From assembly GCA_964587005.1 (NCBI GenBank), contig CAZPJW010000004.1:1-33231 (forward strand): DNA of 33,231 nucleotides, given 5' to 3'. The position numbers and the translations under genes were made by a program. A model generated the notes under the pieces. The model was not told where the DNA came from, did no database searches, and worked only from the letters and a program-made list of their open reading frames with translations. The stretch's first letter is position 1. Each line of letters opens with the position of its first letter. Positions 1 through 33,231 of this stretch are shown here, in pieces. This stretch comes from Candidatus Woesearchaeota archaeon. GTDB taxonomy: Archaea > Nanobdellota > Nanobdellia > SCGC-AAA011-G17 > PNOQ01.

Positions 1-111
1 GAACTAGATCTAGTAGATTTATTCAAAGGAAAACCCTTAGTATACAAATTGGAAGAAGGAAAATACATAATAGATATAGCATCTACTTTTGAAGCAGTTA
101 CAAAAGAATAA
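1..111 (+). CDS. 3' end of a hypothetical protein, truncated by the window edge (ELDLVDLFKGKPLVYKLEEGKYIIDIASTFEAVTKE*)
   Basis: Frame 1 is open from base 1 to TAA at 109-111 with protein-like composition; not in the ORF track. Confidence 0.75.
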   Translation, partial: ELDLVDLFKGKPLVYKLEEGKYIIDIASTFEAVTKE

Positions 112-489
112 TTAATTAATTGCTTCAGAACTACTTTTGTACAATAGATTAAGTATTTCCTCTTGGGTCGATCTTTCTAATCCCTGATAAGTACTTTCAT
201 CCATATTCCTATTTTTAATATCCCATAACCATTTATCAACTTGGAGATGGCAAACTATTTGTTCCCCGGGCAAGCTACTAATTTTTTGATAAACTGGATC
301 CAACTTTGTGTGGGGAGCCTCTTTCAAAAGAACGGTTCTCCTAAATTCAGAATGAGACATACCTTTTACTAGTAAAATTTTTCTAAAATAATCTAGTCTG
401 CGTGCTAGTGAAAGATTTTTATTATCCGAATCGGCCATATGTTCAACCATATAACTAAACAATTTGTTATCAATTTCGTCTAAAGCCAT
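112..489 (-). CDS. hypothetical protein, 125 aa
   Basis: ORF fills the gap between neighbours; its stop abuts the convergent stop at 109-111; no recognisable motif. Confidence 0.7.
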   Translation of the reverse strand: MALDEIDNKLFSYMVEHMADSDNKNLSLARRLDYFRKILLVKGMSHSEFRRTVLLKEAPHTKLDPVYQKISSLPGEQIVCHLQVDKWLWDIKNRNMDESTYQGLERSTQEEILNLLYKSSSEAIN

Positions 490-540
490 TTTTAAGAGAA
501 ACTTAGAAAATTATATAAAATTAACTAAACAATAATTACT

Positions 541-1107
541 ATGAAACAAAATAATGATCTAGTATTAATAATAAGTGATTCTATTAAATCAATAAAAAAA
601 CAAAACTTACACGAATTAAGAGAAGCTTCAAACAAAGCAATAAACCTCTCTTCAATCTACCAAGATAAATACTCAATATCATTCTCAGTAATATTATACA
701 CCCTTTTCAAAATAATGAACAAAAACAATTACCTTCATAACGAAAATTACCCGCAAATAAGAAAAATCATTCTTTCAGAATTAAATATCTCAAGAAACGC
801 ACTAAGAAAGAACAAAACATACATCTTATCAAAATCTCTAAGAAAAATTATAAGAGAACTAGAAAAATTAGACAAACAAGCCGGGAAATTCATGCAAGAA
901 GCAATAGAGTCCTCAAAAATAAAAAAAGCCTACGGATTATACAGTTCTGGAATCTCAACCGGAAAAGCAGCACAATTATTAGGAATTTCAAAATGGGAGC
1001 TTCAACCCTACTTAGGAAAAACAAGAGAATCCGAAAATCCTTACTCACAATCAAGACCAGTAGAAGAAAGAGTAAAAATAGCAAAAGAGATATTTAACAT
1101 AAAATGA
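541..1107 (+). CDS. helical protein with C-terminal UPF0175-like HTH (possible antitoxin/regulator)
   Basis: C-terminal LYSSGISTGKAAQLLGISKWEL resembles the UPF0175 HTH pattern; ATGA-type 4-bp overlap with the downstream PIN gene. Confidence 0.6.
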   Translation: MKQNNDLVLIISDSIKSIKKQNLHELREASNKAINLSSIYQDKYSISFSVILYTLFKIMNKNNYLHNENYPQIRKIILSELNISRNALRKNKTYILSKSLRKIIRELEKLDKQAGKFMQEAIESSKIKKAYGLYSSGISTGKAAQLLGISKWELQPYLGKTRESENPYSQSRPVEERVKIAKEIFNIK

Positions 1108-1799
1108 AATCGATAGTATTTGACACCGGAACAATAATAAGCCTTGTAACTAATAATATACTCTGGATTCTCCCACATCTAAAAAAACAAATGCGAGGAA
1201 AGTTCTTACTATCTGAATCCGTAAAAAAAGAAATAATAGACAATCCACTAAAATCAAAAAAATTCAAACTAGAAGCACTAATAGTCCAAGATTATCTAAG
1301 AGAAGGAGTATTTACATTAACAAAAAACAAATTCTCAAAAGAAAAAACAGATGAAATGCTAAATCTAGCAAACTCATGTTTTAACGCAAGAGGACATAAT
1401 GTAAAGGTTGTAGACAGGGCAGAAATAGAAACATTAATGGTAGTTCTCCAAAATAAAGCCGATGCAATGGTAATGGATGAAAGAACTTTAAGATTGCTAG
1501 TAGAAAATCCAGAAAAACTCGAACACGTTCTCTCATCAAGGCTACGTACAAAAGTAGAAATGAATAAAAACAACGCAAAAAGATTTCAAGAACTAACAAA
1601 AGACATCAAAATAATAAGATCAACAGAATTAGCTTACATTGCCTACAAAATGAAACTTCTAGACAGATATATCACAGCAAAAAAAGTTTTAGATACAACC
1701 CTAAGAAAAGAACTTTTAGAAGGAACTTTATGGGCCCTAAAACTAAACGGTTGCTCAATCTCGCATGAAGAAATCAATGAAATGCTTAGAAACGGATAA
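1104..1799 (+). CDS. PIN-domain protein (DUF3368/VapC-like nuclease)
   Basis: N-terminal IVFDTG, then VKKE, AEIE and MDE acidic residues in PIN-like order. Confidence 0.7.
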   Translation: MKSIVFDTGTIISLVTNNILWILPHLKKQMRGKFLLSESVKKEIIDNPLKSKKFKLEALIVQDYLREGVFTLTKNKFSKEKTDEMLNLANSCFNARGHNVKVVDRAEIETLMVVLQNKADAMVMDERTLRLLVENPEKLEHVLSSRLRTKVEMNKNNAKRFQELTKDIKIIRSTELAYIAYKMKLLDRYITAKKVLDTTLRKELLEGTLWALKLNGCSISHEEINEMLRNG

Positions 1800-1885
1800 T
1801 TTTAACTAATTAGTTACTAAATAACATATATATAATATCTATACATAATAATTAAAAACATATGGAGGCGGTTAAAACGAACAAA

Positions 1886-2134
1886 TCATTTGTAAATCTT
1901 TCTTCTATGCCCCATTTCCAAAACCAATATCACTAATTTACCTTTATCTATATTAATAATAATTCTGTAACTTCCAACTCTCAAACTATACCTAGGAATT
2001 CCAATTAATTTCTTAACATGTTTAAATGGACTTATTCTAATCCTAACCAAACTATTTTTAATTCTCTCTCTTACATTTCGAGGTAACTTCAGAAATTGCT
2101 TCTTAGCCAAATCTGTAAAGATAATTCTATACAT
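1886..2134 (-). CDS. relE: RelE/ParE-family toxin
   Basis: 82 aa and basic; YRIIFT..AKKQF, YSLRVGSYRII, LVILVLEMGHRRKIYK match the RelE pattern; TAATG coupling to the upstream antitoxin. Confidence 0.9.
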   Translation of the reverse strand: MYRIIFTDLAKKQFLKLPRNVRERIKNSLVRIRISPFKHVKKLIGIPRYSLRVGSYRIIINIDKGKLVILVLEMGHRRKIYK

Positions 2135-2352
2135 TACAATCCGGCCTCTTTCATAACTGCCTCAAAACTATGAATCTTTCCTTCCTTAACTTGTCTTTCA
2201 GCCAGTTCCAACCTTTTTCTAGTCTGCTCAGATAATTCAGTAGTATCTTCAATTAAATCCCAAATTACTTCCTCATAAGTTTCCTTATCAAAAAGTTTCC
2301 TTTTAGTCAACTCTTTTTGTAAATCCTGACTAACTTGTATTGTGGTTGCCAT
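2134..2352 (-). CDS. antitoxin of the RelE toxin (archaeal RelB-like)
   Basis: MATTIQVS..L.KEL...K..DKETYEEVIWDLIE N-terminus and EGKIHSFEAVMKE C-terminus; directly upstream of and overlapping relE; start taken at MATT (2352). Confidence 0.8.
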   Translation of the reverse strand: MATTIQVSQDLQKELTKRKLFDKETYEEVIWDLIEDTTELSEQTRKRLELAERQVKEGKIHSFEAVMKEAGL

Positions 2353-2365
2353 ATTCAACTATAGT

Positions 2366-2420
2366 GGGCTATATTATATAAAGCTTTCCCTCAAGGGTAT
2401 TCGTAAGCTTTATAAACGGT
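2366..2420. promoter_or_regulatory. back-to-back divergent TATA-like promoters (TA operon on -, surface protein on +)
   Basis: TTATATAAAGCTT ... AAGCTTTATAAA quasi-inverted arrangement between two divergent starts. Confidence 0.45.
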
Positions 2421-2469
2421 TCACAACTCCAGAATAATAACATTAATAATCACTAAGGAGGGTTAAAGA

Positions 2470-3747
2470 ATGAATACATACGTTAAATTGCTAGCAATTT
2501 TGTTACTTTTTGCAGGTATGAGCATGCCAGCAGCAATAGCTGACGACAATGGCGATATTGATGATATCTCTTTCGAGAGCATTAAAATCGACGATATTTG
2601 GTATGATTTAGACGGCTCTGTTATTCCTACAGGTCCGTTTTATGCCGGTGAAAAAGTCCACGTTAAAGTTAACTGGGAATCTCTTTTAGATGAAGAGGAA
2701 TCCATGTCAGTTACACTTAAAGTGGAACTAGGAGATGACTTAGAAGAAGAAACTGAAGAGTTTACAGTGAGATACGAATGGACAGATACTGAATCTTTTG
2801 TATTTACTTTGCCAAGAGATATGGATCCCGGATTCTACAACCTTCATCTTGAATTTGAAGATGAACACGGAAACCGAAACACATATGGCGGAGAAATACA
2901 ATTGGAAGTTTCAAACCAAAAGCACTACGTAGAAATCTACGATGTTAACTTTAGACACGGTCTATCAGTTGATGCTGGTGAAACACTTTTTGTTTCTGTT
3001 GGCGCTAAAAACGTCGGACACGAAATGGAAGAAGATATTAAAATAAGTATATCTATACCAGAACTTGGTTTATACCAAAAATCAAACAGATTTGATCTAT
3101 GCACTGAAGAATACGTAGATAATCAAGACGAAGAATGCTGCGATGACGATGATGAATACAAAATCTACAAAGATCTTTACTTAACAATCCCTGCAGACAC
3201 TGTTTCAGGTGTTTACGATTTGATTGTAAGTTTAGACTACGATGATGATGACGAAGTAGAAGAAGAAGTTTACAGCATTGTTGTTGGTAGAGGAGCTTCA
3301 CCTACAGATACTGTTATTAGTATTGACAAAACATCCCAAACCTTTGCACAAGGTAGTGGCGTTGCTTATACAGTAATGTTTCCTACAGATTCTGGATACT
3401 CAGTTAAAGTAGAAGGTATCGGAGATTGGGGAACTTACAGAGTTGATGGAAATGAAGGACAAGCCTACATTTTCGTTTCAGCTAATGAAGGCGCTTCAAC
3501 TGGAAGCTATCCGTTTACGGTTAAGGTTATGGCTGGTTCCGCAGTAGTTAAAGAATTTGATTTGACTGCAAACGTAACAAAATTTGCACAAGGTACTTCA
3601 ACAGATATTAAAGAAGGCCTACAAATTGGATTCGCTATTTTGCTGGTTATCTTAATAATTCTAGGAATAATCCTGGCAGCTAAGAAAATCGGCAAATCAA
3701 ACGACTATGAAGAATCTTTGATGGACGAAGGCGAAACTTATTACTAA
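2470..3747 (+). CDS. secreted acidic surface/S-layer-like protein with CARDB/Ig-like domains and C-terminal TM anchor
   Basis: Signal peptide; Ig-like patterns (V.AKNVG...E.DIKISISIPELG, IPADTVSGVYDLIV); C-terminal hydrophobic helix; SD GGAGGG at 2457-2462. Confidence 0.75.
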   Translation: MNTYVKLLAILLLFAGMSMPAAIADDNGDIDDISFESIKIDDIWYDLDGSVIPTGPFYAGEKVHVKVNWESLLDEEESMSVTLKVELGDDLEEETEEFTVRYEWTDTESFVFTLPRDMDPGFYNLHLEFEDEHGNRNTYGGEIQLEVSNQKHYVEIYDVNFRHGLSVDAGETLFVSVGAKNVGHEMEEDIKISISIPELGLYQKSNRFDLCTEEYVDNQDEECCDDDDEYKIYKDLYLTIPADTVSGVYDLIVSLDYDDDDEVEEEVYSIVVGRGASPTDTVISIDKTSQTFAQGSGVAYTVMFPTDSGYSVKVEGIGDWGTYRVDGNEGQAYIFVSANEGASTGSYPFTVKVMAGSAVVKEFDLTANVTKFAQGTSTDIKEGLQIGFAILLVILIILGIILAAKKIGKSNDYEESLMDEGETYY

Positions 3748-3748
3748 A

Positions 3749-3768
3749 TTTTTCTTTTTTTCTTTTTT
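3749..3768 (+). terminator. oligo-T tract, archaeal terminator-like
   Basis: TTTTTCTTTTTTTCTTTTTT directly after the stop at 3745-3747. Confidence 0.6.
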
Positions 3769-3884
3769 AAATTCTTTAAAAACCCTTTATAAAAAATATT
3801 TACTCTATTACAATAATTATACTACAATTTTATTTATAAGTCGCCCGTGTATCCCATTTTAGTAACAAAAAGGAGGGTTCTACC

Positions 3885-6482
3885 ATGGGTAGTAAAAAAA
3901 TCATAACATCAATAATAATATTACTAATATTGCCAATAGTACTGGCTCAAACTTTTACTTTATACGAGAGTTCTCAACCAGGACCATTATGTCCGGGTTC
4001 AACAGGAATATACACAGACACAATAGAAAATACGGGTACTGGACCACTATCATTATCTATATCAACATCTGGTTCTGCATCATCATTCTCAACTAGTGTA
4101 CCATTAAGTATGACTTTAATTCCGGGACAAACAAAAAATATATACACATATGTAACTCCTAGATCAACAACAACTCCAGGAATTTATTCTTTAAGAGTTA
4201 TGGCAGATGCAAACGGAGAAACAAGAGAACTAACACACGATATACTAATCAAAGACTGTTATGAATTCACATTAGAAGCATTAGACATTCAAAAGAATAC
4301 TTGCCCATGTGAATCTGGAAAGTTTGAATTCCTATTAACTAATAATGGAGACTATACAGAATCCTATTCATTAGAAGTTGAAGGGGAGTATGCTTCAAAC
4401 ATAGTATTAAGCACTGATGAAATCACATTATCTCCAGGAGATGCGGATTATATATTTGCTTATGTAACAACTCCTTGTAATGATGTAGGTCAAAAAGACT
4501 TTACATTAAAAGCAACTTCACTAAACTCAGCAAGTACTCAAGCAGCAACTTCTACACTAGTAATAGACCCATGTTATGATTTTTCTATAACCACAGAAAG
4601 AGATCTAGTAAACACTTGTGAACACACACAAGAAACAATAGATGTAACAATCTCAAACTCTGGCTCAACAGCAAATGAGTATTCTCTAAACATAGACGGC
4701 CCATTATGGGCAAACTTAGAGAGAAACACATTAATAATAAACCCAAATTCACAAGCAACAACTACTCTTGTCCTAAACCCGGATTATGGCGTAGAGGGAA
4801 GCTTTGAATTGGACATGAGTGTACAACCAGACAAAGGGGAAGTAGTAGCACACCATTATTTCGATGTAAACATAAGGAAATGCCACGGCGTAACTTTAAA
4901 CATTGAAAAAGCAGAAGATAAGATGTGTAACTCCTTACAAAATACTTATGCAGTAAGTGTAATTAATACTGGGGATTATCCAAAAGAGTATTATTTTGCC
5001 ATAGATGGCCCACAATGGGCAACACTAGACAAAAACACAGCAACTCTTGGAATAGGAGAAGAAGAACAATTAACTCTAACAGTAAACCCTACTTTTGATA
5101 CTCCGGAAGCAGCTTATTCCATAAAGGTTCAAGCAATAGCAAAAGATTCATCTCAAGTAGCAAGCACGGATAAAATAGACATAACTACTGTTTCAAAAGA
5201 TGAATGCTATAAGGCGGTTCTAGGAATAGATCAAAAGAAAATAGATGTTTACTATGATTCAACCGCAACATTACCAATTGTAATAGAGAACAAGGGGGCA
5301 TATACAACATCTTATGACCTAGGTTTATCAGGAACAGCATCTAATTTCGTTTATTTAAACCCTGCAACAGTTGAAGTTAACCCTGGACAATCCGAGATAG
5401 TATACTTATACATTGCTCCATCAGGGCAAATAAAAAACGGAGACTACTCAGTTACAGTATCGGCTAGATTATCTGATTCATCCGTAATGGCTACAGAAAC
5501 GGTAGAGGTGATTGTTTCTGATAGTGGATACATCTCGCCAGAAGATCTAGAAAAAAGAGAATCAATATTTACAAAGATTATCAATTTCTTCAAAAATCTA
5601 TTCAAACCAACCCTTGAAGAACCAATAGACGAAGAAGAAATAGAAGAAATAATTGAAGAACCTATTATCGATGAAGAAACTATTGAAAACGAGACTATAG
5701 GTGAGGAAATAGAAGAAATAGAAGAAGAAGTTGAAGAAGTCATAGAAACTACTGAAAACGGTTTCATTCTAAACTTGGGAGAATCTGGAGAATTCATAAT
5801 CAAAGGAGAAACACACACATTAGAATTAACAGACATATCTGATGACACAATCTTAATAACTATTACTTCAGATCCAATCTTATTTACTATAGATGTAGGA
5901 GAATCAAAAGATGTAGACATGGACAACGACGGAGTTTATGATGTAAAAGTTACTTTTAATGGATATGTTGATGGGAAAGCAGATATTTCATACGAAGAGA
6001 TTTCAGAAGAAATAATTGAAGGACCGATTATCGATGAAGAAGTAACAGAAGAAGAATCTAGTGGAGAAGAAGAACCATTCTTTTCATCATTCTTTGGATC
6101 ACTAGGTTCAATCTTTACCGGAGCAGGAAGTTCCTTGGTAACTTACAAATATCACATAATTGGAATAATTGCAGTAATAATAATACTTTATTTAATCTTC
6201 AAGACAGGTTTCGGTAAAAAAATAGCCGAATTCTTTGAAGAAGAAATAGAAGAAGAAGATGTTCCGGTAGTTGACAAGAAAGAAGAACCAGAAGAACCAA
6301 AAGAGGAAAAACCTGCTAAGAAAAAAGAAGAGAGGCCCAAAAAAGCAACAAAGAAACCAAAGAAAGAGAAAACAGAAGATACGGAAGACGAAATTGAAAT
6401 AGAAGGGCTTGACGAAGAATCAAACAAAGAAGACTTCATCATAGAATTTGATGATGAAGACGAAGACAAAAAAAAGAAATAA
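3885..6482 (+). CDS. large surface glycoprotein-like protein with about 5 tandem NEW3/CARDB-like Ig repeats, acidic stalk, TM helix and charged tail
   Basis: Signal peptide; repeats of roughly 105 aa with N.G...Y.L...G and L.PG motifs separated by Cys pairs; E-rich linker; TM YHIIGIIAVIIILYLIF; SD GGAGGG at 3872-3877. Confidence 0.75.
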   Translation: MGSKKIITSIIILLILPIVLAQTFTLYESSQPGPLCPGSTGIYTDTIENTGTGPLSLSISTSGSASSFSTSVPLSMTLIPGQTKNIYTYVTPRSTTTPGIYSLRVMADANGETRELTHDILIKDCYEFTLEALDIQKNTCPCESGKFEFLLTNNGDYTESYSLEVEGEYASNIVLSTDEITLSPGDADYIFAYVTTPCNDVGQKDFTLKATSLNSASTQAATSTLVIDPCYDFSITTERDLVNTCEHTQETIDVTISNSGSTANEYSLNIDGPLWANLERNTLIINPNSQATTTLVLNPDYGVEGSFELDMSVQPDKGEVVAHHYFDVNIRKCHGVTLNIEKAEDKMCNSLQNTYAVSVINTGDYPKEYYFAIDGPQWATLDKNTATLGIGEEEQLTLTVNPTFDTPEAAYSIKVQAIAKDSSQVASTDKIDITTVSKDECYKAVLGIDQKKIDVYYDSTATLPIVIENKGAYTTSYDLGLSGTASNFVYLNPATVEVNPGQSEIVYLYIAPSGQIKNGDYSVTVSARLSDSSVMATETVEVIVSDSGYISPEDLEKRESIFTKIINFFKNLFKPTLEEPIDEEEIEEIIEEPIIDEETIENETIGEEIEEIEEEVEEVIETTENGFILNLGESGEFIIKGETHTLELTDISDDTILITITSDPILFTIDVGESKDVDMDNDGVYDVKVTFNGYVDGKADISYEEISEEIIEGPIIDEEVTEEESSGEEEPFFSSFFGSLGSIFTGAGSSLVTYKYHIIGIIAVIIILYLIFKTGFGKKIAEFFEEEIEEEDVPVVDKKEEPEEPKEEKPAKKKEERPKKATKKPKKEKTEDTEDEIEIEGLDEESNKEDFIIEFDDEDEDKKKK
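5642..6041 (+). repeat. 37-bp near-perfect direct repeat pair (5642-5678 and 6005-6041; 35/37 identical; 363 bp apart, in frame)
   Basis: AGAAGAAATAATTGAAG(A/G)ACC(T/G)ATTATCGATGAAGAA, aligned by hand. Confidence 0.85.
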
Positions 6483-6497
6483 TAACACTTAAATACC

Positions 6498-6516
6498 TTT
6501 CTTTTTCCCCTTTTTT
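6498..6516 (+). terminator. pyrimidine/oligo-T tract, terminator-like
   Basis: TTTCTTTTTCCCCTTTTTT between the 6482 stop and the 6517 start. Confidence 0.4.
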
Positions 6517-7155
6517 ATGCCACAAACATACTTAGTTGTACTTGCTTCTGACATGGATTTTCATCCAGCAAGAACTGATAAAAATGGATTTCCTAATGAA
6601 AGATACTGGCGCCCAGATTTAGAGGCCCATATAAGACTTGCTGCAGCAGCAAAATTAAGAAAAGGTCTTCCAGAAAGAACAAAAATAATTTTAACTGGAG
6701 GGCATACAAAAGGCCAAGATAGACCTTCTCTAGCCCAAATATTAAAACAAGAAGCAATCCATAAATACAACATTCCAGAAGAAGATATAGACTTAGAAGA
6801 ATACTCTTTAGACACAACTGAAAACGCAGAATTTACCTTACAATTAGTAGAAGATCATGATTCAATAATACACTTAATAACAAATAAATTCCACCTAGAC
6901 AGGGCGTATTTTACATTCAAGAGACACGCAGATAAATTGGATGGCCCAGGCGGATATCCCCTTATCTTTCCAAGAAATGCAGAAAGAGTACTTTTCGATA
7001 ATCCAAAATATAAAAAATTCGTAAAAAGATGGATAAGTTCGGAATATCAAAAAGCAAGAGCAAGAAAAGACAAAATCTTCCATTTAGTTTCATCTTTTCT
7101 AGGTGAAGGAATAATGAGGAAAGTAACGCATTACCAGAGAGGAAATCAAAAATAA
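6517..7155 (+). CDS. YdcF/DUF218 (SanA/ElyC-like) family protein
   Basis: IILTGG, EEYSLDTTENAEFT and LITNKFHLDRA motifs. Confidence 0.85.
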   Translation: MPQTYLVVLASDMDFHPARTDKNGFPNERYWRPDLEAHIRLAAAAKLRKGLPERTKIILTGGHTKGQDRPSLAQILKQEAIHKYNIPEEDIDLEEYSLDTTENAEFTLQLVEDHDSIIHLITNKFHLDRAYFTFKRHADKLDGPGGYPLIFPRNAERVLFDNPKYKKFVKRWISSEYQKARARKDKIFHLVSSFLGEGIMRKVTHYQRGNQK

Positions 7156-7182
7156 TTTAAATACAAATCAATTAAAAACACT

Positions 7183-7434
7183 ATGAAAAAAGGAATAATT
7201 TTAACATTAATAATAATTCTCCTAGTTTATTTCATAGGGGCTTCTATAACTGGATTCGTCCCAATTGGAGAAACTTGTTGCTTAGGAGAAGACTGTAATG
7301 AAGATTCAAGATGTTCATTTGAACAACCAAAAGTTCCAACTCAAAACACACTAAACATTCTTTTAGAAGTCTTCTTAGTAGCACTAGTTTCCCTATATTT
7401 CTATTTAATAATAAAACAACGTTACAAGAATTAA
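7183..7434 (+). CDS. small membrane protein with two hydrophobic segments and a Cys-rich loop
   Basis: N-terminal TM, ITGFV motif, CCLGEDC..C, C-terminal TM. Confidence 0.65.
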   Translation: MKKGIILTLIIILLVYFIGASITGFVPIGETCCLGEDCNEDSRCSFEQPKVPTQNTLNILLEVFLVALVSLYFYLIIKQRYKN

Positions 7435-7884
7435 AATAACTAAAATACAAATAAAAACAATCTCATACAAAGGGACATTAAACAAAAATCCTTCTTCTTT
7501 AAATCTAAATCTTTTATTAACCTCTAACCATTTTTTGAAATTCAGAAAATCTAAAACCATATGGCTATAATACCCAATGAAAAATATCCAAAACCAGATT
7601 TTACTAATAAAAAATAAAACTAAAATTAAAAAACTAAATATTAAAAAGCCAGGTAAATGATGCACTAAAGAAGTTCTCTCATCCAAGGTATGTTTTATTG
7701 CAGAATTCCAAGCATCTTTGAAATTAAAACTTTTTTTCTTAATAACAAAGTAAACAAAATGATCTATATCTATTAACAATCCAACCAAACCCGTATACAG
7801 GGCTTGCAACATACTAAAATATCCTTGCTTAACTAGAACTAATCCAATAAAAAACGAAACCAGAAAATGTGTTAATGGGTACAT
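7405..7884 (-). CDS. membrane metal-dependent hydrolase (YdjM/DUF457-like)
   Basis: MYPLTH, DIDH, HH and GYYSHMVLD motifs among TM segments. Confidence 0.75.
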   Translation of the reverse strand: MYPLTHFLVSFFIGLVLVKQGYFSMLQALYTGLVGLLIDIDHFVYFVIKKKSFNFKDAWNSAIKHTLDERTSLVHHLPGFLIFSFLILVLFFISKIWFWIFFIGYYSHMVLDFLNFKKWLEVNKRFRFKEEGFLFNVPLYEIVFICILVILILVTLFYY

Positions 7885-7885
7885 C

Positions 7886-10800
7886 TTACAATCTCAAGCT
7901 GGTAATCTTGCTAACCCCCTCATTCATTGAAACTCCATAAATTTGATGTGCCTCAGTAATAATAGAATCGTTGTGGCTAATAACAATATACTGAGCATTC
8001 CCAGAATAATTATGTATCAAACTAGATAACTTCTCAGAGTTATGTTTATCTAAAGCGGCATCCACTTCATCTAACAAATAGAAAGAAGCCGGATTATATT
8101 CTTGAATAGCAAAAATAAAAGCCAAAGCAGCCATTGTTTTTTCTCCACCACTTAAACTTCTAATATCTAATTTTTTACTTCCAGAAATTCTAACATTAAT
8201 ATCAACTCCTCCATCCAAAGGTTTTTCCTCATTATCCAAAACTAAAGAAGCCTCTCCTTTTGTAGAGATATTATTAAAAATCTCCTTAAATTTAGCATGT
8301 AAGTGGTTAAATGTTTTCATAAACACACCAGTTTTCTTCTCTTCAATCTCACCAATCAAAACTAAAACATCATCCTTCTCAGATTTTAATTTATTTGTTT
8401 TTCCAAGTAACACTTCATACTGGTTAGCCAATTCATCATAAACTTCTAACGCCCTCATATTTATGTTCCCAATATTATTCATCATCCTATCAAAATCAGA
8501 AATATCTTTCTTCAGAGATTCAATAGAAACTCCTTTTCTTATCTTCCCGCCCCTATACTCTTCAAATTCAACTTCCAAACCTTCAATTTCTCCAATAGCC
8601 TTAGCCAATCTAATAGAAACTTCATTTACTTTAGTTCTAATCAAATTAATTTTCTCCTCTTCCTTACCTATTCCTTCTTCTTTACTTCTCATAACTTCCA
8701 TTAATTTATTTCTCTTGGCAGCCAAAGACTTGTTCTTCCCATAAAATTCTCTTTCCTTTACTTCTTTCTCTTTCAAATTAGATTTTTTACCAGAAACAAC
8801 TTTATTCAGATCTACCATCTCCCTACTAAATTCTTCCTCTTCTTTATTATGTCCAGAAATAATCTCCTTAACCTTACCAATTTCAGAATTATACATATTT
8901 AACTGATTGTTCAGAATACTCAAATCAGAATTGATATTCATAATCTTCTCTTTCAACTTTTCTTTTTTACTTTCTAAAACGCCCAAATTGTCTTTAATCT
9001 CTGGGTTATTAATCAATTTTTCATTAATTTCACTCTTCTCTCTCTTTAATCCAGAAACTTCAAATTCAAATTTAGAATAATCCTTGTTGATAGTCTCAAA
9101 CTCTTTCTCAAATTCTAATTTCTTACTGCTTAATTCTTTTTTCTCTTTAATTATATCTCCAGAAGAACCAATTCCCAGAGATTTTTCAATCTTCACAATA
9201 TCCCCATACAACTCAGCCTTTTTATTCCTCAAAGATTCAATTTCGTGTTCAATTTCACTTCTTCTTTCCATATCTTCCTGTAAAGACTTATTTAACTTGC
9301 TTAATTCCCCTTCTAATAAAGAAACTTTCTCACCAATTTGTTTTTGATTGAACCCAACACCAGTTCTTCCTCTAAAACCACCAATCATCGCTCCAGAAGA
9401 TTCAACTAAATCTCCACCCAGAGTAACCATCCTAATTTTTCCAATTCCAATCTTCCTAGCAGTTTCTATGTCCTCAACAACCAAAGTGTTTCCAAAAACA
9501 TAATCAAACACATTCGAATATTTCTTATCAAAATTAACCAAATCGATAGCCAAACCATAAGCCCCATTTTTCTTTAATAAAGCAGAAACATTTTCTTTCT
9601 TTCGAGCCTTTATTTTATTTAAAGGCAAAAATGTAGCAACACCCAACTTATTATTCTTCAATTCTTTTATACAGTGCCCCGCAACAATATCGTCTTTTGT
9701 AACAACACTCTTAATCCTTCCGCCAGCTGCAACTTCCAAAGCCAAAGAATATTTCTCTTCAACATTTCCTAATTCAGAAACAGTACCAAAAACCCCATTG
9801 AACTTCTTAACCTTGTCAATACTCTTATTATTCAAAATTCCTTCCTTAATACCTACTTCTTTTGCTTTAAATTTACTTAATTCAGATTCTAATGAATTTA
9901 ATTTACTCCATCCTTCTCCAACTCTCCCAGAAAGTATAGAGTCTTCCCCTACAACTTTATTCAATTCTTTTTCAATAACACCATGTTTCTTTCTCAATTC
10001 CATTAAACTCTTAGAATTCTTACTCTCATTTAACCTATCTAGCTCTTTTTTTATACCATCTAATCTAAAATTAACCCTATCTAACTCTCTCACTAAATCC
10101 TGCTTAGCCTCGCCAGCACCATTAAGAAGCTTCTCTTTTTCTTCAATCTTTTTATCCAATTCAGATAATTTAACATTAATATCTCCCAAATTTTCAATAC
10201 CATATTTTTTTCTAAAACCAACCAATTTATTGTCAATATCTTTATCCTCCTCTTTAATCAGATTTATTTTTTTATTTAACCCAGCTTTCTCTTTATTCAA
10301 AGAAACAATTCTCTTTTCATTTTCAGAAATATCCCCCAATAATTGTTTTTTTCTATTCTTTATCTTCAACAATTCACTTTTAACAGTCTCAACTCTTGCC
10401 TCATGTTTGTACACTCCAGATTTCAAAGAACCAATCTCCATCTGAAGTAATTTTAATTCGCCTTCACCTTTCTGATCTAACTGATAATTAATTTCCTGAA
10501 TCTCATTTTGTTTTTCAGTTATAGAATTCCTAACATTCTTTATTTTATCTTGAATAACATCAATTTTTCCATTATGCTCATCTTGAATTTTTTGTATCTT
10601 ATCTCTTCTTTCTCTTCTCTCTTTCAATAGCAAATGAAGATAAGTAGCCTTAGAATCTTTAAACTTATTTTTCAAGTCAACATATTTTTTTGCTTGGTCT
10701 CTATCTTTCTTTAATTCTCTTAAATTAGCTTCCCTTTCAACTAACAAAACATTCGCTTCTGTTAACTTGCCCTCAACTTTCTCTAATTCCCTTAAAGATT

Positions 10801-11329
10801 TATTCTTTTTATCATCAAAAATAGAAATTCCAGAAATATCCGAAATCAATTCTCTTCTATCATTTGGTTTCATCTCCATAAAATGAACAATATCTCCCTG
10901 TAAAACAATATTATGCCCATCTGGGTCTATTCCAACTTTCCCAAGCAAATCAACAACTTGCTGCCTAGTATGTGTTTTATCATTAACTAAATATTTTGAT
11001 ACTCCTTTCTGATTCAAAACTCTAGAAACCTTTATTTCAGAACTGTTTAAAGGAAATTCATTCTTAGAATTATCAAAATAGATGTGTACTTCTGCTTTCT
11101 TAGAGGGTTGTCCTTTCTTTCCACCATTATAAATCAAATTAGCAGATTTTTCTGCCCTTAAACCCTTAGCAGAACTCTTACCCAAAACAAAACACAAAGC
11201 GTCCATAACATTGCTTTTTCCAGACCCATTGGGGCCCAAAATACAATTAAAATTATTTCCAAATAACAAATCGGTTTTCTTCGCAAAGGACTTAAAACCA
11301 GATGCTGATAGTTTAGTTATTACCGTCAT
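7886..11329 (-). CDS. smc: chromosome segregation protein SMC
   Basis: Walker A GPNGSGKSN, long coiled coils, hinge (GVFGTVSELG...GRIRMVTLGGD-like), signature LSGGEK, Walker B/D-loop LLDEVDAALD. Confidence 0.97.
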   Translation of the reverse strand: MTVITKLSASGFKSFAKKTDLLFGNNFNCILGPNGSGKSNVMDALCFVLGKSSAKGLRAEKSANLIYNGGKKGQPSKKAEVHIYFDNSKNEFPLNSSEIKVSRVLNQKGVSKYLVNDKTHTRQQVVDLLGKVGIDPDGHNIVLQGDIVHFMEMKPNDRRELISDISGISIFDDKKNKSLRELEKVEGKLTEANVLLVEREANLRELKKDRDQAKKYVDLKNKFKDSKATYLHLLLKERRERRDKIQKIQDEHNGKIDVIQDKIKNVRNSITEKQNEIQEINYQLDQKGEGELKLLQMEIGSLKSGVYKHEARVETVKSELLKIKNRKKQLLGDISENEKRIVSLNKEKAGLNKKINLIKEEDKDIDNKLVGFRKKYGIENLGDINVKLSELDKKIEEKEKLLNGAGEAKQDLVRELDRVNFRLDGIKKELDRLNESKNSKSLMELRKKHGVIEKELNKVVGEDSILSGRVGEGWSKLNSLESELSKFKAKEVGIKEGILNNKSIDKVKKFNGVFGTVSELGNVEEKYSLALEVAAGGRIKSVVTKDDIVAGHCIKELKNNKLGVATFLPLNKIKARKKENVSALLKKNGAYGLAIDLVNFDKKYSNVFDYVFGNTLVVEDIETARKIGIGKIRMVTLGGDLVESSGAMIGGFRGRTGVGFNQKQIGEKVSLLEGELSKLNKSLQEDMERRSEIEHEIESLRNKKAELYGDIVKIEKSLGIGSSGDIIKEKKELSSKKLEFEKEFETINKDYSKFEFEVSGLKREKSEINEKLINNPEIKDNLGVLESKKEKLKEKIMNINSDLSILNNQLNMYNSEIGKVKEIISGHNKEEEEFSREMVDLNKVVSGKKSNLKEKEVKEREFYGKNKSLAAKRNKLMEVMRSKEEGIGKEEEKINLIRTKVNEVSIRLAKAIGEIEGLEVEFEEYRGGKIRKGVSIESLKKDISDFDRMMNNIGNINMRALEVYDELANQYEVLLGKTNKLKSEKDDVLVLIGEIEEKKTGVFMKTFNHLHAKFKEIFNNISTKGEASLVLDNEEKPLDGGVDINVRISGSKKLDIRSLSGGEKTMAALAFIFAIQEYNPASFYLLDEVDAALDKHNSEKLSSLIHNYSGNAQYIVISHNDSIITEAHQIYGVSMNEGVSKITSLRL

Positions 11330-11482
11330 TATATTTCCTCTTTTTACTCTGTTTAAATAACTTTTGTAGCCACTTTTGCTTTTTAAAGTTTATCCTGGCC
11401 CGATTCAAAATGAATATATAGTGATTAATTAGTAATACCAAATAGTTAGATTTATAAATACCTCAATTCACCAGTTTTTATT

Positions 11483-11698
11483 ATGGTTAAAAAAATACAT
11501 ACTAGGGCCAAAAAGAAATTAGGACTAGGTACACATCTACCGCATAGAGCCAGACTTAAAAATATAACAAAGAAAAAAGGTCCAAAAACTTTCAAAACAG
11601 AAGCAGCAGCAAAAACTTATGCAACAAAAGAAGGAATAAAAAACTTCGAATTAAAAAAAGTAAAAAAGGACAAAAAGTTCCAAATAATTAAAAAATAA
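11483..11698 (+). CDS. small very basic protein (22 Lys in 71 aa), function unknown
   Basis: Clean ORF divergent from smc, preceded by TTTATAAATA; stop abuts the next convergent gene. Confidence 0.7.
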   Translation: MVKKIHTRAKKKLGLGTHLPHRARLKNITKKKGPKTFKTEAAAKTYATKEGIKNFELKKVKKDKKFQIIKK

Positions 11699-13036
11699 TC
11701 ACTTTTTCTTTAAAATTCCTTCAGCAGCCATAATACCAGTTACGGCAGCACCAACTATTCCCCTAGACTTACCACAGCCATCACCGGCGACAAAAAGATC
11801 TTCAATATTTGTTTCAAGATTCTCATTAGTAATATAATCCGTATCATAAAATTTTATTTCAGGAATATACAACAAATTCTCAGGAGACATAAATCCTGGA
11901 AAGATTTGGTTCATAACCTCTAAAAACTCCCGAATATTATCAATAACTCTTGCCCTGTAAACATGAGTTATATCCCCGGGATAAGCCTGCTTAGGAATAC
12001 TCAAAGTTGATTTTAATCTAGAATAAATACTTTTATCAAAAGTTTCCACTTTAGATCTTCTGCCACGCATAAAATCCCCAACTCTTTGAACAATAGGAAC
12101 ACCATTTCCTGCCCTCAGCGTTTCCAAAGCAATATTCCTACCCAATTCAGTAGTATCAACACTAGGATTAGTCAAACTAACTGTACACAAAATAGCAATA
12201 TTTGTATTATCAGTTTTATTATCTTTTAAACCATCCCCATTAACTAATTGTAATTCAGAACCATCACTAACAAACTTTTCAACTCTTATCCTTCCGCCCT
12301 TATTTGTACAAAAAGTCCTAACTTCATCACCATGACAATGCGTAACATATCTAAATTTTGGATCGTATATAATATCTGTAATCTCATCATAAACTCCATT
12401 GGGCATTTCAATCCTACATCCAACATCAATTGAGCCAAAAACATTTTTTACTCCTAATTTTTTTGACTGTTCTCTAAACCAATACGCTCCGGCCCTGCCA
12501 GGACAAGATAATAACGTTTTAGATTTAAATTTGCCTTTATCGGTTTTTAATTCAAAATTACTTTCTTTAGTCATTTTATGCAAAATCTCTTCAACTTCAG
12601 TATTCAGATAAAATTCCACCCCTTCCTCAATTAAATGACTTCTAAATTTTTCAATAACCTCTTTTGCTCTATCCGTACCAATATGTCTTTGTAACGAAGG
12701 AACTAGCCTAACTTTATGTTTTAATGCTTTTTTAACCCAATGTTTAACAGATTCACGATCACTTCCATAGACTTTCTTATCCGCACCAAGTCTCAAAAAC
12801 ATTTCATCAATATATTTCAGATATTCTCTAGCCTTTTCTTCACTTAGTTTTAACTTATCTAACTCCATACCAATCTTTGTACTCAGATTTAACTTACCAT
12901 CATTAAATAATCCACCAGAACAAAATGAAGTTTTCTCAATTATACAACACTTCATACCTCCTCTAGAAAGTCTATCTGCAGCAAACAAACCAGCAGGACC
13001 ACTACCTATAATGCAAACATCATATATCCTTTCCAA
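11699..13036 (-). CDS. NAD(P)/FAD-dependent oxidoreductase (COG2509-like)
   Basis: IIGSGPAG Rossmann motif, DGKL, RHIGTD, VRTFCTN, PEIKFY, FVAGDG..SRGIVGAAVTG; TTG start. Confidence 0.85.
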   Translation of the reverse strand: MERIYDVCIIGSGPAGLFAADRLSRGGMKCCIIEKTSFCSGGLFNDGKLNLSTKIGMELDKLKLSEEKAREYLKYIDEMFLRLGADKKVYGSDRESVKHWVKKALKHKVRLVPSLQRHIGTDRAKEVIEKFRSHLIEEGVEFYLNTEVEEILHKMTKESNFELKTDKGKFKSKTLLSCPGRAGAYWFREQSKKLGVKNVFGSIDVGCRIEMPNGVYDEITDIIYDPKFRYVTHCHGDEVRTFCTNKGGRIRVEKFVSDGSELQLVNGDGLKDNKTDNTNIAILCTVSLTNPSVDTTELGRNIALETLRAGNGVPIVQRVGDFMRGRRSKVETFDKSIYSRLKSTLSIPKQAYPGDITHVYRARVIDNIREFLEVMNQIFPGFMSPENLLYIPEIKFYDTDYITNENLETNIEDLFVAGDGCGKSRGIVGAAVTGIMAAEGILKKK

Positions 13037-13087
13037 TGGAGATTTGGAAAGAGTATTTGTTTAATAAACTTTATTGTAATAAATCAA

Positions 13088-13741
13088 CTAAGAAAAATTG
13101 TTCAATCCTTTTTGTTCTTTTTCTTTTTTTAAATTTTGAAATGTTTTCCAACTCTTTCTGAATATTTCTGGGTGTTTTTCAAAGTTTTTCTTAATAAAAT
13201 TTTTAGTTATTTGGTCTGAAGGATAACCACTTCCTAACTCACCATATTTTTTCTTTAATTTCTCTATCTCACCATCCCTAGTAACTTTTGCTAAAACAGA
13301 TGCCGCACCAACAACCGGATATTTATAATCTGCCTTATGTTCAGCAACAATTTTCACTTTTTTATGTTTTAAGAATAATTTAACAGAATCAACATATTTT
13401 TCAATATTTGTTCCAGGGCAATCAAGAATTACTTTATCGGGCTTTAACTTATTTATTATCATGGCAGATTTTAATGCTTCCAACTTATTCAAATTCATAT
13501 CCTTAGAAAATAAAGTATCATCTATTTCTCTTGGACTCGAAGATAATATCTCATACCCCCTGGCCATTTTTTTTATTTCTCCAAAAAGGAAATTTCTTTT
13601 ATTTGGTAATATTAACTTAGAATCTTTTACACCCATTTCTTTTAATTTTGCTTCATCCTTCTCATTAATTAGAACTCCCGCCATAACCATTGGTCCAATA
13701 ACCGGCCCACGACCAGCTTCATCTATACCCAATAATTTCAT
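13088..13741 (-). CDS. rnhB: ribonuclease HII
   Basis: GIDEAGRGPVIGP, DSK, EHKAD, AASVLAKVTRD, GSGYPSD. Confidence 0.97.
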   Translation of the reverse strand: MKLLGIDEAGRGPVIGPMVMAGVLINEKDEAKLKEMGVKDSKLILPNKRNFLFGEIKKMARGYEILSSSPREIDDTLFSKDMNLNKLEALKSAMIINKLKPDKVILDCPGTNIEKYVDSVKLFLKHKKVKIVAEHKADYKYPVVGAASVLAKVTRDGEIEKLKKKYGELGSGYPSDQITKNFIKKNFEKHPEIFRKSWKTFQNLKKEKEQKGLNNFS

Positions 13742-13776
13742 AAGAATTAACTAAAGAACTTAATTTTTAAGGGTTT

Positions 13777-14115
13777 CTAATCTAAACTCTCTAAAGCTTC
13801 CTCTAAACTACCAAAGCTGCTTATGATATTGCTAATTTTGGTTACACTCAATTTCTTTTCTATTCTATCAGAAACATTACACAAAACTAATTTTGACTTC
13901 TCTCTACCCAACACATCATATGAGCCAGTAATAAATCCTAGCCCGTTAGTATTCATCCAAGGCACTTCTGCTAGATCTAAAACTACTCCCTTCCCATAAC
14001 TCTCCCTAATTAAATCATAATATTCCTTGCTTGGTTCCTCTACAAGCCTGCCTGTGAGCCTTACAATTATGACCCCCGGATGGTCTTTGGCCTTCACTAA
14101 TTCATAATTTTCCAT
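13777..14115 (-). CDS. STAS-domain (anti-sigma-factor antagonist-like) protein, 112 aa
   Basis: VVLDLAEVPWMNTNGLGFI, LVLCNVSDRIEKKLSVTKI and SLEEAL follow the SpoIIAA/RsbV pattern. Start moved to 14115 because the longer ORF runs through the tRNA. Confidence 0.8.
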   Translation of the reverse strand: MENYELVKAKDHPGVIIVRLTGRLVEEPSKEYYDLIRESYGKGVVLDLAEVPWMNTNGLGFITGSYDVLGREKSKLVLCNVSDRIEKKLSVTKISNIISSFGSLEEALESLD

Positions 14116-14166
14116 AATATATATAGTAGACAATATACTTAAAAAATTAACGATTTTCAGAAAGAA

Positions 14167-14241
14167 TAGCGGGAGACGGATTTGAACCGACGACCTCCGG
14201 GTTATGAGCCCGACGAGCACTCCAGACTGCTCCATCCCGCT
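14167..14241 (-). tRNA. initiator tRNA-Met (CAU), 75 nt, no intron, CCA not encoded
   Basis: Reverse complement AGCGGGATGGAGCAGTCTGGAGTGCTCGTCGGGCTCATAACCCGGAGGTCGTCGGTTCAAATCCGTCTCCCGCTA folds as a cloverleaf with A1:U72, three G:C pairs in the anticodon stem and a TTCAAAT T-loop. Confidence 0.96.
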
Positions 14242-14321
14242 GTAATATAAAAACAACTACAACCCATTTTTAAACCTTTCTAATCCAAAAACAATATAAA
14301 CCACAATTTTCAATTTTAAAC

Positions 14322-15278
14322 ATGTTTGAATATATTCTTCTCATTGTCGGGATATTTCTTCTAGTACGTGGTGCAGATTATTTGATTAATGGGTCGTCCG
14401 ACTTAGGAAAAAGACTTGGAGTAAAACCCTTAGTAATTGGACTAACAATCTTAGCTTTTGGAACGTCTCTACCAGAACTTGCAATCAACATATTTTCCGC
14501 TATTGAGGGAACAACAGACATAAACTTAGGAAATGTAATTGGATCAAATATAGCAAATATACTATTAATTCTCGGGGTATCCTCCCTATTAATAACAATT
14601 AAAGTAAAATATCATGTAGTAAGAAAACTAATTCCTTTCACACTATTCTCAACAATATTATTGTTCTTAGTTTTAAATGACACATTCTTTAATGGACCAA
14701 ATTTACTAACAAGAGTAGATGGAATAGCCCTACTCTTATTCTTTGGAGTATTTTTACATTTTACAATATCACAAGGAAAAAAAGACAAAAAAGCAAAACC
14801 AAAAGAAATAGAAATTCACAAACATCCCGCATATATCACTCTAACAATGATTCTTGGAGGAATTCTCGGTTTATTCATTGGCGGAAAATTAATAATAGAA
14901 TCAGCAACAACAATAGCAACCTCTTTGCATCTTTCAGAATTTTTCGTTTCTGCAACAATTTTAGCTATAGGAACCTCTCTTCCTGAATTAATTGTTTCAG
15001 TTAGAGCCGCACTAAAGAAAAAACTTGATTTTGTAGTAGGAAATATTGTTGGTTCAAATGTATTTAACACTCTTTTTGTAATGGGCACAGCAGCACAAAT
15101 AAATCCAATTCCCTTTAGTCTTGCATATAACTTTGATATGATATTCTTAATAGCAATAACACTAATGTTATTAACTTTCATGTACACCGGAAAGAAATAT
15201 CAATTAGAACGTTGGAACTCTCTATTATTTTTAATTTTATATGCATTCTATATAATTTACATATTCACAAGAGGATAA
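14322..15278 (+). CDS. calcium/sodium antiporter (CaCA family, YrbG-like)
   Basis: Two alpha repeats: AFGTSLPEL...GNVIGSN and AIGTSLPEL...GNIVGSN; multiple TM segments. Confidence 0.95.
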   Translation: MFEYILLIVGIFLLVRGADYLINGSSDLGKRLGVKPLVIGLTILAFGTSLPELAINIFSAIEGTTDINLGNVIGSNIANILLILGVSSLLITIKVKYHVVRKLIPFTLFSTILLFLVLNDTFFNGPNLLTRVDGIALLLFFGVFLHFTISQGKKDKKAKPKEIEIHKHPAYITLTMILGGILGLFIGGKLIIESATTIATSLHLSEFFVSATILAIGTSLPELIVSVRAALKKKLDFVVGNIVGSNVFNTLFVMGTAAQINPIPFSLAYNFDMIFLIAITLMLLTFMYTGKKYQLERWNSLLFLILYAFYIIYIFTRG

Positions 15279-17177
15279 TTACTTAATCCTAACGACCTCT
15301 AAATTCTTAGGTACATAAGTCTCAATTCTAAATTGTTTATGCATAGAACTAGCAAAATCTAAAGACTTACTTCTCTCACCATGTACAACTAAAACTTTCT
15401 TAGGTCTAGGATTCAAACGATGCATGAAATTCATAAATTGATTTCTATCACTATGTCCTGTAAAACCATGCATAGAATGAACATCTAATTTAACGTGCGT
15501 AGGAATTTGTTTATTTCCAGCAGGAAACATAATCTCTTTCTCGCCTTGCTGTAATCTCCTACCTAAAGAACCCTCCCCCTGATAACAGGTCAATACTAAA
15601 GCATTCTTCGGATCTTCTGCCAAATTCTTAAAGTATTCAACACTAGCACCACCAGTCATCATACCAGAAGTTGCCAAAATAACACACGGACCACCCTCAA
15701 TAACTTCCTTCATTTCCTTTTGGCTACCCACATGTTTAAAAATTGAAGCCAAAAACGGATTCTCATTCTTATGGAAAATCATTTGTCTAGTTTTACTATT
15801 AAAAAAATCAGGATAAGCAGTATGTATCGCTGTAACGTCCCAAACCATACCTTGAACATAAACAGGAATTTCTGGAATCTCTCCATCACGAACAGCTTTC
15901 TCTAAAATCATCATAATTTCTTGACTTCTTCCAACTCCTAATACTGGCATAAGTACTTTTCCTTTCTTACTAATAGTATTCTTAATAACATTCTTCAAAT
16001 ATTCCTCAGATTCTCTTCTCGTAGCAACCACGTCATCCTTGCCACCATAAGTACTTTCAATAACCATAGTTTCTAATCTAGGAAATTTAGTAACAGCCGG
16101 ACTCAGTAAGTTAGAGGTCTCAAAATTCATATCTCCAGTAAACATCAAATTATGCAATCCATCAGCAATATGCAAGTGTGCCATGGCACTTCCTAAAATA
16201 TGGCCGGCATCATAAAAAGTTAACCGCACATCCGGAGTAATATCAGTAACTTCTTCATAATTCAAAGTAATTGTATGTTTTACAAACTCTCTAACATCTG
16301 CAGTCTCATACAATGCTTTCTTATTATCCATCTGCGCGATTCCAATGAAATCTAAACACAACATAGCAGAAACATCTCTAGATGGAGCAGTACAATACAC
16401 GGGACCACGGTATCCATATTTATACAATAAAGGAATTAAAGCCGCATGATCGACATGAGAGTGTGTTAAAATAACCGCATCCAATTCTTCAATTTTAAAT
16501 TCAGGAGTATGTAAATAAGGATACGCATTATCTTCTTGAGCAGCAACATTTACACCACAGTCAACCAAAATATTGGACTCTTCTGTTTGCAATAAATAAG
16601 AACTTCTACCAACTTGGCTAGCTCCACCTAAAAAAGAGATTCTAATCCATTCAGTTTTCTTATCTTTTCTCCTATTACCATATATCCTTTCACCAACTTT
16701 ATTCAAAAAAACTCTTCTGTAATCATCATTTGCATAAAGAACCTGTCTAATATTCTTGATTATCTTAGATTCAATAGATGGAATTCTCTGAACTAAAGGA
16801 ACCCAAAAAGTTTTCTTTTTAATTAATTTAAGATTCTCTCCAGATTTACCTATTGCAACTCCAGGTTTTTCTGCCTCAATCACAACTTGACTTCTTTGGG
16901 GATCAAAATTCAATTCAACTTTGCCGGCCTCTTCCGGCAGAATCTTCTTTATTTCTTTTTCAGCCTTTTCAATATCAATACATATGCTTGGATCTGGCCT
17001 TAATTCAACTCGTTTCTTAATCTTGCTTACAATCTCTCTAATTACTCCATTACAATCTAAGAAAAACTCTTTATTACCAGTATAAACAACTATATTTGCC
17101 CCCTCAAAACTAATACTAGAAACTTTAGCATCGCTGGGCAATAATTCCTTTATTTCTTCAACTATTTTTAATACCAT
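15279..17177 (-). CDS. fttA: aCPSF1/FttA beta-CASP ribonuclease with N-terminal KH domains
   Basis: KH region (EAEKPGVAIGKSG), LGGASQVGRS, THSHVDH, AGHILGS, ESTYG, GFTGHSDR, HGE; conserved position after psmB. Confidence 0.97.
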   Translation of the reverse strand: MVLKIVEEIKELLPSDAKVSSISFEGANIVVYTGNKEFFLDCNGVIREIVSKIKKRVELRPDPSICIDIEKAEKEIKKILPEEAGKVELNFDPQRSQVVIEAEKPGVAIGKSGENLKLIKKKTFWVPLVQRIPSIESKIIKNIRQVLYANDDYRRVFLNKVGERIYGNRRKDKKTEWIRISFLGGASQVGRSSYLLQTEESNILVDCGVNVAAQEDNAYPYLHTPEFKIEELDAVILTHSHVDHAALIPLLYKYGYRGPVYCTAPSRDVSAMLCLDFIGIAQMDNKKALYETADVREFVKHTITLNYEEVTDITPDVRLTFYDAGHILGSAMAHLHIADGLHNLMFTGDMNFETSNLLSPAVTKFPRLETMVIESTYGGKDDVVATRRESEEYLKNVIKNTISKKGKVLMPVLGVGRSQEIMMILEKAVRDGEIPEIPVYVQGMVWDVTAIHTAYPDFFNSKTRQMIFHKNENPFLASIFKHVGSQKEMKEVIEGGPCVILATSGMMTGGASVEYFKNLAEDPKNALVLTCYQGEGSLGRRLQQGEKEIMFPAGNKQIPTHVKLDVHSMHGFTGHSDRNQFMNFMHRLNPRPKKVLVVHGERSKSLDFASSMHKQFRIETYVPKNLEVVRIK

Positions 17178-17199
17178 TCTTTAAATTATAGAAAAATTA

Positions 17200-17841
17200 T
17201 TATCTAAGTTCCGAGACAACTTTCTTACCTACTACTTTTTTTGCACCCTCAGCATTTATAACATATACATCAAGACCCTCACCAGTTGCCATATCTCTTT
17301 GCATTGCTGCATTAATAGCTTTCGTAGCAACCTCAATTCCATCCTTAACCAAAATTCCTTCTTGGTATGTGCTTTCCAAAACACCATACGCCATCATAGA
17401 CCCGGATCCAGTAGAACAAAACTTACTGATATGGCTTAAAGAACCATCAACACCCAATTCATAAAGACCATATCCATGTCTATCTTTTCCAGCCAGTAAG
17501 AAACTTACAATACCTGGAACCGTTGAGAATTTCCTTATATTTTGATACAAAATTCCTGCAACCATATTTGCAGCTTCTTTAACACTAGCATTTTTTTGGT
17601 TTCTAATCCTCTTTAATCTTAATTCTGCTCTAGCTAATTTAACTATTAACTGAGCATCACTAACTAATCCAGCCATTGTAACTGCAATATCCTCAGTAAT
17701 CTTATGTATTTTATTAACATCTTTGTTAGCAATCATATAGCCCGCACTAGCTCTTTTATCAGCAGCAAGGACAATTCCATCTTTACAAACTATACCGACG
17801 GTAGTAGTTCCTTTTTGTACTTTATCAGATATCTGTTCCAT
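17200..17841 (-). CDS. psmB: proteasome beta subunit
   Basis: 11-aa propeptide then G|TTTVG, AADKRAS, GLVSDAQ, TGSGS, RDMATG. Confidence 0.97.
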   Translation of the reverse strand: MEQISDKVQKGTTTVGIVCKDGIVLAADKRASAGYMIANKDVNKIHKITEDIAVTMAGLVSDAQLIVKLARAELRLKRIRNQKNASVKEAANMVAGILYQNIRKFSTVPGIVSFLLAGKDRHGYGLYELGVDGSLSHISKFCSTGSGSMMAYGVLESTYQEGILVKDGIEVATKAINAAMQRDMATGEGLDVYVINAEGAKKVVGKKVVSELR

Positions 17842-17886
17842 TTTCTTAACCTTTCAGAATCAGTATGACTCTATAATTAATCTCTC

Positions 17887-17901
17887 ATTTATAAGTTTTT
17901 T
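17887..17901 (-). promoter_or_regulatory. BRE/TATA-like promoter of the psmB-fttA operon
   Basis: Minus strand AAAAAACTTATAAAT about 46 nt upstream of the psmB ATG, directly beside the left TSD. Confidence 0.55.
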
Positions 17902-17910
17902 GGTTAACAC
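17902..17910. repeat. left target-site duplication GGTTAACAC
   Basis: Identical 9-mer at 22350-22358, directly outside each TIR. Confidence 0.95.
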
Positions 17911-17925
17911 GGCTTTGCACAATAA
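17911..17925 (+). repeat. left terminal inverted repeat GGCTTTGCACAATAA
   Basis: Exact reverse complement of 22335-22349; resembles the IS903 end GGCTTTGTTGAATAA (recalled). Confidence 0.95.
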
Positions 17926-17945
17926 GTCAAAGTTGCACAATAAGT
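17915..17945 (+). repeat. tandem 13-bp subterminal repeat TTGCACAATAAGT (17915-17927, 17933-17945)
   Basis: Two exact copies with an 18-bp period. Confidence 0.9.
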
Positions 17946-17952
17946 AAATTCA

Positions 17953-17966
17953 GAAAACTATAAAAA
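17953..17966 (+). promoter_or_regulatory. putative BRE/TATA promoter for the cargo genes
   Basis: GAAAACTATAAAAA ending about 23 nt upstream of ATG 17989. Confidence 0.5.
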
Positions 17967-17988
17967 GAATTAAGGGACTATTATTATT

Positions 17989-18747
17989 ATGAAAAAAAGA
18001 CTTGATATTTTAATAATAATTGTTTTGGTTTTATTTATCTCTGGTTGTGAAGTAGAATTACAAAAAAGTCCAGGAGAGTCAAATATAAACAATAACCCCT
18101 CTTTTTCTTTGCAAAATGCAGATAAAAATATTAAATTTAGCACTTCCAAGAATTTTTTACTTGAAACGAAAAAAGAAATAAAAACTGATGAGAGCAAGGA
18201 AGCCTTGTTATCTGGAATAGAAATTGAAAAAGAATCTATTGAGTTAGATTTGCCAAAAGAAGCTGTATATGGAGTTAGTGTTTCTGGGGGGTATGTTTTA
18301 TTTGGAAATAATGCGTTTGCTAGGGTTGTTTTGGTTGATTCTGATGATGTTGAATGGTTAATTTTTGGAACAGATCTCTTGTTCTTAGAAGGTTCAGATG
18401 TTTTTGATAATGTTTGTGATGAAACTTGCGTTTTTGATAAACCCATTATAATTAAAGAAATTAGAGTTGAAGGAACTGACTCTAATTTATTTCTGAATCA
18501 AATTAATTATAAAACTTCAAAAAGCTCTGAAAAGGCTAATGTTTTGAAAGAAAGGCAATATGATATTAAACTACAAAGATTACAAAATGAAATAAACTCT
18601 AAATCTTTATCTTGGACGGCAGGCGAAACTTCTGTTTCTAAAAAATATTACAGGGATTTGAAGAAATTATTTATTGGAAATGAGTTGGCTAATTTAAACG
18701 GATTTCAGTATTATAAGGGAGGGGTTTTTAAACTTGAAGATGATTAA
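17989..18747 (+). CDS. predicted lipoprotein with C-terminal C1A-protease propeptide-like segment (transposon cargo)
   Basis: Signal with lipobox-like ISG|C20; CDETC motif; C-terminal LQNEINSKSLSWTAGETSVS...LNGFQYYKGGVF resembles the segment preceding the mature domain in prokaryotic papain-like proteases (recalled). Confidence 0.65.
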   Translation: MKKRLDILIIIVLVLFISGCEVELQKSPGESNINNNPSFSLQNADKNIKFSTSKNFLLETKKEIKTDESKEALLSGIEIEKESIELDLPKEAVYGVSVSGGYVLFGNNAFARVVLVDSDDVEWLIFGTDLLFLEGSDVFDNVCDETCVFDKPIIIKEIRVEGTDSNLFLNQINYKTSKSSEKANVLKERQYDIKLQRLQNEINSKSLSWTAGETSVSKKYYRDLKKLFIGNELANLNGFQYYKGGVFKLEDD

Positions 18748-20995
18748 AAAATTATTATTAATCTTCTTATTTTTGATCCCTCTGGTTAGTGCAGAATATA
18801 TTGCCCCATATCCGGATGAATTAGATTATCGTGATTTTCAAGGTCAGAATTGGATGACTTCTGTAAAAAATCAAGAAGAATGTGGTTCTTGTTGGGCATT
18901 TGCTACAAATGCAGTTTTAGAAAGTTACATTAATCTATATTACAACCAACTTGTAAATGAAGATCTTAGCGAACAAGAACTTGTTTCTGATTGTTGTACC
19001 GATTGTGGTAGTTGTTCTGGGGGTCTTCCTAGCAATGCCCTATATTATATAGAAACTAACGGAGTTGTAACTGAATCTTGTTTTCCTTATGAAGCTCAAA
19101 ATTCGGCCTGTAACCTATGCCCTAATCACGATGATGTAACTTGGATATTTAATTCTGAAGAAAGAATATTTCAAGAACAACAATATATCAAAACATTTTT
19201 AGTTACAAATGGACCATTGCCCATGATTATAGACACTTGGAACCATGCAGTCGCACTTTCTGGGTATGAAAAAAACGATTCTGAAGATATTTGGATATTC
19301 AAGAATTCATGGGGTGAAGATTGGGGAGAAGATGGATATGGATATATTAGTGAACCAATAAATTTTCCACACAATATTTATTTTAGGGATTATGTCAGCG
19401 AAATTGTAAATTCTCCTAATCCAAATAATATTAATTGTTTAGATGGGGATGGAGATGATTATTGTTATTGGGGAATAACTGAGTCAATGCCGGGTTCTTG
19501 CCCCGGGATTTGCCTTTCATACAAAGATGAAGATGATTCCAATCCAAATATATACAAAGAAATGGATTTGTGGATTAGTGATTATGATGTACCAGAAAAA
19601 ACAAAAATAGATGAGATGAAGCATTATAGAATTTATGTTAATTATAAAGGGAATAATGAAAATCAAGTTATAAATAATGTTGAAGTTAATCTATACGTTG
19701 ATGGATCCCTACTCCAAGGAGAAGTTATTCCAAGTTTAAATGATGGTGAAACTTACCTTGTTGATTTTATATTAGACCCAAATGGATTTTATGAACCTTA
19801 TTTTAATAATAAATTTAGGTGGGAAATAGTTCCAAAGACTGGAGAAATAAATACTGAAAATAATTACTTGGAAAATGATGTTTGGGTTTATAATTATGAT
19901 AATGGATTTATCATAAGTGAATCTGGATATGTTTTTGATTGTTATTCAAACAATAATCCAGAGGGGCACCAAATTGAAGCTATTGTGGGTCCGAAGGGAG
20001 GGGAAGGAATCTCTTCTAGTTATACTAATTCCATAGAAATAAAAAATTGTTTAATGGGTGGCTGGTATAAGGACATTTATCTAGATCACGTTGAAAATAG
20101 TTTAGTGCAGAATAATCGACTTGGAGATGGATCTGGTTTAGGGATTTGGCTTTATCATTCCAATTATAATAATCTAACTCAAAATAGCCCAATACAGGAT
20201 AGCAATGGCCAAGGCATATTTTTAGAATATTCTAATCACAACGAAATTTCAGACAACATAATCCAATATACAGATTATGACTGTGTTGGATTGGATAATT
20301 CAGATAATAATCATATCCTCCACAATCTTATAAAAAATTGTTATTATGATGGTTTGTATCTCTTTAATTCTAGCGCTAATTTAATAGAGGGTAATGCAGT
20401 CCATGAGAATCGCCGAAAAGGAATTGCTTTAACATTTGGTGAAGAAAATACACTGTTTGATAATAATGGTTACAATAATCTTAACTTTTTTATTTTGTTA
20501 TACGGCTCAGAAAATAACCATATACTTAACAATTGGAATCAAGGTATGTATGGAGGGTTAGCTATATACTCTTCAAATGATTATGGTTATACATTTCCTT
20601 CAAGATATAATGAAATATCTGACAATATAATGTGTCAATTTAGAGATTATGAAGAAGGCTATTATCTTGACTTTTCTTGCCAAGAAGCAGATACTTTTGG
20701 GAACTATGGAGACCATAATAAATTTGGATACTATCTACCACCCTATGACCCTTATGCAGTGTGGGAATGTGAGGATGGATGGCCAGAACACGAAATTAAT
20801 TATTATGCTTGTAATCAATGTAGTGATGGAACTCTTGAAGAAGAATGTTCTGAGAATATGCCAAAGTATTGTTTAAATAGAAACTTAATAAATAATTGCC
20901 AAGAATGTGGCTGTCCAGTTGGATATTCTTGTAAATCAGATGGGTCTTGTCAAAGAAAACAAGGAACTAAATACAGACCAATGCAAGCAGTATAA
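18734..20995 (+). CDS. secreted papain-like cysteine protease (C1A) with CARDB-like domain, NosD/parallel beta-helix repeats and C-terminal Cys-rich module (transposon cargo)
   Basis: Signal peptide KKLLLIFLFLIPLVSA; Q..CGSCWAF (Cys 18890-18892), NHAV (His 19244-19246), KNSWG (Asn 19304-19306); EQELVSDC; N-rich GI.L..S..N.I..N repeats; SD GGAGG at 18718-18722. Confidence 0.92.
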   Translation: MKMIKKLLLIFLFLIPLVSAEYIAPYPDELDYRDFQGQNWMTSVKNQEECGSCWAFATNAVLESYINLYYNQLVNEDLSEQELVSDCCTDCGSCSGGLPSNALYYIETNGVVTESCFPYEAQNSACNLCPNHDDVTWIFNSEERIFQEQQYIKTFLVTNGPLPMIIDTWNHAVALSGYEKNDSEDIWIFKNSWGEDWGEDGYGYISEPINFPHNIYFRDYVSEIVNSPNPNNINCLDGDGDDYCYWGITESMPGSCPGICLSYKDEDDSNPNIYKEMDLWISDYDVPEKTKIDEMKHYRIYVNYKGNNENQVINNVEVNLYVDGSLLQGEVIPSLNDGETYLVDFILDPNGFYEPYFNNKFRWEIVPKTGEINTENNYLENDVWVYNYDNGFIISESGYVFDCYSNNNPEGHQIEAIVGPKGGEGISSSYTNSIEIKNCLMGGWYKDIYLDHVENSLVQNNRLGDGSGLGIWLYHSNYNNLTQNSPIQDSNGQGIFLEYSNHNEISDNIIQYTDYDCVGLDNSDNNHILHNLIKNCYYDGLYLFNSSANLIEGNAVHENRRKGIALTFGEENTLFDNNGYNNLNFFILLYGSENNHILNNWNQGMYGGLAIYSSNDYGYTFPSRYNEISDNIMCQFRDYEEGYYLDFSCQEADTFGNYGDHNKFGYYLPPYDPYAVWECEDGWPEHEINYYACNQCSDGTLEEECSENMPKYCLNRNLINNCQECGCPVGYSCKSDGSCQRKQGTKYRPMQAV

Positions 20996-21019
20996 TCTGT
21001 ATTTTCTTTTATAGAAACA

Positions 21020-21048
21020 TTTATATACTATTTACACATAATATATGT
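21020..21048 (+). promoter_or_regulatory. TATA (TTTATATA) plus inverted repeat ACATA-ATA-TATGT, candidate RHH operator
   Basis: TATA-like 21020-21027 and palindrome 21036-21048 upstream of the RHH gene (SD AAGGAGGA 21073-21080). Confidence 0.45.
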
Positions 21049-21085
21049 ACTATAATTAATAAATAATACATAAAGGAGGAATAAG

Positions 21086-21253
21086 ATGAGCAAAAAGATT
21101 GTTGTAACCCTACCAGATGAAACTTATAAGTTAATGAAGAACTTAGATGGTATGGGAGAAAAGGATGGAGAAAAAGTTAGAAATTTGGTGATAGCTTGGA
21201 TGGCTGAGAAAAGTATGATCTCTACCTCTGCAAAGGAGAAAATGAAAAAATAA
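21086..21253 (+). CDS. CopG/ribbon-helix-helix DNA-binding protein, 55 aa (MSKKIVVTLPDETYKLMKNLDGMGEKDGEKVRNLVIAWMAEKSMISTSAKEKMKK)
   Basis: Below the ORF-track cutoff; strong SD; beta-strand KIVVTLP followed by two helices, RHH-like. Confidence 0.75.
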   Translation: MSKKIVVTLPDETYKLMKNLDGMGEKDGEKVRNLVIAWMAEKSMISTSAKEKMKK

Positions 21254-21266
21254 ATTATAATTAATA

Positions 21267-21282
21267 GGAGCCCGAAGGCTCC
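21267..21282 (+). promoter_or_regulatory. GC-rich hairpin GGAGCC-CGAA-GGCTCC 11 nt upstream of the transposase ATG
   Basis: Perfect 6-bp stem with a 4-nt loop in otherwise AT-rich intergenic DNA. Confidence 0.6.
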
Positions 21283-21293
21283 AAGGATTTAAA

Positions 21294-22334
21294 ATGCCCC
21301 GCAAAGAACAAATTAAACCCATAGAAGATTATCAAGAAGAGTATAAAAAATTAACTGAAAATGGTAAATATAGTCAAGTTTGGGAAGAATACAATAAGGC
21401 TCAAACAAAAGAGAAATTACTTTTCTATAGACTTCTTAATGAACTTTTAGATATACTTCCAGAGAGAGAATACACATTTGGTAGACCAAGAAAATCTTTG
21501 AGAGATATGATATTCTGTTGTATGATAAAAATTTACAACAATACTTCTTCAAGAAGAATAATTTCTGATTTAGAACTTGCAAAGAAAGCTGGTTATATTG
21601 AACAAGTTCCACATTTTAATACATTATTAAATTATTTTGATGATGCAGGTATGTGGGTTATCTTGAACTATTTAATTAAAATCTCTGGACTTCCATTAAA
21701 GCAAGTTGAAGAGGCTTTTGCAGTTGATGCTTCTGGTTTTGGAACTGGAAGATTTGATAGATGGGTAAATGTTAGGAATAAATCAGGAAAACCAAGAAAG
21801 GGATTTGTAAAGGCACATATTTGTTGTGGAGTTAAAACTAATATCGTAACTGCAGTTGAAATAACGAGGGAGAATGTTCATGATAATGTTTTATTTGGTT
21901 CTCTTGTAGACAAGACTCATAGTAATTTTTATATGAAAGAACTTTCTGCAGATAAAGCTTATTCTTCTAGGGATAATCTTGAATTAGTAAACCAATTAGG
22001 AGCAATGCCTTTTATTCCGTTTAAGAAAAATGTAACTGGGAAATCTAGAGGGTCTCCAACTTGGGCTAAAATGTATAAGATTTTTGCTACAAAATATATA
22101 GAATTTGCCGAGCATTATCACAAACGTTCTAATGTAGAAACTGTATTTTCAATGATAAAAAAGAAATTCGGAGATAACGTAAGGTGTAAATCGTTACGTA
22201 GTCAAACAAATGAAGTTTTGTGTAAGATACTTTCCCATAATTTGGTAGTTTTAATTCACGAATTATTTGAACTTAAAATAGATATAAATTTTGATGAAAT
22301 CTCGAAAAATCACCCTGCACAAAAAGTGGTCTAG
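21294..22334 (+). CDS. tnp: DDE transposase, IS5 family (DDE_Tnp_1-like)
   Basis: AVDASG, VKAHI, ADKAY and YHKRSNVETVFSMIK give the D, D and E residues with an IS903-like YH.RS..ET motif; ORF intact; stop abuts the right TIR. Confidence 0.92.
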   Translation: MPRKEQIKPIEDYQEEYKKLTENGKYSQVWEEYNKAQTKEKLLFYRLLNELLDILPEREYTFGRPRKSLRDMIFCCMIKIYNNTSSRRIISDLELAKKAGYIEQVPHFNTLLNYFDDAGMWVILNYLIKISGLPLKQVEEAFAVDASGFGTGRFDRWVNVRNKSGKPRKGFVKAHICCGVKTNIVTAVEITRENVHDNVLFGSLVDKTHSNFYMKELSADKAYSSRDNLELVNQLGAMPFIPFKKNVTGKSRGSPTWAKMYKIFATKYIEFAEHYHKRSNVETVFSMIKKKFGDNVRCKSLRSQTNEVLCKILSHNLVVLIHELFELKIDINFDEISKNHPAQKVV

Positions 22335-22349
22335 TTATTGTGCAAAGCC
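22335..22349 (-). repeat. right terminal inverted repeat
   Basis: TTATTGTGCAAAGCC is the reverse complement of the left TIR. Confidence 0.95.
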
Positions 22350-22358
22350 GGTTAACAC
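22350..22358. repeat. right target-site duplication GGTTAACAC
   Basis: Identical to 17902-17910. Confidence 0.95.
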
Positions 22359-22360
22359 CT

Positions 22361-23803
22361 CTACTTCTTTTTTGGAGCAAAAATTATTACTAATAACACA
22401 ACAAATACAGCTAAAAATAAAACACCAAAAACATAAGACCTATTTAAACTGAAATTCTCTCCAAATCCTTTATCCGCACTATATTCACCACTACTTGGAT
22501 CTCCAAAGATATAATCAAAGAATCCTTTATCTTCAGACTCTTCACTTGCTAAACCAATTGATTCCAAACAACATACTTGGCTTTCTCCTATATAATATTC
22601 ACACTCTTCATCTAGATACTCTATGTCTGGAGAGATATAATCTCCACTACATTCACTAGCCATACAGGTTCCATTATAATGGGTACAATCATTAACATCA
22701 TCATTTTCATACGGGTAACAACAAACTTCACTAGCACCATATTCTTCTACACAACTATCTGTTAATTGTTCATATCCCTCTAAATCACTAACATCATAAA
22801 ATCCTTCACCACATTGTCCCTCACATTCTCCACCAACATATTCGCAATAATTGTCTTCCTCGTCTCCTTCTCCAGAAGTTTCTTCACCATTATCAGTAAG
22901 TCCTAATGTACAACTTCCATCTTGGTTACATTGGTATCCATCTGGGCAAAATTCATAAGGGATTTCACAAGACTGGCACGATTCAACCAAAACCATATCA
23001 TCCCCACTTTGCTGACATTTATATCCATAATACTCTTCTGATAAAGAACATTGGCCAGGCAAAGTGCCATCAATACATTCGGTATCTTTTGGTGCTTCGT
23101 AAGGGTTACATTGTCCAGTACTCGGATCAAAAGGATCTTCCTGGCAGATGTAGTTTTCAGTACATGCACCATCAATAGGACCAACACCATCTTCACAATC
23201 GCCCAGTTCTTGGCAACTTTCAAATTCATCATTCATAACCCTATATCCAAACTCTTCTAAATAGGTAGAAGAACAAAAATCATCACCCTCAATAGAATCT
23301 TGACATTGACCACAATTATCTCCAGCATCATAATCATCTTCATAGCAATTATCACTTGTTTCTGGAATATTTACTAACGCCCCATCCTTATCAACACATA
23401 ATTCAGAAGTGCCACATTGCCAATGTCCAGAACAATAATCCTCTCCTGGCGGATTTGGATCGCCACCCTCATCTCCGTATCTGGAACAAGAAACACCATC
23501 TTGATTACACTCCCATGGGGGGTTACATCCGCACTCATCACAATTATCTACAATAGAACATTCTGGTGGATCACCTTTTGGCAAACAATATTTAGGTCGA
23601 TCCCAAGATAAACAAGAGCCGCCTCCAACCGTATAACCCTGGTCGGTACAACTACAACCAATTTGAGGTAGTGGGGCCAATCCCTGAATTACTTCTTTAT
23701 TTTCATCATAAAACGAAACTACAAACATAACACCCAAAATAACTAAAACAACAATAAGAATAGCCTTCAAATTCCCTCTTTTCATCATACCGTCTATTTT
23801 CAT
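22361..23803 (-). CDS. Cys-rich acidic surface protein with N- and C-terminal TM segments
   Basis: Two hydrophobic ends; two CGCP-type modules; two C-x6-C-x3/4-C-xn-C-x9-CC repeats. Confidence 0.75.
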   Translation of the reverse strand: MKIDGMMKRGNLKAILIVVLVILGVMFVVSFYDENKEVIQGLAPLPQIGCSCTDQGYTVGGGSCLSWDRPKYCLPKGDPPECSIVDNCDECGCNPPWECNQDGVSCSRYGDEGGDPNPPGEDYCSGHWQCGTSELCVDKDGALVNIPETSDNCYEDDYDAGDNCGQCQDSIEGDDFCSSTYLEEFGYRVMNDEFESCQELGDCEDGVGPIDGACTENYICQEDPFDPSTGQCNPYEAPKDTECIDGTLPGQCSLSEEYYGYKCQQSGDDMVLVESCQSCEIPYEFCPDGYQCNQDGSCTLGLTDNGEETSGEGDEEDNYCEYVGGECEGQCGEGFYDVSDLEGYEQLTDSCVEEYGASEVCCYPYENDDVNDCTHYNGTCMASECSGDYISPDIEYLDEECEYYIGESQVCCLESIGLASEESEDKGFFDYIFGDPSSGEYSADKGFGENFSLNRSYVFGVLFLAVFVVLLVIIFAPKKK

Positions 23804-23827
23804 TTACTTATTTATATAATTTACCCT

Positions 23828-25678
23828 TTAAATTGGATCATCCTGGCCAGGCCAGTGTTCTGTAAATCGAATCAAGGGAGATCTTTTCTCCATACATCTC
23901 CCTAGGCTACATCCGTATAAACAATATACTTCACTAGCATCTACTCCTTCATCTCCACAAAACCATTCAAGTAAATACTGGCCATTACACTCGTCAGTGT
24001 ATTCACCATAATCGTCTACAAGTGTTCCCCTCTCCCAAATATTAAAACCACCATCACTATCTTCACAATATGGTGGCAATGAAGTTATGGTAACATATTG
24101 AAGATTACTTTCATTTTCATTCCCAACACTATTTATTGCCTTACTTTTAATAGTATAATCTCCCCCACCAATTTCATTAAAGATAAATTCATACAATTCT
24201 TGGGCAGAGTCAAAGATATCATCCTTGGCACCAGTATTAAACCAGTCACTCCAAGGCTCTTCCTCAAGTTGATAACTATAAACAACATTTCCAATTGTAT
24301 TTATTGAGATATCATTGTAATATGGGTTTATTGCAGGGAAGATATTAATTGAAGCATTACCATCAAAATAAAATCCAAGTTCATCTTCAATTCCCTCATT
24401 CAACCAAATGTCTGGAAAAGTATCTTGGATATCTAAAATACCATTCCCATCACTATCTTGCCAACCAACTTGCCCCCTTGCATATTCATCAATTAATCCC
24501 TGGGGAAATGCTTCGGTTGGATATTTCATTATTGAAATTTCATCAAGTAAACATTCATTTATACAATTCTGGTTTTCATAATATAGGTATCCTCCATGAG
24601 AAGTGCAAGTACAAGAACCATACTCATCTCTTGCCCCAAAGATATGGCCAGTCTCATGAGCACAAACTGAGTCCATATTTTCAATACCATAATTTCCATT
24701 ATCATAGGTCATCACAGAATAAGGGCCACCCCCACTTCCATCATCATGAACAACTGTGAAAGCAAAACTTCCATCATAGTCAAAAGCCCCATCTACATCT
24801 TCACTAGAATCAACAACAAATATGACAAATCCCCACTCAGCCTCTCCCCTATGGTCGTTCACATATTCAAAAACAAAGGGAGTGCAATCCGAGCCATCAG
24901 GCGAATATCCTAAGTGCTCCAAATTATCATTTATCCAGAAACATCTTCCAGCGTTAGATGAAGAACCCGGCCCCCAGATAGGCTCATATTCTGTAGGGAT
25001 CATTTCCTCAAAATTATAGTCAAAGGTCAAATGGGAGCCATTCTCACGAAGCACCCACCAATCCATGGCTAAAAAAATTTCATCTTTAACATTTTGAATT
25101 TCCTCACCAGTCCAATCCTCTTGATCTGGGCCATACTGAGTGCAAGCGGGGAGATCTAAACAAACTGTCTCATCACTCTCCGGAAAAATCACAGAAACAG
25201 AAACATCTCCAATCATAAATGAACTAGTATCGGTGGCATCAGCACCTTCAGGAATTCCTCTAGGAACAATCTGCAAATCATCCAAACTAGGTTTTTCAAT
25301 CATAATAACATCATCATAAATCGGCTCAACATCAGGAATATTAGCTAATTTCTCAGCCAAAGGCATTCTCTTATAATCCAAACTTCTAGTCCAAGAAGTA
25401 AAAACACTAGAATACTTTGAAGGAACATTGGAATTTTCATAATAAACTTTTCCCCTATAATTAGAAGGAATATCTCCAATCAAAACACCATCATCAGAAA
25501 AAATGTGTCTCACTCTTCCACCCAAACTTTCAATTTCATCTCTAGCAGAATAAACATCATCGGATACAACAAAACCCTCTCTAACATTAAAAGAATACTT
25601 TGGTTCTGCATAACACCCAGACACAGCTAAAATAAGTCCCAAAACGGCTACTAATATGATTGAATTTGTTTTTTTCAT
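23828..25678 (-). CDS. secreted zinc metalloprotease (metzincin-like HExxHxxGxxD) with pro-region, Ig-like domain and Cys-rich tail
   Basis: Signal/lipobox VSGC; AHETGHIFGARDEY (HETGH at 24644-24658); SIMKY Met-turn-like; CEDSDGG...EWFC...C..GC..G.C tail. Confidence 0.8.
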   Translation of the reverse strand: MKKTNSIILVAVLGLILAVSGCYAEPKYSFNVREGFVVSDDVYSARDEIESLGGRVRHIFSDDGVLIGDIPSNYRGKVYYENSNVPSKYSSVFTSWTRSLDYKRMPLAEKLANIPDVEPIYDDVIMIEKPSLDDLQIVPRGIPEGADATDTSSFMIGDVSVSVIFPESDETVCLDLPACTQYGPDQEDWTGEEIQNVKDEIFLAMDWWVLRENGSHLTFDYNFEEMIPTEYEPIWGPGSSSNAGRCFWINDNLEHLGYSPDGSDCTPFVFEYVNDHRGEAEWGFVIFVVDSSEDVDGAFDYDGSFAFTVVHDDGSGGGPYSVMTYDNGNYGIENMDSVCAHETGHIFGARDEYGSCTCTSHGGYLYYENQNCINECLLDEISIMKYPTEAFPQGLIDEYARGQVGWQDSDGNGILDIQDTFPDIWLNEGIEDELGFYFDGNASINIFPAINPYYNDISINTIGNVVYSYQLEEEPWSDWFNTGAKDDIFDSAQELYEFIFNEIGGGDYTIKSKAINSVGNENESNLQYVTITSLPPYCEDSDGGFNIWERGTLVDDYGEYTDECNGQYLLEWFCGDEGVDASEVYCLYGCSLGRCMEKRSPLIRFTEHWPGQDDPI

Positions 25679-25760
25679 GGTAAAACTCTAATACAAACAT
25701 TATTTATAAAACTTACTTTAAAGCCAAAAACTTAAAAATGAACTTATTTCTTTTCAGACT

Positions 25761-27215
25761 ATGAATATTAAAGAATATCAAGAAAAAATAGAAGAAATCC
25801 TAGTAAAAACTCTAAAAAAAACACCAAAAAAGAAAATAGGGATTTTATTTTCGGGCGGAATAGATTCACTAATGTTAGCAGTTTACTTAAAAAAACTAAA
25901 ATACAATTTCACTTGTTACACTTCAGCATACAAAGAAGATTCACAAGATTTAATATTCGCAAAAGAAATAGTAAAAGAATTAAACCTAAATCTGAAATTT
26001 AAAATACTAAATATAGAAAAAATTCCAAAATACCTAGAAAAAGTAGTTTCGATAATAAACCAAACAAATCCGATCAATGTTTCAGTTGCTCTAACAGTTT
26101 ATGTGGCGGCAGAATTGGCAAAAAAAGACAAAACAGAAATATTATTTTCGGGGCTAGGTTCAGATGAGATTTTCGGAGGATATAACAGACACAAAACTTC
26201 AAAAAATTTAAATAAAGAGCTAAAAGAAGGACTAGAAAAAGTATACGAAGATGATTTAGTAAGAGACAAAAAAATAATTTCACATTTCAAAATAAAACCT
26301 TCAATTCCTTATCTAGAAAAAGAATTAGTTGACTACGCTCTAAAAATTCCAGAAAAATACAAAATAAATAAAGGAATAAATAAATTAATTTTAAGAGAAC
26401 TAGCAATAAAAAATAAAATACCAAAGAAATACGCCCTAAGACCAAAAAAAGCCGCACAATACGGTTCAAAATTTGACAAAGCAATAGAAAAACTTTCCGA
26501 AAAAAAGAAAAAGTCAGAATATCTAAATCAATATATGAAACTCGGAGTTTTATTCAGCTCAGGAAAGGATTCAACATATGCAACCCATTTAATGAAAGAT
26601 TACGACATACCTTGTCTAATTACAATAAAATCAAAAAATCCAGATTCCTACATGTATCACACACCAAACATTGACTTAACAGAATTACAAGCAGAATCAA
26701 TGCAAATCCCAATAATTCTACAAGAAACAACTGGTAAAAAAGAAGACGAGTTAAAAGACCTAGAAAAAGCATTAATCAAAGCAATAAAAAAATACAAAAT
26801 TCAAGGAATTATAACTGGAGCATTATTTTCAGATTATCAAAGAGAAAGAATAGAAAAAATAGCAGACAAATTAAATCTAAGAGTTTTTAATCCATTATGG
26901 CACAAAAACCAAGAAGAGGTAATGAGGGAATTAATAAAGAATGATTTTAAAATAATTTTTTCTTCAATAGCAGCAGATGGTTTAGATAAATCCTGGTTAA
27001 ATAAAATAATTACAAATGATGATGTCGATAAACTAGTAAAACTAAGTAAAAAAAACGGACTAAATATTGCTGGAGAAGGGGGAGAATTCGAATCATTAGT
27101 TCTAGACTGTCCTTTATTCAACAAAAAACTAGAAATCCTAGAAACAGAAATAAAAGAAGAAACAAAAAACACAGCAAAATTAATTATAACAAAAGCAAAA
27201 CTACTCAAAAAGTAA
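25761..27215 (+). CDS. dph6: fusion of an asparagine-synthetase C-terminal-like PP-loop domain and diphthine--ammonia ligase (Dph6)
   Basis: N-half FSGGIDS, SGLGSDEIFGGY, RPKKAAQYGS; C-half from 26535 FSSGKDS, NPDSYMYH, GALFSDYQ, PLW, AGEGGEFESLVLDCPLF. Confidence 0.85.
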   Translation: MNIKEYQEKIEEILVKTLKKTPKKKIGILFSGGIDSLMLAVYLKKLKYNFTCYTSAYKEDSQDLIFAKEIVKELNLNLKFKILNIEKIPKYLEKVVSIINQTNPINVSVALTVYVAAELAKKDKTEILFSGLGSDEIFGGYNRHKTSKNLNKELKEGLEKVYEDDLVRDKKIISHFKIKPSIPYLEKELVDYALKIPEKYKINKGINKLILRELAIKNKIPKKYALRPKKAAQYGSKFDKAIEKLSEKKKKSEYLNQYMKLGVLFSSGKDSTYATHLMKDYDIPCLITIKSKNPDSYMYHTPNIDLTELQAESMQIPIILQETTGKKEDELKDLEKALIKAIKKYKIQGIITGALFSDYQRERIEKIADKLNLRVFNPLWHKNQEEVMRELIKNDFKIIFSSIAADGLDKSWLNKIITNDDVDKLVKLSKKNGLNIAGEGGEFESLVLDCPLFNKKLEILETEIKEETKNTAKLIITKAKLLKK

Positions 27216-27572
27216 ATATCTTACGTCATCATCAAGAGAAACATAAGAAGCAGCGTCAACACGTTCCATCCTTTCTAAAGCTTCAGTAGTTTCAGAACGA
27301 CTTCTTAGTATATGTCCCTCTTCTGGACAAGGAGTATATTTACTATCTACAAAATCAACTACAACTGGCCTACTCCCAATTACCCCATTAGAATTAACTA
27401 AAAACTCTAAAGGATTATCTCCAATAACAACCCCCAACCTTATACTTTCCCAAGTTTTATAGACTTTAATCATTACCGGGCCATTTGCCCAAAGAGTGTC
27501 TTTCCTAATTTTTTCAGATTTTTCGGCCCATTCAGAAATAATCTTCTGCCTTTCATTCATCGCTACGGTCAT
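27201..27572 (-). CDS. hypothetical protein, 123 aa
   Basis: ORF with leading-strand-like composition matching neighbouring minus-strand genes; no motif recognised. Confidence 0.6.
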   Translation of the reverse strand: MTVAMNERQKIISEWAEKSEKIRKDTLWANGPVMIKVYKTWESIRLGVVIGDNPLEFLVNSNGVIGSRPVVVDFVDSKYTPCPEEGHILRSRSETTEALERMERVDAASYVSLDDDVRYLLFE

Positions 27573-27591
27573 AAAAAACGGGAATAAAAAC

Positions 27592-28776
27592 TCACTTATA
27601 AATCTTTATACTTTTAACAGAACTCTTCAACCAATCTTGTTTCATCAAATAGCCACCATACTCTTTCAAATTTAGATATTTTCTCTTTAATACAGTACAC
27701 GTTCTACCTTTTTTAATTGAAATTTTCTTCCACCTTTTTGTAAAAGCAACAACATGTTTTTTATCTTTTACACTAGGCCCAACATGCAATTTATTCTTTT
27801 TCAATTTCTCAGCTTTAAACCAAAAATAAACTTCATCTCCAAATTTCCAACCATAGTCTTTAACATCAAAATCATAACGAACAAACTCTTTTTTCATCCG
27901 TTCAAGCAAACTCAATAACTTAGCACCAACAATATCTTTTTTCCCATCTAAGGGTTTAATTTGAAAAATAGTATAGCCTTTAAGTTTACTCAATAAAACT
28001 TCTTTCTTAATAAAAAAATTCTTATTTCCATTATACGCCTTACAAAGTTTTACAAATTTTTCATAATTTCTTTTACCAATTGCTGCAGCCGCATTTCTAT
28101 CCTTCTGAACAGGATCAACAATAATCAAAGGACCATGTTTTTTTGACTTGCTCATAGAAGCTAAAATCTTTCCTTTATTCCCTTTAAAACAAATTACTTC
28201 ATTAGATTTCCATTTTCTAACTTCCTTAATTAAATTATCAAATCCGCCATAATAAATAACTAACAATTCACAAACATAACCTGAAAATCCCTTTATGTAC
28301 GATTCTGCCCCATACAACCCATTAGCCTTCAAAAACAATTTAAACAATTTAATATCTTTTTGAATTTTCTTACTACTCTTTCTTTTAACAAATTTGACAT
28401 GTAATGGAGAAACATCCATAATATTCTCTGCCTTTTCGGCCTTCCTAATATTTAAAACTGGAACAATCTCAAAAATCAAATCATTATATTTTACATGATA
28501 ATAATCTCTACTTCCATGAACTTTCACAACTTTCTTAAATTTCCCCCGTAGAAACTTCCCTAACTCCTTAGAAATATCTGAAAATCTACTCTTATAAGGA
28601 AATCTAGCAAAAACATCAATATCTAAATTTCCTTTCAAAAAAGTGTTTTTTGCATAACTTCCACCAACAAAAAATTTAATATTTTTATTTTTTAACAATC
28701 CTAAAAATTCTTTTATAGTTTCCTTTAACTCTTGCTCTTCCTTCTTATTTAAAATAATTGAATCCAAAATTGACAT
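27592..28776 (-). CDS. cca: CCA-adding enzyme (archaeal class I tRNA nucleotidyltransferase)
   Basis: GGSYAKNT...DIDVF, HGSRDY, EIVP, MDVSPLH, LYGAESYIKGFSGY, IVDPVQKDRNAAAA. Confidence 0.95.
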   Translation of the reverse strand: MSILDSIILNKKEEQELKETIKEFLGLLKNKNIKFFVGGSYAKNTFLKGNLDIDVFARFPYKSRFSDISKELGKFLRGKFKKVVKVHGSRDYYHVKYNDLIFEIVPVLNIRKAEKAENIMDVSPLHVKFVKRKSSKKIQKDIKLFKLFLKANGLYGAESYIKGFSGYVCELLVIYYGGFDNLIKEVRKWKSNEVICFKGNKGKILASMSKSKKHGPLIIVDPVQKDRNAAAAIGKRNYEKFVKLCKAYNGNKNFFIKKEVLLSKLKGYTIFQIKPLDGKKDIVGAKLLSLLERMKKEFVRYDFDVKDYGWKFGDEVYFWFKAEKLKKNKLHVGPSVKDKKHVVAFTKRWKKISIKKGRTCTVLKRKYLNLKEYGGYLMKQDWLKSSVKSIKIYK

Positions 28777-28777
28777 T

Positions 28778-29863
28778 TTATAAATTTAAATCTATAATTG
28801 GTTCATTATTTTCGTTAACACCAATTATCATCTGGAAATCTTCTACACTTGAACCCGGACTAAACTGAACTCCATCAATGCCTGAAGCCAAACCGTTTAT
28901 AACAACAAACTTGCCCATCATCGGACTATACTGGATTCCTTCTAAACTATCCTTTATCTCAATTTCTGTCTCAGTAGGTACTTTCGCAGAAATCCGAGTA
29001 AGAGTTGGTCTAACAAATTTTATCAATGGTCGCTCTACTTTTTCAAATTGCAAAGTCGTTTGTAACTTATCATTTACCATAGTTTTCACGTATTGATTTC
29101 CACCTACGGTCAAGGATAACTCCATTAAAAATGTTGCTTCATCAAAATCACTTTCACTGCTTCCACGAGCATATGCACAATTTCCATCCCCCATACAGCT
29201 TAATCCGGGAGGACAACCACATTCATTACAATCCGCTACAAAATCTCCATCCGAACAATAAACAGGAGCATTACCAATCTGACATTCCATATTCCAGATT
29301 AAATCAGAACACCTACTAAGATAACTAGAATAACACTCCCCATTTGAATCACACTCATCTCTTCCTGGACCAGGAACACTTTCACAAGTAAGATCTCCCC
29401 CATTACATTCAACATGAGAAACAGAATAACAATCTCCATCAGAAGCACACTCATCAGGACTATTCCCTTGCTTTTCCATGCAAGCAAAACTTCCAGGGAT
29501 TACTTCAACACATCCTAAATAAGTATCTCCGGGGCCACTTCCATCCGAAAGACAACTCCCGCTTTCTTGACAAGTATTCCCGTCTGGGCAACCACACGTA
29601 CCGCAATCATCAATAAAAATTCCACAATCCTCTTGATTCTCTACAATTGCTGGACAATATTCAGGCAAATACGGTCCACATTGTCCAACAGGGATATCGA
29701 CAGGAGAACCATTAATCTCTGAAGGGCAAGGGATACCACAGTTAGCAGGATCTTGACCAATAGCCCTACCAGTAATTTCAATCAAATCGCCCCTAACATA
29801 TCCAAACCCAAATATAAGAAGAACTACAAATACAAAAATACTAACCTTATGCACTCTTTTCAT
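28778..29863 (-). CDS. secreted Cys-rich protein with two CGCP-type modules and a tandem Cys repeat
   Basis: N-terminal TM then ITGRAIG; DCGTCGCPDG..C..SGSC and DCNECGCPPG..C..DGNC. Confidence 0.7.
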   Translation of the reverse strand: MKRVHKVSIFVFVVLLIFGFGYVRGDLIEITGRAIGQDPANCGIPCPSEINGSPVDIPVGQCGPYLPEYCPAIVENQEDCGIFIDDCGTCGCPDGNTCQESGSCLSDGSGPGDTYLGCVEVIPGSFACMEKQGNSPDECASDGDCYSVSHVECNGGDLTCESVPGPGRDECDSNGECYSSYLSRCSDLIWNMECQIGNAPVYCSDGDFVADCNECGCPPGLSCMGDGNCAYARGSSESDFDEATFLMELSLTVGGNQYVKTMVNDKLQTTLQFEKVERPLIKFVRPTLTRISAKVPTETEIEIKDSLEGIQYSPMMGKFVVINGLASGIDGVQFSPGSSVEDFQMIIGVNENNEPIIDLNL

Positions 29864-29941
29864 ACATATTCCTTAATCAAAACTATTTTATAAAGTTTCC
29901 CATAGAAATGATTATAAACTTAAAATTAAACAAGATAAGAA

Positions 29942-30715
29942 ATGATAAAAATTGGTCCTTCCGGCATTGGTGGAAAAAGTGAAGCCAAAGAAAACTTAGA
30001 ATATTTAAACAAAAATAAACTGGAAGCTGCAGAAGTTGCTTTTACTTATTCAGTCTACTTAAAAAAAGACGACGCAATAAAAATAAGGAAGTTAGCAAAA
30101 GAATTAAACATAGATTTAAGCATACATGGATCATATTATATTAATCTAAACTCTCCAGACAAAAAGAAAGTAGCAATGAGTAAAAAAAGAATTCTAGATG
30201 CATGTGAAATTGGCCATTACCTTGGAGCAAAATATGTAGTATTCCATCCCGGCTTTGTTGGAAAATCCACAAGAGAAGAAACCTATGAAAATATCAAAAA
30301 AGAAATGATTATATTACAAAAATACATTGAAGAGAAAAAATGGAAAGTCAAATTAGCACCAGAAACAACCGGCAAAGTAAGTGTCTTTGGTTCATTAGAT
30401 GAAACTCTAAAACTGGCAAAAGAAACTAAAACAGCATTTTGTATAGATTTTGCACATTTAAAAGCAAGAAACAACGGAGATATAGACTTCAAAGAAGTAA
30501 TAAAAAAACTAAAAGGACACAAACACATACACTGCCATTATTCCGGAATTGCTTACTCTGAAAAAGGAGAAAAACATCATATTCCAATAGAAATAAAAGA
30601 ATTCAAAACAATTATAAGTGAATTAAAAAAACAAAAAATAAATTGTACAATAATTTGTGAGGCTCCAGATACATACGGAGACGCAATAAAAATGCAAAAT
30701 GAAAATAAAAGCTAA
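29942..30715 (+). CDS. nfo: endonuclease IV-like AP endonuclease (TIM barrel)
   Basis: IHGSYYINL, HPG, APETTG, CIDFAH, HCH, HH and CE metal-ligand motifs. Confidence 0.85.
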   Translation: MIKIGPSGIGGKSEAKENLEYLNKNKLEAAEVAFTYSVYLKKDDAIKIRKLAKELNIDLSIHGSYYINLNSPDKKKVAMSKKRILDACEIGHYLGAKYVVFHPGFVGKSTREETYENIKKEMIILQKYIEEKKWKVKLAPETTGKVSVFGSLDETLKLAKETKTAFCIDFAHLKARNNGDIDFKEVIKKLKGHKHIHCHYSGIAYSEKGEKHHIPIEIKEFKTIISELKKQKINCTIICEAPDTYGDAIKMQNENKS

Positions 30716-31016
30716 ATATAACTCAAAAAAAGAATGGAAACAAGACCCAAAAGGATATTTTCTAATTAGGATTAACAAAAATCAAATTGAAGTGGCTCAC
30801 GTAAAAAATAACCATTCAAATCATCCAAAAAAAGATTTAGAAAAAGCAACCGTTTTCGTTGGAAAAAATGCAGAAGAATTATACAATACAATAATCAAAA
30901 AAAATTTAATTTCTCTAAAAGAACATGCAGCATATTTAGGTTCAGAACTTCAAAAAGCAGAAATTGCAATGAAAAATAAATTGAAATATATTCAAGATGA
31001 AGAATTAAATATCTAA
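30699..31016 (+). CDS. standalone DUF4346-like protein
   Basis: DPKGYFLI, G..AEELY..I, EHAAYLGSELQKAE, YIQD pattern. Confidence 0.75.
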   Translation: MKIKAKYNSKKEWKQDPKGYFLIRINKNQIEVAHVKNNHSNHPKKDLEKATVFVGKNAEELYNTIIKKNLISLKEHAAYLGSELQKAEIAMKNKLKYIQDEELNI

Positions 31017-31295
31017 ATAATAAGTGCCTTTATTGTATTTTAGTTTCTCTCTTCCAACCAATCTTCCCAATTCCTTTCTGATTTCTTTATCACTGTAATC
31101 TGGACCGACATGCACGCGCAATTTACCCACTTCATCGCGATGAACTCTCAATTCAACAGCCATCCTTCTCATGAGTTTATCATCTAAACTAAGATCTTCT
31201 TCTACCTCTTCAGCAACTACGAAATCCAAATTCTTATTGGTATCTCTTCCTCCACGATTTGGTCCTTTTTTTCCATATTTCCTACCATGGGCCAT
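31005..31295 (-). CDS. hypothetical protein, about 96 aa (start likely MAHGRK at 31295)
   Basis: The longer track start overlaps the upstream gene; no motif recognised. Confidence 0.55.
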   Translation of the reverse strand: MAHGRKYGKKGPNRGGRDTNKNLDFVVAEEVEEDLSLDDKLMRRMAVELRVHRDEVGKLRVHVGPDYSDKEIRKELGRLVGREKLKYNKGTYYLDI

Positions 31296-31320
31296 AAAGA
31301 TTAGAAGTAACATAAAATAT

Positions 31321-31695
31321 TTAAGATGTACCAAAATAACCATCTAGCCAACTATTTAAAATTCCTATCTCTTTTATCCTTTGAGAATATCCTGGCCCCT
31401 TCATCTCCAAAACCCAAAGTGCAGGTTCAGTATTTTTTAACTCTTCTAAATTCATATCATCAACAGGAGCAATATTATAATGTAGAACTAATTCACCAAC
31501 AATCTTTTCTTGAGTGTCTTTATCATAAACACACAGAGGACTTTTAACACCACCAACCATCAATACCCCGGAAGGAATAGAAAAAGATTTAAAAACTTCA
31601 TCAGCAATAGCATCCATATTTTCTTCTATTTCACTATCACTTAAAGAAACTAAACCAGTTTTTTCATCAAGTTTCCCAATGAGGCCTAAACTCAT
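31321..31695 (-). CDS. hypothetical protein, 124 aa
   Basis: ORF in tandem with neighbours; no motif recognised. Confidence 0.6.
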   Translation of the reverse strand: MSLGLIGKLDEKTGLVSLSDSEIEENMDAIADEVFKSFSIPSGVLMVGGVKSPLCVYDKDTQEKIVGELVLHYNIAPVDDMNLEELKNTEPALWVLEMKGPGYSQRIKEIGILNSWLDGYFGTS

Positions 31696-31717
31696 GGGGA
31701 TGAGAGTTTTCTACAAT

Positions 31718-32635
31718 TTAAAAATCTTTCTTTATCTTAGCTACAAAGAACCCATCAGTATCATTATTTTGTGGCCAGATTCTCAGACATTTAAAAACTT
31801 CAGAATTAAACTTCTTCCCTTCAAACTCTAAAACTGGAGAAGAACTCTTCAATCCAGAAACATCAATCTTCTCTAATTTAGCATTATCAAACTCATCTAA
31901 CAAATATGAAACAACGCCCTCATTTTCTTCAGGTTCTAAAGTACATGTTGAATAAACTAAAACTCCTCCTTTATTCAAATTATTAAAAGCAGTTTTTATC
32001 AATTGCCTCTGAACACCAGAAACCCTCTTAGCAATATTTGGATACCATTCTTTAATTGTATTCGGACTCTTTCTCAAAGTTCCAGTACCCGAGCAAGGAG
32101 CGTCCAACAAAACTTTATCAAATTTAAAATTGGAAAAAAATCTACCTTCCATTAGGCTAATAATCACATTAGTAATACCACTTCTTTGAACATTCATACT
32201 AAGTGCCTTTAACCGATTATAATTATTATCATTGGCCACAATCAAACCCTTATTTTTCATTTTTGCAGCAATCTGGGTTGTTTTACTTCCAGGAGCAGCA
32301 GCCATATCCAAAACAAAATCATCTTTATTAGGATTTAAAACTTCAACAGGAACCATAGAACTAGCCTCCTGAACATAAAAATGGCCCATGCTATGTCCAA
32401 ATAAATTCCCTAAGTCAGTTCTAGAAGAATTTACAAAAAAACCTTCTTTACACCAAGGTATTTGTTTTAACTTTAAATCAGAATATTTCTTTTTAAAGTC
32501 ACTAACAGAAATCTTCAAAGTGTTTACTCGAATGCTTTTTCTCTTATCTCGCATAGAATATTCTTTAAATTTCTCAAAATTGGTTAGCTTAGAATATCTT
32601 TCAACAAACTTTTCTTTAAATTCGGGATATTTCAT
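31718..32635 (-). CDS. RsmB/NOP2 (NOL1/Sun) RNA cytosine-C5 methyltransferase
   Basis: FYVQEASS, DMAAAPGSKT, DAPCSG, YSTCTLEPEENE, DGFFVA; start set at ATG 32635 (TAATG overlap with the pilin stop). Confidence 0.93.
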   Translation of the reverse strand: MKYPEFKEKFVERYSKLTNFEKFKEYSMRDKRKSIRVNTLKISVSDFKKKYSDLKLKQIPWCKEGFFVNSSRTDLGNLFGHSMGHFYVQEASSMVPVEVLNPNKDDFVLDMAAAPGSKTTQIAAKMKNKGLIVANDNNYNRLKALSMNVQRSGITNVIISLMEGRFFSNFKFDKVLLDAPCSGTGTLRKSPNTIKEWYPNIAKRVSGVQRQLIKTAFNNLNKGGVLVYSTCTLEPEENEGVVSYLLDEFDNAKLEKIDVSGLKSSSPVLEFEGKKFNSEVFKCLRIWPQNNDTDGFFVAKIKKDF

Positions 32636-33126
32636 TATGAACACACTTCTACAGAGTTCACATTAAACTCAACGGCCGCACATTGTCCCGTCGTGCCATC
32701 CTCTAAGTCAATAGTTTTTATGTATTTTATTTTTTCTATAATAACAGTAGAAATATCAAATGTTGGAGTAACAATCACACTAGCAAATCCAAATCTACCT
32801 AGCAAGATATCTCCTGGAGGAGTAGTATCTAAGAATCCAATTTCAGTACTGCCAGCATCCAAAAAGTAAGTTAAACTTATATTCCTAACTCCGTAAGAAC
32901 CCTCATTCTTAACATTAAATCTTAAATCACTTTCAACCCTACAAATCTCTTGAAAATTTAAAGTACTTTTACTACAACCATGACTTATTGCAGCTTGCCT
33001 CTCAGCATTACCCGTCTGTTCATTAGAAAACCCCCTCATAAACTGAACAACAATAATAGACAATACAACTGCCGCACCAATTAGCAAAACAGTAGCAATA
33101 AATGGACTAACACCTTTTCTATTCAT
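32635..33126 (-). CDS. archaeal type IV pilin-like protein (class III signal peptide)
   Basis: MNRKG|VSPFIATVLLIGAAVVLSIIV prepilin cleavage site and hydrophobic N-terminal helix. Confidence 0.85.
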   Translation of the reverse strand: MNRKGVSPFIATVLLIGAAVVLSIIVVQFMRGFSNEQTGNAERQAAISHGCSKSTLNFQEICRVESDLRFNVKNEGSYGVRNISLTYFLDAGSTEIGFLDTTPPGDILLGRFGFASVIVTPTFDISTVIIEKIKYIKTIDLEDGTTGQCAAVEFNVNSVEVCS

Positions 33127-33231
33127 AACTTAAATCTAGAATGAATCTATTTAAATATTTCTATAAATTTATTTCTTTCTGTTATCCCGAAACTGGTTCG
33201 CATCACGAAACTAATTCGTTCCAAACACATT

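Follow-up and report, generated by a model that had tools for sequence, protein, structure and literature searches.

A 4,439-bp unit lies between inverted ends at positions 17911 to 22349 of the window (the whole 33,231-nucleotide stretch of DNA that was analyzed) from a small marine Woesearchaeota-like archaeon. It holds a protease gene beside a transposase gene, which raises the question of whether the unit, cargo included, is one mobile element and, if so, of what kind. It was judged very probably to be an autonomous, non-composite DNA transposon, or transporter insertion sequence (tIS), moved by a single IS5-family, IS903-like DDE transposase and belonging to a broad cargo-carrying clade.

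Ends and insertion site

The terminal inverted repeat GGCTTTGCACAATAA was present exactly twice in the 33-kb window, as the left end (IRL) at 17911 to 17925 on the plus strand and as the right end (IRR) at 22335 to 22349 on the minus strand, where it begins right after the transposase stop codon. No further copy was found in the window with up to three mismatches allowed. The sequence GGTTAACAC also occurred exactly twice, at 17902 to 17910 and 22350 to 22358, each copy abutting one inverted end on the outside as the left and right copies of a target-site duplication. These motif counts confirmed the perfect 15-bp inverted repeats and perfect 9-bp direct repeat around 4,439 bp that had been proposed from a sequence-only reading. 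The same reading predicted an exact empty site, and this was found in a related genome, L129, with conserved flanking synteny: between the same flanking genes there is one copy of GTGTTAACC, identical to the flanks in the window once the element and one of the two GGTTAACAC copies are taken out. The whole unit, including its cargo, was inserted as one piece. The insertion point was shown to be flanked on one side by the stop codon of a secreted-protein gene and on the other by the proteasome beta-subunit gene promoter; the junction is psmB/480-aa.

Each end carries a second copy of the end motif. The terminal core of the putative transposase site, TTGCACAATAAGT (17915 to 17927, within the left end), is repeated in direct orientation at 17933 to 17945 on the plus strand, and a copy at the right end, CTGCACAAAAAGT (22315 to 22327, plus strand), is inverted relative to IRR. 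This subterminal motif was present in nearly all of the 33 relatives described below, where it co-varied with the terminal site, and is presumed from position and conservation to be an inner transposase-binding site. Within the element, the 20-nt end was matched best, with 5 mismatches, by the subterminal repeat at 17929, and no internal end copies that would delimit a short IS were found. With no internal end and no second transposase, the proposal of a single-transposase unit with passengers, rather than a two-IS composite, held. The left 87 bp were 89.7% identical to those of a related element, L010, in which they precede a different protease gene. A TATA-like box, CTATAAAA (17958 to 17965, plus strand), read from the sequence of this conserved left end and centered ~27 nt ahead of the start codon of cargo gene 1, is inferred to be an inward-facing cargo promoter. 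The promoter, operator, and binding-site roles given here were all inferred from position and conservation only.

From this arrangement, the transposase would recognize the GGCTTTGCACAATAA termini together with one subterminal motif copy per end and would insert the entire 4.4-kb segment at cuts staggered by 9 bp, repair of which would produce the GGTTAACAC duplication. The passengers form a two-gene operon, in which a lipobox protein anchored in the membrane is encoded together with a secreted protease of the papain family and which is inferred to be transcribed, probably, from the TATA-like promoter. Transposase expression is probably regulated by the 55-aa gene together with a palindrome that is invariant, again by inference.

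Transposase and its small partner gene

The transposase is a 346-aa DDE_Tnp_1 protein of the IS5 family, IS903-like, encoded at 21294 to 22334 on the plus strand. It met the IS5/IS903 signature criteria, N3 "D(1)G/A(Y/F)" and C1 "Y-2-R-3-E-6-K," with the residues D145, D220 (DKAY), and E282 and the signature Y275-R278-E282-K289; across a 24-sequence alignment, Y275, E282, and K289 were invariant and R278 nearly so. The Pfam DDE_Tnp_1 model gave 81 bits (cut-off, 23). The best NCBIfam model was NF033579, aligned over positions 3 to 288 of 289 with a score of 133.1 bits, below its 140-bit cut-off; the same model scored ISVa2 at 387 bits, ISAha3 at 409 bits, and the transposases of two relatives, L117 and L081, at 115 and 117 bits. 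Identity to classical IS903-group transposases was ~24 to 25%, and in a plasmid collection only classical IS903-group elements were matched (~24 to 27% identity).

ISVa2/ISVal1 and ISAha3 served as reference elements; an attempt to locate IS903B in E. coli genomes for this purpose was uninformative. ISVa2 and ISAha3 have GGCTTTGTTG ends, those of ISVa2/ISVal1 being GGCTTTGTTGCGTAATTC and those of ISAha3 GGCTTTGTTGCA, both of the GGCTTTG type, and ISAha3 is flanked by the 9-bp duplication GCCTTTAGT; classical members of the group are ~1.05 kb and have one open reading frame (PMC5633605). The present element shares with ISVal1/ISVa2, ISAha3, and IS903 the GGCTTTG inverted ends, the 9-bp duplication, and a YREK DDE transposase aligned over the full length of NF033579. 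The IS903-type identity suggested beforehand is thus supported by agreement of the ends, the duplication, and the best transposase model, yet the score lies below the cut-off of that model, and the compact format of 0.95 to 1.15 kb with the transposase as the only gene is not met. Whereas the classical elements measure 1.04 to 1.06 kb with a single open reading frame, this one is 4.4 kb with three extra genes, adds the 55-aa partner gene and a duplicated subterminal motif per end, and has an archaeal host. It is best treated as a member of a sister clade of the IS903 group.

The 55-aa gene (21086 to 21253, plus strand) encodes a conserved partner of the transposase and putative small DNA-binding regulator. 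The protein was 100% identical in L010 and differed by 2 substitutions in another related element, L009 (dN/dS, ~0.015), for which the transposase gave a dN/dS of 0.08. No match was found in Pfam, NCBIfam, or PDB sequences. An AF2 monomer model (pLDDT, 66) showed an extended N-terminus and two helices, compatible with but not specific for a ribbon-helix-helix (RHH) fold, and Foldseek returned no match with an E value of <1. Of the contents first assigned to the element, the lipobox protein, the C1 protease, and the intact DDE transposase stood, while the RHH label of the 55-aa protein remained unproven. The gap that separates the 55-aa gene from the transposase start contains a palindrome, GGAGCCCGAAGGCTCC (21267 to 21282, plus strand), which was invariant in the window, L009, L010, and L021 and is a candidate operator or RNA hairpin, its function being inferred.

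Cargo and the clade of relatives

The first cargo gene (17989 to 18747, plus strand) encodes a 252-aa lipobox (LFISGC) protein whose core is predicted to be a beta sandwich and whose C-terminal tail is highly conserved, and its homologues are always encoded immediately upstream of a C1 protease. Its AF2 model was of low quality (pLDDT, 56), with low confidence in the C-terminal tail, and gave only generic beta-sandwich matches with Foldseek. The sole Pfam match was a sub-threshold one to Propeptide_C1 (PF08127; E = 0.06 to 0.13), amounting to 13 bits against a cut-off of 32.7 and seen in 3 of 11 homologues; no procathepsin was among the PDB matches in a profile search. A role as a C1 propeptide acting in trans, resting on the sub-threshold Pfam match alone, was kept only as a lead.

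The second cargo gene (18740 to 20995, plus strand, with an alternative TTG start at 18734) encodes a 751-aa papain-family cysteine protease that is predicted to be secreted, with a layout of signal peptide, C1 domain, NosD/beta-helix region, and C-terminal Cys-rich module (from ~20810), the last also found in the L010 cargo. The C1 domain matched PF00112 with 128.6 bits (cut-off, 20.7), and the catalytic residues Cys51, His169, and Asn189 could be read in CGSC51W, NH169A, and N189SWG. By these sequence features the protein is a member of peptidase family C1 (papain-like), its activity being only predicted. The same pair of lipobox protein and C1 protease was found in a second transposon, L117, at another site with the duplication TGTTTTATA and with a transposase 48% identical to that of the window. 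In the two closest relatives, the shared left end is followed by a different secreted protease, metzincin-like in L010 and trypsin-like in L009. Both observations support the idea that a protease is being spread; the accompanying suggestion that it attacks host S-layers is speculation. The lipobox-C1 pair is also a plain chromosomal module in related genomes and must therefore have been captured from host DNA at some point.

A survey of 80 genome loci, drawn from ~5,000 homologues in total, delimited 33 relatives, each showing GGCTTTG-type ends plus a perfect 9-bp duplication, that range from 2.9 to 10.2 kb (median, 5.2 kb). The perfect duplication was demanded for delimitation, and approximately half of the 80 loci were not delimitable. 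In all 33 the transposase is at the right end, and every one carries cargo, of 1.5 to 9 kb. An insertion sequence of ~1.2 kb was observed at 0 of the 80 loci, relaxed criteria included, and no cargo-free relatives were found in two multi-contig metagenomic lineages. The cargo, at first taken as an exception to a transposase-only norm of ~1 kb, is instead the rule within this transposase clade. It is variable, consisting mostly of DNA methyltransferase or restriction genes, and in the marine subclade that includes the window element it consists of secreted proteases. Movement was evident within the clade: one genome contains two copies of a 3,040-bp element with different duplications (L081/L083), and a 7.5-kb element has two different right flanks (L132 versus L133/L137).

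The clade is broad, comprising elements in DPANN archaea, other archaea, and some bacteria. The literature searched, which did not include ISfinder, contained no description of an IS5/IS903-type tIS in archaea or of archaeal or IS5-type cargo transposons, and composite DNA transposons with passenger genes have been regarded as a bacterial class undetected in archaea (Krupovic et al. 2019; PMC6563490). The group of cargo-bearing IS903-like transposons is apparently large and not yet described. A wider proposal, judged about as likely as not, is of a large undescribed IS903 sister clade in which cargo is obligatory and each element has a left-end promoter, a duplicated binding site per end, and a small regulator gene by the transposase. 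Such a clade would be a main vehicle by which restriction-modification systems and secreted hydrolases move between DPANN and other archaea, and also into some bacteria and viral genomes.

Alternative origins, mobility, and known systems

Three other origins of the structure were weighed against a cargo-carrying transposon. Short repeats are likelier by chance because the window is AT-rich (~30% GC), and the repeats could be fortuitous or the assembly a chimera of unrelated contigs; however, two copies of GGTTAACAC were obtained in 0 of 100 shuffles, and the end sequence and 9-bp duplications recur in dozens of relatives. The site was assembled independently on six contigs, which differed from the window by only 0 to 1 SNP or one 3-bp in-frame indel and all carried the same GGTTAACAC duplication, so that a chimeric assembly, which would have undermined the original proposal, is excluded. 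The exact empty site in L129 and these six concordant assemblies refute a chance or chimeric origin, which retained practically no probability. A short IS of ~1.35 kb, made up of the 55-aa gene and the transposase, might have lost or bypassed its left end and mobilized host DNA once via a fortuitous end, as ISEcp1/IS1380 elements do. The compact single-gene form of the classical elements (PMC5633605) and the chromosomal occurrence of the protease pair would suit such an event, but no end-like sequence was found beside the 55-aa gene or the transposase. Moreover, the far-left end has a terminal site and an inner direct copy, and in most of the 33 relatives these co-vary with the right end; L010 has the same 87-bp left end ahead of different cargo, and neither the 80 loci nor the two metagenomic lineages yielded a cargo-less relative. 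This origin is already disfavored and was considered very improbable.

The unit might also have entered once and now be a fixed, immobile relic, in effect a chromosomal protease island whose transposase is decaying or domesticated. The element is single-copy, and the filled site, with an identical flanking gene, was found on every contig long enough (~14 to 17 contigs, several samples), with no polymorphic empty site in the population. Exact-protein look-ups with the transposase, psmB, and the 252-aa protein gave no second copy or empty site, all contigs being filled, and one with the TTG-start protease gave no match. Other copies of this exact element with different 9-bp duplications were thus not found. 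Perfect repeats of only 15 and 9 bp cannot be used for dating, and the nearest lineage with an empty site lies at a dS of ~0.5 to 1.0, so the insertion can be dated only to after the split from that lineage. Against a relic, the transposase retains an intact reading frame and its catalytic residues, both ends are undamaged, and comparison between elements shows strong purifying selection on the transposase and the 55-aa gene. A break exactly at the right end in the L004 assembly, of the sort typical of repeated or polymorphic DNA, gives only a hint. A relic was considered unlikely. Nevertheless, recent activity, as first supposed, was not demonstrated for a copy that is single and fixed in every sample, and current activity is unproven because there is neither a second copy nor an empty site in the same population.

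The preferred reading, a cargo-carrying transposon, meets the structural definition of a tIS or unit transposon, with one transposase, one pair of inverted ends, passengers, and no flanking IS copies. The term tIS was defined by the ISfinder authors for IS derivatives with passenger genes, which have been described as occasional exceptions within IS families that otherwise carry no cargo (PMC9330008, PMC7986276), an example being a single IS6-family member with one hypothetical passenger gene (PMC7986276). As in a tIS, one IS-type transposase and one pair of ends enclose passengers able to move only with the element; unlike the described cases, every delimited member of this clade has cargo. 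The kind of element, transporter IS or unit transposon, is already known, and what is new is cargo as the rule in a clade. Tn3-family unit transposons are likewise non-composite and carry passenger genes, for which the element itself sometimes supplies the promoter (PMC9330008), but the present element has no Tn3-type TnpA, resolvase, or res site, is smaller, and makes a 9-bp rather than a 5-bp duplication. In IS1380/ISEcp1-type transposable modules, adjacent genes are also moved by a single IS copy; these use surrogate ends, and their extent varies by event, whereas the left end here is conserved and inherited, with the binding-site architecture of the family (sites presumed).

DPANN archaea are host-dependent organisms with tiny genomes, and the exchange of surface and defense genes among them is, to our knowledge, poorly known. 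A vehicle with one transposase and 1.5 to 9 kb of cargo offers a concrete mechanism for it, and because the ends are easily recognized, they are a ready marker for mobile cargo in archaeal metagenomes. Genetic tools for archaea are few, and compact ends with a single transposase could become one. Three closely related elements share a left end, and the secreted protease behind it is of the cysteine type in one, the metallo type in another, and the serine type in the third; this pattern suggests that exchangeable extracellular proteases are selected for in these communities.

Structure, insertion site and age of the element

The inverted ends of the element were formed by GGCTTTGCACAATAA at 17911-17925 and its reverse complement at 22335-22349, with no further copy in the window when 3 mismatches were allowed. 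Immediately outside both ends, at 17902-17910 and 22350-22358, lay GGTTAACAC, which was not found elsewhere in the window; two copies of it arose in 0 of 100 dinucleotide-preserving shuffles. The perfect 15-bp ends and 9-bp direct repeat proposed in the sequence-only reading were borne out by this search. The 4,439-bp unit contained four ORFs, all on the same strand. The first encodes a 252-aa protein with the lipobox LFISGC, and the second encodes a protein of 751/753 aa in which Peptidase_C1 (128.6 bits) and NosD/beta-helix domains were recognized. A 55-aa ORF and the gene for a 346-aa DDE_Tnp_1 transposase follow, the latter ending in a stop codon immediately before the right repeat. The unit held only this one transposase, and the best internal match to the 20-nt end had 5 mismatches and corresponded to a subterminal repeat, consistent with the proposal of a single unit with no internal end. 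In six contigs of the locus that had been assembled independently, the duplication was retained, and no more than a single SNP or a single in-frame 3-bp indel separated each from the window. The structure is therefore not an assembly artefact, and the chimera that would have refuted the proposal is excluded. Variation within the element among these assemblies (a 3-bp in-frame indel and one SNP) occurred only at window positions 19040 and 19023, both within the protease C1 domain.

The neighboring genes were archaeal housekeeping genes, including those for the aCPSF1 ribonuclease, the proteasome beta subunit (psmB), SMC, and RNase HII. Named relatives of aCPSF1 were Woesearchaeota/Nanoarchaeota MAG proteins with identities of up to 83%, making the earlier label "DPANN" a reasonable one. 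The element was inserted in a 71-bp intergenic spacer, with the end of the gene for a Cys-rich membrane protein of 480 aa (its stop codon) on one side and promoter-like sequence on the psmB side; the BRE/TATA-like AAAAAACTTATAAAT upstream of psmB remains joined to that gene after insertion. A metagenome scan with the 480-aa flanking protein as query identified L129, a genome with the same gene order but without the element: 616-aa protein, 480-aa homologue, psmB, aCPSF1, and Na/Ca exchanger, with amino acid identities to the window of 77%, 64%, 91%, 91%, and 86%, respectively. Its spacer, ...GAAGTAGAG-GTGTTAACC-AAAAAACTTATAAATGA..., contained the target 9-mer as a single copy and was identical to the window flanks minus the element and one duplication copy, exactly the empty site that had been predicted. 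Therefore, the 4.4-kb unit and its cargo arrived in one transposition event. The element was likewise absent from L131, a more distant relative.

The insertion locus is a cluster of extracellular-protein genes. The two minus-strand genes flanking the insertion (22361-23803 and 23828-25678) encode Cys-rich secreted/membrane proteins; the 616-aa flanking protein has an HETGH metalloprotease-like motif and weak Reprolysin matches, and the 480-aa gene and the cargo protease have in common a stretch coding for a Cys-rich module (inverted repeat I1). Upstream, a tRNA-Met gene on the minus strand (14167-14241) overlaps a mechanical ORF at 13777-14256; a shorter ORF with a STAS domain, annotated in the database locus L001, probably represents the real gene there.

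The same filled site was observed on every long-enough contig with an identical transposase, psmB, or 252-aa protein (∼13 to 17 contigs from JGI, ENA, and Logan samples), and neither a second copy of the element nor a polymorphic empty site was found among such contigs. The empty-site lineage differed from the window by a dS of ∼0.5 (psmB) to 1.0 (aCPSF1); the insertion is therefore bounded only as younger than that split, and repeats of 15 and 9 bp, even though perfect, are not long enough to refine the date. The description "recently active" was thus not substantiated. One assembly (L004) breaks off precisely where the right repeat finishes, which hints only weakly that the DNA there is repeated or polymorphic. 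Relatives gave evidence of mobility: a 3,040-bp element occurred twice in one Trueperaceae genome (L081/L083), with duplications GGCGGGACG and AACCAGACC, and the right flanks of a 7.5-kb marine element differed between L132 and L133/L137.

Relationship to IS903 and cargo across the lineage

The transposase retains the catalytic residues D145, D220 (DKAY), and E282 and, as Y275-(2)-R278-(3)-E282-(6)-K289, the IS4/IS5 transposase signature; in a 24-sequence alignment all of these residues were invariant except R278, which was nearly so. The best NCBIfam model was NF033579 (positions 3-288 of 289), with a score of 133 bits, just below the cut-off of 140. This is the IS903-group model, with which ISVa2 scored 387 bits and ISAha3 409 bits. 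Direct reading of the sequences gave a length of 1,054 bp and ends GGCTTTGTTGCGTAATTC for the ISVa2-type element on pVPA3-1, and 1,039 bp, ends GGCTTTGTTGCA, and the 9-bp duplication GCCTTTAGT for ISAha3. IS903-type ends are textbook knowledge. The 1,054-bp ISVa2-type element with its 18-bp repeats belongs to the IS903 group of the IS5 family (PMC5633605). The group and the window element have the same terminal heptamer, duplication length, and transposase fold, whereas the transposases are only ∼24 to 25% identical and the window element is four times longer. The earlier IS903-type assignment is supported by the heptamer, the 9-bp duplication, and the best model; the element is treated here as a sister lineage, not as a group member. 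Both the transposase (dN/dS 0.08) and the 55-aa gene (dN/dS 0.015) were under purifying selection. Many relatives of ∼400 aa carry an N-terminal SWIM zinc finger (PF04434) that the window transposase lacks.

Database searches returned 5,126 transposase homologues at an E value of ≤1e-5, which may include other IS5 groups. Eighty loci were fetched from species-representative genomes of archaea (Woese-, Pace-, Micr-, and Aenigmatarchaeota, Thermoplasmata, Methanomicrobia, and Hadesarchaea) and bacteria, including Pyrinomonadaceae, Trueperaceae, and Ktedonobacteraceae. Scanning for inverted ends, with up to 4 of 15 positions allowed to mismatch and an exact 9-bp duplication required outside them, delimited ∼31 distinct GGCTTTG-type elements, or 33 with L009 and L117, two protease-carrying relatives. 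These 33 spanned 2,856 to 10,154 bp (median, 5,214 bp), with the transposase at the right end of every delimited element. A relaxed search of the remaining loci gave only more long elements or right ends with the left partner off the contig; no ∼1.2-kb IS was found there, the shortest candidate being ∼2.3 kb. In the window's own subclade (≥62% identity), 11 of 13 genome loci were delimited, at 2.9 to 10.2 kb. Cargo carriage is the rule in this lineage, occurring in every delimited member.

The cargo ORFs of relatives included 120 singletons, and the cargo is therefore passenger DNA rather than transposition machinery. Recurrent families were mostly DNA methyltransferase and restriction genes: C5 DNA methylases (8 elements), N6/Eco57I/MmeI-type methylase-endonucleases (6 to 7 elements), D12, EcoRI-type, and N4/N6 methylases, and Eco47II, Vsr, and HNH nucleases, in addition to Schlafen/AlbA_2 proteins. 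At least ∼15 of the 31 elements carried a DNA methyltransferase. A small gene adjoining the transposase also recurred, namely, the 55-aa gene in the window element, L009, L010, and L021, and an antisense Zn-ribbon or MazE/AbrB-like ORF of 45 to 80 aa in other subclades. One bounded 3,925-bp member with the duplication CTTTCTGTA lay on an IMG/VR viral contig (L139:7066-10990; IMGVR_UViG_3300022860_000148). Such contigs are a possible vehicle for cell-to-cell transfer, although host flanks on them are not excluded.

Both transporter ISs and unit transposons are well established as concepts (PMC9330008, PMC7986276). Krupovic et al. 2019 (PMC6563490) counted composite DNA transposons with passenger genes as one of the classes that had not been detected in archaea. 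No description was found in the literature of an IS5/IS903-type, largely archaeal lineage with cargo in every delimited member, nor any report of protease cargo on IS5/IS903-type elements; an ISfinder/TnCentral entry is not excluded.

Several further members were observed. Eleven additional relatives are carried on IMG/VR contigs. A 10.2-kb member (L026:45-10198, on a contig shared with L011; duplication ATAAAAACC) has genes for a protein of 1,436 aa and for an ADP-ribosylglycohydrolase/HEAT protein, and L012 has the same transposase end with other downstream genes. The Trueperaceae copies (L081:7945-10984 and L083:7945-10984) encode both a P63C-domain protein and one whose zinc ribbon is of the IS1595 type.

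End motifs and proposed expression of the cargo

At each end of the element, the end motif TGCACAAWAAGT was present twice, with the two copies in direct orientation at the left and inverted at the right. In the window, the left terminal GGCTTTGCACAATAAGT at 17915-17927 was followed by a direct copy at 17933-17945, and the right terminal site within 22335-22349 was accompanied by an inverted copy at 22315-22327. This asymmetric arrangement was kept across archaeal and bacterial relatives (ends of L009 to L117 compared), and the inner motif co-varied with the terminal one (GCAC-type versus GTTT-type elements), pointing to both as putative transposase-binding sites. Insertion would proceed by staggered 9-bp cuts, as for IS903, for which more than one transposition pathway has been reported (PMC7986276).

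The conserved left 87 bp contained CTATAAAA, centered ∼27 nt before the first cargo start codon, the usual distance from an archaeal TATA box to the transcription start. The left end may hence supply a promoter for whichever cargo follows, the transcript probably being leaderless or short-leader. An overlap of 8 nt between the two cargo genes (14 nt if the second starts at TTG), together with a GGAGG-like motif within the first of them, suggests possible translational coupling. Just upstream of the transposase start, a perfect palindrome, GGAGCCCGAAGGCTCC (21267-21282), was invariant in the window, L009, L010, and L021, the transposases of which are 71 to 93% identical to that of the window, while adjacent noncoding bases varied. 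It may be an operator of the 55-aa protein or an RNA hairpin limiting transposase expression.

The protease module and its relatives

The cargo protease has a signal peptide, likely cleaved after VSA, papain-type Cys51/His169/Asn189, a beta-helix region, and a Cys-rich tail; these sequence features make it very probable that the enzyme is a cysteine protease that is secreted or associated with the surface. Host S-layers and other targets remain speculation. In the 252-aa partner, the lipobox Cys was invariant and the C-terminal tail nearly so, and residues 80 to 175 were predicted to form a beta-sandwich. Its sole Pfam match was a subthreshold one to the C1 propeptide family (E = 0.06 to 0.13), and no specific match came from Foldseek or from a profile search of the PDB. 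That the partner is a membrane-anchored chaperone or inhibitor resembling a propeptide is a lead rather than a finding.

Only 12 database homologues of the 252-aa protein were found, and in 3/3 contexts examined the homologue lay directly upstream of a C1 and NosD protease. The pair was chromosomal in two lineages (L120 to L126), without transposase or end motifs. In L117/L118 it was located inside another family member, with protein identities to the window of 73% and 58% and DNA identity of 74% over 2.37 kb. That element (L117:717-5296) is 4,580 bp, with perfect 20-bp ends (GGCTTTGCATATAAACTAAT), the duplication TGTTTTATA, and a transposase in the opposite orientation only 48% identical to the window's. 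The module was therefore taken up, or exchanged, by two divergent transposons, which supports the earlier suggestion that such elements spread secreted proteases.

Other proteases were carried by close relatives. In L009:416-5247, an element of 4,832 bp that has the duplication ATAAGGATG and an 84%-identical transposase, a Trypsin_2 protease gene comes first after the left end, and next come plasmid-type genes (MJECL33/32), named after a Methanocaldococcus extrachromosomal element. L010, the closest relative, with a disrupted transposase 93% identical to the window's, was 89.7% identical over the first 87 bp and 88.7% identical from the interior of the C-terminal Cys-rich module of the protease through the 55-aa gene to the transposase. 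Between these stretches it encodes a 558-aa lipobox protein with the metzincin motif HELGHNFGAEH; over their C-terminal 70 residues, this protein and the window protease share 65% identity. L010 is a decayed or interrupted copy carrying this metzincin-like protein. The Cys-rich module is present too in the host's own neighboring secreted proteins, and cargo exchange would probably occur via recombination in the shared left end and this shared module.

Around these relatives, a NosD/beta-helix gene lies just outside the right end of L009, and in L010:3666-6729 the transposase ends after 239 codons and is followed by unrelated sequence. The L117 element lies ∼360 bp upstream of the apparent 5′ end of an archaeal 16S rRNA gene (L117:∼5650-5917).
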